DNA of 64,000 nucleotides, taken from assembly GCA_019326865.1 (NCBI GenBank), contig GCA_019326865.1_4101.1, one strand, 5' to 3'. This document shows, one piece after another, positions 1 through 64,000 of this stretch (positions are counted from its first letter, which is position 1; every line of letters starts with the position of its first letter). The notes under the pieces were generated by a model. It saw only the letters and a program-made list of their open reading frames with translations. It had not been told where the DNA came from and did not search any database. A program made the translations under genes and the position numbers. The stretch comes from a phage.

Positions 1-27
1 TTTTGTAATTTAAACAAAGGTGATTTA

Positions 28-303
28 ATGCACAGTGCGAATGAGTATATTCATTTTATGGATGGTAAATTCACATTCATTGATTACAGTTCATTACAAT
101 ATCCACATCAAGATATGCCGGACTATACAATAATGAATGAGGCTGAACTATTTCAAGCTTCATTAGTATTTGACAAGAAGTACATCTGTACATTTGAAGA
201 AGTAATTACTATACAAAATGAAATGAAGGAGTATGCATCTTTGAATAAACCCAATGAAGGTATTAATCAAGAATACAAATTCAATATAGAGATTCCAAAA
301 TGA
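28..303 (+). CDS. hypothetical small protein, FamA (acidic-aromatic FQ motif family)
   Basis: 91 aa ORF; C-terminal 'NEAELFQASLVFDKKYICTFEE' matches FamA motif. Confidence 0.55.
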   Translation: MHSANEYIHFMDGKFTFIDYSSLQYPHQDMPDYTIMNEAELFQASLVFDKKYICTFEEVITIQNEMKEYASLNKPNEGINQEYKFNIEIPK

Positions 304-659
304 CATATGATTATTCTATGTACTATTATAAGTTACCTAAAGGATGGGACTTGTGCTGTAATCTTATTAAGGGAGACTCGGAACATGAGTTGAATTTATA
401 TATGCACTACAAAGATTCTTGTTTTAAATTTATTCATGTATCACATGATGACTATGACTATGAATCTGAGAGTCTTATAGATTATACAGTACTGGACGAT
501 GGCGAACTATTTCAGGAAGCATTAGTGTTTGATAAGAATAAGTACTCCTGTACATTTGAAGAAATGGTTTCTTTGCAAACTGAAATGAAGAGATTTGAAA
601 AAGAAAACGTATTTAATCCATCCCCATCAAGAACGAATAATTATTATTTCAATATATGA
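300..659 (+). CDS. hypothetical protein, FamA
   Basis: 119 aa; 'LDDGELFQEALVFDKNKYSCTFEE'; ATGA overlap with upstream ORF. Confidence 0.6.
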   Translation: MTYDYSMYYYKLPKGWDLCCNLIKGDSEHELNLYMHYKDSCFKFIHVSHDDYDYESESLIDYTVLDDGELFQEALVFDKNKYSCTFEEMVSLQTEMKRFEKENVFNPSPSRTNNYYFNI

Positions 660-668
660 GATTATAAA

Positions 669-1151
669 ATGACATTACAGAGTTCATTGGAAAAAGCAAA
701 GAAGATTCATGAGTACATGAATATGGCAAAAGAAGGTTCAGTTTACGGTGTTTTCAAAGACACAAGTACTCAATATTATGTGCCGGATAACCTCCTTTAT
801 AATGACTACTCAGATACAGAAACGTGCGTACTGGATACCGACCCTAAAGATTATGAATGTTTCATTGATATGCATTATGAGTACATGGTCTATATTAATG
901 ATGCAGATATTACCATATACAGTACTGACTGCGATTCTGATGACATTATAATTCCTAGTGAAGTTCTGAATGGCCCGTGGGATAGTGAAGAGTATTACTT
1001 CCAACAAAGTACTGTATACAATGAAGAAGTACTTGATGTTATTATAATTATGTGGTACTTTAAAAATATTGGTTCTGATAACTTCTATTTCGATTACAGA
1101 TACGTAAAGAAAGCTATAGATAACGATATTAATAAACCACACGGGGGTTGA
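669..1151 (+). CDS. hypothetical protein, FamA
   Basis: 160 aa; N-term 'MTLQSSLEKAKKIHEY', C-term 'EEYYFQQSTVYNEEVLDVIIIMWYFK'. Confidence 0.7.
   Translation: MTLQSSLEKAKKIHEYMNMAKEGSVYGVFKDTSTQYYVPDNLLYNDYSDTETCVLDTDPKDYECFIDMHYEYMVYINDADITIYSTDCDSDDIIIPSEVLNGPWDSEEYYFQQSTVYNEEVLDVIIIMWYFKNIGSDNFYFDYRYVKKAIDNDINKPHGG
975..1071 (+). repeat. direct repeat copy A (FamA conserved C-terminal coding segment)
   Basis: about 90 percent identical to 2375-2471 by eye, including identical 26-mer 'ccgtgggatagtgaagagtattactt'. Confidence 0.7.
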
Positions 1152-1152
1152 A

Positions 1153-1623
1153 ATGAGTTTAGAAAGAGCATTAGAGATTGCGAAGTTAATTGATTTATGC
1201 AGCAAAGAAATTGTATCAAATTGTCTCAATGGATATCTATTCAAGGAAGGTAAATCATATTGTCGAATGAGATACGATGACAGTAGTGAGTATATTCACA
1301 TGTATGAAGAAGACCTTGATGATTCCGAAATAACACTGAATGGGTGTGATGTTAATCTGGAAGATAATTACATTTACTTCAGTCGTGGTGCTGATATTTT
1401 AATACAAGAAACATCAATTCAACATGTGAATCCAGATGTATATCTTCCATATTCAGTACTGGATAATGACTGGGGAAGTGAAGAGGTTTACTTTCAGCAT
1501 AATACTATCTACGATGAAGATGTGCTTGACAAGCTTGTCATTCTGTGGTACTTTAAGAACACTGATACTCCCAACTTCTATATGGATTTGGATCTACTAC
1601 GAGTTATAAAAGAGGATATATGA
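1153..1623 (+). CDS. hypothetical protein, FamA
   Basis: 156 aa; 'MSLERALEIAKLI' and 'EEVYFQHNTIYDEDVLDKLVILWYFK'. Confidence 0.7.
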   Translation: MSLERALEIAKLIDLCSKEIVSNCLNGYLFKEGKSYCRMRYDDSSEYIHMYEEDLDDSEITLNGCDVNLEDNYIYFSRGADILIQETSIQHVNPDVYLPYSVLDNDWGSEEVYFQHNTIYDEDVLDKLVILWYFKNTDTPNFYMDLDLLRVIKEDI

Positions 1624-2063
1624 GTTTAGCAAGTGCACTTAAACTGGCACACAAAATACATCACTTCCACGATAACATAAAAAGTGGGTTCAATGGTGAT
1701 AAAGTAAGTGCATTGGGTAATGAGTATTATCTATCAGGTATAAAGACATACTCTGATGATATTTTACTTATGGGACATGATAAAGACAATACTATACAGT
1801 ACTCTTCATGTAGTCAATATACTAGTTTTATGGTATATATTCCAGGTACTAAGATTACGTTTGACACATCAAATTCACCTGTTGACTTCGGGGTACTTGA
1901 TGGCCCGTGGGGTACTGAAGAGTATTACTTCCAACAGAGTCTTATTTTCAACCAAGAAATTCTTGATTCCTTGGTTGTTTTGTGGTACTTTAAGGAATTG
2001 AATTTTGAACCATTCTTTCTTGACTGGGGAGCATGTGAGTATTTAAGTACAGGGGATTTGTAA
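1620..2063 (+). CDS. hypothetical protein, FamA
   Basis: 147 aa; 'MSLASALKLAHKIH' and 'EEYYFQQSLIFNQEILDSLVVLWYFK'; ATGA overlap. Confidence 0.7.
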   Translation: MSLASALKLAHKIHHFHDNIKSGFNGDKVSALGNEYYLSGIKTYSDDILLMGHDKDNTIQYSSCSQYTSFMVYIPGTKITFDTSNSPVDFGVLDGPWGTEEYYFQQSLIFNQEILDSLVVLWYFKELNFEPFFLDWGACEYLSTGDL

Positions 2064-2551
2064 TGTCGTTACAAAGTGCATTAAAAGAAGCAAAGAAAAT
2101 CCATGAGTACATGATTATGGTACAAGAAGGTTCAGTCCCAGGTGTGTATAAAACATCTGATACTGAATTTTTTGTAAAAGACCGTGACGATTATGATGAG
2201 TCAGAGATATGTGCAGAAACGTTAGTACTGCACACTGATACTGGTGATAGTGATAACTGTGAATATCATATGTACAATCAATACATTAGTTATTGCCGTA
2301 ATGAAGATATTACCATCTACAACACAGATATTGATGCTGATGACACTATCATTCCGTATTCAGTACTGGAAGGTCCGTGGGATAGTGAAGAGTATTACTT
2401 TCAGAATAGTACTATCTACAATGAAGAAGAACTGGATGTTATTGTGATTATGTGGTACTTTAAAAGTATTGACTCCAGTAGTTTCTATTTTGATTATGAA
2501 TATGTAGAGAATACAGTAGGAGAAGGTAATGTCATTACAAAGTGCTCTTGA
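2063..2551 (+). CDS. hypothetical protein, FamA (close paralog of 669-1151)
   Basis: 162 aa; 'MSLQSALKEAKKIHEY', 'EEYYFQNSTIYNEEELDVIVIMWYFK'; about 90 percent nt identity to 975-1071. Confidence 0.7.
   Translation: MSLQSALKEAKKIHEYMIMVQEGSVPGVYKTSDTEFFVKDRDDYDESEICAETLVLHTDTGDSDNCEYHMYNQYISYCRNEDITIYNTDIDADDTIIPYSVLEGPWDSEEYYFQNSTIYNEEELDVIVIMWYFKSIDSSSFYFDYEYVENTVGEGNVITKCS
2375..2471 (+). repeat. direct repeat copy B
   Basis: paralogous to 975-1071; N-terminal segments 669-750 and 2063-2145 also similar. Confidence 0.7.
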
Positions 2552-2975
2552 AAAAGCAAAAGAACTACATGGATACTTTGAAGATATAAAGGCAGGAAAG
2601 TTCAAAGAAGTATACAAAGCCGAGAACGGTAACTACTACAAAGATGAAATATATAATAATTCCGTTGGTGTAAGGGTTATTCTTGGGTTGAATTCCAATA
2701 GTCCTGTGTCGTTTTCTGAATACAATAGAGATGCAGAATTCATTAGTTATGTTGAAAATGGTAGCATTCGTTTTATTAATAGACAAAAACCATTAATTTT
2801 GAATTATGAAGTTCTGGATGGTCAATGGGATAATGAAGAGTATTACTTCCAAAACAGTACTGTATACGACGATGAAGTACTTGAAGCATTAGTTATTATG
2901 TGGTACTTCAAGAGTATTAACTGTCCTCGATTTTATTTGGATTTCGAAGAACTTGGTAAAGATCCAGAGGTATAG
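2529..2975 (+). CDS. hypothetical protein, FamA
   Basis: 148 aa; 'MSLQSALEKAKELH', 'EEYYFQNSTVYDDEVLEALVIMWYFK'; GGAG RBS. Confidence 0.7.
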   Translation: MSLQSALEKAKELHGYFEDIKAGKFKEVYKAENGNYYKDEIYNNSVGVRVILGLNSNSPVSFSEYNRDAEFISYVENGSIRFINRQKPLILNYEVLDGQWDNEEYYFQNSTVYDDEVLEALVIMWYFKSINCPRFYLDFEELGKDPEV

Positions 2976-2976
2976 A

Positions 2977-3291
2977 ATGAAAAACTTATTCAGTGTTCAG
3001 TACGTTCCAGGTGAAATTAGTTTATTGTATCTCTTTGACCATGATAATTCATTATTACTAGTAGTAAAGAAATGTCAAGCTAGTTCGTTTGTTGAATACA
3101 TTCACGATAATGAATATATACCTGATTTTTTAGAGTGCGATTATTACGATGATCATGAATCATTTATTTTTCAGGAATCGCTAGTATGGGACAAATCGAT
3201 TAACTTCTTTACGTTAATTGAATTACAAAAGCAAGTGAAGTATCATTGGGATTATTTAATTACACAGGATTACATTGAGATAGAAATATAA
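2977..3291 (+). CDS. hypothetical protein, FamA-like
   Basis: ATG after GAGG (track ORF began at TTG 2953); 'HESFIFQESLVWDK'. Confidence 0.55.
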   Translation: MKNLFSVQYVPGEISLLYLFDHDNSLLLVVKKCQASSFVEYIHDNEYIPDFLECDYYDDHESFIFQESLVWDKSINFFTLIELQKQVKYHWDYLITQDYIEIEI

Positions 3292-3599
3292 TGACTAAAA
3301 ATGAATTTGATTCACTTTGTACTGTTTATAATTCATTAACAGAAATACCTAACTTTATTAGTTATATTTCAGCTTTAAATCACATTATGCATAGTTTTGA
3401 ACAATCGTTTGAGGAGAAATATGCTGGAAGAAAAGTTCTATGTCATATGCCAATGTACTTAGGAGATGGTGAGCCTTACACTACAAGTACTACATGTGAA
3501 ATAAAAAAATATAATATATTATTGGGTACTATAGAATTCACAGTATCCAATGGCGGTAGTTATATGTACTTTAGAGATGGAGTGGTTGAATTATTATGA
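3291..3599 (+). CDS. hypothetical protein
   Basis: 102 aa ORF, stop-start overlap with neighbours, no recognised motif. Confidence 0.45.
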   Translation: MTKNEFDSLCTVYNSLTEIPNFISYISALNHIMHSFEQSFEEKYAGRKVLCHMPMYLGDGEPYTTSTTCEIKKYNILLGTIEFTVSNGGSYMYFRDGVVELL

Positions 3600-4045
3600 G
3601 TTACGAAAGTGCAATCAAGAAAGCAAATGATATTCTACGCGTCGTTCAATTCTTCAAAGAAAATCCTGAATACGTAGATGATAAAAACCAAGAGCACGAT
3701 GAGAGATTGAGACGAAAAATTATCTCTTTATTTGACACTAATAAAGATAATTGGAGTCTAATTGAGTTAGCATACGATTATATTTCATTGAACCGAAATG
3801 ATGATGTAGTTAAGATAGAAAGGCATGAATCAGAAGAATCTTTTAAAATTTCAGATATTTTATCCCTGAGTACTGAAGAAGGGTACTTCCAGGGTAGCAC
3901 TCTTTATAATGAAGAAACACTTGACAATCTATGCACATTCAGTGTAATATATCAGAAATCTGTACTAGATATATTTTATCTTGACACTGCTGAACTGCAT
4001 ACCCTAACCAATTTTGTTACTACCGAAGAGGCTACATTCGAGTGA
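3596..4045 (+). CDS. hypothetical protein, FamA
   Basis: 149 aa; 'MSYESAIKKAN', 'EEGYFQGSTLYNEETLD'. Confidence 0.65.
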   Translation: MSYESAIKKANDILRVVQFFKENPEYVDDKNQEHDERLRRKIISLFDTNKDNWSLIELAYDYISLNRNDDVVKIERHESEESFKISDILSLSTEEGYFQGSTLYNEETLDNLCTFSVIYQKSVLDIFYLDTAELHTLTNFVTTEEATFE

Positions 4046-4578
4046 TGAAAGTTAACATTAATGACTTTGATGCATTACAAGATTTATCAAAAAAGATTCG
4101 CACCATCGTACCAGTACTTAAAAAATGCAGTACTGGTTTAATCGATCCTAGTTCTGTTGTCAATGAGAAGTACAATTTTCATCGTGTATTACAGGGGACA
4201 GGTGCATTTCAGAAGTGTGAGGTACGTGAGAAACATGTAATTGATACATCGTTGTTTTCTATTGGTGCACCTGTGTCAAACAATACTATTTTCCTGGATG
4301 CATCTGGAAATATTCAACAATTAACATTTAAGAAAAGGAAAAAGAATAATAACATTGGTGTGTACGCGATGAAGTGGGGACAGCCAGCGTTGATGCGTGA
4401 CATTCACATTCCTAAGTACAATTTCAATGCATTTGAAGAACAGTGTTTTCAACTTTCTTGTACTGACCCTGACTATGCTATCATTCAATTCTATATGGAA
4501 TTGCAGATTGCATTTAATAGTAATTTGTATATTAACTTATTGGCAATGAACATAGATGAAGTATTCAAAAACATTTAA
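4045..4578 (+). CDS. hypothetical protein, FamA-like
   Basis: ATG 4045 (track start 4042 is GTG); 'EEQCFQLSCTDPDY'. Confidence 0.55.
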   Translation: MKVNINDFDALQDLSKKIRTIVPVLKKCSTGLIDPSSVVNEKYNFHRVLQGTGAFQKCEVREKHVIDTSLFSIGAPVSNNTIFLDASGNIQQLTFKKRKKNNNIGVYAMKWGQPALMRDIHIPKYNFNAFEEQCFQLSCTDPDYAIIQFYMELQIAFNSNLYINLLAMNIDEVFKNI

Positions 4579-4774
4579 TCGAATTGAATACATGAGAACT
4601 GTGAGAGCGGTGTGGAATATATGGTACACTACTAAACCAAAAATGGATTACCATGATTTTAAGCTCTTGTTCTTTGTTGGCTCTAACAAACAGGATGTTG
4701 CAATGAAGGGTTATATTCAGCACTTACAGGAACTAATCCAGAAGAGAATATATGAAAATAATAGACCAAAATGA
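4556..4774 (+). CDS. hypothetical small protein
   Basis: 72 aa ORF, weak RBS, start uncertain (alt ATG 4592). Confidence 0.35.
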   Translation: MKYSKTFNRIEYMRTVRAVWNIWYTTKPKMDYHDFKLLFFVGSNKQDVAMKGYIQHLQELIQKRIYENNRPK

Positions 4775-4943
4775 CATTGCTAAACTATTCAATATATATT
4801 CTACTAGAATGATGCAAACAGATTCATATAGTACTAAATTCAAAGAGTTGAAAGTACTGATGTACTTGGGAACACAATATCAGGAACAAGTTATTTTAGA
4901 ATATATTAATTCATTAAAGAAGGATATCCGTGATGTACGATGA
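4752..4943 (+). CDS. hypothetical small protein
   Basis: 63 aa ORF in co-directional gene train. Confidence 0.35.
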   Translation: MKIIDQNDIAKLFNIYSTRMMQTDSYSTKFKELKVLMYLGTQYQEQVILEYINSLKKDIRDVR

Positions 4944-5493
4944 TTTAGATCTTGCGTTTGAACGCATGAAAATTTTAATGCAATGCAATGAAATGCATGA
5001 GACAATCCGTCGCACCAAAGGGATTGAATATACAAGTAAACTATTCTCATACGAAAGTCGTCGAGGGATGGATCATTTTTACTGCACTGATTGTTCAAAG
5101 TTTTCAGTACTGAAATATTATCATCCTACTGTTTCCAATAATAGTTTAATATCCACATATGACGGTGATCTGTTTAGTGTAATGTATGACACATTACATC
5201 CATCAATTTCAATATATAAAGATTGCGATAGTAGTCTATCGTATATAATTGAAGATTACTTATCTCCTAATACTGAAGAGAATATATTTCAAAACAGTGT
5301 ATTGCATGATGAATTAAGTATAAAATGCATCTATATGTTCAATAAGTTAAAAGAATACGTTGATAATAATTACTTAATTGATGAGTTAGCTGTGTTTTCG
5401 GTTTCAGTTTTCAATACAAATGATGTTGATATGAAATACTATAATGAAATTTGTAAAGTACATAACATGTATAAGGAACTCTTATGCTACTAA
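4930..5493 (+). CDS. hypothetical protein, FamA-like
   Basis: 187 aa; 'TEENIFQNSVLHDE'. Confidence 0.55.
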   Translation: MMYDDLDLAFERMKILMQCNEMHETIRRTKGIEYTSKLFSYESRRGMDHFYCTDCSKFSVLKYYHPTVSNNSLISTYDGDLFSVMYDTLHPSISIYKDCDSSLSYIIEDYLSPNTEENIFQNSVLHDELSIKCIYMFNKLKEYVDNNYLIDELAVFSVSVFNTNDVDMKYYNEICKVHNMYKELLCY

Positions 5494-6086
5494 ATGCCAA
5501 TAAATGTTGTAGTGCAGATGTGCATTTGTTTTTTAAGAAATTGGCAAATGATATTATATATATGCAGGAAATGATTTACCACAAACGAACAGATTTAGAA
5601 AAAGCATTAGTACAGTTCTCCTTTATGCTTGATGGTGATATATTTCTACATGGTGATACATTGCGAACAGTACTGGACGGAAATTCAAATAGAAGTTTCA
5701 TTTGTACAAATAATAAATTTTCTTCCACGATGTGCCGTACTTTTTATAATCCTGATTCGGACTTATATCAAGTGTCGTATTCTAAAGGTGCAGTTGAATC
5801 ATCATATTGTGATAGTTCAGCTTTAGGTAAAAGTCGTCCATATATGCAATCATTTGAAATTGAACTCATCAGTACTGATGAAGATGCAATGTTCACAAAT
5901 GATATAACGATGGATCGTGAATCTGCAATGATATATATTACAAATTCTATGCATACATTCTTTCAACGATTAGAATTTGATAATGTATATATATCAAATG
6001 TAAATATTTTCAATGATCTGTGTCAGTACTTGAAAAGTGTTTGTGATTTTGATGAAAGCTATTGTAAGCTTTATACTGAGGTATAA
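5484..6086 (+). CDS. hypothetical protein
   Basis: 200 aa ORF, weak FamA resemblance. Confidence 0.5.
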   Translation: MLLNANKCCSADVHLFFKKLANDIIYMQEMIYHKRTDLEKALVQFSFMLDGDIFLHGDTLRTVLDGNSNRSFICTNNKFSSTMCRTFYNPDSDLYQVSYSKGAVESSYCDSSALGKSRPYMQSFEIELISTDEDAMFTNDITMDRESAMIYITNSMHTFFQRLEFDNVYISNVNIFNDLCQYLKSVCDFDESYCKLYTEV

Positions 6087-6091
6087 AACAA

Positions 6092-6454
6092 ATGAACACA
6101 TTAAGTATTACATACTATACAACTAAAAAATTAGTTACTTGTTTAATATCATTGAAGTCAAAAAATGATGATATGTTTGATATGGCTGCATATGAATTAG
6201 AATTATCAGAAGATGGTTTCAAGATCTATGAAGTATATAGCTATGTTCGTGAAGATGTAATTGACACTACACTAATGCAAGAGGATGAGTTATTCCAAGA
6301 AAGTTTAGTATGGGATAATAAGTACGATTGTAACTTTGATTTCTTATGTTTAATCCAAAAAGAAATGAAAAGAATCTTTGATAATTATCCAATCAAACGT
6401 TTCAGTACTGCACCTGAGCAATATAAAAGGATTATATTCACCTATGAAGATTGA
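6092..6454 (+). CDS. hypothetical protein, FamA
   Basis: 120 aa; 'QEDELFQESLVWDNKYDCNFD'. Confidence 0.6.
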   Translation: MNTLSITYYTTKKLVTCLISLKSKNDDMFDMAAYELELSEDGFKIYEVYSYVREDVIDTTLMQEDELFQESLVWDNKYDCNFDFLCLIQKEMKRIFDNYPIKRFSTAPEQYKRIIFTYED

Positions 6455-6821
6455 ATTTGAAGTTATTACATATAGTATAGGTGATGGTATCCGTTGCTAC
6501 GTACAAGCAAGGCATATTGTTCCTGATGATAAACTGTCACCCAAAAGTTTCCTTATTACACAAGAACTCTTAGATATTAACAGAGAGAACAAGTATACAT
6601 ATTATCTCACTAAGGGTTATTGTGGTTCGCGTGGTTTTAATATTGTAGCTGTTTCTAGAGATGAAATTGATGATTTAACTGAGTACGGTGAAGAAGAGAT
6701 GTTCCAGTACAGTACTGTTTTTAATGATCTGGATGTGTTTCTGTTACGAAAAATACAACACATTATGCAAGAATGTTTGCATCATAAGAGAGGTATTGTA
6801 TGCGACGTGAAATTGAATTAG
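6444..6821 (+). CDS. hypothetical protein, FamA
   Basis: internal ATG 6444 chosen over overlapping 6378; 'GEEEMFQYSTVFNDLD'. Confidence 0.55.
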   Translation: MKIEFEVITYSIGDGIRCYVQARHIVPDDKLSPKSFLITQELLDINRENKYTYYLTKGYCGSRGFNIVAVSRDEIDDLTEYGEEEMFQYSTVFNDLDVFLLRKIQHIMQECLHHKRGIVCDVKLN

Positions 6822-7141
6822 TTAAAGTAATGTACGCTACTCATATTAAACTACTACTTGTGAAATTTGATTATAATAAAAAACATAATGATTTCTATAC
6901 GTTGATTCGTGATGAAAATTCATTCTCCTTGCGATGCAACAATATACAGTGGACGATAAATGATTTTTCTTCACTTGACGAAGGTGAATTATTTCAAGAA
7001 TCATTAGTTCTTAATAGTAATATAAAAATTGATATAGAAGCTATTAAAAAATACCAGATTTTATTAAACAAAATTATGAATTGTTATCCATGTGAAATAG
7101 GCGGTAATATGCAGTTCAAATCAAAAATGTATGAATTATGA
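6800..7141 (+). CDS. hypothetical protein, FamA
   Basis: 113 aa; 'DEGELFQESLVLN'. Confidence 0.55.
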   Translation: MRREIELVKVMYATHIKLLLVKFDYNKKHNDFYTLIRDENSFSLRCNNIQWTINDFSSLDEGELFQESLVLNSNIKIDIEAIKKYQILLNKIMNCYPCEIGGNMQFKSKMYEL

Positions 7142-7148
7142 GGTTTAT

Positions 7149-7685
7149 ATGTTAGATGAAAAAATGAACGCTGGAACTCAATATAATCATCTTAAGTTGG
7201 ATACATTTGAATCAGCTATCAGTACTGCACAAGATATTATCGATATTATTAAGTACATTAAAGAAAATAAGTTAAAATGTGTGAAAACACCCGAACGTAC
7301 AATGTATAAAGATGACTGTATTCACGTATCTGTTGTTAATCCAAAAGATAAGGATGGTAATAGAGATTTCTATAATAACAGTGAGCAGTTCGAATGTGAA
7401 TATGATCCAGAATTCAGAGGCGGTTTCATGTGTTACAGTATGAAGGATACCTCACACATTGAGATACGTTCATCTAAAGGTGGCATACGTACATTAGAGT
7501 TCATTGATATAGTTTTAAATCAGGAATACTACTTTCAACTATCATTATTGTTTCCTGCATACGATTTAGGAGTTCTATTCATGTATAAGTACTTTTATGA
7601 GCACTTGAATGAAGACTTCTATCTGGACTTAGAAGATTACCAATTAGTTTGGGAAGAAATGGTAGAACTTCGCAACCACCCTTGA
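7149..7685 (+). CDS. hypothetical protein, FamA
   Basis: ATG 7149 after GAGG; 'NQEYYFQLSLLF...FYLDLEDY'. Confidence 0.6.
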   Translation: MLDEKMNAGTQYNHLKLDTFESAISTAQDIIDIIKYIKENKLKCVKTPERTMYKDDCIHVSVVNPKDKDGNRDFYNNSEQFECEYDPEFRGGFMCYSMKDTSHIEIRSSKGGIRTLEFIDIVLNQEYYFQLSLLFPAYDLGVLFMYKYFYEHLNEDFYLDLEDYQLVWEEMVELRNHP

Positions 7686-7711
7686 CACCCACCGATTCTT
7701 TGTGATATAAT
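7682..7711 (+). promoter_or_regulatory. sigma70-like promoter (TTGACA-18-TGATATAAT)
   Basis: -35 TTGACA 7682-7687; extended -10 TGATATAAT 7703-7711; 33 nt upstream of CDS 7745. Confidence 0.6.
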
Positions 7712-7744
7712 CCCTTTATATTAATTTTAAAGGGTTATAACACA

Positions 7745-8221
7745 ATGTCAAACGAACTCACATTCACCAATGCACAAAAGATAGCAAAAGACATTATCAG
7801 GGTTTATAAATTCCTTGCGAATGTTACTGAAGATTTTTTAATTGATAAAAATAAAGTTATTAAGCGAAATGGATACCTTTCCTTTATGGATGGGTTGCTC
7901 TATAGTTCAGATGAGTCAGCTTGTAGTATTAGAGTACTTGATACTGTACCAAGTGGTGATTTTATTTCATACCATTTTCCAAGTTCAGATAAGTTCAAAT
8001 ACTACAATAGTATTCTCATAGCAGAAGACTTTGATACGATTGTAATTAACACTGAAGAAGAGTTCTTCCAGTACAGTACTGTGTACCCAGAGAGGATTGT
8101 TTTCAGTTCAGTGATTTACACTACCCTTAAAAATGAACTAAATTCCGATAGTGATCATTTCTACTTGGACCTGAATAATATCGATTGTATTATTGAGTAC
8201 ATGGAGAAAAATGGTTTATGA
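7745..8221 (+). CDS. hypothetical protein, FamA
   Basis: 158 aa; 'EEEFFQYSTVYPE...HFYLDL'; sigma70-like promoter at 7682-7711. Confidence 0.7.
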   Translation: MSNELTFTNAQKIAKDIIRVYKFLANVTEDFLIDKNKVIKRNGYLSFMDGLLYSSDESACSIRVLDTVPSGDFISYHFPSSDKFKYYNSILIAEDFDTIVINTEEEFFQYSTVYPERIVFSSVIYTTLKNELNSDSDHFYLDLNNIDCIIEYMEKNGL

Positions 8222-8721
8222 TTACTACAGAATATGATTACAATAGTGTCCTTGAATTTGCAGAAAATATATATCGTATTGCAAAGGAGTTCAGAAGTCC
8301 TGAGCCGTTTGGTGGTATGTTCGAATACGATGAGTTTAGTTCATCAAAAGGAAGACTTGCATTTACTAATGGTAGAGGTAATCAAATCTACACAGAGTAC
8401 TTTGATGACAATGACTTTCATCACAAAGCCGAATACATTTCATATTGCCCTGGGTCTGATTTGAAGATTCATATTGAAAGAGATATAGAAAATGTATTTG
8501 TTCCATATACTGATTTAGTCTTCATGTCAGAGGAAATGTACTTTCAGGAATCATTGATTCATGATACAAAAGTACTTAATACTATATTATTATATGGTAC
8601 ACTACTTAATCATTACAAATACAATCAAAGATTCTTTTTAGATTTAGTAGTATACCATCAATGTGTGGATTATTTGAATGCAAAATCAGACAACAATTCA
8701 GTACATGACCGATGGTTCTGA
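8218..8721 (+). CDS. hypothetical protein, FamA
   Basis: 167 aa; 'SEEMYFQESLIHD...RFFLDL'; ATGA overlap. Confidence 0.65.
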   Translation: MITTEYDYNSVLEFAENIYRIAKEFRSPEPFGGMFEYDEFSSSKGRLAFTNGRGNQIYTEYFDDNDFHHKAEYISYCPGSDLKIHIERDIENVFVPYTDLVFMSEEMYFQESLIHDTKVLNTILLYGTLLNHYKYNQRFFLDLVVYHQCVDYLNAKSDNNSVHDRWF

Positions 8722-9040
8722 ATACTTTGTTTCAAGATATGTAATAAATCACAACCATTATGTAACCTATATTCCAGAGTACAATCAATTTTATATCCAG
8801 ATTTATCAACATAATGGAAAGAGAAATGATATATATTCAGAAATAAAAATCCCTGATTATAGTTCTTTATCAGAAGAGGAATTGTTTCAGGAGAGCACTA
8901 TCAGTACTGAAGATGTGTACGAAATAATGGAGTACCAGAAGGTACTTAAACATTTTCATGAAACAAATGATATACAAATAGATATTGTTAAACCGTGGTG
9001 TTACAATACATATGAGGTAAATTATGTTAGAAATGATTAA
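8678..9040 (+). CDS. hypothetical protein, FamA
   Basis: 120 aa; 'SEEELFQESTIS'; start uncertain (alt ATG 8705). Confidence 0.5.
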   Translation: MQNQTTIQYMTDGSEYFVSRYVINHNHYVTYIPEYNQFYIQIYQHNGKRNDIYSEIKIPDYSSLSEEELFQESTISTEDVYEIMEYQKVLKHFHETNDIQIDIVKPWCYNTYEVNYVRND

Positions 9041-9437
9041 AATTATGCAACGCTGTCTTATTGACAAATACGGGATATATGGATATCGTTTAAGTGCTCC
9101 TATTGACAAAAATAAAACAACCTATGTAAGTTATAATGCTGTACAAGGGTTTGATATATTCATTAGTACTAATTATCAAATCAAACAAGCTAAAGATGTG
9201 TCTATAATGACCCCTGATGAGTTATTTCAGTACAGCTTAGTTCTTCCTACATGTATCGATTTACAACGTCTAGGAGCGATACAGAAGGTTTTACGCGAAC
9301 ATAAAGTACAACCCAATAAAGTCACGCACATTCCAGAAACAATCTTCAAAACTATAGAAGTAGAAACCCCTGATTATATGTTAAGTGATGATGAATTCTA
9401 CGAGAAGCACTTCCCTGGTAAAGTTTGGAGAGACTAA
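9024..9437 (+). CDS. hypothetical protein, FamA
   Basis: 137 aa; GAGG RBS; 'TPDELFQYSLVLP'. Confidence 0.55.
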   Translation: MLEMIKIMQRCLIDKYGIYGYRLSAPIDKNKTTYVSYNAVQGFDIFISTNYQIKQAKDVSIMTPDELFQYSLVLPTCIDLQRLGAIQKVLREHKVQPNKVTHIPETIFKTIEVETPDYMLSDDEFYEKHFPGKVWRD

Positions 9438-9919
9438 TGAACCGAAAGTACAGAGAAACTATGAAGTTCGCTAAGGAGTGTTTAGAGACATTTGATTTCA
9501 TTTTCGATAACAAAGACTCACTTGGTCATTACTTCGTAATTACAAAAAAAGAAGATGAGAGATACAAGTGTCAAAGATTAGGATACAGTATTGAGTTATC
9601 CTTAATGAGTGATGGTATGATAAACTCCATATATGAATCTGGTAAGACAGATTACATTTCATTTAGATCATGGAGTGATAATATAATGTTCTTGAGTCCT
9701 AATGGAAGTAAATATCCATTCATTAATGATTTATCAGAAGAAAGTTACTTTCAAAACAGTTTAATTTATACAGAAAAAGAACTCAAAATGTTATTCATAA
9801 TGTCGTACTTTAAAAAGTACTGTAAATTTAAATCATTATCTTTTGAGATTTCTGCGATGAAAGTATTCATTAAAAATGTAAAAGAATTAAAGAGGGCTTT
9901 TAATGTACATAGAAAATGA
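9437..9919 (+). CDS. hypothetical protein, FamA
   Basis: ATG 9437 (TAATG overlap); 'SEESYFQNSLIYTEKELKMLFIMSYFK'. Confidence 0.65.
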   Translation: MNRKYRETMKFAKECLETFDFIFDNKDSLGHYFVITKKEDERYKCQRLGYSIELSLMSDGMINSIYESGKTDYISFRSWSDNIMFLSPNGSKYPFINDLSEESYFQNSLIYTEKELKMLFIMSYFKKYCKFKSLSFEISAMKVFIKNVKELKRAFNVHRK

Positions 9920-10445
9920 GAATGTAAAATGCATCACTGACATTTGTATAAAATTAATGAAAATTTTCATTAACCCAAAATACAAGACTCGTTCTTTACG
10001 TCATAATATTGATGAGCATTGTACCATTAATATCCTAGGTAGTATTCTTGATGTAAAATATGATGGTAAACTGTTATTCGGTATAAGAGAAGAGAAAATG
10101 GATGATGCATTCTTTTCTTGTAAAGATAAATTTGAACCTTCTGATTATAAAGTAATTATTCGTGATGATAGCATCTATATTAGTAGTGATTATTCAAATT
10201 ACTTCGATAAAATATACACTGAAAACGTTGATTACCATTATGAAATGCTAGATTTACCAGTAACAGACATTGATATGGAGAGAATCAAATTTTCATTATC
10301 AGATAATGAGTACTTAGGTATACAAACATATTATTCACTACAAGGAAAGATTCCACCTGCTATGTATATAAGGATTGAGATTGGTAATGTATTCAATGAT
10401 AAGGTTATATCAATTGCTGATAAAATATTGAGGGTTGAATTATGA
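9903..10445 (+). CDS. hypothetical protein
   Basis: 180 aa ORF in array, no clear FamA motif. Confidence 0.5.
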   Translation: MYIENENVKCITDICIKLMKIFINPKYKTRSLRHNIDEHCTINILGSILDVKYDGKLLFGIREEKMDDAFFSCKDKFEPSDYKVIIRDDSIYISSDYSNYFDKIYTENVDYHYEMLDLPVTDIDMERIKFSLSDNEYLGIQTYYSLQGKIPPAMYIRIEIGNVFNDKVISIADKILRVEL

Positions 10446-11005
10446 ATGGCCATGATTACCAATTCCATAGACTAGAATTTAGACACTGTGTTGCATATGC
10501 AAAAACATTAATGTGCATCATTGACACTCTTTCATCCGAACAATTTCGTAAGGATAATGATTTATTGCTGAAAAAAGGTCGTATAACATCATCCGATATC
10601 GGTATTGAACTATTTGTTGAAATCAGTGTTGATACCGGAGACAGTACAAGGGCTGGTTGTATAGGTCATATTGGCACACATTGTTTCACATGGAATCCAA
10701 ATACAAGTCAAGTTAGAATTGATTATAGAAATTCACGTTGGGTTGATCTTAGTACTGAATCAGATTTAGAATCAGTTATGTTCCAGCTAAGTTTAATTCA
10801 CGATCCTAATGAACTTCTTTATATTATTACTTTCAGTTATCTGTTACAAAACTACGATAGTCCATCAGGGTTTTTCATAGAATCAGATATAGATGAAATT
10901 ATGGAAGAGATTCCTAGTTTAAAGAATATTCTGGAAGAAAAAGATTTCTATAAGGACTTCAGAGATTTATACGACATGCACTTGGAGTTATTTAAGAATG
11001 GATAA
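10442..11005 (+). CDS. hypothetical protein, FamA
   Basis: 187 aa; 'LESVMFQLSLIHDPNELLYIITFSY'. Confidence 0.6.
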   Translation: MNGHDYQFHRLEFRHCVAYAKTLMCIIDTLSSEQFRKDNDLLLKKGRITSSDIGIELFVEISVDTGDSTRAGCIGHIGTHCFTWNPNTSQVRIDYRNSRWVDLSTESDLESVMFQLSLIHDPNELLYIITFSYLLQNYDSPSGFFIESDIDEIMEEIPSLKNILEEKDFYKDFRDLYDMHLELFKNG

Positions 11006-11516
11006 AGATGATATTCTAATTAGACTAGTTCAGAGTTTGATAAAGTTCGCAAATAATGATATCAATACATACAAAGTAGGTGATATTGAATTCAAATCAT
11101 TTGGTATGTACGGTGATGACGAAACATATTATGCTTCAATGAAATTTCAAGAATTTCACGAGATGTTAATATCGTTATCATACGAAGATGTTGACCCAAG
11201 ATGGAGTTCCAGTATTTCACTATCGAGAATGGTAATTCGTAGTAAGCATCGTTACATTTCGTCAAAGAATACTCCTAACTTGATTAATATTGTGTTGAAT
11301 GAAAATACAAACCCCCTATCTAAATATGATATCGTACCTTTAACCGATGAAGCAATTTTTCAATTGAGTACCATTTGTGATGAAGATGTGATATCATGTA
11401 TGAAAATTTATGAGAAAGTTGGGGGTGATATTCCCATGAACTATTACCTAACTATAGATGAAACGTATCTCCAAGATGATGTTCTGGCGTACATTGACAG
11501 TGTTTTACCAAAATAA
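10998..11516 (+). CDS. hypothetical protein, FamA
   Basis: 172 aa; 'TDEAIFQLSTICDEDV'; followed by terminator. Confidence 0.6.
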   Translation: MDKDDILIRLVQSLIKFANNDINTYKVGDIEFKSFGMYGDDETYYASMKFQEFHEMLISLSYEDVDPRWSSSISLSRMVIRSKHRYISSKNTPNLINIVLNENTNPLSKYDIVPLTDEAIFQLSTICDEDVISCMKIYEKVGGDIPMNYYLTIDETYLQDDVLAYIDSVLPK

Positions 11517-11540
11517 AGACCCGTTATGGGTCTTTTTGTG
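11516..11540 (+). terminator. rho-independent terminator
   Basis: GACCC-GTTAT-GGGTC hairpin then TTTTTGTGTTT. Confidence 0.7.
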
Positions 11541-11548
11541 TTTATGGC

Positions 11549-11577
11549 TTTACAAGAGCATTCAGGTGTGTTATACT
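11549..11577 (+). promoter_or_regulatory. T4-early-like promoter (TTTACA-17-TGTTATACT)
   Basis: between terminator 11516-11540 and CDS 11593. Confidence 0.45.
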
Positions 11578-11592
11578 TGATTTCAAATAGAG

Positions 11593-12168
11593 TTGGAGGA
11601 ATCTATGAGTACTGAATTAATTAAAGAAGTTACCTTACTTCTGAAGCATTGTTTTAAGTTCATTCCTGATACTGGTTCACGCCAGTACATTAAAGTTAAT
11701 GAGAAATATAACATCAATATCCTTGTATCTGAAACTGCGAGCAGCTATGCTAACATTGAGTTGGATTCTGAAGAAAAATATACAGTATTACAAATCATAG
11801 CAGATGTACAACGTAAACAAGATTATCGTTCTTCATTTGACAACGATTATCTGTGTGTTTGCTCAAACTTCAGTGAGAATAAAATTGTGTATAAGAATTT
11901 ATACACACATGAAGTGATTGATACATATAATTATAAAATTTCATCTGATGAATACAATGTGCTAATGTTCAACGCAAACCTTTTGTATGATGCCAGTACT
12001 GTACGCTGTTTAGAGTTAGCATATAAAATTCCAAAGATCATGGAAAGAAAAGATTTGATTCACTTTAAAACTATTTTAAAATACAGTACAAAAGAATTAG
12101 AAGATTTAGTACAGGCTCTTAAGAATTTCATTAATGAACATGTACCTGTTAAATTAGAGGACTTATAA
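11593..12168 (+). CDS. hypothetical protein
   Basis: 191 aa; GGAGG RBS; promoter-like element upstream. Confidence 0.55.
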   Translation: MEESMSTELIKEVTLLLKHCFKFIPDTGSRQYIKVNEKYNINILVSETASSYANIELDSEEKYTVLQIIADVQRKQDYRSSFDNDYLCVCSNFSENKIVYKNLYTHEVIDTYNYKISSDEYNVLMFNANLLYDASTVRCLELAYKIPKIMERKDLIHFKTILKYSTKELEDLVQALKNFINEHVPVKLEDL

Positions 12169-12752
12169 TGCAAGTTGAACACATTCAAATTATGAAATTG
12201 ATGCATGACATTGCGGAACTATCTGATAAGTACGATATTACTGTTCATGAGCCTATTGGAAATTATCGACTTAAAATTGAAAACAAATCACCACATCGTT
12301 TTGGTTCTGTAACTCTTGAATATTATAAAGTTTACGGTTATGAAACGGCAAAAAAAGGTTTCTGGGATACTATGGCAATGTATATCCGTACATCAAGACG
12401 TAGAGAACAAATCGGTTCAATCACGCCACATATGATATTTGTCAATGCTGTACACAGTGATATTAATCGAATTGTTGAATCTAATTTTGGTGACGTTGAG
12501 AACGATACATATTTAGAAATTCCACCAGAACTAGATCAATGTGAAGACATTCGTGAAGCATACATTTTCCAGAGATCATTACTTGACAACTTCAATGAGT
12601 TTGAGTACTTGATGCTTTGCTATGAAACTGCAAAAGCTATTAAGACTGGTGAATTGGTAATGTATAATAATTTCATTAACTGCAAATCCGATACACTTAA
12701 AGAGTTACACACTGCCATAAAAAACATCAAGGATACATATGAACGCTTATAG
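12168..12752 (+). CDS. hypothetical protein, FamA-like
   Basis: 194 aa; 'REAYIFQRSLLDN'. Confidence 0.55.
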   Translation: MQVEHIQIMKLMHDIAELSDKYDITVHEPIGNYRLKIENKSPHRFGSVTLEYYKVYGYETAKKGFWDTMAMYIRTSRRREQIGSITPHMIFVNAVHSDINRIVESNFGDVENDTYLEIPPELDQCEDIREAYIFQRSLLDNFNEFEYLMLCYETAKAIKTGELVMYNNFINCKSDTLKELHTAIKNIKDTYERL

Positions 12753-13317
12753 TTACATGACAGAACGTCATCAGATATTATATGATATCAGTACTAAAAT
12801 GTTATCAATTGTTAGTAGTGCGAAAGAAATTGAAAAACAATACCTCATCCGTGATGTAGCAATTTCATCTAAATGTTGGTCCAATGAATATTACGATCAT
12901 GGTATTCTTACTATTTCTGGGGCTAGAAATATTTGTATTGTAAAAAATAAGAAAAAATGCAATGAAGAGTGTGAGATTAGAACCGATATACAAATTAAGG
13001 ATGATGGAAGTTTTTCACACCACCCATTCCATATTAGTACTGTTGGTGTTTTATATAATATTAAAGTACTATTCGGTGATGAAGAGTATGTGTTAAAAGC
13101 TATCAATCCAGAATCAAGTACAGTTGAAGAAGAACTGTTCCAGATGAGCACGGTTATACCTGAAGAGGTTCTTAGTACTGTTATTTTTTGTAGTTTAATT
13201 TATCATGAATACAAAAAGAACCAGTTCGATTTCCACATGTTAGGAACGTACATCTTCAATAATTTGAGCGTAGATCGTTTAAAAGCATTAAATTCAGCGA
13301 TGGATAAGGTTCTATAA
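12739..13317 (+). CDS. hypothetical protein, FamA
   Basis: 192 aa; 'VEEELFQMSTVIPEEVL'. Confidence 0.6.
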   Translation: MNAYSYMTERHQILYDISTKMLSIVSSAKEIEKQYLIRDVAISSKCWSNEYYDHGILTISGARNICIVKNKKKCNEECEIRTDIQIKDDGSFSHHPFHISTVGVLYNIKVLFGDEEYVLKAINPESSTVEEELFQMSTVIPEEVLSTVIFCSLIYHEYKKNQFDFHMLGTYIFNNLSVDRLKALNSAMDKVL

Positions 13318-13745
13318 TGACAAGAGATGATTGTTTGTACATATGGGATGTAGTTGAAAATACACTTTCAAATCCAGAAAATTATAAAACACAAAAAAGA
13401 CAGCGACACAAAACATGGATAGATTTGTTCGTTGAGGACATACATGCAGTGACTATTTGGGATTCACCGAGGGCATCAGCATCTACTCTATTGGACAATG
13501 AATGCATTGATTGCATTAATTCCACTTTTCATCTACACGGTTCTACAATTTTTGGTACATTTCTGGATATTGAAAATAAAGATGATATTGATTCACTTGC
13601 GTTACAATATCAAGTACTGTATAATACTAAATTAATTTACGATTTAGTACTAGCTTCTTATGTGTATAAATTAATGATGAAATATAATCACATTTCAGTA
13701 TCAGTTTATACCAAGGATATTCTTTCATTAAGAGACAAAACATGA
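13317..13745 (+). CDS. hypothetical protein
   Basis: 142 aa ORF, ATGA-type junctions. Confidence 0.5.
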   Translation: MTRDDCLYIWDVVENTLSNPENYKTQKRQRHKTWIDLFVEDIHAVTIWDSPRASASTLLDNECIDCINSTFHLHGSTIFGTFLDIENKDDIDSLALQYQVLYNTKLIYDLVLASYVYKLMMKYNHISVSVYTKDILSLRDKT

Positions 13746-14251
13746 GTTTATTAAATGCACGAGAATTAGTTGAGATGTATGAGATCTTATCTTCATATAA
13801 AAATTCCCCAAAAGATGTAATTCTCAACAAAAAGTTCCATGTCAATGTTGATCATATGAAAAATATAGATATGATTTCTTTAGTGGAAAGTAGTAAATCG
13901 GGTCTTGAGCGTGATATCATGCGTTTGATTTATATTACCAAACCATCATATACTAATGATAGTTCAATTAGTAATGAGACATTTTTGTACACTCCTTATA
14001 CTGATTGTACTTTAGTTTCAGTGTCTAATCAGAAACAAGATACTATCCAATTCATCAATACCAGTACTGATAACATTGAAGAAAATGAATTCCAAAACAA
14101 TACATTAAGTTCATGTAGTAGTGTTATAACCTTTATGTCATATCTGTGGTCAATAAAATCAAATGCAATTGTATATAGTTCTAATTACACACAAGATAGT
14201 ATTGTTGAATCATATAAAGCTCTGAAGGAATACTATGAAAATAACAAATGA
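13742..14251 (+). CDS. hypothetical protein, FamA-like
   Basis: 169 aa; 'MSLLNARELVEMYE', 'IEENEFQNNTLSS'. Confidence 0.55.
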   Translation: MSLLNARELVEMYEILSSYKNSPKDVILNKKFHVNVDHMKNIDMISLVESSKSGLERDIMRLIYITKPSYTNDSSISNETFLYTPYTDCTLVSVSNQKQDTIQFINTSTDNIEENEFQNNTLSSCSSVITFMSYLWSIKSNAIVYSSNYTQDSIVESYKALKEYYENNK

Positions 14252-14816
14252 TTTTTTTAAATGTTTAGTACACCCTATGCTGAGTGTTATGAAAAAATTA
14301 CAGAATCTACCGGAAGACAACGATTACAAGTTTAATCGTTTTGATTCAGATGTATTTTGTATTGAAATTGAAATGAATAATAATCGTAATTTGCATTTAA
14401 AATTCAAAGAATCGTCAAGTCCGTATTACAACTTTGATATGAATTTTAAAATAGATACTGACATTGAAGAAAACGTAATATCAAATCATACTAGCAAAAA
14501 TGGTTTTAAGCATAGAACTACTATGTACAATAATAAAAATAGTATTATATCTAAATGGTTTCACCAATTCACCAAAATTGGTGAAATTGAATATAGTGAT
14601 TTTGGTGAAGAGCAATACTTTCAGTTGAGTACAATTCATGAACTTCCACCATATGATTATGTTAAAACATGGTTTGATATTCATAATATAATTGATGATG
14701 CAATCAAACTTCCATTTGGGGTATCAATATCATATACTGCTCCTAAAACATTTGTTTTTACGGAAGATATGATTATGAAAAAGATATGGGCAATTATCCC
14801 ACTTATGATGGATTAA
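14235..14816 (+). CDS. hypothetical protein, FamA
   Basis: 193 aa; 'GEEQYFQLSTIHELPPYDY'; terminator downstream. Confidence 0.6.
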   Translation: MKITNDFFKCLVHPMLSVMKKLQNLPEDNDYKFNRFDSDVFCIEIEMNNNRNLHLKFKESSSPYYNFDMNFKIDTDIEENVISNHTSKNGFKHRTTMYNNKNSIISKWFHQFTKIGEIEYSDFGEEQYFQLSTIHELPPYDYVKTWFDIHNIIDDAIKLPFGVSISYTAPKTFVFTEDMIMKKIWAIIPLMMD

Positions 14817-14820
14817 ATTT

Positions 14821-14848
14821 ATACCAGGGGTTGACTCTGGTATTTTTG
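14821..14848 (+). terminator. rho-independent terminator
   Basis: ATACCAG...CTGGTAT stem, 9-nt loop, TTTT. Confidence 0.55.
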
Positions 14849-14877
14849 TATGATACATTATCCTAAAGGAGAATTTT

Positions 14878-15429
14878 ATGAACTACAATCATGATCTTTT
14901 TACATTATGTGCATCAAAATGTGTTGATGGTTGGGCAGATAAAATCAATACCATAATTCATCGATATCTCGTCTTTAGTTCCCGTGCACGAAGTGAGGGG
15001 GCTATGGATTTCAAATATACACTATCTATTGATGGTGTAACTATCCATGCAGACGAAGAACGTCTGAGCATTAATTTGTATGATTCCTGTGTATTTGCTA
15101 TTCACCAAAAGATGGGGAAAGGATGGGGTTGTAATAACATTAACTCCAAAGCTATCTTTTGGGTTGGTCACCATCAGACAGTACTTGATCCTTCAATTAA
15201 ATCTAATCTTTTATCCGATAATATGGTTTATGATTTATTGTACTCCGAAGAACAACATTTTCAATTAAGTACATTGCATGATCTGGCACAGTACGAGGAT
15301 TGTTACAAAACATTAGAACTATGCCATTCCCTTGAACTCAAAGATAAATTGATACAAGTTTACCCTTCATTCTTTCATGAAGAAGTACAATGCACACTAG
15401 AACATATTTTATATGGGTACGACAAATGA
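14878..15429 (+). CDS. hypothetical protein, FamA
   Basis: 183 aa; AGGAG RBS; 'SEEQHFQLSTLHDLAQYED'. Confidence 0.6.
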   Translation: MNYNHDLFTLCASKCVDGWADKINTIIHRYLVFSSRARSEGAMDFKYTLSIDGVTIHADEERLSINLYDSCVFAIHQKMGKGWGCNNINSKAIFWVGHHQTVLDPSIKSNLLSDNMVYDLLYSEEQHFQLSTLHDLAQYEDCYKTLELCHSLELKDKLIQVYPSFFHEEVQCTLEHILYGYDK

Positions 15430-16028
15430 GAAAAAGTTATCAAAAAACTATTGACCTAATTAGAGAAGTTATTAAAGTGGCTCCTGGTGCGATAGCATTC
15501 AAGAAGTCCCTATATAAAAAGTATGGCTCCATGTCAAATATGTGTTGTCAAAAGAAACGTAGTAAATTCACTACGCAGTACTGGCATGATTCTATTATTC
15601 TTAGTAATGAACATCATCGTATTTTAACAATCGAATCAGTAGATAATCAATATGGTGAAGGAATGATTTGTGTACCTGATTATGATGAAATTAACTTCAA
15701 CTGCGGTGATTTTGAAACAACATTATTACTTCACGAGGGTTATCCAGAAGGTGATGTATTAGCTGAGTACAATCCAAAAACTAAAATTCTCAAAAGAGGA
15801 ATCCAGTTCACTATTAATAACAAAGATGATGTTGAAGCAGCACTAATGCAACTGAGTACAAGTGAACCTATTACTATTAGTGTAGAAGAGTTATGGGGAA
15901 TTATTTCAGTACTTAATGAGTGCTACAAAGTAAAATCATTACGTAATCACACCCTTATATTGCATACTAATATAGCACATATAAAATGTAAGCACATTCA
16001 AGAAATGGCGGTTCCAGATGGACTTTAA
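15426..16028 (+). CDS. hypothetical protein
   Basis: ATGA overlap start at 15426; weak motif 'AALMQLSTSEP'. Confidence 0.5.
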   Translation: MRKSYQKTIDLIREVIKVAPGAIAFKKSLYKKYGSMSNMCCQKKRSKFTTQYWHDSIILSNEHHRILTIESVDNQYGEGMICVPDYDEINFNCGDFETTLLLHEGYPEGDVLAEYNPKTKILKRGIQFTINNKDDVEAALMQLSTSEPITISVEELWGIISVLNECYKVKSLRNHTLILHTNIAHIKCKHIQEMAVPDGL

Positions 16029-16611
16029 AGAAATTGAAAGTAAATTAAAGTACTTCAAAGATATCAAACTTCTTTGGGAAAAGTATAAAATTGATTACAA
16101 ATTCAGTGATGATGAGACAATAAAATCCATTGATATTAATATCAAAATCAAGTTCAAGAATAATAATTATGGTGAAGTAAGCTTAAATCATACTGGTGTA
16201 TCACTCAGGGACTATGATGGTTCAACACTCGCATATTTCGACTTCATTCCAGAACCAGGTGAAACACTACTTAGTGAGATAAATTCCTATGATATGGAAA
16301 TATTCGGCGGGAATCCGTTACTGTTCCGACTGTCCGAAGAGTGGAGTGAAGAATACTACACTTACAAAGATGGTGTAGTACTTGACATTCATGGAGAAGT
16401 TGTGAATGACTTGGAAGAACGTTTGTTCCAAGAATTGTGTGTTTCAAATACTTCATATGCATACAATCATATCCTTGACATGTTTGATTTATATAGTAAA
16501 ATAGATGCTGAAATGAATGCACATGGTATTCATTACCTTACAATTAACGACTATGCACAACTCGAAACCGCTGTGACAGCATTGTCTAAAGTACTGAAAA
16601 TAGGAACGTAA
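16018..16611 (+). CDS. hypothetical protein, FamA-like
   Basis: 197 aa; 'EERLFQELCVSN'. Confidence 0.5.
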   Translation: MDFKEIESKLKYFKDIKLLWEKYKIDYKFSDDETIKSIDINIKIKFKNNNYGEVSLNHTGVSLRDYDGSTLAYFDFIPEPGETLLSEINSYDMEIFGGNPLLFRLSEEWSEEYYTYKDGVVLDIHGEVVNDLEERLFQELCVSNTSYAYNHILDMFDLYSKIDAEMNAHGIHYLTINDYAQLETAVTALSKVLKIGT

Positions 16612-16612
16612 T

Positions 16613-17026
16613 ATGAAACTGTACCATGCGAGTACTGTAAAAATTGATAACTTTTATATCCCGTATGGTGGTCTACATATGGGAGGCAAACACAGTGCTT
16701 TGGAAGCTGCATTACGCAAGCTGAGAAGCCCACTGAACGTCGTAGACGCATGTACAGTATACTTGCATACCTTAGAAGTTGATGTTGATAACGTGCTTCT
16801 GTGTGAAGATTTAGGCAGTGATGATGAGTGGCGTTCACTTATTGAGAATTGCACTGTTCAAGGATATGATGCTGTTCAGTACAAAAATGATTACGAGCCA
16901 GACAATGTTCCTAGTTATATGATTTGGGATGCATCTAAAGTTCGTATAGTTGAAGTTGATGCTATGCATATGGATGATGCTGAAATGATTATCGAAGATT
17001 TTCTTGATGAATATGAAGGTGTATAA
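16613..17026 (+). CDS. hypothetical protein (locally GC-richer)
   Basis: 137 aa ORF; composition visibly GC-richer than neighbours. Confidence 0.5.
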   Translation: MKLYHASTVKIDNFYIPYGGLHMGGKHSALEAALRKLRSPLNVVDACTVYLHTLEVDVDNVLLCEDLGSDDEWRSLIENCTVQGYDAVQYKNDYEPDNVPSYMIWDASKVRIVEVDAMHMDDAEMIIEDFLDEYEGV

Positions 17027-17562
17027 TGTCTGACCCGATGGTAGCACTGGCACGTACTAAATTACTATTAAAGATTGGTGAGATATTCACAGATCTTCTG
17101 TGCAATAAAATTGATATTACCGATCTAGATATTAAGCAACCGTGGGAAGTGACTATGTTCTCGGCGTTCCACCGATTGTCATATAAAGGTGAAAGTGTTC
17201 TTGATTTTAACCCCAAAGCAAAATTCATAGATTATGCCGCGTTGTACCGAGCGTTGCACAAAAATAGTTATTCAGGTTGTATAACCAATAACTTTGAACG
17301 AATTCAAGTTCAAACAGCATCACATGAGTTCAATGATTTACTCTATCCAGAATTTAATCTAACTGAAGAATTACTATTTCAGTACTCGTTAATTCTTACA
17401 AATCTCGAAACGCTAGAGTACTACAAAGAGTTAGTAGATATTTTTATGAATACACGACTTTCAAAAGATATTGTGATATTCTGGTATACAGAGCATATTA
17501 CAGAGGAATTGCTTAATGAATTTCTTCTAAATATGACAGCTATAAAGGAGAAGTTATGTTAG
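17026..17562 (+). CDS. hypothetical protein, FamA
   Basis: 178 aa; 'TEELLFQYSLILTN'. Confidence 0.55.
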   Translation: MSDPMVALARTKLLLKIGEIFTDLLCNKIDITDLDIKQPWEVTMFSAFHRLSYKGESVLDFNPKAKFIDYAALYRALHKNSYSGCITNNFERIQVQTASHEFNDLLYPEFNLTEELLFQYSLILTNLETLEYYKELVDIFMNTRLSKDIVIFWYTEHITEELLNEFLLNMTAIKEKLC

Positions 17563-18029
17563 ATATTTTAGGAAACATCGATACTGCAAATTATTTTATC
17601 CAAGACGCACTATTTAATACACTACAAAAAGGTTTAGAAGTTCGTTACAACGTATATCAAGGTGATGGATATTTTGTTGATATTCTAGAAACACGTAAAA
17701 ATACATTTAATGTTAACATTACGACGTTTGGAAGACAGAACATTGCACGAATTTTAGTAAGTAAAGATGAAATAGTACTGAGATACAGTGCTAAGTTTAT
17801 GTTGACGTACAAGAAAAAAACAGACATGTTCAGTACTAATTTATTTGATGAACCATTTGACCTTGTAGATATTGAAGCTACTTTCTTTACTCAAAGTACT
17901 ATGGTAAAATACACTGATGTTCAATTTTCATCAGACGTTATGTCTGAAACATTACAAATGATCAAGGTATTATTTTATGCATTTGAGCAATTCAGAGAAG
18001 AAAGAAACAAGGTTAACAACCACAGATGA
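17556..18029 (+). CDS. hypothetical protein
   Basis: 157 aa; degenerate motif 'ATFFTQSTMV'. Confidence 0.5.
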   Translation: MLDILGNIDTANYFIQDALFNTLQKGLEVRYNVYQGDGYFVDILETRKNTFNVNITTFGRQNIARILVSKDEIVLRYSAKFMLTYKKKTDMFSTNLFDEPFDLVDIEATFFTQSTMVKYTDVQFSSDVMSETLQMIKVLFYAFEQFREERNKVNNHR

Positions 18030-18390
18030 ACTAATAGAGGCGATCACTAAGGAGTCAAAATACCACAAAGGGATTCGTCTATATTTTATAGATCTTGGTT
18101 CAATGGACGGCATATACATTTATGGTTCACAATCTTTATCTTATGATGTAATGCCAAAAAAATATGTAAAAATCTTTTTAGGGTCAAATAAGAAAACTTT
18201 CTTGACAATTAATGATAAAAACGTTATTATGAATTCTTTGGGTCATGATAAAGTGAAAATTGATCTAAACACGCTGGATGATATTGATTTTTTTCAATAC
18301 GAATGTTTAGGTGTTGACTTACATGGAATCAGTAGTGATATGATAAAATCATTAATCAAATATTTCGAAGGCGTTCATAAATGTATCTAA
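17977..18390 (+). CDS. hypothetical protein
   Basis: 137 aa; 'DIDFFQYECLG'; 53 nt overlap, start uncertain. Confidence 0.45.
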   Translation: MHLSNSEKKETRLTTTDELIEAITKESKYHKGIRLYFIDLGSMDGIYIYGSQSLSYDVMPKKYVKIFLGSNKKTFLTINDKNVIMNSLGHDKVKIDLNTLDDIDFFQYECLGVDLHGISSDMIKSLIKYFEGVHKCI

Positions 18391-18887
18391 CTAAATCGAT
18401 GAAAAATTCATTTGATAAAATCAAGAGTTGTCTTGATGGAGAGAATATTACAAGTGTTACACAATCTGCTGACCAAATTCAATGCAGTTCAAGTGATTGT
18501 ACTGTTATTTTGGGTTTACATAGTCTGCGTTTGTCAATAGTAAATAATATTGACAACACTGCTATTGTAATCACACCGTGCAATATTCAAAATGAGAATG
18601 GTGTATATCTTCATCACATGGGAACCGCATTTTATATTTTCAATACAAACAATACACTCGAAACAATCGTTAAGGAATATAATACACTTAACATTGATCC
18701 TGGTGAGTTATTTCAGATGAGTACGTTGTATTCATGTGATTTTACTGATACCTCACGTATTTTACCATTTTTCTTGGAAATTTTAAAGAAAATGGATAAT
18801 TTAAATCGTCAATACAATAAAAAAATGGTTCCAGAAGCTATATTAAATATTACTGATGCTATGGAAAAATATAAAGCAGTGCCTTAA
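18381..18887 (+). CDS. hypothetical protein, FamA
   Basis: 168 aa; 'DPGELFQMSTLYS'. Confidence 0.55.
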   Translation: MYLTKSMKNSFDKIKSCLDGENITSVTQSADQIQCSSSDCTVILGLHSLRLSIVNNIDNTAIVITPCNIQNENGVYLHHMGTAFYIFNTNNTLETIVKEYNTLNIDPGELFQMSTLYSCDFTDTSRILPFFLEILKKMDNLNRQYNKKMVPEAILNITDAMEKYKAVP

Positions 18888-18930
18888 TAAAAAACGCACA
18901 TGGAGTGCATATGAAGATCAAGGATAGATC

Positions 18931-19404
18931 ATGGAGATTAAAACTGTTGAAAATGGGAAAATTGATGACATTTTAGACTTGGACGCATTCAAAGTTCATG
19001 ATATAATGTTTAATGTGAAGGACATTATTCAATGTCTGTTTTTATGCAGCAAGACTATGCATGATTTTTTTCACAACCCGAATACTAATGTTTTTATACT
19101 TACAATCAGTACTGAAAACTCGTTTATCATGGGTATGCCCATGAGTACAAATGAACAGTATATTGATTGTGTTATTCGCAATAATGATTGTATTACCCCA
19201 CAATCTGAAGTTCGCAAAAAGAAAAACACTTACACAATCAAAGATGATAAAATCATGATGTGTTGCAGTAAAGGATTTATATTGGACAATTTCATCGTCA
19301 AAGATAGTTATCATGACTTTAAAATTTCCGAAAATCAATCCAATGTAGTTCTTTATGCTAGTGATATCGAAAGTTTAACAGTCAAAGATCCTAGTTTGGA
19401 GTAA
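18931..19404 (+). CDS. hypothetical protein
   Basis: 157 aa ORF. Confidence 0.5.
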   Translation: MEIKTVENGKIDDILDLDAFKVHDIMFNVKDIIQCLFLCSKTMHDFFHNPNTNVFILTISTENSFIMGMPMSTNEQYIDCVIRNNDCITPQSEVRKKKNTYTIKDDKIMMCCSKGFILDNFIVKDSYHDFKISENQSNVVLYASDIESLTVKDPSLE

Positions 19405-19406
19405 GT

Positions 19407-19538
19407 ATGGCTAAGAAAGTAAACAATTTCGTACAGAAACACATGAATGAGTTTAACAAGCCTCAGACACATGTGGATCGTAAAAAAGAAATGAAAAATG
19501 GTAAAGTAAAACACAAGTCGAGATTTATTCTCGACTAA
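19407..19538 (+). CDS. small basic protein (43 aa)
   Basis: GGAG RBS 6 nt upstream of ATG; Lys/Arg-rich; terminator overlaps 3' end; not in ORF track (<60 aa). Confidence 0.4.
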   Translation: MAKKVNNFVQKHMNEFNKPQTHVDRKKEMKNGKVKHKSRFILD

Positions 19539-19545
19539 TTTTTTG
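19517..19545 (+). terminator. rho-independent terminator
   Basis: GTCGAGA-TTTAT-TCTCGAC then TAATTTTTT. Confidence 0.6.
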
Positions 19546-19561
19546 TCTAAATTTTTGAGGA

Positions 19562-20416
19562 TTGTATATGTTGGACATTTCAGATTTTCTTAATTTTAAA
19601 AAGTATTCAGTACTTGAACATATCAACGAATTTCTGAATTCCCCAACACCATTTGGTATCAGTACATCAGATTCATACGATGGATATAGAATCTTCCCAT
19701 GCAATGACTTTCAAATTTCTGTCAAAAAAGGTTTTACAAAAGAAGTTGCAATTCGTGATGTAGTAATGTATAGCGATTCTTCTATTTCTTACTGTCATGA
19801 TGTGAACAATTTTGAATCTCTTTCAACACCTAATTGTTCATACTACAAATCCCATGACACGATGATGTATAAAGAACAACATATCAATGGTGTTTCGTTC
19901 TACAAAACTAGCAGTGATAAATCATATACATCTAGAGATGATTTTGGAAAATACACATGTACTATGCACACGGATAATGAAAAAACAAATTACACTCATT
20001 CATTCGAGTCCAAATTCCAAGAGAGTGAAGTTTCAAATATCACTATACAAGAACAGGTTTCAGAAGGCATTGTATATCGTAGTACTGCATTCTTTCGCAT
20101 GAAAGATGTTGCCACAGGCAGACCAATGATGTACAATATTGACATATACATGAAAGGTGATATATCAGAAGTAGTGATTAGTACTGGTTATCGTGAAAAA
20201 TATACAGTTACAATGGAATCACCAGATGCATCGTTAGTTCACCTCTTTAACAATTTATATACATTCCAATTCGAACTTAGTTTAGACTACAATGAATATC
20301 AAATATTCGATATATTAAAAAGTAATATTATTAATAAGTTAGAATATTACTACAAGTTAGGTGGTAAGATGTGCATAGTTAATACTATGTTACATAACAT
20401 AAAAGAAACATTATAA
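19562..20416 (+). CDS. hypothetical protein
   Basis: 284 aa; GAGG RBS. Confidence 0.6.
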   Translation: MYMLDISDFLNFKKYSVLEHINEFLNSPTPFGISTSDSYDGYRIFPCNDFQISVKKGFTKEVAIRDVVMYSDSSISYCHDVNNFESLSTPNCSYYKSHDTMMYKEQHINGVSFYKTSSDKSYTSRDDFGKYTCTMHTDNEKTNYTHSFESKFQESEVSNITIQEQVSEGIVYRSTAFFRMKDVATGRPMMYNIDIYMKGDISEVVISTGYREKYTVTMESPDASLVHLFNNLYTFQFELSLDYNEYQIFDILKSNIINKLEYYYKLGGKMCIVNTMLHNIKETL

Positions 20417-20432
20417 ATCTGGAGGATTTGGT

Positions 20433-20726
20433 ATGGATACTAAATTCAAAATTATTTTTAAAACTAAGCCGTATATTCCACATACAGCAGAACGTTTTAT
20501 ACCACATGATGCAGAGGAAATTATTCATCAAGATGGTACAAAGTTATATCTAGTGCCATGTTCATATGAACGTGCAGTAGAAATGTTACTCATGAATTCT
20601 AAATTATGTACAAACAAGTACATTAGTTACTTATATAATGAACATATTTTAGATTTTAATGATGAAAATATGTTTATTCTGGCAATTGAAGATTTTAATA
20701 ATTGGTACAACATTATTAAAATCTGA
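20433..20726 (+). CDS. hypothetical protein
   Basis: 97 aa; GGAGG RBS. Confidence 0.5.
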   Translation: MDTKFKIIFKTKPYIPHTAERFIPHDAEEIIHQDGTKLYLVPCSYERAVEMLLMNSKLCTNKYISYLYNEHILDFNDENMFILAIEDFNNWYNIIKI

Positions 20727-20733
20727 TAAAATA

Positions 20734-20770
20734 TTGTGAACATATTAAATCTTTATGATATAATGTTCAC
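20734..20770 (+). promoter_or_regulatory. promoter with extended -10 TGATATAAT inside an inverted repeat
   Basis: TTGTGA 20734-20739; TATAAT 20759-20764; arms GTGAACAT 20736-20743 and ATGTTCAC 20763-20770. Confidence 0.45.
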
Positions 20771-20796
20771 ATATTTTTTTGATAATGGAGATATAG

Positions 20797-21183
20797 ATGA
20801 ATACAAGTTCAATCCTAAAAGCAATTGGTGGTGTTTTACTTATTGAAGTGAAAGGTGAACCAAAACTGTGCTGTTTGGAAGATATGAAGAATACAAAACA
20901 CTTCAGTACTGGTCAGATTTTTAATGCCATTCGTGTTCTAAATGATAAATCAATCGCTGATTATGGTAAAGTTTGGCCTGTATATCAAAACGCAGATGGT
21001 GATATCAGTTCTGACTGGAAAACCATTGAAGCAGTCCGACAAAGTTGTGATAGCGACTGGGACTTCATTGTAGAAGTATGTGACCAACTTCAAGAAGATG
21101 TACCAGAAATTGTGGAACGAAAGGAAGTTCTGGCAAATCTAGAAAAGTTCCGTCATGGAACACTACCATATGATACAATCTAA
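20797..21183 (+). CDS. hypothetical protein
   Basis: 128 aa; GGAG RBS; promoter with inverted repeat upstream. Confidence 0.55.
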   Translation: MNTSSILKAIGGVLLIEVKGEPKLCCLEDMKNTKHFSTGQIFNAIRVLNDKSIADYGKVWPVYQNADGDISSDWKTIEAVRQSCDSDWDFIVEVCDQLQEDVPEIVERKEVLANLEKFRHGTLPYDTI

Positions 21184-21233
21184 TCTACTTATTAAAAAAT
21201 AGCTAGTTAACATTATATAAAAAGGAATTTAAA

Positions 21234-21539
21234 ATGGAAGATAATGGAATGAAATTTGATATGTTTGAGGGTGTACCTGAGTTTGATTTTAACAAACTAG
21301 AAAATGGTGAAGAGTCAGAACTCGTTAGTGTTACACTTAAAGCAGATTCTAAGAAGAAATATTCATCAGCAGTACGTTCACGTTCACAAGAAGAATACGA
21401 AACATTTATTGAAAGTATTCATTATGAAACATTCCATCATGCAGATGGAACTCCATATGAAGTACGTGTAACAGTACTGAAGCCTGAAGTAAATCCAATG
21501 GAAAATCTACGTCCTGTTTACTGCTGGGCAAGTCACTAA
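21234..21539 (+). CDS. hypothetical protein
   Basis: 101 aa; AGGAA RBS; terminator downstream. Confidence 0.55.
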   Translation: MEDNGMKFDMFEGVPEFDFNKLENGEESELVSVTLKADSKKKYSSAVRSRSQEEYETFIESIHYETFHHADGTPYEVRVTVLKPEVNPMENLRPVYCWASH

Positions 21540-21547
21540 TAAACCAA

Positions 21548-21580
21548 AGGACGGGATTTGTTATTTCGTCCTTTTTTTTG
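21548..21580 (+). terminator. rho-independent terminator
   Basis: GGACG...CGTCC stem followed by eight T. Confidence 0.65.
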
Positions 21581-21591
21581 TCTGGAGATGT

Positions 21592-22446
21592 ATGAAACTT
21601 TATCTAATCGTTGACTACAATAAGGATTATGCTGGTAACTTCACCGAAGATTCGGATGGATATTGCACATCGACTAATGTCAATGTACGTAGCAGTAGTG
21701 CTCATGAACATGAATCTTGTAAAAATCTAAAAGATTTTATCACATACCGAGCATTTGAAAAGAACTTCTGCCGCAGTAGATATTCTAAGTTTGAGTACCC
21801 ATTAATTGATGTTCCTGATGAATTGATGTTCCAGCTAATGTTAACTGGAGTTCAAGATTATGATTATATTGCTTATAATCACATAACAAAGAAGATTTAC
21901 ATTGGAACATCAGTACACGATACTTCCATGTATGCATCATGCCCAGATGATCGAATGAAGCATAGAAATTCATACTATAGTGGATCAGTTGGTTCAAATA
22001 ATTCATCAAATAAAAATTCATTCTTTGAGTACGTGTATGATTACCATCACGAGAAAAAAGAACGTGAAGATTACTGTATAGAGATTGATAGTACTAATGG
22101 ATATGAAGACGTAAAAGAAGCTCTTATGCCATACATTATAGAAAAATACTACAAAGATTTTCAGTACTGTAGTAATTTTCTAATCAGAAATTCTATTCAA
22201 ATCGGTCGTCAATCCACTGCATACGCTATGTACTACAGTGATTCTCCAGTTGTAGCAGGAAATGAAAGGGGTGATATCCTACCAATTCCACGTGAAGATA
22301 TGACATTCATTTTTACATCTTTTATTGAGGATGATGAATTGTACGTTAAAAATAAGCATCGTTTCATGCCAAGTAAAATTGAGATTATTAGAAGCATCAG
22401 TGTTGATATATTAACCAATTTTACTGAAAAAACTGAATATAACTGA
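21592..22446 (+). CDS. hypothetical protein
   Basis: 284 aa; contains 'DVPDELMFQLML'; strong terminator downstream. Confidence 0.6.
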   Translation: MKLYLIVDYNKDYAGNFTEDSDGYCTSTNVNVRSSSAHEHESCKNLKDFITYRAFEKNFCRSRYSKFEYPLIDVPDELMFQLMLTGVQDYDYIAYNHITKKIYIGTSVHDTSMYASCPDDRMKHRNSYYSGSVGSNNSSNKNSFFEYVYDYHHEKKEREDYCIEIDSTNGYEDVKEALMPYIIEKYYKDFQYCSNFLIRNSIQIGRQSTAYAMYYSDSPVVAGNERGDILPIPREDMTFIFTSFIEDDELYVKNKHRFMPSKIEIIRSISVDILTNFTEKTEYN

Positions 22447-22463
22447 GACAAAATAGAAGTTAA

Positions 22464-22472
22464 TGATATAAT
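22464..22472 (+). promoter_or_regulatory. extended -10-like TGATATAAT element
   Basis: exact motif 5 nt upstream of terminator hairpin; functional status unclear. Confidence 0.25.
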
Positions 22473-22476
22473 GTGA

Positions 22477-22506
22477 GGTGACAGTATATACTGTCACCTT
22501 TTTTTA
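22477..22506 (+). terminator. rho-independent terminator (22-nt perfect palindrome)
   Basis: GGTGACAGTATATACTGTCACC then TTTTTTT. Confidence 0.8.
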
Positions 22507-23123
22507 ATCCTGAAAGGTTCCTATAAGGAAATGATTAAAAGCCTAATCCACTCGAAAATGTAGAGGGTAGATGAGTAGTCCTTTCAGTACGAACAGCAGA
22601 TGAAACCCGTTAGATGATGGCATAGTTTGAACCACTCACGGCAATGCGGCTGTATAAAGAACTCCAATAGGATAAAGAGAGTTCCTAGATAGACATATAA
22701 GGATCGCACCTTACCAATTATCTAAGGGAGATTTCATAAGAAATATGCGGTCGGAATTATACAATATAGTTGCGTCCAAATTTTGTGAAATCAAATACAA
22801 GTACTGGTCATATGGTATTTGTATTATGTGTCGGGATGTTTAAGACCGACGACCGTTGCTACAAGAACCGCGATAGAGAGAAACAGAGCAACCCGCTTTC
22901 GTCTCGTAAGAGAATTCGTGATATGAACTATGTGAAGGCCACCAGCGTCAAACTTTTTTGTTCTTTCCCCTGCGGGGGGATGAAATATGCTCAAGCAAAC
23001 CTCGTCAATATTAATTAAAAGACTTTATAATACTTGTAGAATTGTACATGCACCGCATGGAGAATTCTACTGATGTTGATGTAATCAACATCACGTATAT
23101 TCATTGATGTTTCCATAGGAATA
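22507..23123 (+). other. GC-enriched non-coding island (candidate structured RNA or foreign remnant)
   Basis: no convincing ORF; sampled 60-nt lines 42-48 percent GC vs about 27-33 percent in flanking genes; bounded by terminator and palindrome. Confidence 0.4.
23071..23093. repeat. perfect inverted repeat TGATGTTGAT-gta-ATCAACATCA
   Basis: 10-bp arms, 3-nt spacer, 30 nt upstream of CDS 23124; no T-run. Confidence 0.6.
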
Positions 23124-23669
23124 ATGATGGCATTTATTAAAAAAGAAAAAACTATTACTTATAAAACTTTGAATTTTGATGATTGTATTAATCAATCACA
23201 GGACGAAAATATTTTTACTGGATATGTGGTTATTAAAGAAAAAGGATGCATTTCTTATATAAAGGAATTGCAAAATGGCATTGAAGTCACTTCAGTTAAA
23301 TTACTTCCTACACAAAAACCAACAATATCAAAAGCCCAGTACGGTAATTATTTCGAGGAAAGATACAGTAATAATTTAATAAGTGTTAAAGCTCATATTG
23401 TAAAAGGAGAACTAGAAGGAGAATATAGAAAATTCAACCCACAAGGAAAATGTGTTTGGGTTAAATACTACAATTCAGGTGTTGATATAACATCTGAAAT
23501 TATAGAGTTCTTAGGGTTGTCATGTACACCTGAAACTCTTCATGACTACAAATTTAATACTGAAGAAGAGTTTAATCTGATGATGCGTTATGGATCACAT
23601 TTTAAATTTTTATATGAATATAACGTTGACAGTAGTATTTTTGATAAAATAGTACATAACTGTCTATAA
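23124..23669 (+). CDS. hypothetical protein
   Basis: 181 aa; AGGAA RBS; palindrome just upstream. Confidence 0.55.
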   Translation: MMAFIKKEKTITYKTLNFDDCINQSQDENIFTGYVVIKEKGCISYIKELQNGIEVTSVKLLPTQKPTISKAQYGNYFEERYSNNLISVKAHIVKGELEGEYRKFNPQGKCVWVKYYNSGVDITSEIIEFLGLSCTPETLHDYKFNTEEEFNLMMRYGSHFKFLYEYNVDSSIFDKIVHNCL

Positions 23670-23685
23670 CAAAAGGATTTATATA

Positions 23686-24207
23686 ATGTCGAAGAAGGAT
23701 ACTTCGAATAAGCACTCAGTTCATTTCAGTACTGGAAAAGATAACTGGACAACCCCAAAAGATTTTTTTGAAGATTTAGATGAGTTATGGGGATTTACAC
23801 TTGATGCTGCTTGTGTAGATGAGACTGCATTGTGTGATAATTTTTTCACTCCAGAAGATGATTCACTGTCACAGGATTGGGGAAATAATATAGTTTGGTT
23901 GAATCCACCATATAGTGACTTAAAAACATGGTTATCTAAAGCTGTAGATGCATATAATAACGGAGCAACTGTAGTTATTCTTGTACCCTCAAGAACCGAT
24001 ACAATTGCTTTTCAGGATTATGCTGCTAAAATATGTGATTGTATTTGTTTTATTAAGGGAAGATTGCGATTTGGTATACCAGAAGAACCCGATAAGAAAA
24101 CTGATTCAGCACCATTTCCTTCGTGTCTGATAGTTCTGGATAAGTACTTAACCACTGCTAAAATCAATTGTCTTAAATCTCTCGGATTGGTGATGAAGAA
24201 TTTATGA
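23686..24207 (+). CDS. DNA methyltransferase, phage Dam-like (N6-adenine type by NPPY motif)
   Basis: 173 aa; catalytic 'WLNPPYSD' (D/N-P-P-Y/F) motif; size typical of small phage MTases. Confidence 0.7.
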   Translation: MSKKDTSNKHSVHFSTGKDNWTTPKDFFEDLDELWGFTLDAACVDETALCDNFFTPEDDSLSQDWGNNIVWLNPPYSDLKTWLSKAVDAYNNGATVVILVPSRTDTIAFQDYAAKICDCICFIKGRLRFGIPEEPDKKTDSAPFPSCLIVLDKYLTTAKINCLKSLGLVMKNL

Positions 24208-24737
24208 AAGAAACATGTATATTATCATTTATGAGATGTAACCCAGTCCACAATGGACATGGTTTAGTTTTTGAAAAGGCCAAAACATTACAAGAACAGT
24301 ACAATGCTGATTTAAAAATTTATCTAAGCACTAGTACTGACAATATAAAAAACCCACTACCACCTGAACTAAAAATGTATTATACAGAGGGATTCTATCC
24401 TTCAGTGCAAGAGAACATCTACACAGAGGACAATCTATTTGATATAATGAGAGAACTGGATGGAAAGTACTTAGATGTTCTCTTCATATGTGGTTCTGAC
24501 CGTATTGATTCTTTTCAGAAAACCCTTGACACTTACAATGGGAAGTTGTATAATTTTTGTAATATAAAAGTAATTCAAGCAGGTATTGACCGCCAATCAA
24601 GTCGATATAGCTCAACACAAATGCGTAAGTTTGCCAAAAATGAAGATTTTGATAGTTTTCGTGAGTTTTTGCCTGGAAATGACGAGAACTTAAAAATTCA
24701 ATTATTTGAAGATGTTATAAAATACATGAGGAAATAA
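24204..24737 (+). CDS. HIGH-motif nucleotidyltransferase (NMNAT/PPAT-like)
   Basis: 'SFMRCNPVHNGH' (HxGH) and 'SSTQMR' (ISSTxxR-like) motifs; ATGA overlap with MTase. Confidence 0.65.
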   Translation: MKETCILSFMRCNPVHNGHGLVFEKAKTLQEQYNADLKIYLSTSTDNIKNPLPPELKMYYTEGFYPSVQENIYTEDNLFDIMRELDGKYLDVLFICGSDRIDSFQKTLDTYNGKLYNFCNIKVIQAGIDRQSSRYSSTQMRKFAKNEDFDSFREFLPGNDENLKIQLFEDVIKYMRK

Positions 24738-24739
24738 TT

Positions 24740-25033
24740 ATGTCAGTACTGTTCAAAACTAATCCAGTACTTTGGGAACAAAATGAACAATCAGGATTTC
24801 GTTCCATCCATGTTGAATACAAAGGTAATACAGTAGTTGCAATTATTGCTAACAAAACTCTAGGAAAATGGACCGCACAGGTTGTTCCTATGGGCTATTC
24901 TTATACATCTGATGAGGTTCAATTTTTAGCTGAACTTTATCGTCAAGTTCCTTTTATTATTAATGTGTTAGAAGGCAATGATACATTATCACATGAAGAT
25001 GTGATTGATTTTCTTGGAAACTTACATGTGTGA
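24740..25033 (+). CDS. hypothetical protein
   Basis: 97 aa ORF. Confidence 0.5.
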   Translation: MSVLFKTNPVLWEQNEQSGFRSIHVEYKGNTVVAIIANKTLGKWTAQVVPMGYSYTSDEVQFLAELYRQVPFIINVLEGNDTLSHEDVIDFLGNLHV

Positions 25034-25313
25034 TGAAATAAATCTTACAGGATATTTTTTACAAGAATCTATGATCAAATTTAGTGAACATTTCCCAGTA
25101 CTGGATGGTATCGAAATGTGGCATGTCAAACCACTGTTTCACACTTTCAGTAAAGAGCACAAAATGTTATTGACTGAAGCGAGTAAATCAAATAACATAT
25201 GTGAAATCAAAATTGGTGTAAATGTCTATAAAGGGATGGTTATCTTTTTTGACAATAACAGCAACTACTTTTATATTGTTAAGGAGCAATACGTTGACAA
25301 ATACAAATACTAA
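25005..25313 (+). CDS. hypothetical protein
   Basis: 102 aa; alt in-frame ATG at 25026. Confidence 0.45.
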   Translation: MIFLETYMCDEINLTGYFLQESMIKFSEHFPVLDGIEMWHVKPLFHTFSKEHKMLLTEASKSNNICEIKIGVNVYKGMVIFFDNNSNYFYIVKEQYVDKYKY

Positions 25314-25902
25314 TACATACTTCCGTTATCTTCGTTTAGGTCTTTCCCTTCGACCAATCCGTGGAAAGTGTGATTCACTCGCAGACCTTGACTATGCATA
25401 TGCATTACATCATGAGGGTGTACAGTATGTATTGGGTGATTATGGTGAATTTGAAGAAACAAATGACAGTACTGGAATTAATGCTGGTGTAGAAAATCTC
25501 AACAACATTGCAAACAGTTCGCGTCATGATATTGTGTTACAGATTCAAAACTTTATTGAGCAACACACTGGTAAACGTGTTTGGTGTTATGTCGGAACTG
25601 ATGCACAAATGTCTATTTCATTCGGTAATGATGACGGATATGTCGCACAGCTAATTATGGATTTTGAATCTGAAGAGAAGTTTTTAGAATTTAAAGATAA
25701 AATCATCAAATCACTCGTTGATATGGGTATCCCAGAAGATAAAATGCCAGAAGTTCAAAACATTGATGAATTTGTTTTGATTCCATCTGATGAGAAATAC
25801 GATGCTATGTTTTCTGCTCTTAATATTCCAGGAGTCATTGTGGAGTACTTTGATGATGGTGATGATAGCATCTATATCGATTTAGATGACGATGATGAAT
25901 AA
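25294..25902 (+). CDS. hypothetical acidic protein
   Basis: TTG start 7 nt after AAGGAG (25281-25286); Asp-rich C-terminus 'DLDDDDE'; terminator downstream. Confidence 0.45.
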   Translation: MTNTNTNTYFRYLRLGLSLRPIRGKCDSLADLDYAYALHHEGVQYVLGDYGEFEETNDSTGINAGVENLNNIANSSRHDIVLQIQNFIEQHTGKRVWCYVGTDAQMSISFGNDDGYVAQLIMDFESEEKFLEFKDKIIKSLVDMGIPEDKMPEVQNIDEFVLIPSDEKYDAMFSALNIPGVIVEYFDDGDDSIYIDLDDDDE

Positions 25903-25906
25903 TATA

Positions 25907-25935
25907 TAGCCCGACATAAGTTCGGGCTATTTTTG
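25907..25935 (+). terminator. rho-independent terminator
   Basis: TAGCCCGA-CATAAGT-TCGGGCTA then TTTTT. Confidence 0.75.
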
Positions 25936-25946
25936 TAAGGGGAAAT

Positions 25947-26222
25947 ATGAATTATAAATTTCTACAATATACATACACAATATTATTTGATTTACATCAC
26001 AATGGACGATATATCAACACAATACGAGAAAACACATTTACTCATATGTTATGGATTGATTACTTAGAAACGATTCGTGCATATTTTGTTAATACTGAGA
26101 TAATCATTCGTGGTAAAAAACAGAAGATTCAACATGTTAATAGTTATGGTGGTAAATTAACTCTAACATTTACCGATAATAATACTAATGAAATGTGTTG
26201 TATCGAGTTGGTGAACATATGA
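25947..26222 (+). CDS. hypothetical small protein, FamB
   Basis: 91 aa; 'KFLQYTYTILFDL' N-term and 'GGKLTLTFTDNN' C-term. Confidence 0.55.
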   Translation: MNYKFLQYTYTILFDLHHNGRYINTIRENTFTHMLWIDYLETIRAYFVNTEIIIRGKKQKIQHVNSYGGKLTLTFTDNNTNEMCCIELVNI

Positions 26223-26485
26223 ATTATAAAGATTTCCAATTAACATATAAGATTATTCGCAATCTAGCACACAGCAATAATAGCCCTAGTCTAGAAGACA
26301 CATGCACAGAAATGATCCATACGATTCGTGCAAAGATTGAAGAAAATTTCAGTACTGTTATTATTAATGATGACCATGCAGAATTTTCTGATATAATCAT
26401 TAGACGTGATGGTAAAGTTGAGGTTCAGTACTACACTGATTTTGGATTTACAAGTGTACCGTTGGAGATATTCCCTTGGGATTAA
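26195..26485 (+). CDS. hypothetical small protein, FamB
   Basis: 96 aa; 'DFQLTYKIIRNL', 'DGKVEVQYYTD'. Confidence 0.55.
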   Translation: MLYRVGEHMNYKDFQLTYKIIRNLAHSNNSPSLEDTCTEMIHTIRAKIEENFSTVIINDDHAEFSDIIIRRDGKVEVQYYTDFGFTSVPLEIFPWD

Positions 26486-26787
26486 ATTTAAATGATATAC
26501 AATTCACTTATAAGGTACTATATGATTTGTATGATGCATACCTTGTTAGTAACAAAATAGGTTCACATAACCCAACCAAAGAACAATCATTTATTGATTT
26601 ATATATTGAGTACTTAGATTCTATTGAAAACTATCTCAAAAAGAATTACAGTACTTTTATCGATGGAAATGATACATTCGATTTCTATGGTGTGCAATCA
26701 TATGATGGTATAATCCATGTTCAATTTCAGGAAAGAACCGATAGGGAATTTATCGAAATTAAAGTTGTGAAGTTGGTGAATTTATAA
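26476..26787 (+). CDS. hypothetical small protein, FamB
   Basis: TTG start after GGAG; 'DIQFTYKVLYDL'. Confidence 0.5.
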   Translation: MGLNLNDIQFTYKVLYDLYDAYLVSNKIGSHNPTKEQSFIDLYIEYLDSIENYLKKNYSTFIDGNDTFDFYGVQSYDGIIHVQFQERTDREFIEIKVVKLVNL

Positions 26788-26797
26788 GAGGTTACAT

Positions 26798-27109
26798 ATG
26801 TTATTAAATGATATACAATTTACATACAAATTTTTGTATATCCAATTCGCAACGGTTGATGCTGGTGAATATATCTACAGTGAAGTTTATCGTTCGATAT
26901 GGATAAAGTTTTTAGATGAATTACATGAATATTACCATGATTTGCGTATAGTTCGTAATAATAAAATATACAAATTCCGCGATATTGTTAGTCATAGCGG
27001 TAAGCTACGATTGGAATTAAGTACTGATAGTGATGTTGATTGGATTGGTGTAAATTTACTGGAGTTGGAGAATGAAAAGCAACTTAAAGGAAATACAAGT
27101 ATTTTATAA
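26798..27109 (+). CDS. hypothetical small protein, FamB
   Basis: 103 aa; 'DIQFTYKFLY', 'SGKLRLELSTDSD'. Confidence 0.55.
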   Translation: MLLNDIQFTYKFLYIQFATVDAGEYIYSEVYRSIWIKFLDELHEYYHDLRIVRNNKIYKFRDIVSHSGKLRLELSTDSDVDWIGVNLLELENEKQLKGNTSIL

Positions 27110-27356
27110 ATTCTTATACTTGTCATATGTTAAAGATGAGTACTATGAAAGTGTGTATTATTTTTTATGGCAACATTACCGTACTATAGTAAGAGATTTA
27201 TATCTAGGAAAATCTATCATATACAATGGTGAAAAATGTACATGTACGGATGTAGTTAGTTTTAATGGTTCTTTAACACTGTGTTTCAGATGCGATAATA
27301 ATAGTGGGTCATTTTCATTAAACGTATATCAGTTAGAAGGAATAAATTTTGAATAA
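27072..27356 (+). CDS. hypothetical small protein, FamB
   Basis: 94 aa; GGAG RBS; 'EIQVFYKFLYL', 'NGSLTLCFRCDNN'. Confidence 0.5.
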   Translation: MKSNLKEIQVFYKFLYLSYVKDEYYESVYYFLWQHYRTIVRDLYLGKSIIYNGEKCTCTDVVSFNGSLTLCFRCDNNSGSFSLNVYQLEGINFE

Positions 27357-27549
27357 GTGTCCATATTGTAACAGTACTCAATTAGCTCGTTTCCGTTTAG
27401 ATTCAGACTGGGCAACTGGTGCTGGGGATTTCTTCCCTATTAATGATGATGCGGAATACACCGAAGAACAACACAAAGATTTTGATAAATCATGGCGACC
27501 GGACATTGAGTGCATTTATTGCCTTAATTGTGAGCGTGTCCATGACTAA
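27349..27549 (+). CDS. small zinc-ribbon protein
   Basis: 66 aa; 'CPYCNS...CIYCLNC' paired CxxC. Confidence 0.5.
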   Translation: MNKCPYCNSTQLARFRLDSDWATGAGDFFPINDDAEYTEEQHKDFDKSWRPDIECIYCLNCERVHD

Positions 27550-27805
27550 AGCTGAACTAATAGTTCATACATATAAAATGATATCAAGTACTGAGTTATC
27601 ATATAGTGAAGATAATCCGGTACTGGATTATTTTGTGGAATTATTGAAAGACCATTATATTGGTAAATCACTGAATCTTAATAATATTAATTTCACTGTA
27701 AAGGATGTAGCACCAGGTAAAAACGTACTAATAGTATGTGTTACTTCATCTGATAACCCAGTATACCCAATATCAATAACTTTTGAGATATTAGGGGATG
27801 TATGA
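27542..27805 (+). CDS. hypothetical small protein, FamB/C-like
   Basis: ATG 27542 overlapping upstream stop; 'HYIGKSLNLNN'. Confidence 0.5.
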   Translation: MTKAELIVHTYKMISSTELSYSEDNPVLDYFVELLKDHYIGKSLNLNNINFTVKDVAPGKNVLIVCVTSSDNPVYPISITFEILGDV

Positions 27806-28092
27806 ATATCATTTTAATACAAAAAACATATACTCTACTAATGAAAGAATATGCTAATACTTATGATGAAAGGTGTAGTGCAATTCATAATATGTATGAA
27901 TTTATTACTCAAGAGTACAGGGATTATATATATGCTGCGTTAGTGGGTAGATATTTCAGTACTAGAAAATACCCAAAACTTCAAATAGTTGATGTTTCTT
28001 TTTATTTCAATGGTCATATTACTATTCATAGTTTAGACCAAGATTCAACAACGTACTTAAACTTTTCATTTGATGAGGTAACATTTTTATGA
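27802..28092 (+). CDS. hypothetical small protein, FamB
   Basis: 96 aa; 'IQKTYTLLMKEY', 'NGHITIHSLDQD'. Confidence 0.5.
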   Translation: MNIILIQKTYTLLMKEYANTYDERCSAIHNMYEFITQEYRDYIYAALVGRYFSTRKYPKLQIVDVSFYFNGHITIHSLDQDSTTYLNFSFDEVTFL

Positions 28093-28271
28093 GAACAGTA
28101 TTTTTTATCTGGAGTCTTTTTTCATTGGCAGTACTGACAGTTTCAGGTGCTTATTCATTTTTAACAATGAACACATGGTATGTTAATTTACTATTCCCAA
28201 TTGTTGGTGTTGGTTTAGGATTTAGTTTACATAGTGTATGTAAGGATTACAATGACAAATACAACAAATGA
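28089..28271 (+). CDS. small membrane protein
   Basis: 60 aa, two hydrophobic helices. Confidence 0.4.
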   Translation: MRTVFFIWSLFSLAVLTVSGAYSFLTMNTWYVNLLFPIVGVGLGFSLHSVCKDYNDKYNK

Positions 28272-28536
28272 AGTTCTTATTGCTGAAACAATGAAGATGA
28301 TTTACTTTATTACTACGGCACAGGATTTGTCTTATCCAGTGAAATCGTTACTTAGGTCAATGTATCTTGATATTGTAAAAGAATATTATAAATCTAAACA
28401 CAGAAGCATTATTAGTGTTTATCGTGATTATGAAAGGATTCGTATTTTATTCTGGAACAAGAATCGAGTACGTTCTGAATGTGATCTAGTAGATTTTAAA
28501 TTAGAGAATCTTTATTCTTACAAAGCGGGACAATAG
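28234..28536 (+). CDS. hypothetical small protein, FamB-like
   Basis: 100 aa; alt start ATG 28252. Confidence 0.45.
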   Translation: MYVRITMTNTTNEVLIAETMKMIYFITTAQDLSYPVKSLLRSMYLDIVKEYYKSKHRSIISVYRDYERIRILFWNKNRVRSECDLVDFKLENLYSYKAGQ

Positions 28537-28554
28537 TTTAAATCATGATATAAT
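28527..28554 (+). promoter_or_regulatory. promoter-like element (GGGACA-16-TGATATAAT)
   Basis: upstream of CDS 28595. Confidence 0.4.
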
Positions 28555-28594
28555 AATGGATAAGGAACAATAACTAACACAAGGAGTGTGTAAA

Positions 28595-29323
28595 GTGCTT
28601 GACCGTATCCGTTTCGCTACAGAGATGGCGAATGAATTAAACATGGCAAATTTCCAAATGTTAACATCAGTAATGGCTGAACATGCATGTGCTTATTCTG
28701 TAAGCGGGGTGCAGTGTGGTCAGGAAAATATGTTAGCAGATGTTTATAGTGAAGTTCAAAGTAAACAATATAGTGTAAAGACTTACAAGGACAAGTTTGT
28801 CAGTCTTTACATGAATGAAGATATTAAAGAAGATCGTAAATTCACTGATTTTATTATTGAACGTCGAGTATCGGGTGTATCTAATCCTAATGCATCAAGT
28901 GATGAAGTATTTGTGGAAGTACTTCAAGATATATATGAAAATGAATTGAAAAGTAAGAATCATTACAATGTACGTGAAACTAGCACAGTGCTCTTGGGAT
29001 ATGATGAAGACGAACAATATTATTATTTCCGTATGACTGAAGTTCCATTTGAATATAAATCACCAAACACCACATCAGTTAAAGAATTTACTGAAAAAAG
29101 TAAAAATTACATGAAACATGAAGGTAATCGCTGTAGTGTGAATGGTTATGATGAAAATGGTGTTCATGTTTACGAGTGGATTCATCCTAACTGTCAGACA
29201 TACACCCGTTGCTTGAAAAAACGTTATAATTTAGAAGAGCATGACTCATTCTATTTTAAGGTAAAGAAACAAGATTACCGTCGCCCTGATGATTCTGAAT
29301 TAATGGGGATGGTCTATTTCTAA
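28595..29323 (+). CDS. hypothetical protein
   Basis: GTG start 8 nt after AAGGAG; 243 aa; promoter-like element upstream. Confidence 0.6.
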   Translation: MLDRIRFATEMANELNMANFQMLTSVMAEHACAYSVSGVQCGQENMLADVYSEVQSKQYSVKTYKDKFVSLYMNEDIKEDRKFTDFIIERRVSGVSNPNASSDEVFVEVLQDIYENELKSKNHYNVRETSTVLLGYDEDEQYYYFRMTEVPFEYKSPNTTSVKEFTEKSKNYMKHEGNRCSVNGYDENGVHVYEWIHPNCQTYTRCLKKRYNLEEHDSFYFKVKKQDYRRPDDSELMGMVYF

Positions 29324-29333
29324 AGGAATCGTC

Positions 29334-29618
29334 ATGGATTTATACTCACATGCTTGGACATTCGAACAGTATATTTCATTATATAATGAAATTTACAATA
29401 CTGATATGTCATACTGCAATTATTTTCGCAATATGATCGATGAATATTCAAAGGAATTTAATAGTTTATACCTTTATGTTAATAAAGAAGTTACACATAA
29501 GACTATGAATAAAACAGGTACAATTGATGAAATTTCATTTGATTCCTATGGTGTGTATTTCTATATTACATTTTCTGATGATACTTTAGGTATACACACT
29601 TATAGTGAGTTAAAATAA
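29334..29618 (+). CDS. hypothetical small protein, FamB-like
   Basis: 94 aa; 'SYGVYFYITFSDD'; terminator downstream. Confidence 0.5.
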   Translation: MDLYSHAWTFEQYISLYNEIYNTDMSYCNYFRNMIDEYSKEFNSLYLYVNKEVTHKTMNKTGTIDEISFDSYGVYFYITFSDDTLGIHTYSELK

Positions 29619-29625
29619 AAATATA

Positions 29626-29650
29626 GGCCAGCGTTTGCTGGTCTTTTTTC
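29626..29650 (+). terminator. rho-independent terminator
   Basis: CCAGC-GTTT-GCTGG then TCTTTTTT. Confidence 0.65.
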
Positions 29651-29662
29651 GCAGGTACAAAG

Positions 29663-29965
29663 ATGATCAGTATAGATTTAATTGATAGTACTATAAAAAT
29701 GTTGGCTGATTTAGTGAGACAATCCAATGAAACTTTATACCAATCAATGTATAAAATGTTTGACCGATACATCAAGGATTGTAACATATCATTATATGGA
29801 CTTGCTGTTGATATAGACGATTACTATGGTATTAATACTTCATATGAAACAGGAATTTTAATTGGTATTAATATAAAGATGGGATATTATCCTTATTACT
29901 GTATAGGATTACCAGATAATACGTTGGTAGAATATCCAGCCAGTACTATTAAATTAAGAGGATAA
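29663..29965 (+). CDS. hypothetical protein
   Basis: 100 aa ORF. Confidence 0.5.
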   Translation: MISIDLIDSTIKMLADLVRQSNETLYQSMYKMFDRYIKDCNISLYGLAVDIDDYYGINTSYETGILIGINIKMGYYPYYCIGLPDNTLVEYPASTIKLRG

Positions 29966-29972
29966 AACTAAA

Positions 29973-30551
29973 ATGAATGTATTAGAATTAAGTACGAAGC
30001 TGATTAGTATGCGTAACGAGTGGTACGATTGGTTTTATAATGGTACTGATATGGATTTTTCAAAATATCCATTTATGGAATCAGGATGTGATTCAAGATA
30101 CCGCTGGTTGAGCAAAAGTGGTTCTGGTTTATTCATTCGTGTTGATGATAGTGGTCGAGGAATTATAAAAGATTTCATTCAAGTTGAAGAACTCGTCTAT
30201 GATAATTGGGGTGATAACGATCCATACCTTGGAAATATGATTTATGTAAGTGAAAATGATTGCATATTCGTTATCCAGCGTCATGGTGATTCTATGTTTT
30301 ATGTAGCGGACAACAATACACCTGACGGTGCAGCAGCCGATGGACTTATGCCTAAGATTGATATATTGGAATTTGGATTACCTGAGCATTTTCAGATTAG
30401 TACTTTATACGATATCCCACCACTTGAGTTCTTTGAAGAATTTAAATTATACTACAATGAACTTCAAAAATTGAGTACTGAACATCGAATTGAAATAACA
30501 GTCAAGTACATAGATGGGACAAAATTAACCGATACGGGGATAGAATTTTGA
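29973..30551 (+). CDS. hypothetical protein, FamA-like
   Basis: 192 aa; 'GLPEHFQISTLYDIPPLEFFEEF'. Confidence 0.55.
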   Translation: MNVLELSTKLISMRNEWYDWFYNGTDMDFSKYPFMESGCDSRYRWLSKSGSGLFIRVDDSGRGIIKDFIQVEELVYDNWGDNDPYLGNMIYVSENDCIFVIQRHGDSMFYVADNNTPDGAAADGLMPKIDILEFGLPEHFQISTLYDIPPLEFFEEFKLYYNELQKLSTEHRIEITVKYIDGTKLTDTGIEF

Positions 30552-31237
30552 TTAAAGATTTAGATAGAATTTTATATGTACTAAGGGGTGTAATTACATT
30601 ACATCCACACATCAATCGAATTGAAAGTACATTTCAGTTGGAGTCAAGAGAAACTCAATATTCACATATATCAAATGTAGTTGGCTCACTTAGTACTGAA
30701 GACTCGCCTTACGATATTTGTGTATGTGAAGTACAACCAAGTTCGGATCTTGGATTTGCTATTTTTGATAAAAATCAAAATCTCATTAGTATGTTTCAGT
30801 GCAATAATCCTTTTTGGAAAACATGCCTGTATCCAGAGTGGGCTATGCTTGATCCAACCAAGAGCACCATTAAAGTTTATGACTCTAAAAATGATGAAGT
30901 CGTTATTGATTTGGATGAGTCAATGTCCGAGGAAGAACACTTTCAGCTAATGATGATGCGTGCTATGCCTGAATACAATGCAATGATTAACACTGTGCAA
31001 TACATTAAGGATACCATGCCATCATTGCGTACACATGAGTTTTGTCATCCGGTATTGTATGAACATTTAGATTTAGATTTCAGTACTATTAAATTTAAAG
31101 ATAGTGTCATTGAGTATATCCAAGAGGTTACTAAATTCGATTTCATTAGTACAATGAATAATAACCCTGAAACAAATTTCAGACGACAATACAATGAATC
31201 TTTGTCTAATGGACGTGATACAAGTTGGTGGAAATAA
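30548..31237 (+). CDS. hypothetical protein, FamA-like
   Basis: 229 aa; 'SEEEHFQLMMMRAMPEY'; ATGA overlap. Confidence 0.55.
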   Translation: MIKDLDRILYVLRGVITLHPHINRIESTFQLESRETQYSHISNVVGSLSTEDSPYDICVCEVQPSSDLGFAIFDKNQNLISMFQCNNPFWKTCLYPEWAMLDPTKSTIKVYDSKNDEVVIDLDESMSEEEHFQLMMMRAMPEYNAMINTVQYIKDTMPSLRTHEFCHPVLYEHLDLDFSTIKFKDSVIEYIQEVTKFDFISTMNNNPETNFRRQYNESLSNGRDTSWWK

Positions 31238-31238
31238 T

Positions 31239-31502
31239 ATGAATATTCAAGATAGATTACAATTACTATACACTATTGAACAGGCTGCTTTTGAACTTGT
31301 TAATAAAATCTCCGAAGAACTTCCCAAAGGAACTATAGTTCGTGTACGTGAGAGGGATTATGAATCTGGAGAAATTGAAGAACTAGTACTGACCGTGAAT
31401 AAAGTAACATACTATGAATCTGAGTTGGCTATCCAATGTAGATCGGAAGATGGTAAAATATACTATTATGACACTGGTGTAGATATAGAGGTAATAAAAT
31501 GA
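31239..31502 (+). CDS. hypothetical small protein, FamC
   Basis: ATG 31239 (TAATATG junction); 'LPKGTIVRVRERD'. Confidence 0.5.
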   Translation: MNIQDRLQLLYTIEQAAFELVNKISEELPKGTIVRVRERDYESGEIEELVLTVNKVTYYESELAIQCRSEDGKIYYYDTGVDIEVIK

Positions 31503-32641
31503 CCCTTTTGCAAATATATGAAGATTTAATGCACTTGTGCAATACAAACGATGCGTTCTTTTATGTGGATCATAAAAGTCCTGCTGGTGGAACGTATCGT
31601 GTATTCAGTTATCGTCTAGCATCATATACTGATTTCATGCAACCCAATGCATTAGAAACCCGTGGATCTATGTGGGAAATTGATGAAGAAGGTAATATGA
31701 TTCGTTGTGCTGCTCGTACTATGAAAAAGTTCTTTAATGCTTACGAGAATCCTGCTACAATGTTCCCTGCTAACACCACATGCGATGACATTGCAGTAGT
31801 GATGCCTAAATTGGATGGTTCAGTGATCAGTACTTACCGTGACAATGATGGTGAGATTCGTTGTAAATCACATACTGCATTGTATTCTGACCATGCGATT
31901 AACAGTACTCGACTTATTAACGAGAACCAGAATCTATATCAGTACATCGATGAAGCTGAACGTTTAGGTTACACAGTTAATATGGAGTATACAAGCCCAG
32001 AGTACCGAATTGTATTACCGTATCAGGTAGAACAATTGTTTGTGCTGAACGTTCGTCATCGTGTAAGTGGTGAGTTGCTATGTGGTAAAGCATTACGTGA
32101 TAAGTTTCCATGTCTTTCACAGTACAGCACTAATATGACAGGAAAAGATATTCATCACACTTTTCCTGTGCGAAATTCATTCCGTGAAAGCGTTGATGAA
32201 GTTCATAAAATGCTTGACATTGAGGGTTTTGTTTGCATTTTAAAAGATGGGACAATGTGTAAAATAAAGACTGACTGGTACAGTTCATTACATCTTACAA
32301 AAGATAGTATTATTATTGATTCTCATTTATATGAAGCTGTATTAAATGGTTCAAGTGATGATTTAAAACAATTGTTCAGTTCTGACGAATATGCTATGCA
32401 AAAGATATTAAGAATGGAACAGTTGGTTTTTTCGTGCTATAATGCATTACAAGATGAAGTAGAAAGCTTCGTCAATGAACACAAGCACTTAGAGCGAAAG
32501 GAATTCGCATTGAAGGTTCAGACGTGCTTATCTAGTGAACTGAATCGTCAGGGCTTGGCATTTGCAATGTATAATAATAAGAAAGTTGATTACAAAGATA
32601 CACTTATCAAATACATGAAAATTATACTAAAAGATTTTTAG
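31499..32641 (+). CDS. rnlA: RNA ligase 1 (T4 RnlA-like)
   Basis: 380 aa; KxDG motif 'MPKLDGSVIS'; N-term 'FYVDHKSPAGGTYRVFSYRLASYTDF' parallels T4 Rnl1. Confidence 0.9.
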   Translation: MTLLQIYEDLMHLCNTNDAFFYVDHKSPAGGTYRVFSYRLASYTDFMQPNALETRGSMWEIDEEGNMIRCAARTMKKFFNAYENPATMFPANTTCDDIAVVMPKLDGSVISTYRDNDGEIRCKSHTALYSDHAINSTRLINENQNLYQYIDEAERLGYTVNMEYTSPEYRIVLPYQVEQLFVLNVRHRVSGELLCGKALRDKFPCLSQYSTNMTGKDIHHTFPVRNSFRESVDEVHKMLDIEGFVCILKDGTMCKIKTDWYSSLHLTKDSIIIDSHLYEAVLNGSSDDLKQLFSSDEYAMQKILRMEQLVFSCYNALQDEVESFVNEHKHLERKEFALKVQTCLSSELNRQGLAFAMYNNKKVDYKDTLIKYMKIILKDF

Positions 32642-32671
32642 TACTAACTAGCCTAAGCACAAGGAGAAGTG

Positions 32672-32926
32672 ATGGCTAAACCTAAGTATAAAAATGACGG
32701 TTCCCTTTCTCCAACTGAGTTCAGGAAAATACAACAAGAAATCGATGAATTACAGCACAAACGCTCAATGAAAGGTGTGAAGATAAGTAAGAAGAGAATC
32801 GAGAATACTTTCGGATGTAGTAGTACTGAATATAAGAAGAAAAGGAAACCGAAGGGTGTTAAGCCGAGAATACATGATGTAACTCGCTATACATCAAAAC
32901 GTGAAAATAAATTTGATCCACTATAA
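32672..32926 (+). CDS. small basic protein
   Basis: ATG 32672 after AAGGAG; Lys/Arg-rich 84 aa. Confidence 0.5.
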   Translation: MAKPKYKNDGSLSPTEFRKIQQEIDELQHKRSMKGVKISKKRIENTFGCSSTEYKKKRKPKGVKPRIHDVTRYTSKRENKFDPL

Positions 32927-32935
32927 GGAGTTCAT

Positions 32936-33166
32936 ATGAAAGTTGAAGTTCAGCATAGTATTGTTCAAGATATGTCTGTAGTTAAATTTCTTTCATTAAA
33001 AGATTACTTTAGATGTATCAAGTTCCTAGAAGAATCTCATTTAAAATGGACTCCATTAAAGTACAGTTCATCCAAAGACACTGCTAGTATTCGTTGTGAT
33101 GAAGCTGTACTCGTAAAAATCTCTAAAAGATTTGGGATAGGTAAAGTGAATGAGCACAGTAAATGA
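32936..33166 (+). CDS. hypothetical small protein
   Basis: 76 aa; AGGAG RBS. Confidence 0.45.
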   Translation: MKVEVQHSIVQDMSVVKFLSLKDYFRCIKFLEESHLKWTPLKYSSSKDTASIRCDEAVLVKISKRFGIGKVNEHSK

Positions 33167-33404
33167 ACTAAAATACTACAACAAAATTGCGGATACGTTT
33201 ATTACTCATTTATATGAAGAATTCAGTAGTATCCGCAAGGAATATACAGGTAAATGTATTTTATATAGTTCTTATCTTAGTGGAAGAATTGAACGTGCTT
33301 ACATTACTAAAGTGAAGTTTTCTGATGATTATCAATTACTATTTGAATTGGATGATTGTTTAGTCATTGAAGCTGATTTAATAGTAGATGTGCTGAACAA
33401 TTGA
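33150..33404 (+). CDS. hypothetical small protein, FamC
   Basis: 84 aa; 'KEYTGKCILYSS'. Confidence 0.45.
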   Translation: MSTVNELKYYNKIADTFITHLYEEFSSIRKEYTGKCILYSSYLSGRIERAYITKVKFSDDYQLLFELDDCLVIEADLIVDVLNN

Positions 33405-33410
33405 GGACAT

Positions 33411-33725
33411 ATGAATAAAGAACTTGCATATAAGGGTATCGAAAAGCTAAAGTTCGTTGAAAAGGAACTAATAGAATCAGTTGAAACAATGGTTGAAGAT
33501 TACGTTTTTGATTTTAAGAAAACATTAATTGGATGTAAAGTCAAATGCTGGGATCATACCATTAGAGAATGGTTCAGTGCTATAATTCTTGATGTTAAAG
33601 TATCTCGAACTGGTATTGGTAACTTAGTAAATGGTGAATGCTTTGTATACACTGAATACAATAACGGTACAAGACACCTTTCAAAAGGATGGCACAATCT
33701 CGAAGATGTAGAATTCATTGAGTAA
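33411..33725 (+). CDS. hypothetical small protein, FamC
   Basis: 104 aa; 'KKTLIGCKVKCWDH'. Confidence 0.5.
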   Translation: MNKELAYKGIEKLKFVEKELIESVETMVEDYVFDFKKTLIGCKVKCWDHTIREWFSAIILDVKVSRTGIGNLVNGECFVYTEYNNGTRHLSKGWHNLEDVEFIE

Positions 33726-33737
33726 CAAGGAGTAATA

Positions 33738-34670
33738 ATGCCAACTATCACCTTAACAATTGGGTTGCCTGGGTGTGGTAAAACTACATGGGCAGTGCAA
33801 GAGATTAAAAACGCCAAATCTAAGACTATCAACATCAACCGTGATGATATTCGTGAATCTATGGCGGGGTCACATGATGCTTACAAATTCAACGATGCTA
33901 ATGAGCAGTACGTAACTACTTTACAGTTCAGTGCAGCAAATTTAGCAGCAGAGAATGGTTGGAACATCATCATATCCGATACGAACCTTAAACAACATTT
34001 CCGTGATCTCTGGAAAGTATGGGCTAAAGATAATGATTATGATTACAAAGAAAAGAACTTCTATGATGATTTTGTACCTAATGAAGACCGTGGTGCAGAT
34101 GTTCATGAATTCTTTAAGATTAAAGAGTTCGTAAAACTTTGTAAGAAATATAACCGCCAGCGTGAGCGTTCAGTACAAGATAATATCATTGACACTATGG
34201 CAGATACTTACTATTATAGTAAAGCAATGCACATTGGTTACTATGGTAATTCAAGAGAAGCCGCTGTTATCGTTGATATTGACGGAACTCTTGCTCATAA
34301 ATGGGGTCGTAATCCTTACGATGAAAGTACTGTACTACAAGATACACCAGATGAAGAAGTTATTTTGTCTATTATCGCTGAAGCAGTTTTCCATAAACGT
34401 AAGATTATTGTAATGAGTGGGCGTACTGAAGGGTGTCGTGCAGACACAGAACAGTGGCTTAAGAATTGGGGTGTTCCTTACGATGCATTGTTTATGCGAG
34501 GCATCGATGATAAACGACCCGATGATGTGGTAAAATATGAGTTGTATATGAATAACGTCGTGCATCATTACGATGTTAAAAAAGTATACGATGACAGATC
34601 ACAAGTCGTATTCATGTGGCGTAAACTACTTGGATTAAAAGTGATGCAAGTTGCAGAAGGAAATTTCTGA
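33738..34670 (+). CDS. pseT: polynucleotide 5'-kinase/3'-phosphatase (T4 Pnk/PseT-like)
   Basis: 310 aa; Walker A 'GLPGCGKTT'; HAD motif 'VIVDIDGTLA'; terminator downstream. Confidence 0.9.
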   Translation: MPTITLTIGLPGCGKTTWAVQEIKNAKSKTININRDDIRESMAGSHDAYKFNDANEQYVTTLQFSAANLAAENGWNIIISDTNLKQHFRDLWKVWAKDNDYDYKEKNFYDDFVPNEDRGADVHEFFKIKEFVKLCKKYNRQRERSVQDNIIDTMADTYYYSKAMHIGYYGNSREAAVIVDIDGTLAHKWGRNPYDESTVLQDTPDEEVILSIIAEAVFHKRKIIVMSGRTEGCRADTEQWLKNWGVPYDALFMRGIDDKRPDDVVKYELYMNNVVHHYDVKKVYDDRSQVVFMWRKLLGLKVMQVAEGNF

Positions 34671-34677
34671 CACAAAA

Positions 34678-34705
34678 GGGATCAATGTATGATCCCTTTT
34701 TCTTT
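34678..34705 (+). terminator. rho-independent terminator
   Basis: GGGATC-AATGTAT-GATCCC then TTTTTCTTTT; follows pseT. Confidence 0.7.
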
Positions 34706-34719
34706 TAAGGTATATTATA

Positions 34720-34895
34720 ATGAATGTAAAAACACAGATGTTATTACAAAAAGAATACTTAGAAAATATAGAAATGTTCTATAGATTGTCTTTATACGAA
34801 AATAAACATAAAAAATATAACTTTTCTAAACAACTAACCACAAGTACTAATGATTATCTATTTTCATCAATGTTTTATGTGAGAGGTTTATTATA
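34720..34895 (+). CDS. possible small protein (58 aa)
   Basis: ORF below track cutoff; TAATG junction with next gene; weak RBS. Confidence 0.25.
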
Positions 34896-35153
34896 ATGGA
34901 TAAATTTCACACAGATATAACACAGATAGGTAATCTTATCAATAGTCTAATTACTGATTTAGAAGAAAAGTACTTAGGTCGAAATGTATACGTTGAAATG
35001 TATGAAACATATGGTGTTATTGATATGATTTATTACAGTGCATTGAAGTGTGAAATACGTTTAACAGTATGTTTGTTTGAAAAAGATACATTCAACAGAA
35101 GTACTGCAATTCGTCAGGTTGGTGTAGATGACATTGAATTATATGAGGAATAA
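34896..35153 (+). CDS. hypothetical small protein, FamC
   Basis: 85 aa; 'EEKYLGRNVYVEMYE'. Confidence 0.5.
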   Translation: MDKFHTDITQIGNLINSLITDLEEKYLGRNVYVEMYETYGVIDMIYYSALKCEIRLTVCLFEKDTFNRSTAIRQVGVDDIELYEE

Positions 35154-35407
35154 TGATGTTTGAACAGGACGTAGAGCTATTCAAAAGACATATTGAATAT
35201 TTGACTGTTTTAGAGAATGATTTAACCACAAAATACAAAGGAATTAGAGTCCAGTGTTGGTATGATGACTGGGATTATAAAAGGGAACTTACTATTGACC
35301 GAATTTATTTCAGTGATGGTGTACTGAATGTACATGGTGTAAATGATTTTGGTCATTCATATACATATTCTAATAATGCTAAATTTAAAAGGATCTGCAA
35401 TGAATGA
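35153..35407 (+). CDS. hypothetical small protein, FamC
   Basis: 84 aa; 'TTKYKGIRVQCWYD'. Confidence 0.5.
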   Translation: MMFEQDVELFKRHIEYLTVLENDLTTKYKGIRVQCWYDDWDYKRELTIDRIYFSDGVLNVHGVNDFGHSYTYSNNAKFKRICNE

Positions 35408-35702
35408 ATATTATCATAATTTATTCGATTACATAAAACTAATAGATGATCTTTCTTTTGAATTTCTCAGTACTGAAAAAGTTGATGAACCTCTCTATTA
35501 TGATTGTATTAGTTCACTGTGTTTAGATGAAAAAGAGATATTAGCAAATAACTTACCATCCACGGTCTGTGTAATCAATGGTTCCAAGGCTGTGGTGTCT
35601 GAGGTTAATTTTCATAAATCACTTAATACAATTGTTTACAAGTTCGATAACACTTGGTTTAATCACGTAACTAGTAATATTAAATCTGTGAGATTTTTAT
35701 GA
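35400..35702 (+). CDS. hypothetical protein
   Basis: ATG 35400 after AAGGA; 100 aa. Confidence 0.45.
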   Translation: MNEYYHNLFDYIKLIDDLSFEFLSTEKVDEPLYYDCISSLCLDEKEILANNLPSTVCVINGSKAVVSEVNFHKSLNTIVYKFDNTWFNHVTSNIKSVRFL

Positions 35703-35995
35703 ATATAAAAAAATTATTTGAACAAGTAAATTTATTGTACTGGTGTTCAGACGGCTCAGATAAGGAATATAGTGAAGTTTATTTAGAACTATTTAGAACT
35801 GAAATACATCTAATTCGAAGATACCTAATTGATAACAAAACTGAAGTAAAAGTTAGATACCATAATGGTACTTTAAAGAATGGTATAATTATTGGATTGA
35901 TAGTTACACGAATGTCCAGTAATATTAAAGTTGCAGTAAGATTAATGACTGATGATGGTGTCTACACAATAGAAGCTAATGAGATTATATATTAA
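35699..35995 (+). CDS. hypothetical small protein, FamC
   Basis: 98 aa; 'RRYLIDNKTEVKVRYHNGT'; ATGA overlap. Confidence 0.5.
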   Translation: MNIKKLFEQVNLLYWCSDGSDKEYSEVYLELFRTEIHLIRRYLIDNKTEVKVRYHNGTLKNGIIIGLIVTRMSSNIKVAVRLMTDDGVYTIEANEIIY

Positions 35996-36301
35996 ATGGA
36001 TATACAAACATTCAATAAACTAAAGTACTATGATAATGGTTTTGTATTAATAATTAACGAACTTGATAGTATACCATACGAATATCATAATCAAGTAATG
36101 AATATAGTAAAAAATATATGTGAAGAACTAAAAAGTATATTTAAAAATGAATATGTTTATGATTTAGGTAATAATAGAACAAAACTATACATAAAGAAAT
36201 TCTGGGGAACACATTGTGGTTTGATGGTCGATTTGGGTTTAAGTTTAGACAATAATTTCGAATCATGTTCATTATATTTGGACGAAATGAGAATCTCATG
36301 A
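35996..36301 (+). CDS. hypothetical protein
   Basis: 101 aa ORF. Confidence 0.5.
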   Translation: MDIQTFNKLKYYDNGFVLIINELDSIPYEYHNQVMNIVKNICEELKSIFKNEYVYDLGNNRTKLYIKKFWGTHCGLMVDLGLSLDNNFESCSLYLDEMRIS

Positions 36302-36318
36302 GACATAAGGACATTCGG

Positions 36319-36327
36319 TGATATAAT
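36319..36327 (+). promoter_or_regulatory. extended -10 element TGATATAAT
   Basis: 32 nt upstream of CDS 36359; no clear -35. Confidence 0.35.
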
Positions 36328-36358
36328 TTGATTATATCATTAATAAGGAGAGGTTGAA

Positions 36359-36685
36359 GTGAATGGGTCGTTTTTAGAAATACTAGAAAAGACAACTGGG
36401 ATGCTTTCAAGTTCACTAATGCACATTTTCAGTACTAGTAATTTTTACGATTCGCGTGTGTTAGATGTAATTTGTAATAGCTATGTTGAATGTGTGTCTA
36501 ATACAATATGTCCATTTAACGCTTATTCAAATGATGGTGTTGAAAAGTTTATTATATCCAAGATTCAATGTGGTTTTGGTGATTGGATAGTTCTATGTGA
36601 ACGTAGTGGTGTGTCTTTATACATCGAAGAAATTGGAAAATTTATATACAAAGGAGTAGAATATGTTAGTCCCAATTATTATTAG
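36359..36685 (+). CDS. hypothetical protein
   Basis: GTG start after AAGGAGAGG; 108 aa. Confidence 0.5.
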   Translation: MNGSFLEILEKTTGMLSSSLMHIFSTSNFYDSRVLDVICNSYVECVSNTICPFNAYSNDGVEKFIISKIQCGFGDWIVLCERSGVSLYIEEIGKFIYKGVEYVSPNYY

Positions 36686-37310
36686 TAGTGCATATGTCAT
36701 CGGTATTATTATTTCTGGTATGCTTGCATATAACTATAACAGAAGTATTCTAGGTTATGCAGTACTTGGTGCAGTTCTAAGTCCAGTAATTGCAATTGGT
36801 GTTCTTATCATCTTAGGTGAGAAAAACACAAAATATTTTATTACTGAAGAACTTGATAAAATCACTCCAGCACCGGAGACGGTTATTCCAGAAGTTGAAG
36901 AAGAAGTAAAAGAAGTTGAAGTTCAAATGCAAGTTAAAGTACATAATACACTCGAAGAAACTGATCCTAAAGTTGTGGTGAATGTAGTTCCTGTCGTTGA
37001 AGATGTAAAACCAAAAGCCCAAAGATCCAAAAAAACCACTAAAACACAGAAAAATACTAAAACTGCAAAAAAATCACGTAACACTAAAGGTAAGAATAAA
37101 GGGAAATCGACGGATGAACAACAACTAGGTGTTCATAACCATACTGCACAAATTACATCGGCAGCGGCAGCGGGGGCAATCGTAACATCACCAATCTACA
37201 ACAATGATGATTACAGTGATTATAGTCGTCACAGTAGTTCCCCTTCTGATTCTTGTTCTTATGATAGTTCTAGCTCTGATTCAAGTTCATCTTCTGGAAG
37301 TTGTGATTAA
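36663..37310 (+). CDS. membrane protein with low-complexity Lys/Glu and Ser/Asp-rich tail
   Basis: two N-terminal hydrophobic helices; KKTTKTQKNTKTAKK stretch; C-term 'SSSDSSSSSGSCD'. Confidence 0.6.
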   Translation: MLVPIIISSAYVIGIIISGMLAYNYNRSILGYAVLGAVLSPVIAIGVLIILGEKNTKYFITEELDKITPAPETVIPEVEEEVKEVEVQMQVKVHNTLEETDPKVVVNVVPVVEDVKPKAQRSKKTTKTQKNTKTAKKSRNTKGKNKGKSTDEQQLGVHNHTAQITSAAAAGAIVTSPIYNNDDYSDYSRHSSSPSDSCSYDSSSSDSSSSSGSCD

Positions 37311-37639
37311 TGTCAATGAAACCACTAATTCAACATAATATTTTTTATAGTTCATTATTCAAAATACAAGATGATTTTTATCAGACGTTGAGTAATGATC
37401 TTATAGGTAAAACTGTACGATATTCGGACCAATACATCAAACGTATGACAAGTCAGTATATTGACCCTGAATACGAATACGACATTGAACACATTAATCC
37501 CAATACTAGAATGAAAATCATTGAGATATTTAAGAATGGGAGAACTATAGGTGCTGAAATTGAGTACTTGAATTGTGATTGTTATATAGATACAGAGTTG
37601 AGTTTGGATTATCTTGTTTTAGTGGATGATGAGGAATAA
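37310..37639 (+). CDS. hypothetical small protein, FamC
   Basis: 109 aa; 'NDLIGKTVRYSD'. Confidence 0.5.
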   Translation: MSMKPLIQHNIFYSSLFKIQDDFYQTLSNDLIGKTVRYSDQYIKRMTSQYIDPEYEYDIEHINPNTRMKIIEIFKNGRTIGAEIEYLNCDCYIDTELSLDYLVLVDDEE

Positions 37640-37641
37640 TT

Positions 37642-37857
37642 ATGATAACATTTTTCGCAATATATGGATTTGTGGTATTTGTCACATTTATAACCAACTT
37701 TTTAGTACTTAATTGGGGTTGTTTTAAAGATGAAATCATGATTGCCATGAATCTCCAAACAGCCGCACTAATGGCTATTATTTGGCCTGTAACGTTAGTA
37801 TACCTTTTTATTTCACTTACTCAAGATATTATTAACAAATATAAGAGAAAGAACTAA
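37642..37857 (+). CDS. small membrane protein
   Basis: 71 aa, two hydrophobic helices. Confidence 0.45.
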   Translation: MITFFAIYGFVVFVTFITNFLVLNWGCFKDEIMIAMNLQTAALMAIIWPVTLVYLFISLTQDIINKYKRKN

Positions 37858-38114
37858 TGTTCAAAACCGACTTATCACATTTTCGATATCTTAGGTCTTT
37901 GGCTGATGATTTTATAAATGATCTTAAGCCAAAATATATTGGTCAAGAAGTACGATTAATAAACTCCAGAGGGTATGGAAAGTATATTATATCGGATATG
38001 TATATTAGTGCAGGTGAGTGGCGTTTTAAAATTAACACTTATCTTAAAGATGGTTCTTTTGCTGGAACACAAGTTACTAAACATACTAATATTATATGGT
38101 TGGAGCAACAATGA
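37857..38114 (+). CDS. hypothetical small protein, FamC
   Basis: 85 aa; 'KPKYIGQEVRLIN'. Confidence 0.5.
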   Translation: MFKTDLSHFRYLRSLADDFINDLKPKYIGQEVRLINSRGYGKYIISDMYISAGEWRFKINTYLKDGSFAGTQVTKHTNIIWLEQQ

Positions 38115-38854
38115 AACACTTTTTAGAAGTAACCGTGCCTGATGATAAAGATTTATATATTGTAGGTGATTTGCATGGTAATGGTAAACTATGGGATGCT
38201 ACAGTAAAAGAATTTGGTATTACACACAATGATTATGTTTTCAGTGTAGGTGATGTTATCGACCGTGGAGAACAAAATTCAAAGCTCCTATTTGAATTTT
38301 TGTTCGGAGAAAATCGTTACATGATTGCTGGAAATCATGAGATGATGTGTGTTGATTCAGAAACACTTCGAGATTGGTATCATTGTTGGATAAGTAATGG
38401 CGGTGATAAATTCCTTGATGAAGTTGGGGGAACAGGCATTCAATTCTTTCGTCAGTACTTGAAAGATTTACCTATGATTATCCAAATCAACCATAGAGGC
38501 TTGAAGATCGGGTTAGTTCATGCTGGAGTTCCTTTGGAATATACAACATGGGAACGATTTGTTAATGGGACAAAATCACTTAGTGCTGATATAGTTGATA
38601 AGTGCTTGTGGGATAGGAAAACATTCGATTATTGTAGAACAAATAATACCTATTATGCACCTAAGTTAGATGGTGTGCATTGTGTCTTTAGTGGACATAC
38701 TGCCGTTACTGATCCACTCATTTATGGTAATCGCATTTGGATTGATAGTCAGTTCTTGACGGGTGACTTAACTCTCGCTACTCCACAAAGTGGTGGGATG
38801 AGATACTTACGTAAAGAAAAAGATGAGTACTCATTCAGTCGTTTCAAAAGGTAA
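38111..38854 (+). CDS. PPP-family Ser/Thr protein phosphatase-like metallophosphoesterase
   Basis: 'GDLHGN', 'GDVIDRG', 'GNHE' signature; ATG 38111 after GGAG. Confidence 0.8.
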   Translation: MKHFLEVTVPDDKDLYIVGDLHGNGKLWDATVKEFGITHNDYVFSVGDVIDRGEQNSKLLFEFLFGENRYMIAGNHEMMCVDSETLRDWYHCWISNGGDKFLDEVGGTGIQFFRQYLKDLPMIIQINHRGLKIGLVHAGVPLEYTTWERFVNGTKSLSADIVDKCLWDRKTFDYCRTNNTYYAPKLDGVHCVFSGHTAVTDPLIYGNRIWIDSQFLTGDLTLATPQSGGMRYLRKEKDEYSFSRFKR

Positions 38855-38859
38855 TAATT

Positions 38860-39129
38860 ATGCATGATGTAGTTAAAAAATATTTGAATGATAGATATAT
38901 CATGGAAAAATCTATTAATTCTATCCTAAAAGATCATGATAATCAAATACGTGAGATTCTATCAAATAAACTTATTGGTTGTTCAGTTGAGTTCAACTAC
39001 AAAAAGAATGTAGTGAAGATTGGAGTTATTAAACGTGTAGTTGCTGTTTATGTCCAAAATGTATATGTTGAAATTGAATATGATGGTAAATTATCACAAT
39101 TAAGTACTGAAGATTTAACATTTTTATAA
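38860..39129 (+). CDS. hypothetical small protein, FamC
   Basis: 89 aa; 'NKLIGCSVEFNYKK'. Confidence 0.5.
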   Translation: MHDVVKKYLNDRYIMEKSINSILKDHDNQIREILSNKLIGCSVEFNYKKNVVKIGVIKRVVAVYVQNVYVEIEYDGKLSQLSTEDLTFL

Positions 39130-39139
39130 GGAAATAGAA

Positions 39140-39367
39140 ATGAAAGTAATTCAAGTTATGGTAGAAAAATACCAAACTGAAGATGGTCGTATTTTTGATT
39201 CAGCTAAACAAGCTGAACATCATGAACGTATTATTTCGGGTACACGTAAAGTGTGTCCTACATGTAATGGAACACAACAAGTGCCGTCAGAAGATTACCG
39301 CAGCTTTTATGCTTGTCCATACTGTGATGGGAAAGGCTATGTAGAAAAACAAGAGGTATGGAAATGA
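39140..39367 (+). CDS. small zinc-finger protein (DnaJ-type CxxCxGxG repeats)
   Basis: 'CPTCNGTQ' and 'CPYCDGKG'. Confidence 0.5.
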   Translation: MKVIQVMVEKYQTEDGRIFDSAKQAEHHERIISGTRKVCPTCNGTQQVPSEDYRSFYACPYCDGKGYVEKQEVWK

Positions 39368-39777
39368 AATTGTATTGCTTAACTAATATGTACTGTCAAG
39401 GTGTCCAAGCTGGTATTCAAGCATTTCATGCTGGTGTTAAACTAATCAAAGAATATGAAGGTACTGCTTTCAGTACTATGATTGATGAATGGTATAATGA
39501 GCACGAAACTATTGTAGTACTAAATGCGGGTGGACATGATAAATTAAATTCTTATTATAAAGACCTTAACAAACAGGGAACAGTTCCGTTTGCCAAATTC
39601 AATGAAGCTGGATTGAATGATGCTATTACATGTATCGCAGTACTGTGTACATCTGAAATGATTGAAGACATGGCTGTTATGCGTATGAATCTTCCTGCTG
39701 GTGATCAGCTAATGCAAGTGAAATATGGTGCATTGTTTGACACACTTAAAGCAATCAGTACGATGAGGACAATTTGA
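39358..39777 (+). CDS. hypothetical protein
   Basis: 139 aa ORF. Confidence 0.5.
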   Translation: MEMKLYCLTNMYCQGVQAGIQAFHAGVKLIKEYEGTAFSTMIDEWYNEHETIVVLNAGGHDKLNSYYKDLNKQGTVPFAKFNEAGLNDAITCIAVLCTSEMIEDMAVMRMNLPAGDQLMQVKYGALFDTLKAISTMRTI

Positions 39778-40976
39778 TGGATTTTCCAGAGAAGTTATTT
39801 GTTGCACGTTCCTATGTAAACCACAACCAAGTTGATGGTTTTATCATTGATGCAACCAAATCACACACAAAAGCATTTGAGACAAAGAAAGAAAGAGCAG
39901 AGTATTGGGCAAAGAAGAACAATCTTCCATCGTTGTTTATTGACAACGTTCCAACCACTGGATTTTGTGTAGTTGATAAATTAACAATTCATGCACGAGA
40001 AACATATTTCACAATCCGTCACCCAGAAGGATTTGAATTTATGATTAGTGCAAAAAACATGAATGATTTAATTATCAATAATGATATCATTAAAGGTGTT
40101 TTTGTAGACCCAATGTTTTTTAACAATAACTTAGAATTGATTAATGGTAAAACAAAAACATTTGCTAAGTTAGTTGAAAAACAAAATAAAAAAGAACAAC
40201 AAAAAGAAACTGTGGCAAGTCTTAAAGTTGGTGATGGTTTCACTTATCTTAAAGAAGATTACTATTACTGCGGTAAAGTACATGCAATTTGTATCAAGAA
40301 AACTAAAGAATTTGCATATCCAGATAAAAGTTCAATATATCATTTAGTTTTTAATAGTACTCGTGGAACTTATGCATTGAATCAACGTTTGGATAATTAC
40401 AATCTGGAACCTCGTGCACTCTTGAATAAGAAGACTACGACAGATGAAGAAATTAAACTTGCTAATGAATTTTGGCAAAGCTATAGAACAAACAGACATA
40501 ACCCATTAGGTGAATCTAACATTCCAGTACTGGTACACAATAAATCATTTAAAGCAAAAGACCTAAAAATTAAATACGAAGAAATAAATGTTGATGACCT
40601 TATGAATAATGGACGTTTTAACGAGAACGTACCATTCATGACTAAAGATAATGAACAATCTTATCGCGTATTTTTTGGTGTAAGTAATAATACAACGCGT
40701 AGTTATTATGGACGTAACGGGGATTATACTATTCATTATATTGATAAATTTGAACGCTTTAGTGCATACCCAGTTCAAATTGATGATAATGGAATTATGT
40801 CAATGGATGTTGATATTAATGAGCACACATCATTTAGTACATGGAATGGTTATCGTTCTCCATTCTTTCCACCAAATGAACGCAAAACATCAAGTACTCG
40901 TTACTATCAGGATAAACCATGTCACGTCCAATTATCAATTAGCAATCCACTTTTTATTGGAAAGTATTATCTATAA
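39777..40976 (+). CDS. hypothetical protein
   Basis: 399 aa; ATG 39777 overlapping upstream TGA. Confidence 0.6.
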   Translation: MDFPEKLFVARSYVNHNQVDGFIIDATKSHTKAFETKKERAEYWAKKNNLPSLFIDNVPTTGFCVVDKLTIHARETYFTIRHPEGFEFMISAKNMNDLIINNDIIKGVFVDPMFFNNNLELINGKTKTFAKLVEKQNKKEQQKETVASLKVGDGFTYLKEDYYYCGKVHAICIKKTKEFAYPDKSSIYHLVFNSTRGTYALNQRLDNYNLEPRALLNKKTTTDEEIKLANEFWQSYRTNRHNPLGESNIPVLVHNKSFKAKDLKIKYEEINVDDLMNNGRFNENVPFMTKDNEQSYRVFFGVSNNTTRSYYGRNGDYTIHYIDKFERFSAYPVQIDDNGIMSMDVDINEHTSFSTWNGYRSPFFPPNERKTSSTRYYQDKPCHVQLSISNPLFIGKYYL

Positions 40977-40987
40977 AGGAATATACA

Positions 40988-42406
40988 ATGAGCATTTTAG
41001 CAATTCTTGAAAGCATTAAAAATACTAGCAGTACTCTGGGTAAAAAAGCTATCCTTGAACAAAACAAAGATAACCAAACATTACAAAAAGTACTGAAATA
41101 TACACTAGATCCTTCAATTGTAAGTGGGTATAAAAAGCTACCACAAGCTGATGATGTATACCAACATATGACATTAGATGAAGCAATTGATAAGCTAGAA
41201 TGCATTTACAAACGTGGTGTAACCGGAAATGCTGGACGTGACTTCATTGCTTCAGTACTGGGTTCTGTATCTGAAGATGATCAGGAAGTTCTACGAAGAA
41301 TGCTCACTAAGAACCTTGATTGTGGTATTCAAGAAAAGAACTGCAATGATGTGTTCGGGAAAGGTTTTATCAAAGACGAACCATACATGCGTTGTTCTTT
41401 GATTGACAAAAAGACTGCAAAGAACATTAACTTCAAAGATTATGGTTATGCTATATCAGAAGTGAAAATGGATGGTCAGTACTTGAACCACGTTGTCATT
41501 AATGGTTCATTAACTTCTACATCCCGTAATGGTAAACTATACGACTTCCTGGGTTGTCGTGATGGTGAGATGGCAGGTCTTGCTCACATCATCCAAAGTA
41601 AAGATGAACGTTTTAGTAGTGGTGTAGTCTTTATGGGTGAAGGTGTAGTACTGGACAATGATGGAGAAACCATTCTCCCACGCACTACTGGCAATGGTAT
41701 AATTCAGAAAGCTGGAAAAGATAGTATCAGTCAGAATGAAGCAATGCGTACTGTATTTGTTCTATGGGATGTTGTTCCATATGATGCATTTTGTGAAGGT
41801 GTATGGGATGTAAAACGTAAAGAACGTCGCGAGATCTTAGTAGATGCAATTAACGAACTCAGTAGTGATTTTGTTCGTATGGTTGGATTCCGTAAAGTTC
41901 TAAACATCAAAGAAGCATTTGAGTACAATAGTGAACTAATGAACGAAGGTGAAGAGGGTTCAGTACTGAAATGTGAAGATGGTATCTGGAAATCTCACAC
42001 TTCTCCTAAGCAATTGAAAATGAAACTCAAAATGCAACTGGACTTGCGTATTGTTGGTTTCAATGAAGGTGAAGGTAAGCGTAAAGGTAGCCTTGGTTCT
42101 TTACAACTGGAAAGTGCGTGTGGTACATTGAAAGTTAATGTAGGTACAGGTATCCGTGAAAAAGATGCCGAATGGACATTTAAAACTATCTGGGAAAGAA
42201 TGCAAGAACTTATTGGTAAAGTGGTTACAGTTGAGTGTAATGACATTGTATTCGATAAGCGTACTGGTGAACCATCACTATTTTTACCTGTATTTATTGA
42301 ATTTAGATTTGACAAAAACACTTGCGACGATTATACTCGTATCTTAGAAATTCGTGATAGTGCAGTTGAAGTGTTTTCAAACAGTATTATTGAAGCATTA
42401 GGTTAA
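40988..42406 (+). CDS. lig: ATP-dependent DNA ligase (T4 gp30-like)
   Basis: 472 aa; KxDG adenylation motif 'EVKMDGQY'; N-term 'GKKAILEQNKDNQTLQKV' parallels T4 ligase. Confidence 0.9.
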   Translation: MSILAILESIKNTSSTLGKKAILEQNKDNQTLQKVLKYTLDPSIVSGYKKLPQADDVYQHMTLDEAIDKLECIYKRGVTGNAGRDFIASVLGSVSEDDQEVLRRMLTKNLDCGIQEKNCNDVFGKGFIKDEPYMRCSLIDKKTAKNINFKDYGYAISEVKMDGQYLNHVVINGSLTSTSRNGKLYDFLGCRDGEMAGLAHIIQSKDERFSSGVVFMGEGVVLDNDGETILPRTTGNGIIQKAGKDSISQNEAMRTVFVLWDVVPYDAFCEGVWDVKRKERREILVDAINELSSDFVRMVGFRKVLNIKEAFEYNSELMNEGEEGSVLKCEDGIWKSHTSPKQLKMKLKMQLDLRIVGFNEGEGKRKGSLGSLQLESACGTLKVNVGTGIREKDAEWTFKTIWERMQELIGKVVTVECNDIVFDKRTGEPSLFLPVFIEFRFDKNTCDDYTRILEIRDSAVEVFSNSIIEALG

Positions 42407-42425
42407 CCATTTATTGGAGGTAATT

Positions 42426-43217
42426 ATGAAATTTGTCGTAACATCTGATGTACACGGTAGCACTGATTACCTTCATAGTGGGGATTACAGCGATACAGTA
42501 CTGTTCATTGCTGGAGACTTCGATGAAGTTAAACGCAGTCGTTACCGTACTGGTATCGAATCACTATGTAAGCAGTTCAAAAATGTAGTGCTGGTTCCTG
42601 GCAATCACGAATACTATGGTTCTAATATCCACAAAACGCATAAAGTTCTGTCTGACATGCAAGATGAGATTCCCAATTTCATCTTTTTGCAAAACAAATT
42701 TGTATGGCTGGATGGGGTACTTCTTGTTGGTAGTACTCTGTGGACAGACTTCGATAAAGGTAACTCTTTGACTAAGTTTGATGCTCGTCAGAAGATGAAT
42801 GATTATAAACATATCCGTCATGGAACAACATCCGAGCCTTGGCGTAAGAAGTTGACACCAGATGATACGGAGTTCATGCATTATAAAGATAAACAATTTA
42901 TTAAAAATTCTATTGACACGGCTCGCTTTATGCATGATAATGATTTCAAGGTAATTGTGATTACACATCACGCACCAAGTTATCAAAGTGTTTCACCAAA
43001 ATATAAAAATGATTCCCTGAATGGCTGTTACTGTTCAGATATGGATCAGTACATTGAAGATTTGGGTGCTGATATTTGGATTCATGGTCATGTTCATAGT
43101 AGCTTTGACTACCACATTGGTAAGACACGTATCATTTGTAATCCACGAGGCTATGAATCGTACAGTGGTGCTTGTGAAAATTTTGATTACAATCCTAAAT
43201 TAGTATTTGAAATTTAA
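42426..43217 (+). CDS. calcineurin-like metallophosphoesterase
   Basis: 'SDVHGS', 'GDFDE', 'GNHEYYG' motifs; ATG after GGAGG. Confidence 0.75.
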   Translation: MKFVVTSDVHGSTDYLHSGDYSDTVLFIAGDFDEVKRSRYRTGIESLCKQFKNVVLVPGNHEYYGSNIHKTHKVLSDMQDEIPNFIFLQNKFVWLDGVLLVGSTLWTDFDKGNSLTKFDARQKMNDYKHIRHGTTSEPWRKKLTPDDTEFMHYKDKQFIKNSIDTARFMHDNDFKVIVITHHAPSYQSVSPKYKNDSLNGCYCSDMDQYIEDLGADIWIHGHVHSSFDYHIGKTRIICNPRGYESYSGACENFDYNPKLVFEI

Positions 43218-43229
43218 TAAGAGGATATT

Positions 43230-43613
43230 GTGTCATTAATTTATTTTGAACTACCAGAATATACCAATTATCCAAGCCGAGTTATTTGCTCAATATATAG
43301 TAATGCATATCATCACTTGTTATTGAATAGTAATAAAGCTGTGCATTATTATCGAGATAAAGAACCAATTATATTAAAGAATCGTTATGGATTTAACTCA
43401 ACTGATCCTGAAGTTAAACTCTGTGATTTATCAGGGGAAGTGTTGGTTGTGATGAAATGTGATACTAATCTTTTCCATACATACAAACTTAATCAGTACT
43501 TTATGGAAACACTTTCTATACGTTCACATTCTCCGATGATTAAAGTTGATTTGAATGATGTTGAAGATAAATTGAAATACGATTTTATTAACTCAATTGT
43601 GTATTTGGAGTAA
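43230..43613 (+). CDS. hypothetical protein
   Basis: GTG start after AGAGGA; 127 aa. Confidence 0.5.
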   Translation: MSLIYFELPEYTNYPSRVICSIYSNAYHHLLLNSNKAVHYYRDKEPIILKNRYGFNSTDPEVKLCDLSGEVLVVMKCDTNLFHTYKLNQYFMETLSIRSHSPMIKVDLNDVEDKLKYDFINSIVYLE

Positions 43614-43614
43614 T

Positions 43615-44019
43615 ATGAATATGCGTTCAGTACGAATATTTTCATTTGTTGATAAGAATGAAAAACACTCTTATGTGTTTGAAAGTGTCAATAAGTTAAA
43701 TCCACATACATCAAAAATGCTTGAAACAATGAAAATCTTTAGTTGGCAGATAGAACAGTACTGTCTCCATGATGATTCTGTTTTTATATATGATGATGGA
43801 TGGTATGACGGTGTATTTTATGAGGACATTTTCACATCAGCAGATTACTACTTTCTAGTGAGTAATCCACTTTTCAGTACTAACACGTTGTTTGACATTA
43901 CCATTTCAAACGCGTATGAAACAAGTCATGTTGAGTTACTTAAGTTTGATCCCGTATTATTCAATAAAGAAACAGCTTACTGGATGACTGATTTCTTTTC
44001 AAATATTCCAGTAAAATAG
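43615..44019 (+). CDS. hypothetical protein
   Basis: ATG 43615 after GGAG; 134 aa. Confidence 0.5.
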   Translation: MNMRSVRIFSFVDKNEKHSYVFESVNKLNPHTSKMLETMKIFSWQIEQYCLHDDSVFIYDDGWYDGVFYEDIFTSADYYFLVSNPLFSTNTLFDITISNAYETSHVELLKFDPVLFNKETAYWMTDFFSNIPVK

Positions 44020-44020
44020 T

Positions 44021-44049
44021 TTGGACATTTTAAATCTTAGTGATATAAT
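44021..44049 (+). promoter_or_regulatory. sigma70-like promoter (TTGGAC-17-TATAAT, extended TG)
   Basis: TTGGAC 44021-44026; TGATATAAT 44041-44049; upstream of clpP. Confidence 0.6.
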
Positions 44050-44083
44050 ACTCACAACAACGAAATAATAGAGGAAATTAATA

Positions 44084-44779
44084 ATGGTTGAACAATTCAA
44101 TTTTGGTGGTTATGCTAATGGTGAAGTAAGTAACATTTCTATTCCGTATGTAGTTGAAAAAGTTAATGGTTCAGAGCGTACATATGATCTAGCATCTCGT
44201 ATGATGCAAGACCGTATCATTTTCCTTGATACTGATTTCAATGACCAGATGGCACATATCATCAAACAACAATTGGTGTGGTTAGACTCACAAGGTGATT
44301 CCCCTATTACATTCTATATTAGTTCACCAGGTGGTTCAGTACATGCAGGTTTGGGCATCGCTGATATTGCTAAATCTTGTGTATCACCAATCCGTACTGT
44401 AGTAATGGGTTATGCAGCATCAATGGGGTGTTATACACAATCTGTTATTGGGACTAAAGGTTTCCGTTTGGGTGGTAAACGTTCCTACTTCATGTGTCAC
44501 CAAGTAAGTTCTGGTACGAAAGGTCTAATTACTGACCAGAAAATTTCACTTAAACATTCTGATGAACTGAACACGTTGCTGACGAAAGAAATCGCTGAAG
44601 CTGTTGGCGTTTCTCATGAACAACTACTGAAAGATGCAGACCGTGATTTGTGGTTGAATGCTGAAGAAGCACTCGAATATGGTGAAAAAGGATTTATCGA
44701 TGGTATTATCCTTGGACCACGCAACGAGAAAGGTCAATACCTAGTCAAGCGTCGTGGTGGTGTTGAAGAGTGGGTTTGA
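44084..44779 (+). CDS. clpP: ClpP-family serine protease
   Basis: 'SSPGGSVHAGLGI', Ser in 'GYAASMGC', His in 'MCHQVSSG'; strong promoter at 44021-44049. Confidence 0.85.
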   Translation: MVEQFNFGGYANGEVSNISIPYVVEKVNGSERTYDLASRMMQDRIIFLDTDFNDQMAHIIKQQLVWLDSQGDSPITFYISSPGGSVHAGLGIADIAKSCVSPIRTVVMGYAASMGCYTQSVIGTKGFRLGGKRSYFMCHQVSSGTKGLITDQKISLKHSDELNTLLTKEIAEAVGVSHEQLLKDADRDLWLNAEEALEYGEKGFIDGIILGPRNEKGQYLVKRRGGVEEWV

Positions 44780-44834
44780 TTTAGTGATGATTACACTTTA
44801 TACCCACATTGTGTGGTATTTCTAAGGAGCAAAA

Positions 44835-45131
44835 ATGACAAAAACTTTAGTTCGTAATAATTCAGCACAAGAGGCTGATGTTCTTGAAGATTCAGAATTC
44901 ATCACTGTTGCACTGGAACAAATTAGTACTCAAGCATTGGCACTAAAAGATACTACACAGTCAGAAGACCTACTGGTTGGGATGGCTAATATCCTTGAAC
45001 TAATGCAGGAAGTTCTAGTAAAGAACAATATTACACCAATTGATGCAGTACAATATGCTGCAAATCTACGAGCAGAATTCGGTTCATTCTGTGATAAGAA
45101 ATATATCAGCACTGAAGAGGAAAAAGAATAA
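44835..45131 (+). CDS. hypothetical protein
   Basis: 98 aa; AGGAG RBS. Confidence 0.5.
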   Translation: MTKTLVRNNSAQEADVLEDSEFITVALEQISTQALALKDTTQSEDLLVGMANILELMQEVLVKNNITPIDAVQYAANLRAEFGSFCDKKYISTEEEKE

Positions 45132-45132
45132 T

Positions 45133-45579
45133 ATGTCTAATGCACAATACAAAGAAGGTTCTGCCGCGTTTAAAAACAAAGTAGTTTTTAACAATGAACA
45201 GCTAAAATCACAGCACCCACTATTCCGTCAAGGTTATCGTGCTGCACAAGCTGAAGCAATGAAGAAAAGTAATGTGACATTCCCAACTACATTATATGAT
45301 ATTCCTAAACGTCCACATATTTTTAAAGCAGAATGGACTGATATTATGGCAGCGACAAAGCGACCTCGTTTTGCTAAACTTCATACTGATCAAGGACGTT
45401 GGCTACTAATTGGTATTATGAAAGCAGTAGAAAATCAATCACATAAGATTTCCCGATATAAAGATGTTATTGCTATGGTCGATAAAGCATTTGATCTTGT
45501 TCTGCAATATGGTTATGACGAAGGTGTTCTAACTGTTGCTGATTGTGAGCAATATCAGTACACTCCATATCAAAAATGA
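45133..45579 (+). CDS. hypothetical protein
   Basis: ATG 45133 preferred over overlapping 45040; terminator downstream. Confidence 0.5.
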   Translation: MSNAQYKEGSAAFKNKVVFNNEQLKSQHPLFRQGYRAAQAEAMKKSNVTFPTTLYDIPKRPHIFKAEWTDIMAATKRPRFAKLHTDQGRWLLIGIMKAVENQSHKISRYKDVIAMVDKAFDLVLQYGYDEGVLTVADCEQYQYTPYQK

Positions 45580-45587
45580 TATAAAAA

Positions 45588-45620
45588 ATAGGAATCCCAC
45601 ACAAGGATTCCTATTTTTAT
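45588..45620 (+). terminator. rho-independent terminator
   Basis: ATAGGAATCC-CACACAA-GGATTCCTAT then TTTTT. Confidence 0.8.
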
Positions 45621-45670
45621 TATTGCACGTCAAATTGGATTCATTGATGTTTATAATCTAGAGGGACATA

Positions 45671-46195
45671 ATGAAATATACACACCTAAGTATAGATGAT
45701 ACTAATATCTGGTTAGATAACATAATCAAGACATTAGAATTAATTAAGCTTACATTACAGAAATCAATTGATATTGAAACTAATATTAAACACGAAATAT
45801 TAAATTATTATCACAAAAACAAATATTGTAAGTTTTTCTCTAAATTAATTTATGGATTATATGATAGTGAAGATATTTGTATCGGTTACAGTACTGGTAT
45901 TTGCTTTACAATTAATGGTCTTATGAATGATTTAAATTTCCGTCTTTCAGAAGAACAGCGAAATTTTCGTCTATTTTGTAAGGATATTATGGATGAAGAT
46001 GAAATATCATTTGTTGTTGAATTGAATAGAACATGGTCTACATATGCAGATAAACCATTTGAAATCAATGAAACCGATGTGTTAAACTATTTTCGAGTTA
46101 TGAAAATTCATGATTTGTGTAAAAACGCATTGTTAAGTATTGGAGCTTATAATGAAACATACGACTTGGTTGAAGATAGCAGAAGTAGTTGCTGA
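45671..46195 (+). CDS. hypothetical protein
   Basis: 174 aa; GAGGG RBS. Confidence 0.5.
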   Translation: MKYTHLSIDDTNIWLDNIIKTLELIKLTLQKSIDIETNIKHEILNYYHKNKYCKFFSKLIYGLYDSEDICIGYSTGICFTINGLMNDLNFRLSEEQRNFRLFCKDIMDEDEISFVVELNRTWSTYADKPFEINETDVLNYFRVMKIHDLCKNALLSIGAYNETYDLVEDSRSSC

Positions 46196-46631
46196 AGAAA
46201 GTAAATGTATTTCACAAAAAGTTGGTTGTGTTATTGTTAAAAATAATCGAGTATTGAGTACTGGATATAACGGTACACCATCAAAGCAACCTAACTGTTG
46301 TGATGTTAATAAACATCTCGTAAACAATGGTCAATTTCAAAATTGGATTGATGACGATGCTAAACACTTACATCACGAGTGGAGTAATATTCATGAGATC
46401 CATGCAGAAATGAATGCATTACTATATAGTTCACCACAAGAACGTCAAGGTGCAACACTTTACACCACACTCCAACCGTGCTATACTTGTTCTAAGTTAA
46501 TTGCCGGTAGTGGTATTTCTCGTGTAATTTACGAAAAATCGTATCGTCGTACTCCACCAGAAGCTATTAAAGTACTGGAAGATGCTGGAATTATTGTTAA
46601 TTGCATTTATGATAAGGGTCTTGATAAATGA
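46152..46631 (+). CDS. cd: deoxycytidylate (dCMP) deaminase
   Basis: 'HAEMNAL' and 'PCYTCSKLI' zinc-binding motifs; ATG after GGAG. Confidence 0.85.
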   Translation: MKHTTWLKIAEVVAEESKCISQKVGCVIVKNNRVLSTGYNGTPSKQPNCCDVNKHLVNNGQFQNWIDDDAKHLHHEWSNIHEIHAEMNALLYSSPQERQGATLYTTLQPCYTCSKLIAGSGISRVIYEKSYRRTPPEAIKVLEDAGIIVNCIYDKGLDK

Positions 46632-46885
46632 CAGTAATAATTATTATTGCTTTTCTAATAACAGTGTTTTTTATTTTTATGTTATATATAGTTGCTATGG
46701 ATGAACCTAATAGTTCTTTTAGAAATTATGAAGTTCGTTTTTCTGCACAAAATAATAAGTACTATATTGTAAACTGTGTACATTGTAGTGAGAAAAAGGT
46801 AACTGGTAGGTTTGGGTTTACAATTTATTATAAAGATCGAGTAGAAGCTGATATGGTTTGTCAAAAACTTAACACAGTAGAATAA
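46628..46885 (+). CDS. small membrane protein
   Basis: 85 aa; N-terminal TM 'VIIIIAFLITVFFIFMLYIVAM'; bidirectional terminator follows. Confidence 0.5.
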   Translation: MTVIIIIAFLITVFFIFMLYIVAMDEPNSSFRNYEVRFSAQNNKYYIVNCVHCSEKKVTGRFGFTIYYKDRVEADMVCQKLNTVE

Positions 46886-46912
46886 AAAAAGGAGCCGCAT
46901 GGCTCCTTTTTT
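46884..46912. terminator. bidirectional rho-independent terminator
   Basis: AAAAAAA-GGAGCC-GCAT-GGCTCC-TTTTTT between convergent genes. Confidence 0.75.
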
Positions 46913-47111
46913 ATGTTTTTACGTAAGATGTATAGATCATTATGTAATTTGATTTTGTTAATCATATACATAGTACAAAAACCTTCAACATCTGCTTTTT
47001 CATCTTTCAATTTAATGAAGAAAGTATCATCTCTTAGACTTTCATCTGAATTTTCGATACTATCAATAGAAAAAGGAAGTCTTCCGGTTAATGTAATTAT
47101 TCTTCTCTAAG

Positions 47112-47135
47112 GAAAGTGCATGATAATTATCATGC
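47112..47135. repeat. 24-bp perfect palindrome AGTGCATGATAATTATCATGCACT
   Basis: 17 nt downstream of the stop of minus-strand gene 47152-49824. Confidence 0.6.
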
Positions 47136-47151
47136 ACTATATTATTAAAAA

Positions 47152-49824
47152 TTACGCACTGATTGTTACAGTTGCAGTATCTTTTTTATTACCATCCACA
47201 GTAGTCACTGTAATGATTACAGAACCTTCTTCTAGAGCAGTTACTAATCCATCATCACTAATAGATACTTTAGTAGGTTCATCTGCACTATAAGTTACTG
47301 ATTTGTTAGTTGCTTTAGCTGGAAGAACTTCAGGAACTAGTTGAACTGTTTTAGTTCCTGATAGTGAAAGTTCAGTAGTTTTAGGTGTTAAACTAACACT
47401 GGATACTGGAACTGGAATATTAACGATTACTGATGTTTGACCAGTAACATCACTACCATCAGCGGCAGTAGCGATAATATTTGCAGTACCATTAGTTAGT
47501 GCAGTTACGATACCAGTATTAGCATCTACTTTAGCAATTTCTGGAGCACTGGATGACCAAATTACTTTTTTATTGGTTGCATTACTTGGGGTAATTGCAG
47601 CAGTCATCTGTTTAGTTGCATTCAATGTAGTCAAAGTTTGATCTTTAGGAGTTACATCAATTGCAGTTACTGGCACTGGAATATTAACAGTAATAACACC
47701 TTGACCTGTTTTACCACTTCCATCAGCAGCAGTTGCGATAATGTTTGCAGAACCGTTAGTTAACGCAGTTACAACACCAGTACTAGCATCTACTTTCGCT
47801 ACAGCAGGTTTACTGGAAGACCATGTTACAGATTTATTTGTTGCGTTAGTTGGAAGAACTTCAGCAGCCATTGCTTGAGTTGCGTTAACAGCAGTCAATG
47901 TTTTAGTTGCTGGAGTAACATTAATAGATGCGACTGGAACTGGAATTGCTACAGTTACCGCACATTTTGCAGTTTTTGCTCCATCAGCAGTTGTTACTGT
48001 GATATCAGCAGTGCCATTTGCTACAGCAGTGATTAAACCAGTTGGACTAACAGTTGCCACTCCATCAGCAGAAGTACTATAAGTTACTGCTTTGTTGGTA
48101 GCATTAGGTGGTAGTACAGTTGGTGTTAGTTGTTGAGTATCACCGACTGAAGTTAATTTAGCACTTGTTGGAGATACTGATACACTTGCAACAGGAACTG
48201 GAATATTAACATTTACCACGCAAACTTTAGTAAATCCACCATCAGATGTGGTTGCTGTAATATTTGCAGTACCGTTTGCAACAGCAGTGATTAAACCAGT
48301 TGGACTTACCGTTGCGACACCCTCAGCAGAAGTAGTGTATGAAATATCTTTACGACGAGCGTTATCTGGAATAACAGATGCAGTTAGTTGTTGAGTAGCA
48401 CCTACAGAAGTTAGGGTTGCTGTCAACGGAGTCATATTAATACCAGTTACTGGGATCGTTACATCAATCACTGATTCAGCAGTTTTAGCACCATCATCAG
48501 TGGTAACAGTAATAGTTGTAGTACCGTTATCAACCGAAGTTACTAGACCAGTATTACTAACTTTTGCCACGTCTGGATATGAAGAAACATATGAAACTGC
48601 TTTATTGGATGCAGTTGTAGGAGCAACGGTTGTTTCTAATTGTTTAGTATCACCTAATGTTGAGAATGTATAAGTACTAGGAGTCATAGTGACACCAGAT
48701 ACAGGTGTTTTCACAGTGATAGTAGTAGTATCAGTTTTAGCACCATCTTCGGTTGTTGCTGTAATCACCACTGTACCGTTAGCAACACCAGTTACTAGAC
48801 CAGAAGTAGGGTTAACAGTTGCTATATCAGGTGTTGCTGAAGACCACGTGACGTTTTTATTAGTTGCATCATCAGGAGATATTGTAGCAGTTAATTGTTG
48901 AGTACCGCCAACGTTAATTGTTGCAGTTTTAGGAGAAACAACAACACCACTAACTGGAGTTGTTACAGTAACAGTACATTTTGAAACAAATATGCCATCA
49001 ACAGTAGTTGCAATTACATCAGTACTACCATCTGCAACACCAGTTACCATACCAGTTGGACTTACAGTTGCGACGCGTGGTATACTAGATAACCAATTAA
49101 CACGTTTATCACTTGCATCATCGGGTGATACGGTAGCTGTTAGTTGTTGAGTTTTACCAACACTAAGAGATAGAGTTGAAGGAGAAACAACAACACCACT
49201 AACTGGAGTTGTTACGGTAAATGCACAAACATCCGTGAAACCACCATCATGAGTAGTAACTGTTACATTTGCGTTACCATTAGCACGGGCAATTGCTAAA
49301 CCAGTTTGAGCATCAACTTCAACTATTGTTGGAGCAGAGGAACTATAACTTACTGTTTTATCATTTGCATAATCTGGATCAATTGTAGCTGATAGCTGTT
49401 GTGTACTACCAACTTTAAGTGCTACTACTTTAGGTGAAATAATTACACCATCAACTGGAGTAGTATAATCACGTTTAACCACACGACCATTGTTCAATTT
49501 AATAATACGACCCATATAAAGAGTAGTATATCCTTTACTAATCCCATCATCTACATAAATCATGAATGAATTGTCTTGAACCATATTAATTGCGTCTACT
49601 GGTTTAACGGAATTTGGAATGTCGATACCACGGGTATCATACCAACACATGGAAACTTTGTAATAGATATCACCATTATCATTTATGAGATCATAAACGT
49701 TACTGGAACGTTGACGGTTAATATATAAAGTTTCGGTTAACACCTTACCATCGATTTTAGCGACAGAAACTTTAATACCACCAATACCAAATGGCAATTT
49801 ACCTTCACTAGATATTGCTTTCAT
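47152..49824 (-). CDS. virion surface/decoration protein with nine Big_2 Ig-like repeats (Hoc-like or fibre-associated candidate)
   Basis: 890 aa; nine copies of 'NATNK.V.WSSS.P..A.V...G.VTA...G.A.I.AT..DG' pattern; only minus-strand gene; TATAAATA upstream. Confidence 0.8.
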   Translation of the reverse strand: MKAISSEGKLPFGIGGIKVSVAKIDGKVLTETLYINRQRSSNVYDLINDNGDIYYKVSMCWYDTRGIDIPNSVKPVDAINMVQDNSFMIYVDDGISKGYTTLYMGRIIKLNNGRVVKRDYTTPVDGVIISPKVVALKVGSTQQLSATIDPDYANDKTVSYSSSAPTIVEVDAQTGLAIARANGNANVTVTTHDGGFTDVCAFTVTTPVSGVVVSPSTLSLSVGKTQQLTATVSPDDASDKRVNWLSSIPRVATVSPTGMVTGVADGSTDVIATTVDGIFVSKCTVTVTTPVSGVVVSPKTATINVGGTQQLTATISPDDATNKNVTWSSATPDIATVNPTSGLVTGVANGTVVITATTEDGAKTDTTTITVKTPVSGVTMTPSTYTFSTLGDTKQLETTVAPTTASNKAVSYVSSYPDVAKVSNTGLVTSVDNGTTTITVTTDDGAKTAESVIDVTIPVTGINMTPLTATLTSVGATQQLTASVIPDNARRKDISYTTSAEGVATVSPTGLITAVANGTANITATTSDGGFTKVCVVNVNIPVPVASVSVSPTSAKLTSVGDTQQLTPTVLPPNATNKAVTYSTSADGVATVSPTGLITAVANGTADITVTTADGAKTAKCAVTVAIPVPVASINVTPATKTLTAVNATQAMAAEVLPTNATNKSVTWSSSKPAVAKVDASTGVVTALTNGSANIIATAADGSGKTGQGVITVNIPVPVTAIDVTPKDQTLTTLNATKQMTAAITPSNATNKKVIWSSSAPEIAKVDANTGIVTALTNGTANIIATAADGSDVTGQTSVIVNIPVPVSSVSLTPKTTELSLSGTKTVQLVPEVLPAKATNKSVTYSADEPTKVSISDDGLVTALEEGSVIITVTTVDGNKKDTATVTISA
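47155..49452 (-). repeat. intragenic tandem repeats encoding nine Big_2 Ig-like domains
   Basis: about 255 nt coding unit repeated nine times within CDS 47152-49824. Confidence 0.7.
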
Positions 49825-49860
49825 ATACTTTCCTTTATAAATTGTATTGTATTGTTATAT

Positions 49861-49868
49861 TATTTATA
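49861..49868 (-). promoter_or_regulatory. T4-type late promoter motif TATAAATA (minus strand)
   Basis: plus-strand 'tatttata' 37-44 nt upstream of minus-strand start 49824; AAGGAAAG RBS between. Confidence 0.5.
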
Positions 49869-50136
49869 TTATAACAAAATTATTTTAGTATTAAAAAGGA
49901 GTTCTAATGTTCCTTTATATTTTAAAGGAACATACTGTGTAAATCTGGTTTGGTCAGGTAAATCTTTCGGAGAGAAGGAAGTAGTGAATGACATTTTATC
50001 ATTAAAATCATCTCCTTACCTTTAAAATAGAATTGTAAACTGCCTCCTAATATGATACCATAGTTCAAATGGTAAATCAATGAACTTAACAAAAAAAACA
50101 CTTGATACTACAGTCATAATTGTTCAGTTTTTGTGC

Positions 50137-50165
50137 TTGACATAATTAATCAATTATTGTACTAT
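50137..50165 (+). promoter_or_regulatory. candidate promoter (TTGACA-17-TACTAT)
   Basis: in 376 bp divergent intergenic region upstream of CDS 50201. Confidence 0.35.
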
Positions 50166-50200
50166 TAATAATGTTCCTTAACTCAAATCCGAGGTAATTA

Positions 50201-50806
50201 ATGAAACGATTATTGAAAGAGATTATACAAACCGTTGTTATAATTGCTGCATTAAACTTTCCAGCGGCGGCAGAAGTTTCAAAAAAAGCATCTGTTTTTC
50301 TATTAAATGATCATGTTGGGTCAATTGATGGTGAACTAAATGATAAAACTGTACAAGATGTGGAGCAGTTGTGGAAAGAAAAAAAATTTAAAATTTTAAC
50401 AATTACATCACCTGGGGGTGATTTTGATGCTGGTATTAAAATGGGAAATTTTGTTAGAGACAATGGTATAAATTTAATTGTTTCTAGATATTGCAATTCA
50501 GCATGTACTGTGGTATTCTTTAGTGTGTCCCCTGAAAAACGATATATGACAAATCAATCAGTACTGGGATTACATAACATTTCAATCAAAAGTAACGTTA
50601 GAGATAGGGATAATACTTTTGTATCTGTTAGACAATTATCAACATTTACTGAAGAAATGGCAACAAAAGTAGGATTTTTATTTACACTATATTCAGCTAA
50701 TGGAATTCCACCTAGCGTTCTATATAGAGTTAGTCGTGCACGTGGTGAAGATGTTGTTATCTTAACAAAAAAAGACCTAATTCATTACGGTTCGGTAAAT
50801 CCATAA
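50201..50806 (+). CDS. secreted ClpP-fold (S14/S49-like) serine peptidase-like protein
   Basis: N-terminal signal-like 'VVIIAALNFPAAA'; 'ITSPGGDFDAGIKMGNFV' resembles ClpP SPGG core. Confidence 0.55.
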   Translation: MKRLLKEIIQTVVIIAALNFPAAAEVSKKASVFLLNDHVGSIDGELNDKTVQDVEQLWKEKKFKILTITSPGGDFDAGIKMGNFVRDNGINLIVSRYCNSACTVVFFSVSPEKRYMTNQSVLGLHNISIKSNVRDRDNTFVSVRQLSTFTEEMATKVGFLFTLYSANGIPPSVLYRVSRARGEDVVILTKKDLIHYGSVNP

Positions 50807-50874
50807 AAATAATTATAATAACAGGATGATTATGTTGTTCTTCCTTTGTTATTAACTATATCGGAAATATAACT

Positions 50875-51135
50875 ATGACAAACATCCAGAATTTGACGTC
50901 TATTATTTTTTATGCTACAGTGGTGATGTATGCTATTGTACTTATTTTAACAGTTTTTATTTACAAAGATTACAAAAAAGGCTTTATTAATAGTACAACA
51001 ATGAAGTTCAATTCTAAATTTGAAGCAATTATATTTTATGTTTTGACAACATCATATTTGTTGTGTATAATGTTACTAGGGTCATTGATTTATATTTTAT
51101 ATACAACATTATTTGCAATTGGAGCTATTTTATGA
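50875..51135 (+). CDS. small membrane protein
   Basis: 86 aa, multiple hydrophobic helices. Confidence 0.5.
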   Translation: MTNIQNLTSIIFYATVVMYAIVLILTVFIYKDYKKGFINSTTMKFNSKFEAIIFYVLTTSYLLCIMLLGSLIYILYTTLFAIGAIL

Positions 51136-51728
51136 CATGTATTATTGCACACACTGATGGTGTAACTTCATTTATTGCAGGGGACAAGATGGGGAGTGAT
51201 GGTTTTACGAAATCAATCCAAACAGAGCCTAAAGTGTTTGAGAAAGAATTTGTAAAGATTAGTGGTGATGACGGCTTGACTCGTACAAAAGATGTTATGA
51301 CAATTGGATTCACTACATCATTTCGTATGGGTCAACTGCTAACTTATAATTTAAATTTACCAGACCAAAATTCAAATGAGACGTTTCTACAGTATTTAGT
51401 ACTGAAAGTTATTCCTCTTATTCGTCAAATGTTTAAAGACGAATGGGGTGCACGTGATACAACACAAGATGTTGGTGGTGGTCAATTTATTATTTTACAC
51501 AATCATACGATTTATGAAATTCAGGAAGATTTTTCGGTTCTCCAGTCAAAATCAAGAGTTGCATCTGTTGGTAGTGGTACATATCATGCAATTGCAGCTA
51601 TGCAAGCATATATTGATCTTGAGAAAGAAACTAACGTACAACTACATGAACGTATCAAATCCATTTTCAAAATTGTTAGTGATAATGTATCGAGTGTAAG
51701 CGAAGAGTTTGATGTATTAAAATATTAA
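51132..51728 (+). CDS. HslV/proteasome beta-like Ntn-hydrolase peptidase
   Basis: ATGA start; 'MTCIIAHTDGVTSFIAGDKMGSDG' vs HslV 'TTIVSV...VIAGDGQATLG'; 'VGSGTYHAIAAMQAY' vs HslV GSGG motif. Confidence 0.55.
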   Translation: MTCIIAHTDGVTSFIAGDKMGSDGFTKSIQTEPKVFEKEFVKISGDDGLTRTKDVMTIGFTTSFRMGQLLTYNLNLPDQNSNETFLQYLVLKVIPLIRQMFKDEWGARDTTQDVGGGQFIILHNHTIYEIQEDFSVLQSKSRVASVGSGTYHAIAAMQAYIDLEKETNVQLHERIKSIFKIVSDNVSSVSEEFDVLKY

Positions 51729-51743
51729 AATTATAAGAGAGAA

Positions 51744-51938
51744 ATGATGGCATACACAATTTATGAATGGATTTTGAGTTTTATTATAGTATTTTTTATG
51801 GTTGTAATTTACAATAATGCTAAATGCTTATATAGAGATTTAAAATCCAATGGTTATCATGCAAACAATAATTTAATGTATGCCTATCATATTGGAATCA
51901 TTCTATTATTATCAATATATTTAATTGGTTTTATTTAA
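51744..51938 (+). CDS. small membrane protein
   Basis: 64 aa, two hydrophobic helices. Confidence 0.45.
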   Translation: MMAYTIYEWILSFIIVFFMVVIYNNAKCLYRDLKSNGYHANNNLMYAYHIGIILLLSIYLIGFI

Positions 51939-51947
51939 GGATTGCGT

Positions 51948-52700
51948 ATGATATCAGAAAAATTTATAAGTAATGAGGGAAACAAGAGATTACTTATTAT
52001 CTCAGGAGCAGGTCTTTCCGTTGAAAGTGGGATGGAGCCATTTCGATTTGATGATGGCTTATGGGATACATTTAAAATTAATGACGTATGTAATATTGCA
52101 AATTTAGATACAAAATATCATGTTGTTCATTCGTTTTATAACACACTGCGTGTTAAACTGGGTCAATGTGAACCAAATGCAATGCATTATTTTATAAAAT
52201 CCTTAGAGGACCAATATGGTGATTGTTTTCTTCATATGACCTCCAATATGGATGATCTTTATACACGTATTGGTGGCAAAGAACTAAAACTTCATGGTAA
52301 TTTATGTGAAGTGATAGAAAATTATAGTATTAATGGTGATGATTATAACATTGTTAACTGTGGTTATGAGCCATATATACCAAAACATGATGTTTTTGCT
52401 AAACCAAATGTAGTGATGATTGGTGAATATCACCGTTATGTTGATGGTGTTCGTTTGCCAATATATGAAGAAAGAAATAATGTTTTAAAAACACTTAATG
52501 AAAACGATACTGTGATTGTTATTGGAAGTAGTGATACAGTACTTGTGTGGTCCAGATTAGCTGCGGCATTACCCTGTTATAGCGTTAATGTTAACATTCG
52601 TAAAAATGATAATGATTTTCTGTTCAATGAAAAAATTATTCAACCAGCTACCAAAGCAATACCACAATTAGAGACTATAATTAAGGAACGTATGAAATGA
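51948..52700 (+). CDS. Sir2-family (sirtuin-like) NAD-dependent enzyme
   Basis: 'ISGAGLSVESGMEPFR', 'TSNMDDL', catalytic 'LHGNL', 'PNVVMIGEY'; ATG after AAGG. Confidence 0.75.
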   Translation: MISEKFISNEGNKRLLIISGAGLSVESGMEPFRFDDGLWDTFKINDVCNIANLDTKYHVVHSFYNTLRVKLGQCEPNAMHYFIKSLEDQYGDCFLHMTSNMDDLYTRIGGKELKLHGNLCEVIENYSINGDDYNIVNCGYEPYIPKHDVFAKPNVVMIGEYHRYVDGVRLPIYEERNNVLKTLNENDTVIVIGSSDTVLVWSRLAAALPCYSVNVNIRKNDNDFLFNEKIIQPATKAIPQLETIIKERMK

Positions 52701-53248
52701 GTGTTAAAGAAGTTCCCTTTGGTGAATATGGTTCACGTGCCAATTTTGTATTTTGCTATTTCTTTGCAAGAAAATGTAACCCTTACGAAAATTACGAATT
52801 GAATGATATACCAGAAGTAAATTTAGTATTACTTCAATTACGTTGGGATGGCCTTCTAGGGGGATGTGGTGGGACAGTTGAAAGTACTGATATCTCACTA
52901 GAAGATGCGTTACGTCGTGAAATTCAAGAAGAGATGGATTACAATATTTTTGTTTCCCATCTTCGACCACTTAAAACTTTTGAAATTTACCCAGGTGCAA
53001 ACAGTCATAGTTTTAGCTATGAAGTAACCTATGATGAGTTGAAACACATTAGAGATGGATACACTAATGCTAAACATGCGAGTGCTGAAGTGGCTGGTGT
53101 AAATTTATGTCATATTTCTCGTTATTCTAAGGGACAAAATCGAGAAGCGGGATATAATAATCTTATGACTCAGAACTTCATTGGTACAGCAAAACAAGAA
53201 TTGGAGTATCTGGTTCAAAAAGAAAACTTACTAATTAGTTATCTATAG
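52697..53248 (+). CDS. Nudix hydrolase-like protein
   Basis: Nudix-box-like 'GGCGGTVESTDISLEDALRREIQEEMDY'; ATGA overlap with Sir2. Confidence 0.6.
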   Translation: MSVKEVPFGEYGSRANFVFCYFFARKCNPYENYELNDIPEVNLVLLQLRWDGLLGGCGGTVESTDISLEDALRREIQEEMDYNIFVSHLRPLKTFEIYPGANSHSFSYEVTYDELKHIRDGYTNAKHASAEVAGVNLCHISRYSKGQNREAGYNNLMTQNFIGTAKQELEYLVQKENLLISYL

Positions 53249-53257
53249 GAGTTTAAC

Positions 53258-53578
53258 ATGTCTTACTCAATGTTTTTGGATGATATCCGTGATGCAAATC
53301 TATATTATCCAAACCAAGATATGGTGGTATGTCGTGACTTTAAAAGTGCATGTGAATATGTTATTGAAAATGGAATTCCAGCATTTGTATCATTCGACCA
53401 TGACTTGGGTGATGTGAGCGAAGACGAAAAGACTGGATATTCTTTTGCTAAGTTTCTTATTGATTATATGTTTGATAATAATATTAAAGAACCGTTTGAG
53501 TACTTTGTTCACAGTAGTAATCCTGTTGGTAAAATTAATATTGAAACATACTTAAACAATGGGTTTAACGCATTATGA
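53258..53578 (+). CDS. hypothetical protein (possible receiver-like domain)
   Basis: 106 aa; acidic 'FLDDIRD' and 'SFDHDLGD' pattern; assignment tentative. Confidence 0.45.
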   Translation: MSYSMFLDDIRDANLYYPNQDMVVCRDFKSACEYVIENGIPAFVSFDHDLGDVSEDEKTGYSFAKFLIDYMFDNNIKEPFEYFVHSSNPVGKINIETYLNNGFNAL

Positions 53579-53877
53579 TTCAAACACACATCAAAAGTCT
53601 TATTTGTACTGTTCTGTTAGGTGTAGGTGTTCTTTGGTTCGGATATTATCACGAGAACACTAAGCGTACTAACATTCACTACAATACCGCAGAAGTTGTT
53701 AGTTTAGGGCAATGTAGTGAGTCAAAATGTGCATTTACGTACAAAACCAGTAATGGTGAAATACGTAATGGACTATCAAGAGAACCAGTTTCGATTGGTC
53801 AACTTGTTTACCAGGAGTGCTGGGAAGAAAAGGTTCGAGGTTCACGTTGCTATGTTGAATACGAACCAAATATGTAA
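53575..53877 (+). CDS. small membrane-anchored protein
   Basis: 100 aa; N-terminal TM 'LICTVLLGVGVLWFGYY'. Confidence 0.5.
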   Translation: MIQTHIKSLICTVLLGVGVLWFGYYHENTKRTNIHYNTAEVVSLGQCSESKCAFTYKTSNGEIRNGLSREPVSIGQLVYQECWEEKVRGSRCYVEYEPNM

Positions 53878-53937
53878 TAATCCAAGTCAATAACATTAGT
53901 CGAGTACAAGGATGTACTCATAACTCAAGGATGTTTT

Positions 53938-55377
53938 ATGAAAAAATATACAATTGACACAAACGTACTACTATCTGATCCAAATGCGTCTGTTGCTTTT
54001 GATGGTGCTGCAATCATTCTACCATTTACAGTACTGGAAGAATTGGATTCGATTAAGAGTCGCAATGTTGATGTTTCACGTGATGCTCGTGTTGCGATTC
54101 GTAACATTGAAGCAATTATTGCAGAGGCATCACATAATGAGATTAGTTGTACTGGTGTTAATATTGCTGATGTTCATACCAATATGAATCCTGATAGCAA
54201 ATTGTTTGTTATTACAACCGAAGAAGCTGAGGCACTAATTCGTACTAAAGGTTCAGACGAGAAAGTTCAAACCCTTCTTAAAAGTACTGTACCTGATGAT
54301 AAAATTATTCTGGTTGCTTTAGCAACCGAATCAGTACTGGTAACTCGTGATATCAACATGCGTATCAAAGCACTAAGTTATGGTGTCGAGGTACAAGACT
54401 ATCGTCATGATATTGTTATTGGTGATAGTGATTTGATGCACATTGGTCAACATCATTTGGAACTCAATTTTTGGGATGTATATAGCAATTTAGCAAATAC
54501 AAATATTAAAACTGAACAAATTGGTCGTCGATTGTATCATTACATTCCTAAAAGCTTGATTGGTCATTTACTTCCACAAAATCTATGCATTGGTGATTAT
54601 CTATATGATGATGCTGATGTATTATTTGTATATGAAGGCCAATCAGCCATTGAGGAAGATGATGGCACACTAACACCAGAAGATATTTTGGTATTCCAAG
54701 ACATTGGTCAATCTGTAGCTTTGCGTGCTAAAGTATGGGATATTAAAGCAAAGAATATTCAACAAGCACTTGCAATCAACAGTATTCTCGATCCTGATGT
54801 ACACCTAACAGTGCTGCTAGGTTCTGCTGGAACTGGCAAAACATTAATTACGATTGCTACTGCACTAGAGTTAGTACTGGAAAAACGCAAATACGACCGT
54901 ATTATCTTCTCTAAAACACAAGATTCACAGTTTGAAGATATAGGATTCTTGCCAGGTTCTGAGACAGAGAAAGTTATCCCATTCTGTGGACCTGCAATTG
55001 ATGCTCTTGAGTATCTTCATAAAGATGATGTATCACCACAAGGTAGCATCGAAGAGATTCTCAAACGTAACGTGATGCAATTTAAAGCATTGAACTTTAT
55101 TCGTGGTCGTTCTTTTGCCAATACAATTCTAATTGTGGATGAAGCACAGAACTTAACACCAGCCCAGTTAAAAACTGTCTTGACAAGAGCCGGAGAAAAC
55201 TGTAAAGTAATCATACTTGGTAACCTAGCACAGATTGATAACAAGTTTATCAGTCCAGTAAACAGTGGTTTGACATATGTAACTGAAAAATTCAAGGATT
55301 GGAGTGGTTGTCGTATCATTGAATTAGAAGGTGTTGTTCGTTCACCACTTGCTGAATTTGCTGAAGAAAATATGTAA
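53938..55377 (+). CDS. phoH: PhoH-like ATPase with N-terminal PIN domain
   Basis: PIN 'YTIDTNVLLSDP'; Walker A 'GSAGTGKT'; Walker B 'LIVDEAQN'. Confidence 0.85.
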   Translation: MKKYTIDTNVLLSDPNASVAFDGAAIILPFTVLEELDSIKSRNVDVSRDARVAIRNIEAIIAEASHNEISCTGVNIADVHTNMNPDSKLFVITTEEAEALIRTKGSDEKVQTLLKSTVPDDKIILVALATESVLVTRDINMRIKALSYGVEVQDYRHDIVIGDSDLMHIGQHHLELNFWDVYSNLANTNIKTEQIGRRLYHYIPKSLIGHLLPQNLCIGDYLYDDADVLFVYEGQSAIEEDDGTLTPEDILVFQDIGQSVALRAKVWDIKAKNIQQALAINSILDPDVHLTVLLGSAGTGKTLITIATALELVLEKRKYDRIIFSKTQDSQFEDIGFLPGSETEKVIPFCGPAIDALEYLHKDDVSPQGSIEEILKRNVMQFKALNFIRGRSFANTILIVDEAQNLTPAQLKTVLTRAGENCKVIILGNLAQIDNKFISPVNSGLTYVTEKFKDWSGCRIIELEGVVRSPLAEFAEENM

Positions 55378-55405
55378 TATAATATGGGATGTACTGTCCC
55401 ATACA

Positions 55406-55414
55406 TGATATAAT
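55406..55414 (+). promoter_or_regulatory. extended -10 element TGATATAAT
   Basis: 31 nt upstream of CDS 55446. Confidence 0.35.
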
Positions 55415-55445
55415 GTTGTTATCATAATACAAAAGGAGATATAAA

Positions 55446-55634
55446 ATGGCTAAACAACCCAAGAAAAAAGAACCAGTAGCTAAAGTTAAAAAAGAAAAAG
55501 TTATTCAATCCAAAGAACAACGTATGTACGAACAACGTAAGAGTGAAACTCTATCTGGGCTACAAGCTCTACGCAAACAAGGTATTCTAACTCGTGCACA
55601 ATATCGTGAACTAGTATCTATGAAAGGTTTTTGA
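55446..55634 (+). CDS. small basic protein
   Basis: 62 aa Lys-rich; AAGGAG RBS; TGATATAAT element upstream. Confidence 0.5.
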   Translation: MAKQPKKKEPVAKVKKEKVIQSKEQRMYEQRKSETLSGLQALRKQGILTRAQYRELVSMKGF

Positions 55635-55737
55635 TTCATTTGAAGCAATATTATGGAGTTCTTAATAAATACTTTTATAAGAATAATAATACTTTTTATT
55701 AAATTAAAAAGAACTCCATGTGTTATTTCAGTTTTTT

Positions 55738-55765
55738 ATCCCTGTCAATTGGCAGGGATTTTTTC
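55738..55765 (+). terminator. rho-independent terminator
   Basis: ATCCCTG-TCAATTGG-CAGGGAT then TTTTT. Confidence 0.7.
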
Positions 55766-55860
55766 TATCTCTATCTTGACAAAAGGTTTAAAACATGAGA
55801 ACATACATTAAAGGTAGAATGACATTCCATTAGGTTATTTTTAACTTAAAGGAGATATAT

Positions 55861-56418
55861 ATGTTTTTTGACCAAACATTTACGTTGTATCACGATTCTG
55901 GTAAAGTTGAGATTATTGATAATCTGCTACTGTACATTTCTGAGCATGAAGGGATAGACCGTTTTCATAGTAAGATGAAATTCGATTTAGCTGAATTCAA
56001 CAAAAAGAATCGTGAAACTTTTTGGAAGAACCGATTCTATTATGAAATGTTCCCAGAAAGGTTTGTTGGTTATTATCTTTGTACTGAGAAAGGTTTATTA
56101 GTATCTCCAGATTTACTTATGGGTGAATACATGGTTCTCTATAATGAGTACTGGAAAAATAAACGTAACGCTCGTGACATTGAATGGAGACACAAGCGTT
56201 CGTACATGTACAAACACAACCACTCCCGATACAAACGTCCTAAGACTCAACAAGAGCGTCGTATGGCGTGTGCGGTATTGAAGGATGAGGGGGAACCTGA
56301 TATACGTGGTAAGCGTAAAATGCGTTCAATACCTTCATACTGGGATGATATCAGAACAAGACACAGTACTGGCTGGAAATACAGTACTAAGCGTAAAAAA
56401 CAATACAAAGGGAGCTAA
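55861..56418 (+). CDS. hypothetical protein with basic C-terminus
   Basis: 185 aa; AGGAG RBS; terminator overlaps stop. Confidence 0.55.
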   Translation: MFFDQTFTLYHDSGKVEIIDNLLLYISEHEGIDRFHSKMKFDLAEFNKKNRETFWKNRFYYEMFPERFVGYYLCTEKGLLVSPDLLMGEYMVLYNEYWKNKRNARDIEWRHKRSYMYKHNHSRYKRPKTQQERRMACAVLKDEGEPDIRGKRKMRSIPSYWDDIRTRHSTGWKYSTKRKKQYKGS

Positions 56419-56433
56419 TGCTCCCTATTTTAT
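56410..56433 (+). terminator. rho-independent terminator
   Basis: GGGAGC-TAAT-GCTCCC then TATTTTA; overlaps stop of 55861-56418. Confidence 0.6.
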
Positions 56434-56445
56434 AGGTTAAACTTT

Positions 56446-56775
56446 ATGAGCAAAATTAATGTTGATGTAGTTATTGGTTATATTGAAATTGAACCGTGTA
56501 GTATTGATACAATGATTGACACTCTTAGTAAGTATCGTTTAGAGTACAGGGGACATATTAGTATTTCGCCCGACGGTGGTTACGGTGGATTCCATGGATA
56601 CAATGTAATTTGGACCAGAGAAGAAACTGACGAAGAATATAATACACGAATTGAAGCTGAATCTAAAAGACGTGAAGAAATTGATCGTCAAGAAATGAAA
56701 CAATTAATGAACAAGAAATCATTAAGTTCCGAAGAGAAAGAAAAACTTCTAACATACATCAAGGATTACATGTAA
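56446..56775 (+). CDS. hypothetical protein
   Basis: 109 aa ORF. Confidence 0.5.
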   Translation: MSKINVDVVIGYIEIEPCSIDTMIDTLSKYRLEYRGHISISPDGGYGGFHGYNVIWTREETDEEYNTRIEAESKRREEIDRQEMKQLMNKKSLSSEEKEKLLTYIKDYM

Positions 56776-57614
56776 TGAAAAATGTAACTCAAGAAAAGAT
56801 TCTGTACCTTGCAAAGTACAATGGTGGTTTCAATATCATTAGCCGTGAGTATCGTGGTAATTTGGCTAAGTTGATTGACAGCTTGTTAGAATTCGATTTC
56901 ATTAAATGGGAAACTAATGAACTTTGGTATGAATATGCTGGTCAGAAATGGGAAAGTGATTATGATAATGCAACACATACCTATACTATCACCAAAGCAG
57001 GTGAAGTTCGTCTATTGATTTATCGTCTAGCATATGCTTATAAGAATCATAAAGATACTGATAAGCACCAACGTAGGATTGATGAATTACAGCAAGCACT
57101 TCAACAATATGATTTAGATATTAATAATTTCAAAGATTGTTGTTCTAAGAATGAACTTAAAGCAATTAATGATTTCAATAGTAAGACCACAAATGTTGAA
57201 TTAACTGATTCTGTTGACTTAGAACTTTCACCATACAATACCAATCCTACTTGGGGAAGAACTCTTACTAATATCAATGATATTGATTTCAGCCAACCAG
57301 CACTGAATAATATGTTCCAAATGAGTTCAATGCTGGGTGCTAAAGGTTTTGATGCGTCAAGAACTGATGATTATGTTCTTCGTAAAATAAATGAAGAACT
57401 TGGTGAAATGACACTTGAAATGAACATCCGTGATGGGTTATCATATAAAGAAGCAGGTAAAGATGGTGTCAAAGGTGAAGCTGTAGATCTTTGCATTTGT
57501 GCACTTGACATGTTCGCTTTGCAATGCGATAATATGAGTCCAGAAGAGATGGAACGTGAGTTCCTTACTTACATGAATGTTAAACTAGCCAAATGGCGTA
57601 AATCAATTCAATAG
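56775..57614 (+). CDS. protein with MazG-like NTP pyrophosphohydrolase domain
   Basis: C-terminal 'INEELGEMTLEM...KGEAVDLCICALDMFA' (EExxE...ExxD pattern). Confidence 0.55.
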   Translation: MKNVTQEKILYLAKYNGGFNIISREYRGNLAKLIDSLLEFDFIKWETNELWYEYAGQKWESDYDNATHTYTITKAGEVRLLIYRLAYAYKNHKDTDKHQRRIDELQQALQQYDLDINNFKDCCSKNELKAINDFNSKTTNVELTDSVDLELSPYNTNPTWGRTLTNINDIDFSQPALNNMFQMSSMLGAKGFDASRTDDYVLRKINEELGEMTLEMNIRDGLSYKEAGKDGVKGEAVDLCICALDMFALQCDNMSPEEMEREFLTYMNVKLAKWRKSIQ

Positions 57615-57622
57615 GTTTTTTA

Positions 57623-58594
57623 ATGAAAACTAAAATTATTTCTGAACAAAAAATCGGCAATACTACAGTACTGAATCTTGAAGTTCAAGATCTTAGTAAT
57701 GTTCGTTCTCTTACTGTTTGTACTCAGAGAGATGATTTGACTGATTTTTATAACTCCGAATACATGTCAGAAGAACATTGGGATATGGGATGGTTAGACG
57801 GTAGTAGTTATATCAGTTCTCGTTATAGTTTTGGTTCTCATGAAAATATTGAACAAGTAAAAAATGAGTATATTAAACTCAGTGATACTATTGAAATGAA
57901 AGAAGAAGATTGTGTAGAACTTTTCATTTTTGAATTCGATGCAGGAAATGGTAATTCATTACTAGTAAGTAATATTGAAGAACATTTAATGTATCATGAT
58001 ATTGAAGATGTAGATTTTAAAAGTATTAAAAATGTTGTTCATATGGTTGGTGGTAGTATTACTGATGATTCAGATATCGGTCATAATATTTCACTGTGCT
58101 TAATTTCTCATCCAAAAACTCGTGGTTTTAAAGTTCCACAAGATGAAACTTACGTGTTTGAAACTGCTGATGAAGGAATTTATCCTTGGAATGATTATGT
58201 AGAATACTATGGTCATTTCTGTTCTGATATAAAAGAACTGAAAAAAGGCGAACGATATTTTGATATGTTCCGTGCTGCACAGCGTTTAGTACTGAATAAT
58301 ACTGAACTATTTCCTGAACGCGGTGAAGAAAATATGATTGATATTATCTTCAAGAACTATGATTATGTGCAGAACATTCCTGATAATGTACATTTGGAAT
58401 ATGTTCACGGTTCTTCAAACAAATTCTATAATATTGAATTGAATGCTCCAGTGTGTGAAGTAATCATTGAGTACGGTGCTATTGGTAAAACCAGTACTAC
58501 CGATGGTGAAGAATTCGAAACTATTGAAGAAGCACGTAAGTTCTTCGAGAAGAAAGTAATTTCCAAAATTAAAAGTGGTTATATCCCAAAATGA
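57623..58594 (+). CDS. protein with C-terminal WGR-like domain
   Basis: 'SSNKFYNIELNAPVCEVIIEYGAIGKTSTTDGEEFETIEEARKFFEKKVISKIKSGY' fits WGR pattern. Confidence 0.5.
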   Translation: MKTKIISEQKIGNTTVLNLEVQDLSNVRSLTVCTQRDDLTDFYNSEYMSEEHWDMGWLDGSSYISSRYSFGSHENIEQVKNEYIKLSDTIEMKEEDCVELFIFEFDAGNGNSLLVSNIEEHLMYHDIEDVDFKSIKNVVHMVGGSITDDSDIGHNISLCLISHPKTRGFKVPQDETYVFETADEGIYPWNDYVEYYGHFCSDIKELKKGERYFDMFRAAQRLVLNNTELFPERGEENMIDIIFKNYDYVQNIPDNVHLEYVHGSSNKFYNIELNAPVCEVIIEYGAIGKTSTTDGEEFETIEEARKFFEKKVISKIKSGYIPK

Positions 58595-58604
58595 GAAAAA
58601 TATC

Positions 58605-58838
58605 ATGAAAAATATATTCATTACATTAACAATATTTGTATCCATTATTCTCTGTGGTTGTGCTCCTAAAGTTGATGAGATGGATGCTGAAATCATCCGT
58701 CAAGGTTTAACAAAACTAAATCACCAAGGAACACTATACGCATGTCATACTATGCGTCATGGGCAAGATCTTAATCTCATGTGCAGGAAGATTGTGAACC
58801 GCAAACGTCTTAATACTATTCCGAAGGATGCACAATGA
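58605..58838 (+). CDS. putative small lipoprotein
   Basis: signal plus lipobox-like 'FVSIILCGCAPK'; start chosen at ATG 58605. Confidence 0.45.
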   Translation: MKNIFITLTIFVSIILCGCAPKVDEMDAEIIRQGLTKLNHQGTLYACHTMRHGQDLNLMCRKIVNRKRLNTIPKDAQ

Positions 58839-59005
58839 AAGAAGTAATTGGCTACAAATGTAAAAATTGTGGCAAAGATATGGGTAAGCATTCAGTACAA
58901 GGTATGGCTTGTCCAAATCCAGGACGTGGTAATTTTAGAGGGTTCAGCACTGAAAAGTCTTACGAACCGGATCATACCAAACCTGTAATGGGTTATAAAT
59001 TATGA
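58835..59005 (+). CDS. possible small zinc-ribbon protein (56 aa)
   Basis: ATGA-coupled at both ends; 'CKNCGK...CPNPG'; below ORF-track cutoff. Confidence 0.35.
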   Translation: MKEVIGYKCKNCGKDMGKHSVQGMACPNPGRGNFRGFSTEKSYEPDHTKPVMGYKL

Positions 59006-59361
59006 GTGATTATGTAGCATTTCTTCATCGCTTTGGAGAAGCTAAAGAAAAACATATTATCCGTATGCCATTATATGGTGAAAAAGACTGGTACAAAAGT
59101 ACTATAAGTGTAGGTGCATTTCGTGACCGTGAAGCTGGATTCTTTCTGAGTAAGCAACATGAACGAGAGGTACTTTGCTCACTGTGGCGTTTGGATGAAT
59201 GGGATAGTGAGAACGTAAGAACTGCTGAATCAATGCTGGCTATTGTTGGTATTGCGAACTATCAGCACCCATATGACCTATTACCTACATTTGAACATGC
59301 TTCTTTGTTTGACTTTTACAAAGCAGTAGGGTATGATTATACAAAGAAACGTTACATTTAA
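59002..59361 (+). CDS. hypothetical protein
   Basis: 119 aa; terminator downstream. Confidence 0.5.
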   Translation: MSDYVAFLHRFGEAKEKHIIRMPLYGEKDWYKSTISVGAFRDREAGFFLSKQHEREVLCSLWRLDEWDSENVRTAESMLAIVGIANYQHPYDLLPTFEHASLFDFYKAVGYDYTKKRYI

Positions 59362-59364
59362 TAT

Positions 59365-59393
59365 CAGTACTGTCATAGTGGCAGTACTTTTTA
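59365..59393 (+). terminator. rho-independent terminator built on AGTACT motif
   Basis: AGTACTG-TCATAGTGG-CAGTACT then TTTT. Confidence 0.6.
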
Positions 59394-59406
59394 ATTGGAG
59401 ATTACT

Positions 59407-60021
59407 ATGACTACATCGGAAAAGTACTGGTGGATTTTGGGTCATCCTAAATTCATAAACAAAGATATGGTTCCAGCTAGGATTGATATAGAACCTCATG
59501 ATGTGTGTCCAATGACAAATCGAATTGAAGATTTCAAAGCATTGAATACAAAGACTCAATTTTGGGTAGAATTTCTTTCACCAATGTATATTGAGCAAGA
59601 CGACGAATGGGTACAAGCACATGATTATGAGTTAGATTGCGGTGGTGATACTTATGATGAGGCAATTGACGCACTATACAAAAATGTGCTAAACACTTAT
59701 GGTGATTACACCCAACAAGAAGCAGACGATACGTTTAATAAGATCCATGCAGCCATTTCTACATCATCAATTTACAATCCAGCAAAAACAGTTTGGGAAG
59801 AACGTCACGGGTGGAGTTCATCTGTAATTGATGCAGAAGCCAAAGAAACAATTCTCGAAGACATAAAAAATATAAAAAGTACAATAGAAGCCTTGCGTGA
59901 ATTTATAAAGTCTTGTACAATAGAACAACAGAAAGAGGCAAAGATGCATTTGGAAAGTGAAGAATGTAAACTTTGGGTTCTAGAGAAATCTATTGAAAAG
60001 GGTATAGACTTAGACTTATGA
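59407..60021 (+). CDS. hypothetical protein
   Basis: ATG 59407 after GGAG; 204 aa. Confidence 0.5.
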   Translation: MTTSEKYWWILGHPKFINKDMVPARIDIEPHDVCPMTNRIEDFKALNTKTQFWVEFLSPMYIEQDDEWVQAHDYELDCGGDTYDEAIDALYKNVLNTYGDYTQQEADDTFNKIHAAISTSSIYNPAKTVWEERHGWSSSVIDAEAKETILEDIKNIKSTIEALREFIKSCTIEQQKEAKMHLESEECKLWVLEKSIEKGIDLDL

Positions 60022-60386
60022 ATAGTAAATTGGAGAAATTAATCGAAGAATTACGCCAGATGCCGCCGATTGAACAAGTAGGTAATTATAAACGGTATCG
60101 TATTATTGCTCGTGCACTTGATAAAAAAGGTCGAGTTCTGGCAACTCGCACCAATTCTTATACACAGACACATCCAGTACAGAAGGGTTTCGCCATCCGT
60201 GCTGGAAGACCACAAGGTGAGTTTCTTCATGCTGAAATTTCATGTTTATTAGCTGCACGTGCTGATGTTCATACTTTGTTGATTGCACGGATAAGTAAAG
60301 ATGGAATTCCTGTTCCAGCCAAGCCTTGTGAGATTTGTACGTTGGCAATAGCAGAATATGGTGTGAAAGAGATTATCCACACATGA
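60018..60386 (+). CDS. cytidine/deoxycytidylate deaminase-fold protein (small, second deaminase)
   Basis: 'LHAEISCL' and 'PCEICTLAI' zinc-binding motifs about 30 aa apart; 122 aa. Confidence 0.65.
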   Translation: MNSKLEKLIEELRQMPPIEQVGNYKRYRIIARALDKKGRVLATRTNSYTQTHPVQKGFAIRAGRPQGEFLHAEISCLLAARADVHTLLIARISKDGIPVPAKPCEICTLAIAEYGVKEIIHT

Positions 60387-60607
60387 AGAAAATCGAACGC
60401 CACAAAAACCATACAGTTGTGGCTGAAGATGATATATTTTATTATTATATTTTCAGACCCACACACTGTTTACAAATAACGACATTTGAGAATGATAATT
60501 TCAAAGATGTCAACTTCCATATAACAGATTTAGCTAAATATTCCAGTACTGAACACTTTAGTAATCTAGTATTTGTGTACTGTATTCCAAACTCAAATAA
60601 TAAGTAG
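60383..60607 (+). CDS. hypothetical small protein
   Basis: ATGA-coupled start at 60383; 74 aa. Confidence 0.4.
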   Translation: MKKIERHKNHTVVAEDDIFYYYIFRPTHCLQITTFENDNFKDVNFHITDLAKYSSTEHFSNLVFVYCIPNSNNK

Positions 60608-60616
60608 GAGATTAAA

Positions 60617-60976
60617 ATGGCTAAAACAATTTCTTTAAAAAATGAAAAGGTAGGACAACGAAAAGATGGCTTCTATGGCTTTTCTTGGACTACATTATTT
60701 TTTGGACCTTTCCCTGCATTGTTCCGTGGTGACTTTATTACGTTTATCGGTGCATTTGTAATTTACTTCATCCTAAACGCAGTGTCTTTTTGGATTGTAG
60801 GTTCTATTGCCATGATCGTATGGGCATTTCTTTATAATAAGTACTACACAGTGAATCTCATCAAGAATGGGTATAAATTCAATGGCACACATGAAGAAAA
60901 TGCTGAAGCTGCAATGGCTTTGCAAATTGATTTGAATAAAAACAACACAGTTGATAAAAATAAAGATCCTGAGTAA
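60617..60976 (+). CDS. membrane protein
   Basis: 119 aa; GGAG RBS; hydrophobic helices. Confidence 0.5.
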   Translation: MAKTISLKNEKVGQRKDGFYGFSWTTLFFGPFPALFRGDFITFIGAFVIYFILNAVSFWIVGSIAMIVWAFLYNKYYTVNLIKNGYKFNGTHEENAEAAMALQIDLNKNNTVDKNKDPE

Positions 60977-61195
60977 ATGGAAAAATACGATATAATTTAC
61001 GATTATTATGGTAAGGCTTATATGAAGTGTGGGCGTTATGTTGAACTCTCTAATAGAGATTCAATAGATCCTCACACTATTATAACAATTCACAACTCTT
61101 ACTATAAAAAAGTTACAATAGCTAATTTTGCAACATACGTAAATAATCCTTTATTTCCTTACATTATTCAGTACTACTGTCGAGTTATAAAATAA
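60977..61195 (+). CDS. hypothetical small protein
   Basis: 72 aa ORF. Confidence 0.45.
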   Translation: MEKYDIIYDYYGKAYMKCGRYVELSNRDSIDPHTIITIHNSYYKKVTIANFATYVNNPLFPYIIQYYCRVIK

Positions 61196-61206
61196 GGTAA
61201 AAAGAC

Positions 61207-61617
61207 ATGTTAGCCGATGATTTTATGTCTCTAAGTACCAAAATATTTGATATATTAGGAGATGAAATCGATTTTCATCTAAATGATGCAACTATACCGT
61301 TAGAAGATGGTGGTTATTTTTTCGCAATTGGTTATAAGTACAATGTTGATTTTTCAATTCCGATTCCTGATGGAAGTGATTACACATCATCAACATATTT
61401 TGAATTTCAGTTCAGAGGACACAAAGAGCGTTTACTAACATATAGACGTAAAGGTAATTTCAGTAGACCAGAGATTATATTAATGGATATTGAAAAACGC
61501 ATAGAAATTGCAAAGAATAATCCATTCTTCAGTTCTTATGCGTTAAATCAACTTATTGAACTATTTGATGGCTATCCAGACAGAATACGAGGGTCGTTAC
61601 GTATAAATGCAGAATGA
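61207..61617 (+). CDS. hypothetical protein
   Basis: 136 aa ORF. Confidence 0.5.
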   Translation: MLADDFMSLSTKIFDILGDEIDFHLNDATIPLEDGGYFFAIGYKYNVDFSIPIPDGSDYTSSTYFEFQFRGHKERLLTYRRKGNFSRPEIILMDIEKRIEIAKNNPFFSSYALNQLIELFDGYPDRIRGSLRINAE

Positions 61618-61792
61618 AATCTTTAAAAAAGAATATGATGGTGAAAGCCTTTATGATATTCAGAGAGATGTTCATGAAGCCTTTGATTCAAAATTTAACC
61701 CATTAGCTGAACAAATCCCACAAGATGAATTTGGTTTTCAGGAAGGCACTTTCACAGTGACTATTACATGGAGTCCAGATGAGACTAGCTAA
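61607..61792 (+). CDS. hypothetical small protein
   Basis: 61 aa ORF. Confidence 0.4.
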   Translation: MQNEIFKKEYDGESLYDIQRDVHEAFDSKFNPLAEQIPQDEFGFQEGTFTVTITWSPDETS

Positions 61793-61896
61793 ACTTGTCA
61801 TAGGGTGTAGTGCAATTGCTGCATATATGATTTTTTCACCTCCAACCAATGTATTACTGCTAATTTGGGCGGTTGTTATATTAGCAGTACTTTAAA

Positions 61897-61918
61897 AGCA
61901 CCTTAGTGGTGCTTTTTA
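61897..61918 (+). terminator. rho-independent terminator
   Basis: AGCACC-TTAGT-GGTGCT then TTTT. Confidence 0.6.
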
Positions 61919-61951
61919 TATTTGTGCAAATAAAAACCAATGTGACTTTTC

Positions 61952-61994
61952 CTTGATATATATCAAGAGAAATAGCCTGTTCTGACGCTATAAT
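61952..61994 (+). promoter_or_regulatory. 16-bp palindrome CTTGATATATATCAAG plus TATAAT upstream of nrdD
   Basis: perfect palindrome 61952-61967; TATAAT 61989-61994. Confidence 0.35.
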
Positions 61995-62055
61995 ATTGTC
62001 TGGTGATATTAAATATCTTCACCCCCAGATGATTTCAAAATACAAGGAATGTACA

Positions 62056-63861
62056 ATGCAGCTAGATAAATTATATAATGACGTAACGAATTTCCTAAAT
62101 CAGAGTAATACAGATCTCACAAATGAAAATGCGAACAAAGATGCGAAGTGCGTCAATACACACAGGGATTTACTTGCAGGTATCCTATCTAAACATTATT
62201 CACAAGATGTTATCCCAAATGAACTAATGCAGTGGCATAATGATGGTTATGGACATATTCATGATTTAGACTACTATATCAGTCCATTAACCAACTGTTG
62301 CTTAGTCAACTACCCAGATATGCTAAAAAATGGATTTACTATTGGCTGTGCTAAAATTGAAGAACCAAAAAGTTTTAGTGTTGCATGTACAGTACTAACA
62401 CAGATTGTACAAGCTGTAGCTAGTTCACAATACGGAGGTCAATCGTTGGCTCACATTGATGTCGGGTTGGAACCTTACGTTAAAAAGTCATGGTATAAAC
62501 TATTAGAAAAACAAAAGAAATATAATCTAAGTGATGAATACATTGAAGAAGAATTACGAAAAGAAGTATACGATGGATGTCAAACATTACTTTATCAAAC
62601 TAATTCAATGATTAGTACTAATGGTCAAGCTGCATTTATTTCTCTTAGTTTAGGTTTGAATACTTCCAAATTTGGTAAATTAATCACCGAACAGTACTTA
62701 AAAGTTCATGAGAATGGTTTAGGTAAAGATAAGATTACTCCAGTGTTTCCTAAAGTTATTTTCTTTTTACAAGATGGTATAAACATGAATACCAATGATT
62801 GTAATTATGACCTTAAACAGTTAGCTATGCGTTGTGCATCAAAGCGAATCTACCCAGACTTTGTTTCAGTTCCATTAAATCACAAAGTGACGGGAAGTAG
62901 TAGTACTGCGGTAACACCAATGGGTTGTCGTTCATTCTTAGGAAAATGGGAAGATTCAAATGGAAATGAACAATATAACGGTCGCTTCAATTTAGGTGTA
63001 GTTTCTATCAATTTACCACTAATTGCTCTTGAAAGTGCTACAGATGGAGAGTTTTTTGATAAGATAGATGAGCATATGAATATTGCATATCGTGCTCAGA
63101 TGAACCGCGTAGAGCGTTTAAAAGGTACAAAAGCGAAACAGAATCCAATTTTGTTTATGGAAGGTGCATTAGCACGTTTAGATGCAGAAGAAACTATTGA
63201 CAAGCTATTTTACAATGGTTATGCTAGTATTAGTATTGGTTATGTTGGACTTGTTGAATGTTCGGAAATCCTCACTGGTTCTATCAGTAAGGAGTTTTGT
63301 ATGTCAGTACTGAATTATATGAAAGTAAAATGCGATGAGTTTAAAAAAGAAAGTAATATTGCTTTTAGTTTATATGGAACTCCAGCAGAGTCACTTTGTT
63401 ATAAATTTGCACGTTGCATTGAAGCAAAGTATCCGTCTGTTCTAAAACGTAATTATATTACAAATTCATTCCATCAACCAGTATGGGTTGAAAGTTCTGC
63501 TTTTGAAAAGTGGGATTATGAGGAAAACTTTGCTTATCTAAGCAATGGTGGTAATATTAGCTATGTCGAAACACCAAACTTAACAAACAACATTCAAGCA
63601 CTTGAAACATTAATCAATTATGCCTATAAAAAAATTCCATATTTTGGAATAAACCAGCCTATAGATCATTGTCATAAATGTAATTTTGAAGGTGAATTCA
63701 GCGTCGATAAAAACGGTTTCCACTGTCCAGTTTGTAATAATAGAGATGAAAAATCTATGTCAGTTATTCGAAGAGTTAGCGGATATCTTAGTGCACCAAA
63801 TAGTCGCCCATTCAATAAAGGAAAGCAAGATGAAGTGATTCAGAGAATTCGCCATTTATAA
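62056..63861 (+). CDS. nrdD: anaerobic ribonucleoside-triphosphate reductase
   Basis: ATG 62056 after AAGGA; 'DLTNENANKD...RDLLAGILSKH' parallels T4 NrdD; glycyl-radical 'RRVSGYL'; C-terminal 'CHKC...CPVC'; uninterrupted. Confidence 0.9.
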   Translation: MQLDKLYNDVTNFLNQSNTDLTNENANKDAKCVNTHRDLLAGILSKHYSQDVIPNELMQWHNDGYGHIHDLDYYISPLTNCCLVNYPDMLKNGFTIGCAKIEEPKSFSVACTVLTQIVQAVASSQYGGQSLAHIDVGLEPYVKKSWYKLLEKQKKYNLSDEYIEEELRKEVYDGCQTLLYQTNSMISTNGQAAFISLSLGLNTSKFGKLITEQYLKVHENGLGKDKITPVFPKVIFFLQDGINMNTNDCNYDLKQLAMRCASKRIYPDFVSVPLNHKVTGSSSTAVTPMGCRSFLGKWEDSNGNEQYNGRFNLGVVSINLPLIALESATDGEFFDKIDEHMNIAYRAQMNRVERLKGTKAKQNPILFMEGALARLDAEETIDKLFYNGYASISIGYVGLVECSEILTGSISKEFCMSVLNYMKVKCDEFKKESNIAFSLYGTPAESLCYKFARCIEAKYPSVLKRNYITNSFHQPVWVESSAFEKWDYEENFAYLSNGGNISYVETPNLTNNIQALETLINYAYKKIPYFGINQPIDHCHKCNFEGEFSVDKNGFHCPVCNNRDEKSMSVIRRVSGYLSAPNSRPFNKGKQDEVIQRIRHL

Positions 63862-64000
63862 TATAGTATAACATGATTACCTCGATTTAACATAAATATT
63901 TAAAATTAAATCGAGTAAACTAATTATGAAATGAAAAATGAACAAAGAATCTAATTTTTTGTTCATTTGTTTATGAAATATCGTTTGATGATAGAATATT

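Follow-up and report, generated by a model that had tools for sequence, protein, structure and literature searches.

Layout of the locus

The window, by which we mean the whole 64-kb stretch of phage DNA analyzed here, falls by megablast in the jumbo coliphage genus Asteriusvirus (121Q, PBECO4, phAPEC6), with UE-S1 as its best match (98.7%). The locus lies between two ORFs of the same strand, in neither of which a Pfam domain was found. Its features are listed below.

21592–22446, + strand: upstream ORF of 284 aa, ortholog of 121Q gp415 (PHROG 15199)
22444–22449, + strand: −35-like box TGAGAC, with TATAAT 17 nt downstream; TGAAAC in most relatives
22464–22472, + strand: extended −10 element TGATATAAT, with TATAAT at 22467–22472
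22477–22498, + strand: perfect 22-nt palindrome GGTGACAGTATATACTGTCACC, folding as RNA into a hairpin of 9 bp with a 4-nt loop
22499–22505, + strand: T7 run, the U-tract of the putative intrinsic terminator; T5–T8 in all orthologs
22506–23008, + strand: body of the predicted structured non-coding RNA, from AAUCCUG to CAAACCUCGUCAA; 21 helices, three of them pseudoknots
22575–22577/22588–22590, 22809–22813/22921–22925 and 22855–22859/22888–22892: the pseudoknot helices
22637–22650 (CACGGCAAUGCGGC), 22688–22699 (GAUAGACAUAUA) and 22723–22729 (UAAGGGA): invariant junction motifs
23009–23123, + strand: variable AT-rich spacer with inverted repeats at ~23036–23070 and 23071–23093 and promoter-like hexamers
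23124–23669, + strand: downstream ORF of 181 aa, ortholog of 121Q gp416 (PHROG 16210)
23686–24207: Dam methyltransferase gene, next after the 23124–23669 ORF and a syntenic marker of this copy

The sequence runs in the order AAC TGA GAC, AAAATAGAAGTTAA, TGATATAAT, GTGA (22473–22476, between the −10 element and the stem) and the palindrome, whose halves are GGTGACAGTAT and ATACTGTCACC; TTTTTTT and then AATCCTGAAAGG follow, with an A at 22506 after the T-run. The TGA stop codon of the upstream ORF (22444–22446) provides the first three bases of the TGAGAC box, and the stem starts 31 nt past this stop codon on the same strand. The stem has 9–11 pairs, five of them G–C, around the 4-nt loop, since the hairpin can be extended to 11 pairs over 22475–22500. 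The original prediction had singled out the −10-like element, the perfect palindrome and the T-run, all of which are present in the sequence. The start of the palindrome at 22477 was given correctly, whereas the gap in front of it is 4 nt rather than 5 nt and the T-run ends at 22505 rather than 22506. The GC-rich island that had been placed downstream is real though modest, with a G+C content of 41% at 22506–23008, as compared with 33% and 28% for the ORFs on either side.

A scan tool called a promoter-like site with a TG extension at 22443/22445–22472 and a terminator-like site at 22475–22500 (11 pairs, 4-nt loop, T tail). Terminator-like sites numbered 4 in 5 kb, against 1.3 expected. Promoter-like sites numbered 37, against 29 expected, and the bare −10 match alone is not significant. 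The composite TGARAC-N17-TATAAT is significant, with two sites in 64 kb where 0.07 were expected; the second of them (36299–36327) lies ahead of an ordinary ORF.

Copies of the element and folding of the RNA body

With the sequence between the two ORFs (22447–23123) alone as the blastn query, 62 phage records were matched. This gap is more conserved than its 2.2-kb neighborhood, with identities of 95.5% versus 89.7% in PBECO4 and 92.7% versus 86.5% in Ecwhy_1. The segment of ~22531–23018 shows 70–76% DNA identity in GAP32, CBB, Serratia BF, Yersinia fHe-Yen9-04 and jumbo phages of Erwinia, Salmonella and Xanthomonas, the flanking proteins of which are 27% and 37% identical to those of the window. 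The gene order is also kept, consisting of a 260–284-aa ORF, the hairpin, a gap of ~700 nt, a ~175-aa ORF and Dam. In public records the flanking ORFs are annotated as hypothetical and are followed by Dam methyltransferase and cytidylyltransferase; nothing real is annotated in the ~680-nt gap beyond the hairpin, and occasional entries there are small spurious ORFs.

The element is present in multiple copies. Genomes of the 121Q/PBECO4, GAP32/CBB and Serratia BF/Yersinia fHe-Yen9-04 groups carry 3–5 dispersed copies each (4–5 places by blastn), and the other copies of 121Q were located at ~90.3, 192.7 and 326.6 kb by pattern scans and nhmmer. Within the 64-kb window, neither blastn nor nhmmer detected a second copy. 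RaK2-like Klebsiella phages gave a match of only ~100 nt. The copies occupy at least four different contexts, one of which is adjacent to the endonuclease VII gene. In 121Q, UE-S1 and CBB, this copy is opposite in strand to both of its neighbors, and that of UE-S1 has its own annotated terminator ~150 nt past the conserved body. Because this class is antisense to both neighbors, the element should not be a 5′ untranslated region but an independent RNA gene.

Copies were also found outside the jumbo phages. A 23-base gapped pattern retrieved 49 stretches from metagenomes and nine from GTDB genomes. All 49 metagenome stretches were matched by nhmmer, most of them over their whole extent and a few truncated at the end of a contig; eight of the nine genome stretches proved to be full-length copies. 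Five IMG/VR matches to the pattern GATAGACATATA...TAAGGGA (L113, L115, L117, L118 and L126) lay in coding DNA and were set aside as chance matches. The bacterial copies reside in integrative islands of Enterobacteriaceae, one copy each, just downstream of the integrase gene on the same strand and facing a convergent gene for a CI-like repressor. The hosts, on large chromosomal contigs, include Citrobacter amalonaticus (620 kb), Enterobacter chinensis (484 kb), Serratia, Silvania and Buttiauxella. We rejected a link to one type of integrase, since both tyrosine recombinases and large serine recombinases precede island copies. E. coli LR-29-1 and C. amalonaticus P55 are among the strains with an island copy. 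One such island carries the Kiwa defense gene KwaB. Among 5,426 complete E. coli genomes, two have a copy, which is unannotated in RefSeq. Of the jumbo-phage classes, the one adjacent to endonuclease VII is the most similar to the island copies, and a blastp comparison found no neighbor protein common to the jumbo-phage and island contexts.

The variation among copies is that of a folded RNA. When RNAalifold was applied to 20 copies, it predicted 67 pairs, and compensatory double changes were seen in 36 of these. We then used a covariation set of 46 sequences less than 95% identical to one another, from phages, metagenomes and bacterial contigs. An all-against-all covariation scan was too noisy owing to shared ancestry, and we kept only contiguous, 100%-paired helices supported by multiple pair types. 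Three crossing helices were added to the structure from covariation before the pairs were counted. In the 46 sequences, 94.8% of the 4,574 cells can pair, as compared with 35–42% when the 3′ partners were slid by 1–3 columns; both sides change in 67 of the 102 pairs (26–33 in the slid controls) and the covariation score is 0.441 (0.055–0.109 in the slid controls). On none of the five measures was the observed value reached by any of 500 shuffles. In each of the three pseudoknot helices, pairing is 100%, with two to three pair types. As G–U occurs at many positions in some sequences, only the strand in the sense of the promoter fits the structure. About 100 positions are invariant (96 are listed for the 46-sequence alignment), mostly in junctions, where GACCGU, ACCCGCUU, CGGCAAUG and AAGGGA are further invariant motifs. 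A G6/C4 hairpin lies near the 3′ end of the RNA, and no intrinsic terminator was found downstream of the body of this copy. These results support the interpretation of the island as a structured RNA gene.

A protein-coding gene or pseudogene was rejected. The longest ORF before 23124 encodes 82 aa and is not conserved, single-base indels separate the copies, and the variation is concentrated in compensating helix positions. A short ATG-led frame after GGGGGGAUGAAA is likewise broken by indels between copies.

The RNA also differs from the families with which we compared it. At the gathering score of Rfam 15, no match was found in the 64-kb window, and with E-values up to 10 the region 22300–23300 gave chance-level matches alone. 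In eight related loci searched at permissive E-values, no RNA body was matched; the permissive matches to CsrC and SpF39 consist of the terminator hairpin alone. Thus no covariance model of Rfam 15 matched, those of group I and II introns, RNase P, tmRNA, 6S, GOLLD, ROOL, OLE and HEARO included. The motifs GAUAGACA and AGAAACCCG have what we take to be a short likeness to a group I intron or RNase P, but these identities were dismissed, as no covariance-model match supports them and the element is not inside a gene. ARAGORN detected no tRNA or tmRNA gene in the window. A literature search by topic and by the invariant sequence strings found no description of such an RNA, which is also absent from a 2026 review of jumbo-phage biology. 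In the related jumbo phage PA5oct, long non-coding RNAs including ncRNA002 have been defined by RNA-seq (PMC7318152); none of them showed homology to the element by nhmmer.

Promoter, hairpin and the predicted fate of transcripts

The combination of TGnTATAAT with TGA(A/G)AC at 17 nt was found in all syntenic orthologs and in all paralog classes, including the copies that lack the hairpin. More than 60 distinct related loci share it, and it is kept among genera whose flanking proteins share 27–37% identity. In 20 aligned copies, the TATA core and the final T of the −10 element are invariant (20 of 20), and G at position 2 is present in at least 90%. The chromosomal island copies have the same promoter type, with a −10 element of the form T(G/C)nTATA(A/C)T. 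When compared with TTGACA, the upstream box, read as TGAGAC or GAGACA, matches at 3–4 of the 6 positions, and the TGA(A/G)AC box itself is fixed at exactly 17 nt. The TGAGACA of the window is one substitution away from TGAAACG, and the orthologs of GAP32, CBB, BF and Yen9-04 have TGAAACG/A.

A ‘divergent RpoD-like’ promoter class with a −35 element of TGAAACG and a −10 element of TATA was predicted in CBB and GAP32 by Buttimer et al. (2017; PMC5259590). Their motif prediction drew on sequences upstream of ORFs, and the RNA genes considered here are not described there. Our locus shares with this class the −35-like box, the spacing of ~17 nt and TATAAT, and judged by these elements it would belong both to the ‘TGAAACG’ class and to the TGnTATAAT extended −10 type. 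The class also precedes protein genes; here, by contrast, it would drive a non-coding RNA, and the promoter travels with the RNA into islands that encode no phage transcription factors. We propose that TGAGAC (22444–22449)-N17-TATAAT (22467–22472) is a genuine promoter that would be read by the host sigma-70 holoenzyme, possibly aided by a phage factor. Its predicted +1 is at 22478–22480, 6–8 nt past the −10 element and 1–3 nt inside the 5′ arm of the hairpin.

The hairpin and T7 have all the sequence features of an intrinsic (Rho-independent) terminator. The computed folding energy is −16.7 kcal/mol, as compared with −4.3 ± 2.2 kcal/mol for shuffled sequences (z = −5.6; 0 of 200 shuffles were as good). 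Read on the minus strand, the stem has no T-run after it, and a terminator would therefore work in the plus direction only. The orthologous hairpins comprise 17 distinct stems (variants include GGTGACAG, GGACAGTA, GGACGGTG, GGGTAAAGG and GGGACC), which begin 4–7 nt after the −10 element, are all paired (−8 to −16 kcal/mol) and are followed immediately by T5–T8. The stem sequences thus differ while the pairing is kept, and the perfect palindrome is lost even in 121Q, which argues that RNA pairing, rather than a symmetric protein site, has been selected. An operator for a dimeric protein at the palindrome was rejected for this reason, as close relatives have an imperfect or wholly different palindrome and pairing alone is kept.

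The distribution of the hairpin suggests which transcripts it serves. The hairpin with its T-run is nearly restricted to the syntenic copy, the exception being one copy in XaC1 that also abuts an ORF; in both, ~30–35 nt (the hairpin plus T5–T8) are inserted. In the other paralog classes, the body AAU(C/U)CUG... starts ~6 to 27 nt past the −10 element, and no terminator hairpin or U-tract lies in between. Two other copies that lie behind same-strand genes show the usual order of terminator and then promoter. In all 12 syntenic orthologs examined, the stop codon of the upstream ORF ends 8–20 nt before TATAAT. With the upstream gene ending inside the promoter, there is no room for a terminator ahead of the promoter, and this would place the terminator just after the −10 element. 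In the simplest reading, the hairpin is the upstream gene's terminator, which has been moved into the part of the RNA gene that is transcribed first.

Taking these results together, we favor, at a probability of about 0.6, the reading that the locus contains the genuine promoter of an undescribed RNA of ~530 nt and that the hairpin is at once the terminator of the upstream gene and the 5′ stem-loop of this RNA. The promoter would transcribe a non-coding RNA from ~22478–22480 to at least 23008. In transcripts arriving from upstream, the hairpin would form with all 11 pairs (−16.7 kcal/mol) and end transcription, which would insulate the RNA gene and give the RNA a defined 5′ end. Self-initiated transcripts would begin 1–3 nt inside the 5′ arm and have a shortened hairpin, for which we computed −10.8 kcal/mol with a start at 22478 and −7.4 kcal/mol with a start at 22480, leaving 1–3 unpaired bases before the U-run. 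Many of them should read through into the RNA body, and some attenuation of this copy is likely. With the stem at or beside the predicted +1, the RNA would have a base-paired 5′ end. Base-paired 5′ ends slow RNase E/RppH-dependent decay, and the retained hairpin, as a 5′-terminal stem-loop, should protect the RNA from 5′-end-dependent decay. The stabilizing role, the start site and the termination efficiencies are what we infer from this layout. In the same respect the locus resembles stabilizers of the ompA 5′ hairpin type, with its predicted +1 within 0–3 nt of the stem base and almost no unpaired 5′ tail; it differs in having a conserved U-run after the hairpin, which a stabilizer does not need, and in that its stabilizing role is deduced.

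The original prediction had offered a choice between a terminator with a coincidental −10 match and transcription starting inside the hairpin region, the latter making the hairpin an attenuator or the 5′ end of an RNA that runs into the GC-rich island. The coincidence is refuted, because the promoter is common to all orthologs, paralogs and island copies, even to those without a hairpin, and because the composite occurs twice against 0.07 expected. The terminator itself holds up, in that compensatory changes have preserved the hairpin and T-run in just those copies whose upstream ORF ends inside the promoter. A start giving the 5′ end of an RNA also gains comparative support, as the covarying structured body begins right after the T-run.

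Other readings of the arrangement have to be weighed against the one that we favor. That the site is a plain terminator with a chance −10 match, and the 620 nt downstream an ordinary spacer or a decayed gene, agrees with the abundance of promoter-like hexamers in AT-rich DNA (the 37 against 29 of the scan) and with public records, which annotate at most a terminator here. The comparative data contradict it to the extent that we give it hardly any credence: the −10 element, its TG extension and the −35-like box are kept in the more than 60 loci, hairpin-less ones included, and no other DNA of the locus is as conserved as the downstream region, which shows strong covariation, has no ORF and carries indels that do not preserve frame. 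We also find it very improbable that the element is a long cis-acting 5′ leader regulating the downstream gp416-Dam-cytidylyltransferase operon. Although no terminator separates the RNA body from ORF 23124 and different genera share the syntenic arrangement, promoter-like elements are found between the body and that ORF, and the paralogs have unrelated surroundings. No same-strand gene lies downstream of the endonuclease VII-adjacent copy, for which a terminator of its own is annotated in UE-S1, and the island copies precede a convergent repressor gene. A riboswitch or other cis-regulatory leader was rejected on the same kind of evidence, with no constant position upstream of one gene family and one class antisense to both neighbors.

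A stronger competitor, which we nevertheless regard as unlikely, is an attenuator or antitermination switch, in which a constitutive promoter produces transcripts that mostly end at the hairpin as RNAs of ~25–30 nt, and the body and the downstream genes are expressed when a phage or host factor lets the polymerase ignore the terminator. With a +1 at 6–7 nt past the −10 element, hairpins of −7 to −13.8 kcal/mol followed by U5–U8 remain in every ortholog. The predicted start costs the orthologous stems 0–2 bp, and none in the metagenomic copies L019 and L063, where the stem lies 7 nt past the −10 element and the complete hairpin would be transcribed. This weakens the notion that starting inside the stem allows full escape from termination; in most orthologs, such escape is incomplete at best, and a large share of the transcripts begun at this promoter may end at the hairpin. 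A switch would also agree with the absence of a terminator between the RNA body and the ORFs that follow it and with the conservation of the promoter-hairpin arrangement across genera. Against it, other copies of the RNA share the promoter without the hairpin, indicating that the RNA needs no switch, and the hairpin occurs exactly where the upstream ORF needs a terminator. Nor was a Q-like gene noticed beside the locus or a conserved pause element identified. The likeness to lambda pR′-tR′/Q, namely a strong promoter and an intrinsic terminator within tens of bases, is superficial: the terminator is at ~+1 here but at +194 in lambda, it serves the upstream ORF here and paralogs do without it, and in the surroundings of the locus we noticed neither a Q-like factor nor a Q-binding element or pause signal. 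A terminator that belongs to the upstream gene and doubles as a 5′ stem-loop remains our preferred reading of the hairpin. Such an overlap of promoter and terminator would be a compact way for a phage to insulate an RNA gene from an abutting ORF. It also carries a warning for annotation, as the orthologous hairpins in phages G17 and GAP32 are annotated as ARNOLD terminators and the RNA gene behind them was missed.

Possible functions and known systems

The main result lies beyond the segment that the original prediction addressed; it is an undescribed, multi-copy family of pseudoknotted RNAs of ~0.5 kb in jumbo phages and Enterobacterales islands. The family is abundant, with 3–5 copies per jumbo phage in a well-studied therapeutic group whose hosts are E. 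coli, Salmonella, Cronobacter, Serratia, Yersinia, Erwinia and Pectobacterium, and the element is unannotated in all public records inspected. It should be directly testable in E. coli with the available phages 121Q, PBECO4 and phAPEC6.

As to function, the RNA most likely acts in trans as a structured or ribozyme-like RNA, alone or with host factors. We favor a trans-acting RNA that is catalytic or works in an RNA-protein complex, the main alternatives being replication priming and a satellite or defense decoy. That integrative islands with defense genes share the element points to a possible part in replication or in the conflict of phages with their hosts or satellites. A bolder proposal, which we hold to be doubtful as a whole, combines several of these points: the family would be a new class of large functional RNA, either a ribozyme or the core of an RNA-protein machine, forming a self-contained module that moves between lytic jumbo phages and host islands, with the island copies acting as a hijack signal or decoy. 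If this were true, an island copy could serve either as an anti-phage decoy or for hijacking, for instance as an origin or priming module through which satellite-like islands exploit an infecting jumbo phage.

That the element is a module for DNA replication or priming is, in our estimate, quite unlikely, though several indirect features of the sequence fit it. The promoter would then drive a structured pre-primer RNA of ~0.5 kb, as in ColE1 RNA II and T4 oriF/oriG; the copies would be the multiple origins of the phage, and those in islands would let an infecting jumbo phage amplify the islands. Consistent with this, an RNA of ~500–600 nt with a strong promoter and no terminator runs into AT-rich DNA, a G6/C4 hairpin lies near its 3′ end, no conserved partner protein is encoded nearby, and the 3–5 dispersed copies per jumbo genome are matched by single copies in integrase-bearing islands with the same promoter type. 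However, the ~100 invariant positions and three pseudoknots, maintained across very different elements, exceed what is seen in known primer RNAs, and the cumulative GC skew shows no inflection at the locus. The comparison with ColE1 RNA II and T4 oriF and oriG has two sides. They too involve a structured RNA of ~550 nt, a strong promoter and no terminator, and T4-like genomes have several promoter-dependent sites each, like the multi-copy element here; conservation and pseudoknot content are far higher in our RNA, and the likeness comes from indirect sequence features.

Among known systems, the family is best compared with the large ornate RNAs. To our knowledge, complex, pseudoknotted folds supported by covariation occur in very few RNAs of more than 400 nt from bacteria or phages. 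The earlier classes, RNase P, group I and II introns, OLE, GOLLD, ROOL and HEARO, have each proved to be catalytic, to work within an RNA-protein machine or to pose a puzzle of long standing. The element described here shows no sequence or structure match to GOLLD, ROOL, OLE or HEARO, and it differs from them in its hosts, which are mobile elements of Enterobacterales, in its multiple copies per phage and in its own conserved promoter. It is like these four RNAs in its length of ~0.5 kb and in having many covarying helices, pseudoknots, highly conserved unpaired junctions and no coding capacity, and it shares with GOLLD and ROOL, both of which multimerize, the association with phages or mobile elements. 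On the comparisons made, the ~0.5-kb family matches no described RNA family and appears to resemble the ornate RNAs in kind rather than by membership.

Variation within the RNA

The copies of the structured RNA (window 22506-23008, +) differ internally in several ways. A stretch of ~54 nt is duplicated inside the syntenic copy of phage UE-S1, the closest relative (L001 3964-4679, set against window 22464-23124), such that profile positions ~151-205 match two times; the intergenic region is 731 nt long in UE-S1 versus 677 nt in the window. An internal terminator-like hairpin followed by T6-T7 is present in some other copies (L132, 3503-4115; L146; L187; L052, copy 2 of phage 121Q; L105), inserted directly 5′ of the C-rich/G-rich hairpin that lies close to the 3′ end of the RNA. 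These insertions show that modules consisting of a hairpin and a U-run are found within the RNA as well, where, if the conserved 3′ part is to be transcribed, simple termination cannot be their role.

The motif UACAAUAUAGAUCCGUCC(A/U)(A/G)AAUU occurs twice per copy in the island-type copies, which lie downstream of integrase genes in enterobacterial chromosomal islands (for instance, L136, L134 and L187), and in the phage class represented by L105 and L122. One occurrence is in the core; the other is inserted into the loop that closes the helix at window 22903-22912. The motif looks like a reusable module, putatively for tertiary contact or protein binding.

Transcription signals and reading frames around the RNA

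A second strong terminator-like hairpin (21546-21574, +; 12 pairs and T8), annotated as a terminator in UE-S1 and G17, immediately precedes ORF 21592-22446, the 284-residue frame upstream of the RNA. This ORF is thus flanked by terminators on both sides, and no dedicated promoter is apparent for it. ORF 19562-20416 (PHROG 27741), 1.2 kb away, is also exactly 284 residues long; no similarity to ORF 21592-22446 (PHROG 15199) was detectable, and the shared length appears to be a coincidence.

Between the RNA body and ORF 23124, two inverted repeats lie side by side (23036-23093, +), with the arms GTAGAATT...AATTCTAC and GATGTTGAT..ATCAACATC. Analogous hairpins are present in other copies, which also have a promoter-like TTGACT-N17-TAnnnT with an inverted repeat inside the spacer.

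The promoter class of the RNA, TGARAC-N17-TATAAT, has one further exact site in the window (36299-36327, +; TGAGACATAAGGACATTCGGTGATATAAT). It is followed by AAGGAGAGG, a ribosome-binding site, and by the start of an ORF, indicating that this class is used for protein genes too. A 12/12 match to the sigma-70 consensus (TTGACA-17-TATAAT) is located at 24526-24554 (+), within the cytidylyltransferase-like ORF 24204-24737.

An island copy and a possible family member in RaK2

Besides the RNA, the integrative island of L145 encodes a small resolvase/invertase, an LprI-like protein and, ~4.4 kb from the RNA copy, KwaB of the Kiwa anti-phage defence (L145 13083-14033, -). The variable cargo between its integrase and the RNA gave no Pfam match.

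In the RaK2-like Klebsiella jumbo phages, the only match found to the island-type RNA core was a segment of ~100 nt with 76% identity (RaK2, JQ513383, 191602-191698), which may be a far more divergent member of the RNA family.

Follow-up and report, generated by a model that had tools for sequence, protein, structure and literature searches.

To our knowledge, very few bacterial or phage RNAs longer than ~400 nt have pseudoknotted, highly conserved folds. Nearly all such large RNAs have turned out to be ribozymes, the cores of ribonucleoprotein (RNP) particles or RNA-only assemblies. ROOL and GOLLD are non-coding RNAs of more than 450 nt with many helices, pseudoknots and long invariant loops; their carriers are phages and integrated elements, in Lactobacillales or in rumen or lake samples. 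Origin transcripts form another group of large RNAs, with ColE1 RNA II (~555 nt) and the transcripts of the T4 origins oriF and oriG as examples; these are promoter-driven transcripts with a G-rich stretch near the 3′ end, and the T4 origins occur in several dispersed copies per genome. Structured RNAs can also be shared between lytic phages and the defence-associated loci of their hosts, as in ToxI, an array of 36-nt repeats, and the phage pseudo-ToxI, which neutralises the ToxIN defence. In PA5oct, a jumbo phage related to the one studied here, RNA-seq revealed the long non-coding RNAs ncRNA001-004, which are 236-619 nt long, free-standing and without ORFs, and two of the PA5oct lncRNAs were abundant throughout infection (PMC7318152).

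The locus described here is a gap between two protein genes in a 64,000-nt stretch of phage DNA (the window), and it almost certainly holds a functional structured RNA gene. The RNA resembles ROOL and GOLLD in its length (>400 nt), covarying helices, pseudoknots and invariant loops, and in its carriers; one of its pseudoknots, PK1, is a loop-to-strand pairing of a kind that could in principle also form between molecules. The likeness is one of resemblance and not of homology. The jumbo-phage RNA has no match to either covariance model, the phages that carry it infect enterobacteria, no tRNA gene was present in any fetched locus, and it occurs in 4-5 diverged paralogs per genome. With ColE1 RNA II and the T4 origin transcripts it shares a promoter-driven transcript of ~500 nt (predicted here), a G-rich stretch near the 3′ end and several dispersed copies, and its promoter is of a class reported mainly upstream of the DNA-synthesis genes of phage CBB; however, its fold is far more elaborate and conserved, and there is no sequence similarity to these transcripts. 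The PA5oct RNAs are alike in being free-standing RNAs without ORFs in a related jumbo phage, and no homology to them was found: nhmmer with the family profile gave nothing at ncRNA001, ncRNA002 or ncRNA004. The ToxI system offers the parallel of one structured RNA in both a lytic phage and a defence-associated host locus; it differs in that the RNA described here is a single fold of ~500 nt and that the transfer apparently ran from phage to island.

By its matches over positions 20000-26000, the window is from an Asteriusvirus (121Q/PBECO4-like) jumbo phage, since UE-S1 was 98.5% identical and 121Q, PBECO4, phAPEC6 and G17 were ~92-93% identical to it. The ORF downstream of the gap is followed by a Dam methylase gene and then by a cytidylyltransferase-like gene. 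The first-pass annotation, which was made from the letters of the window, had described the gap as a GC-enriched non-coding island bounded by a terminator and a palindrome. No credible ORF was found between the stop codon at 22446 and the ATG at 23124, and the 82-aa ORF that the annotation had called implausible was indeed without a Pfam match and was not kept in homologues. The GC enrichment is real, but it is modest and the claimed 42-48% was too high: GC content was 38.9% in 22507-23123, 41.6% in the core (22540-23010) and 45% in the best 200-bp window, compared with 32.8% for the whole window, which places the gap in the top 4% of 617-bp windows (~+1.9 sd). The strong terminator was recovered as a terminator-like hairpin with a T-run after it, and the hairpin CCCCTGCGGGGGG at 22967-22979 and the perfect palindrome were also present. 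The terminator and the palindrome do not delimit the element, as a conserved promoter lies 5′ of the terminator and the conserved RNA core stops near 23010. The diverged repeat reported at 22518 and 22681 turned out to be a coincidence between two unrelated structural pieces, with no such likeness in other members; the copy at 22518 is the variable 5′ hairpin, and the copy at 22681 forms the 3′ side of a helix that covaries, with the invariant GATAGACATATAAGG directly after it.

The blastn search with the gap DNA gave matches in 71 of 50,697 phage records, all of which were Rak2-like jumbo phages, and deposited phages outside the jumbo clade gave no match. The hosts of these 71 records were Escherichia, Klebsiella, Salmonella, Erwinia, Yersinia, Serratia, Pectobacterium and Cronobacter, together with one ‘Xanthomonas’ Mimasvirus. 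Identity over ~22540-23010 (+) was 65-76% in all Rak2-like jumbo phage genera, and beyond Asteriusvirus it was 70-76% over ~22537-23015. The gap keeps its place between the same neighbours in the jumbo phages of Asteriusvirus, Eneladusvirus and Mimasvirus and in those of Klebsiella and Salmonella. The 12 genomes that were fetched presented a single order, namely a ~280-aa gene, a ~700-bp gap, a ~180-aa gene, Dam and the cytidylyltransferase, and their annotations either left the gap empty or placed in it small ORFs that disagreed in position and strand.

The most conserved 20-mer of the element, AGAAACnGnnCAACCCGCTT (22879-22898), occurred several times per jumbo genome in IMG/VR, and the ~500 nt around each occurrence showed 62-77% identity to the window element. 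The genome of phage 121Q carries the element in four places (90.3, 192.8, 247.5 and 326.7 kb), in each case on the + strand and at spacings of 55-112 kb, and the copy at 192.8 kb is the orthologue of the window copy. Every Rak2-like jumbo phage genome contained several diverged paralogs (3-5), with BLAST giving 4-5 places per record; the 3 or 4 distinct copies obtained from other genomes are the yield of a pattern-limited retrieval. The window holds one copy only, as blastn, pattern and nhmmer searches found no further paralog inside it. A stricter two-block pattern added 74 loci from metagenomes, and the full-length members comprise 80 unique sequences with pairwise identity down to 48%. A looser pattern for the 5′ domain returned mostly chance matches, and the new loci confirmed by nhmmer were jumbo-phage copies only. 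A loose pattern run on bacterial and archaeal genome contigs also matched mostly by chance (none of the 120 sampled loci was a true member by nhmmer), and plasmids gave no match.

The genes next to the RNA differ among the four paralogs, and no protein gene was a constant neighbour across the copies. The window copy belongs to the syntenic type a. Paralog b, as seen in phage G17, stands alone on the + strand between two minus-strand genes, one for endonuclease VII and the other a small ORF; SbcCD-like genes are also nearby, a terminator comes after the RNA, and the gene beyond it is not on the same strand. Paralog c is located among unrelated small genes, while paralog d is downstream of an RNA polymerase sigma-factor gene. 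The isolated position of paralog b between opposite-strand genes and the differing neighbours indicate an independent gene and not a leader.

The structure was analysed on an alignment of 36 sequences made with MAFFT (A1). RNAalifold predicted 64 pairs, of which 37 had compensatory double changes. The structure used here, to which two pseudoknots were added by a column-pair scan, comprises 76 pairs in 17 helices. In this structure 96.9% of the cells were paired, compared with 40-42% when the partners were slid by 1-3 columns; compensatory changes on both sides were present in 45 of the 76 pairs, and the covariation score was 0.482 versus 0.06-0.10 in the slid controls. On four of five measures none of 500 shuffles matched the real alignment, and on the fifth, ‘further pair types’, two did. 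Across 117 aligned rows there were 665 G-U cells and 79 A-C cells (~8:1), an excess which identifies the + strand as the folded strand. The set of 81 sequences (the 80 unique full-length members and the E. coli island copy) kept 95.8% of the pairs on average. The folding energy of the single sequence was unremarkable (z = -1.34), so the case for structure rests on the comparative evidence. Covariation across the alignment shows a two-domain fold of the + strand that contains two pseudoknots and no fewer than 17 helices, the helices being separated by long, invariant single-stranded segments. The coordinates of the parts are given in Table 1.

Table 1. Positions of the RNA gene, its structural parts and the neighbouring features in the window
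Feature	Position	Strand	Remarks
Upstream neighbour of the gap, 284-aa ORF	21592-22446		
Promoter	-35-like GAGACA 22445-22450; -10 TATAAT 22467-22472	+	16-nt spacer ending TG
Terminator-like hairpin and T-run	22475-22506 (stem 22475-22500)	+	ends upstream 284-aa gene
5′ leader	22507-22539	+	AATCCTG motif 22506-22512; variable hairpin 22518-22521/22527-22530
5′ domain	22540-22728	+	helices H1-H7
H1	22548-22553/22563-22567	+	GAAAA loop; compensatory changes
H2	22576-22577/22588-22589	+	
H3	22593-22597/22649-22653	+	compensatory changes
H4	22607-22610/22638-22641	+	
H5	22659-22664/22679-22684	+	compensatory changes
H6	22698-22701/22710-22713	+	compensatory changes
H7	22714-22715/22726-22727	+	
Variable insert between domains	22729-22793	+	A1 columns 250-334
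Spurious 82-aa ORF	22770-23018	+	longest ORFs of other members differ in place and strand
3′ domain	22794-22927	+	invariant ACGACCGTTG and AGAAACnGnnCAACCCGCTT
H8	22794-22805/22814-22825	+	12-bp hairpin
PK1	22807-22813 with 22921-22927	+	7-nt loop of H8 with ATATGAA
H9	22829-22834/22846-22851	+	
PK2	22855-22859 with 22888-22892	+	GTTGC with GCAAC (loop of H11)
H10	22869-22873/22916-22920	+	three-way junction with H11 and H12
H11	22876-22880/22896-22900	+	three-way junction with H10 and H12
H12	22903-22905/22910-22912	+	three-way junction with H10 and H11
Linker	22928-22960	+	conserved CAnCGTCA, pyrimidine-rich run; A1 columns 509-578
3′ module	22961-23010	+	H13, invariant GGGGGGAT, tail ending in invariant CTCGTCA 23001-23007
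H13	22966-22970/22975-22979	+	G/C hairpin, probably longer
Hairpin GTAGAATT...AATTCTAC	23036-23070	+	3′ of core
Perfect palindrome	23071-23093	+	outside conserved core; then -10-like TATATT 23096-23101 and gene start 23124
Downstream neighbour of the gap, 181-aa ORF	23124-23669		

All copies have the AATCCTG motif and a hairpin of varying sequence at the position of the 5′ leader. The 5′ domain contains the invariant strands GAAACCCGTTAG, CACGGCAATGCGGC, GATAGACATATA and CTAAGGGAG. The insert between the domains varies among paralogs in its length and hairpins and is absent from some of them; a candidate GAT/ATC pairing (22730-22732 with 22790-22792) would close it. Both pseudoknots are supported by the alignment. 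All seven pairs of PK1 change on both sides, with 99.6% of cells paired (six pairs form in the window copy), and in PK2 all cells are paired, the sole variable pair switching between C-G, U-A and A-U. Most of the other paralogs have an additional hairpin and a U-run at the linker. Variation in H13 is limited to changes from C-G to U-G, which again points to a + strand RNA. The 3′ tail could close the fold by pairing with the 5′ domain (GATGAG 22570-22575 with CTCGTC 23001-23006); this candidate helix is 95% paired and shows no covariation. The hairpin 3′ of the core may be an extension of the transcript, and at its position the other paralogs and the island copies have hairpins with ACGnAGTGA-type loops, from which the window copy has diverged.

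The promoter of the window copy had 10/12 consensus matches plus the TG in a consensus scan. The promoter class, [T/G]G[A/G][A/G]AC[A/G]-N-TGnTATAAT, whose -35 part takes forms such as TGAAACG or GGGACA, is located upstream of every paralog and island copy, and it has five occurrences on the + strand of the window as against 0.2 in shuffles. It matches the ‘TGAAACG’ class, a divergent RpoD-like promoter described in CBB and GAP32, which in CBB is mostly 5′ of DNA-synthesis genes (PMC5259590). Judged from this match, the RNA is probably made from a phage-specific promoter class, with transcription predicted to start at ~22479, inside the 5′ arm of the terminator hairpin. A terminator hairpin between the -10 element and the RNA was observed in the type-a paralog only, where the stem covaries among orthologues, and the other paralogs are without it. 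Where the window copy has the palindrome, orthologues have a different hairpin, and this hairpin overlaps another promoter of the class (TGGAACA-N15-TG-TATAAT). Many paralogs have more downstream hairpins with ACGnAGTGA-type loops before a terminator, so some transcripts may reach ~700 nt. As no terminator follows the RNA in the window, its co-transcription with the downstream operon is possible. The TCGTCA motif was also considered as the -35 element of a conserved promoter and was rejected, given that the -10-like hexamers downstream of it are inconsistent among copies.

Outside phages, copies were found in AT-rich integrative islands of enterobacteria. A blastn search of 5,426 complete E. 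coli genomes identified two chromosomes that each contain a single intact copy, scoring 383 bits in nhmmer. The E. coli island is ~10.7 kb long, is located between ffs and ybaA, and contains a tyrosine integrase gene interrupted by IS3, along with hypothetical genes, a resolvase gene and an mSLOG-DUF4326/DUF488/DuOB trio which matches the candidate defence system PDC-M45. A second island of ~11 kb was located between rlmI and yccX in metagenomic and genomic loci of Enterobacter, Klebsiella, Raoultella and relatives. In this island a gene for a large serine integrase is followed by three genes of unknown kind, then by the RNA and by a CI-like repressor on the opposite strand; next come genes for a winged-helix protein, a membrane protein of 286 aa, LprI and a resolvase, one more unknown gene and finally KwaB/KwaA (Kiwa). 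The GC content of this island was 35.4%, versus 56.8% in its flanks. The island copies converge on the repressor gene, keep the phage-type promoter and retain 92-96% of the consensus pairs.

The nearest relatives of the island copies were copy b of Serratia phage BF (80.6% identity) and jumbo contigs (~83%). That these are particular phage paralogs suggests that the RNA was transferred from phage to island. Every island type seen combines the RNA with proteins of ~260-330 aa which have a transmembrane N-terminus and belong to no Pfam family; the tblastn and PHROGs searches of the island proteins against phage databases gave no link to jumbo phages. No recognisable replication gene was present in the ~11 kb of island seen. 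Both the multi-copy nature of the family and its bacterial-island habitat lie beyond what the letters of the window alone could show.

The RNA was compared with known families. Rfam 15, in which the families covered include RNase P RNA, group I and II introns, tmRNA, 6S, GOLLD, ROOL, OLE, HEARO and raiA, gave no match at the gathering score in the whole 64-kb window, nothing credible at E<=10 in 22300-23300 and nothing at E<=1 in eight loci holding other paralogs. ARAGORN found no tRNA or tmRNA in the window or in 32 paralog loci. A few motifs looked like those of the E. coli RNase P RNA by eye (ACAGAG..CAAACCGCC and CAUAAGG), and this candidate was dismissed as the permissive Rfam scans were without a match. 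A small peptide beginning at the conserved GGGGGGATGAAA was likewise discarded, as the spacing between it and the conserved block that follows differs among copies by numbers not divisible by three. No Pfam family was matched in this region by the 82-aa ORF or by the genes beside it. The freely readable literature, including the genome papers on Rak2-like phages and searches with sequence strings, contained no description of the RNA family; it was absent from the main text of a large compilation of candidate viral RNAs (PMC10690425), and no transcriptome of the Rak2-like jumbo phage clade was found in the literature. The RNA family is new, being absent from Rfam 15 and having no published description that we could find. 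Among the explanations that the first-pass annotation had put forward, a novel structured RNA that is neither a tRNA nor a group I intron is borne out by the negative Rfam and ARAGORN results and by the very strong covariation in the comparative alignment, an analysis which it had proposed. A horizontally acquired fragment is at odds with an element that all of the jumbo-phage clade has in the same gene order and from a common ancestor, and a decayed gene with the lack of any conserved ORF.

The best explanation overall, to which we assign a probability of about 0.6, is a large structured RNA gene of a new family whose product acts as a free RNA. The gene would be ~530 nt long, from the predicted start at ~22479 to the end of the core at ~23010, and its RNA would act through its three-dimensional fold, and not by coding or as the leader of the next gene. 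Action through the fold is favoured by how much tertiary structure is conserved and how much unpaired sequence is invariant, as in ribozymes, RNP cores and RNA-only assemblies, and the reading as a free RNA is favoured by a gene that is autonomous and portable. The likely roles would be those of a ribozyme, of an RNP scaffold or partner for some conserved protein of phage or host, or of a decoy for a conserved infection factor, and the islands may have borrowed the RNA to interact with jumbo-phage infection. For action in trans through the fold, taken as a claim in itself, we infer odds close to even, if slightly short of them. Weighing against the explanation are the unremarkable single-sequence folding energy, the lack of a protein gene that is always adjacent, the terminator hairpin between promoter and RNA in the type-a copy, the possible co-transcription with the downstream operon, and several features that would suit an origin transcript equally. 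A more ambitious proposal, in which the RNA founds a class of large RNAs that catalyse or self-assemble, which Rak2-like phages need in four or five specialised paralogs and which small AT-rich islands have pirated, with the phage-type promoter, as a decoy, sensor or replication handle, is tentative and appears rather doubtful.

The strongest rival to a free-acting RNA is a structured replication-origin transcript, which we regard as unlikely. The folded RNA would form a persistent RNA-DNA hybrid near the G-run and the AT-rich DNA beyond it and prime leading-strand synthesis, in a manner like that of ColE1 RNA II or the T4 R-loop origins oriF and oriG, the four or five copies would be the origins of the 350-kb genome, and the islands would be amplified by the phage replisome (origin piracy). 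All copies do have a dedicated promoter, and the four 121Q loci are dispersed and co-directional with transcription. The preference of the promoter class for DNA-synthesis genes in CBB (PMC5259590) and the SbcCD-like and endonuclease VII genes beside paralog b speak in the same direction, as do the constancy of GGGGGGAT, with its invariant G6 run, though its C-rich partner varies, and the AT-rich DNA 3′ of the core. The distance from promoter to G-run is ~500 nt, near the length of RNA II. For islands without a recognisable replication gene, a cis-acting origin would be clearly beneficial; an extra island copy of a purely trans-acting RNA would have no obvious benefit unless it were a decoy or a poison variant. 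However, this reading does not account for the elaborate fold: T4 origin transcripts, as far as they are known, do not depend on a conserved structure, and here 17 helices, two pseudoknots and invariant loops are kept far from the putative hybrid site. Such distant conservation is typical of ribozymes and RNP RNAs, and the AT-richness downstream is that of the genome background.

The association of the RNA with the transmembrane-N-terminus protein family in every island type, and the presence of Kiwa and PDC-M45 in the islands, might instead indicate that the RNA is native to islands, for example as an antitoxin-like or regulatory RNA that works with the adjacent membrane protein in abortive infection, and that the phage copies are mimics which neutralise this defence in the way of pseudo-ToxI. 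This is very unlikely, as the phage paralogs are old, keep their synteny and occur throughout the clade, whereas the islands are rare (2/5426 E. coli genomes) and their copies nest within the phage diversity and use the phage promoter type; taken together, these observations point to transfer from phage to island. The position of the window RNA directly 5′ of same-strand genes, with no terminator between, and the conserved synteny of the type-a paralog would suit a cis-regulatory leader (riboswitch-like or an attenuator) of the operon for the 181-aa protein, the Dam methylase and the cytidylyltransferase. Such a leader is highly improbable: the other paralogs precede unrelated genes or, in paralog b, none on the same strand, the island copies face the repressor gene, and in orthologues another promoter separates the RNA from the gene that follows. 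The four paralogs and the island copies do not share one downstream gene or pathway throughout. It is hardly credible that the element is not an RNA at all, but a decayed protein gene, an acquired fragment or an element that acts as DNA, for example by binding an array of proteins or by forming a single-stranded structure. A GC content above the genome mean and the 82-aa ORF could be cited for this; nevertheless, no ORF is conserved in position or strand, there is no conserved frame or known protein family, the indels in the alignment are not multiples of three, the compensatory changes and the 8:1 ratio of G-U over A-C require a folded + strand, and a correctly oriented promoter is present at every copy. 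The leader, the DNA-level element and the decayed gene are contradicted by the data.

The family comes from culturable phages of E. coli, Klebsiella and Salmonella (121Q, PBECO4, phAPEC6 and RaK2) and is therefore directly testable. The old paralogs in each genome, the common phage-specific promoter and the intact copies in islands with Kiwa and other defence genes provide handles on its function. If the RNA were a large catalytic or self-assembling class, it would stand on a par with RNase P, the group I and II introns, ROOL and GOLLD; and if it has been pirated, the islands would be the first satellites of, or dedicated defences against, jumbo phages to operate through a shared structured RNA. 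The results also correct the annotation of ~70 deposited genomes, in which these loci are empty or occupied by spurious small ORFs.

In this phage, a promoter class of the form [T/G]G[A/G][A/G]A[C/T]N...TGnTAYAMT was matched five times in the window, against 0.2 matches expected in shuffled sequence. In phage 121Q, a gene for a phage RNA polymerase sigma factor lies immediately upstream of paralog d of the structured RNA, and this sigma factor might read the -35 variant of the promoter class. The -10 element of the RNA promoter stops only 2 nt short of the stem of the upstream gene's terminator, and the predicted transcript start therefore falls within the 5' arm of the terminator hairpin. This overlapping arrangement is peculiar to the type-a (syntenic) paralog, which is the copy carried by the window.

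Features discussed in the text (L-numbers are fetched loci, with coordinates inside the locus after the colon)
Feature	Location	Strand
Promoter-class matches	window 22444, 32415, 36299, 55385, 56484	+
-10 element and terminator	window 22467-22506	
Segment compared with UE-S1	window 22598-22652	
UE-S1 region compared with that segment	L357:240-990	
PA5oct lncRNAs	L054:8263-8498; L054:21951-22401; L358:1617-2235	
RNA in ffs-ybaA island	L352:11996-12554	
rlmI-yccX island	L353-L356:3578-14464	
RNA in rlmI-yccX island	7965-8516	

In UE-S1, the phage most closely related to the window, the RNA presented a 55-bp tandem duplication in the H3/H4 helix segment of the 5' domain. Both tandem copies carry the variants of paralog b (...GATGTGGGCATAGTTTGAACCCC...) and not those of the window, a pattern that could come from gene conversion among paralogs or from an artefact of the assembly.

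Extra conserved hairpins with (A)ACGnAGTGA loops were observed 60-230 nt downstream of the core in other paralogs and in the island copies (loci L013, L020-L025, L040-L053 and the island loci). Many copies with these hairpins share a GAAAATTC...GGCAAATC module ahead of a bidirectional terminator, and the island copies and locus L019 have related yet different variants (GAAATTCCTGGC...GACAG). The window copy has neither the hairpin loops nor the module motifs. Full-length transcripts of the RNA may reach ~700 nt.

In PA5oct, a related jumbo phage, the lncRNAs defined by RNA-seq showed no homology to the family, and other uncharacterised long non-coding RNAs are therefore present in related jumbo phages.

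Family members were also located in bacterial chromosomes. An intact member lies in a ~10.7 kb island between ffs and ybaA in E. coli LR-29-1 (NZ_AP027515), together with a tyrosine integrase split by IS3, a resolvase and an mSLOG-DUF4326/DUF488-N3a/DuOB trio matching the PADLOC candidate PDC-M45. An intact member likewise occurs in a second E. coli record, NZ_CM130020, and the family was present in just two of 5426 complete E. coli genomes. In Enterobacteriaceae, an AT-rich island of ~11 kb (GC 35% vs 57% in the flanks) is inserted between rlmI and yccX. In order, a serine integrase and three unknown ORFs precede the RNA, and after it come regulators of the CI-like and wHTH types, a membrane protein of 286 aa that belongs to none of the known families, LprI, a resolvase and, last, the Kiwa defence system. 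This island might be a satellite or defence element directed against jumbo phages.

Follow-up and report, generated by a model that had tools for sequence, protein, structure and literature searches.

A small DNA methyltransferase gene whose end overlaps the start of a nucleotidyltransferase gene of the HIGH superfamily raises the question of whether the two products serve one process or are simply neighbors. The locus is at positions 23,686 to 24,737 of a 64,000-nucleotide stretch of phage DNA (GenBank assembly GCA_019326865.1, contig GCA_019326865.1_4101.1), the whole of which is here termed the window. On balance the pair is probably two ordinary, separately acting enzymes, a protective methyltransferase and a nucleotidyltransferase of adenylyltransferase type, encoded in a dense plus-strand gene block of an Asteriusvirus jumbo coliphage, with the genes co-transcribed and likely translationally coupled.

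The locus and its relatives

The window is from an Asteriusvirus jumbo coliphage. Over positions 23000-25500 it shares 99.2% identity with Escherichia phage UE-S1 and 92-94% with 121Q, PBECO4, phAPEC6 and Sharanji, Asteriusvirus jumbo myophages with genomes of some 350 kb. In the region upstream of the genes, UE-S1 (174406-175136, 731 nt; 90.8% identity) has about 54 bases that are extra with respect to the window (22447-23123, 677 nt), and the window is therefore from a close relative of UE-S1 and not from the same genome. Both genes are already known, being annotated in GenBank records of relatives, as UES1_370 ('DNA N-6-adenine-methyltransferase') and UES1_371 ('putative cytitidyltransferase') in UE-S1, and as gp417 and gp418 in 121Q. 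As the methylase, moreover, is taken as probable protective methylation in the genome papers of UE-S1 and phAPEC6, the gene pair itself matters little. The features of the locus are as follows.

23002-23031, + strand: promoter-like TCGTCA-18 nt-TATAAT, 10 of 12 matches in a consensus scan, putative function
23124-23669, + strand: 181-aa ORF, phrog_16210, directly 5′ of the methyltransferase gene, a position common to all clade relatives
23673-23677, + strand: Shine-Dalgarno-like AAGGA, 8 nt 5′ of the methyltransferase ATG, read from the sequence
23686-24207, + strand: orphan N6-adenine DNA methyltransferase of the phage 'Dam' family PF05869, 173 aa, by PF05869 profile
23902-23913, + strand: NPPY codons, catalytic motif IV, read from the sequence
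24204-24207, + strand: ATGA stop/start overlap of the two genes (TGA 24205-24207, ATG 24204-24206)
24204-24737, + strand: HIGH-superfamily nucleotidyltransferase, probable adenylyltransferase of a phage-specific family, 177 aa, by motifs and profiles
24249-24260, + strand: HNGH (HxGH) codons, nucleotide-binding motif, read from the sequence
24526-24554, + strand: perfect sigma-70 consensus promoter TTGACA-17 nt-TATAAT, facing downstream, inside the nucleotidyltransferase ORF
24609-24626, + strand: SSTQMR codons (ISxTxxR-type motif), read from the sequence

An initial annotation, made from the letters alone, had described a methyltransferase ORF and a nucleotidyltransferase ORF sharing an ATGA, with NPPY, HxGH and SSTxxR motifs. 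Both plus-strand ORFs are present at the coordinates read for them with the junction legible in the sequence, and the motifs are there as NPPY at residues 73-76 of the first protein, and as HNGH at residues 16-19 and SSTQMR at residues 136-141 of the second. Orthologues of both proteins in other phages are 33-95% identical, and on the strength of profile matches and this conservation both are judged to be real genes and not chance ORFs.

The promoter within the nucleotidyltransferase ORF is encoded within the conserved LDxYNGxLYN codons, and 121Q, Klebsiella RCIP0023 and Salmonella 7t3 retain both of its hexamers with a spacer that varies. There are 32 perfect sigma-70 consensus sites in 121Q, all on the plus strand, where about one is expected by chance; two further ones in the window are at 7682 and 51043.

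Co-expression of the two genes had been argued from the ATGA overlap. It is plausible, presumably as early expression, and the two genes stay close across the clade, overlapping by as much as 8 nt or lying at most a few nucleotides apart. What does not stand is the overlap as a sign of shared function: in a crude set of plus-strand genes in the window, 18 of 119 junctions overlap by 4 nt and 57 of the 119 have an overlap of some length, and with such arrangements common in this genome the ATGA says little about a functional link. Conservation of adjacency is a different matter. The order methyltransferase then nucleotidyltransferase is kept in every Rak2-like jumbo phage checked, among them Klebsiella RCIP0023, Salmonella 7t3, Xanthomonas XbC2 and Erwinia pEa_SNUABM_49 (42-66% identity for the methyltransferase, 33-57% for the nucleotidyltransferase), as well as in two metagenomic relatives (L018 and L019). 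Its persistence where the proteins are just 33-42% identical could reflect a functional link that the description 'separately acting' misses, but the flanking genes are equally syntenic, so that adjacency alone is no proof of a shared pathway. Outside the clade, the nucleotidyltransferase is found unaccompanied by the methyltransferase in Pseudomonas phage Deifobo, Vibrio phage 2.275.O, cyanophage S-RIM2 and Melnitz, and a 47%-identical methyltransferase is found unaccompanied by the nucleotidyltransferase in locus L020.

The methyltransferase and the excess of AGTACT

The methyltransferase matches PF05869 with 110.9 bits (gathering cut-off 28.1, E 7e-32, residues 16-156), and also phrog_111 and the PADLOC orphan-methyltransferase model. 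Its predicted fold is that of class I Rossmann methyltransferases. The earlier designation 'Dam-like' is thus borne out by the PF05869 profile and the PADLOC assignment; with the narrower NCBIfam equivalog TIGR01712 the score is 91.6 bits, just under the cut-off of 97.05. In an alignment of 30 homologues, N73, P75 and Y76 of the NPPY motif are invariant, as are W21, P24, F37, D40, R103, T104, G125, R126 and a block APFPS, and the members from the jumbo phage clade have a C-terminal tail and a loop insertion that are missing from family members of 140-150 aa. No nuclease partner is annotated beside the gene, and the PADLOC class is that of an orphan enzyme. Hia5-type non-specific adenine methylases were considered as relatives and dropped, the relevant paper giving DPPY and FxGxG for them and making no link to PF05869.

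Stx-phage, T1-like and other characterized phage members of the PF05869 family are DNA GATC methylases. With the Dam enzymes of Stx-converting and T1-like phages (PF05869/TIGR01712) the window protein has in common its small single-domain form, NPPY, orphan status, phage encoding and strong profile match. It differs from them in sequence (31-35% identity), in falling under the TIGR01712 cut-off, and in its clade-specific tail and loop insertion; at that level of identity GATC specificity is not transferable. GATC is itself reduced to about half of expectation (619 observed and 1088 expected in 121Q; 0.46-0.57 of expectation over window and 121Q), a depletion that is hard to square with full protection of this site by the phage. 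On the favored reading the protein would be an orphan S-adenosylmethionine-dependent N6-adenine methyltransferase acting on a short motif in phage DNA, and its likeliest role would be protection against host restriction at sites that the genome does not avoid. Candidates for the motif are GATC, from family precedent, and, as a possibility, GTAC or AGTACT.

Action on RNA, for instance on 5′-terminal or cap-adjacent adenosines, such that together with the nucleotidyltransferase it would modify RNA 5′ ends, is highly improbable, the characterized phage members of the family being DNA methylases and the protein being devoid of an RNA-binding domain. There is a match to PCIF1/CAPAM, the cap-specific adenosine-N6 methyltransferase, which belongs to eukaryotes, acts on RNA, has WW and helical domains, and is 17% identical to the window protein. 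Shared ancestry is the simplest account of the resemblance, which is read in that way and not as evidence for an RNA substrate, since a sequence search against PDB chains gave no solved structure for a PF05869 member and since Iyer et al. place the PCIF1 and DIRS1 methyltransferases in an EcoKI/TaqI-type group whose eukaryotic clades derive from bacteria (PMC4738411). Direct sequence searches of both the methyltransferase and the nucleotidyltransferase against PDB chains gave nothing useful, and literature searches gave no functional data on either.

A link of the methyltransferase to the palindrome AGTACT had been raised in the initial annotation as speculation, and is neither borne out nor contradicted by the data. 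The relevance of AGTACT comes from its abundance, with 165 occurrences in the window against 21.5 expected and 903 in 121Q against 118 expected, about 8-fold. For CAGTACTG the figures in 121Q are 194 and 3.4, and the most over-represented of all hexamers there are CAGTAC and GTACTG. AGTACT is spread genome-wide, outside coding sequence as well as in each of the three codon phases, and the selection responsible must therefore act on DNA and not on peptide. The counterpart is avoidance. GCGC has no occurrence in 121Q (about 290 expected), and the palindrome counts for window and 121Q are also zero for AGCGCT, AGGCCT, CAGCTG, CCATGG, CGTACG, CTCGAG, CTGCAG, GAGCTC and others. Many restriction palindromes are thus avoided almost completely in a clade where AGTACT is in 8-fold excess, and whether that excess is tied to either phage methylase is a testable question.

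The proposal that the methyltransferase writes m6A on AGTACT or its core GTAC, the pair being a clade-specific genome-marking system in which enrichment and methylase are functionally linked, has several observations in its favor and is nevertheless considered unlikely. All loci with the gene pair (L001-L006, L018 and L019) show enrichment (8- to 14-fold) and lack GCGC, and neither trait is found in those checked that have one gene or neither (L007-L010, L020 and L021). GTAC is the least avoided 4-bp palindrome in genomes from which many others are absent, as would fit a site that is protected and so need not be avoided, and the clade methyltransferases carry the extension and insertion lacking in the shorter members. 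However, all the enriched genomes belong to one clade, so that the association amounts to a single phylogenetic observation, and protection accounts for lack of avoidance but not for an 8-fold excess. A second candidate fits equally well, namely a C5 cytosine methyltransferase (PF00145; 121Q gp91, 62483-63343) that is conserved across the same Rak2-like clade at 63-78% identity. Each candidate has a distant homologue in a setting with no enrichment: L020, with the 47%-identical Dam homologue, has 5 AGTACT where 4.0 are expected and a normal level of GCGC, and phiWec187 has a 51%-identical homologue of the C5 enzyme in a genome with no enrichment. For that reason neither methylase is favored for AGTACT. 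No methylome for the Rak2-like clade was found in the searchable literature. The extended form of the proposal, in which the pair is a working module with the methyltransferase self-labeling some 900 AGTACT/GTAC sites per genome and the nucleotidyltransferase supplying or recycling a nucleotide cofactor, is more doubtful still and is regarded as improbable.

Two side observations are pertinent to these genomes. The C5 methyltransferase appears split or interrupted in UE-S1, ph0011, TH47, JNE01 and A4, with residues 78-286 only being matched in one place in UE-S1 and a second place being found elsewhere in that record. Within 117089-131255 on the minus strand of 121Q is a run of over twelve paralogues that the record labels RCC1-like 'DNA condensation' proteins, and these are possible candidates for readers of a genome-wide DNA motif.

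The nucleotidyltransferase family

The second protein matches phrog_3041, 'cytidyltransferase', over residues 2-176 (E 5.2e-56), though that database name is a superfamily label only. Alone it scores 15.6 bits against Pfam CTP_transf_like (PF01467), under the cut-off of 21, and of 66 long relatives recovered by profile search 47 match CTP_transf_like at E <= 0.001 (best 3.6e-8), with DUF5824 present in 15 and a Zeta-toxin/AAA_33 kinase domain in 6. A word-indexed search reached close relatives only, and an exhaustive profile search, used in its place, gave 3604 homologues at E <= 0.001 and 2388 at E <= 1e-10. With tblastn 562 phage records were obtained, mostly of T4-like cyanomyoviruses, the remainder including Rak2-like jumbo phages, PA5oct-like phages, a Vibrio jumbo phage and Melnitz. 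This is accordingly a large viral family widespread in T4-like cyanophages, and identification of its substrate would give a function to an abundant ocean-virus gene.

Across 35 members of the family H19, N50, R100, N112, S136 and R141 are invariant, and R11, P14 and G18 nearly so, with the predicted fold being Rossmann-like alpha/beta and nucleotide-binding. The first position of HxGH is H16 in the Rak2-like clade and elsewhere in the family is usually T, as it is in phosphopantetheine adenylyltransferase (PPAT). The family profile aligns over full length with PPAT chains (E 1.2e-5 with H. pylori PPAT) and more weakly with nicotinamide mononucleotide adenylyltransferases (NMNATs). The initial annotation's 'NMNAT/PPAT-like' HIGH nucleotidyltransferase is thus, on motifs, profile alignments and fold search, an accurate label, and the check by profile search that it had called for gives the phrog_3041 match and the path through the family profile to PPAT, with the single protein remaining under the Pfam cut-off. 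On the favored reading, the protein would be a HIGH-motif alpha/beta nucleotidyltransferase of the phage-specific family known as 'cytitidyltransferase' in T4-like cyanophages, transferring an NMP (probably AMP, taken from ATP) onto a small phosphorylated molecule and releasing pyrophosphate, the type of reaction that NMN and phosphopantetheine adenylyltransferases carry out.

The cyanophage proteins (PHROG 3041/395) are of the same family, with 31-37% identity between the window protein and their N-terminal domain and with the same conserved residues. There, the domain lies at the N-terminal end of proteins reaching about 1000 aa (1021 aa for S-RIM2 SWTG_00144), whereas in the window it stands alone at 177 aa, beside a methyltransferase, and has H in place of T in HxGH. 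One cyanophage homologue has been detected in virions, its function being called unclear there (PMC9146016). The genes flanking the window nucleotidyltransferase were compared with the C-terminal domains of the long proteins in cyanophages as possible counterparts, and no correspondence was found; the sole match in that comparison was between the upstream 181-aa ORF and a Vibrio phage protein, and was weak and repeat-like (E 1e-6). A PADLOC scan of the nucleotidyltransferase and both flanking ORFs gave nothing.

What the acceptor might be is the point at which the readings part. Supply of NAD had been put forward earlier, and in its fuller form this has the enzyme acting on NMN or NaMN as an adenylyltransferase, so that NAD+ is regenerated in infection to feed NAD-consuming enzymes of the phage or to counter NAD-depleting defenses of the host. 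The fold resemblance stands. Little else of that claim does, and the fuller form is doubtful: the NCBIfam NMNAT model TIGR00482 gives 17.4 bits against a cut-off of 112.45, with the HxGH stretch alone matching, and at the level of sequence profiles PPAT outscores any NMNAT. Nor are Nampt, NMNAT, PnuC or NadR annotated in 121Q, whose record was covered essentially end to end by annotation and not by HMM; a role in NAD synthesis is left with no support from context by the lack there of an annotated Nampt or NMNAT. In the related phage CBB, separate genes were called possible NMNATs by its authors (CBB_113 and 361), together with a Nampt, and there a homologue of the window protein would be an extra enzyme. 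The alternative that it is PPAT-like, making dephospho-CoA or a related ADP-linked cofactor, draws on the better profile alignment and is yet improbable in its turn, given that the protein is matched by no NCBIfam CoaD model, that identity to PPAT is 13-19%, that no other gene of the CoA pathway is annotated in 121Q, and that the Rak2-like clade has H and not T at the first HxGH position. To NadM/archaeal NMNAT and CoaD alike the identity is 13-19%, scores with the curated models of both are under cut-off, and, in distinction from those enzymes, no pathway partners are annotated in the phage genome. The family-specific invariance of N50, R100 and N112 suggests an acceptor pocket distinct from those of NMNAT and CoaD. 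An adenylyltransferase-type enzyme acting separately from the methyltransferase is the reading retained, with NAD synthesis possible as one of several activities and not the favored one.

Genes of potential relevance to NAD do occur elsewhere in 121Q, namely those for Sir2, for three Nudix hydrolases and for a macro-domain protein. At 220175-221475 a Sir2-like NAD-dependent deacylase is directly followed by a Nudix hydrolase (approximately 49900-51200 of the window, estimated by offset), and at 258289-258687 and 259518-259994 are a NudE-like Nudix hydrolase and the macro-domain protein. The set suggests handling of NAD or ADP-ribose by the phage, though no gene for NAD synthesis is annotated.

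A probable structured RNA upstream of the pair

More unusual than the gene pair, and more deserving of follow-up, is what adjoins it: a structured RNA that is present in multiple copies and is uncatalogued. The apparent gap of about 680 bp 5′ of the operon holds an RNA-like element of about 465 nt (22543-23007, + strand) whose nucleotide identity to the equivalent regions of Xanthomonas, Salmonella, Erwinia, Yersinia, Serratia, Pectobacterium and Cronobacter jumbo phages is 70-76%, while the proteins on either side share only 33-45% identity across those phages. With the element as BLAST query there are 4-5 matching places per genome. In 121Q the copies number four, all on the plus strand and near 90, 193, 247 and 327 kb, the paralogues, found by nucleotide match, being as follows.

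121Q 90332-90783, + strand: paralogue of the RNA element
121Q 247513-248062, + strand: paralogue of the RNA element
121Q 326676-327171, + strand: paralogue of the RNA element

RNAalifold predicts 76 pairs, in 40 of which there are compensatory double changes. Over 24 sequences 93.3% of pair cells can pair, compared with 78.8% in shuffles, none of 500 of which reached the observed value, and with 39-47% in slid controls in which the partner was moved by 1-3 columns. Cells with double changes number 253, against 79 in shuffles and 29-43 in the slid controls. The frequency of G-U pairs points to the plus strand as the folded one. Scans with Rfam 15 of the upstream element and one paralogue gave no family match. 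A conserved 27-mer of the element is found in IMG/VR in jumbo-phage contigs or in shorter contigs only, and in a bacterial genome collection its two sole occurrences are on contigs of about 200 kb. From comparative evidence of this kind the element looks like a large, uncatalogued, multi-copy structured RNA specific to Rak2-like phages. It might be a stand-alone non-coding RNA, a processive-antitermination element, or a primer or origin RNA.

An intrinsic terminator directly follows the conserved core in 14 of the 24 copies. On the 3′ side of the terminator region the alignment has a conserved C-rich hairpin and the TCGTCA block, which is kept in the 24 related upstream elements and which, in the window, begins the promoter-like site at 23002-23031, about 90 nt 5′ of the first ORF of the transcription unit.
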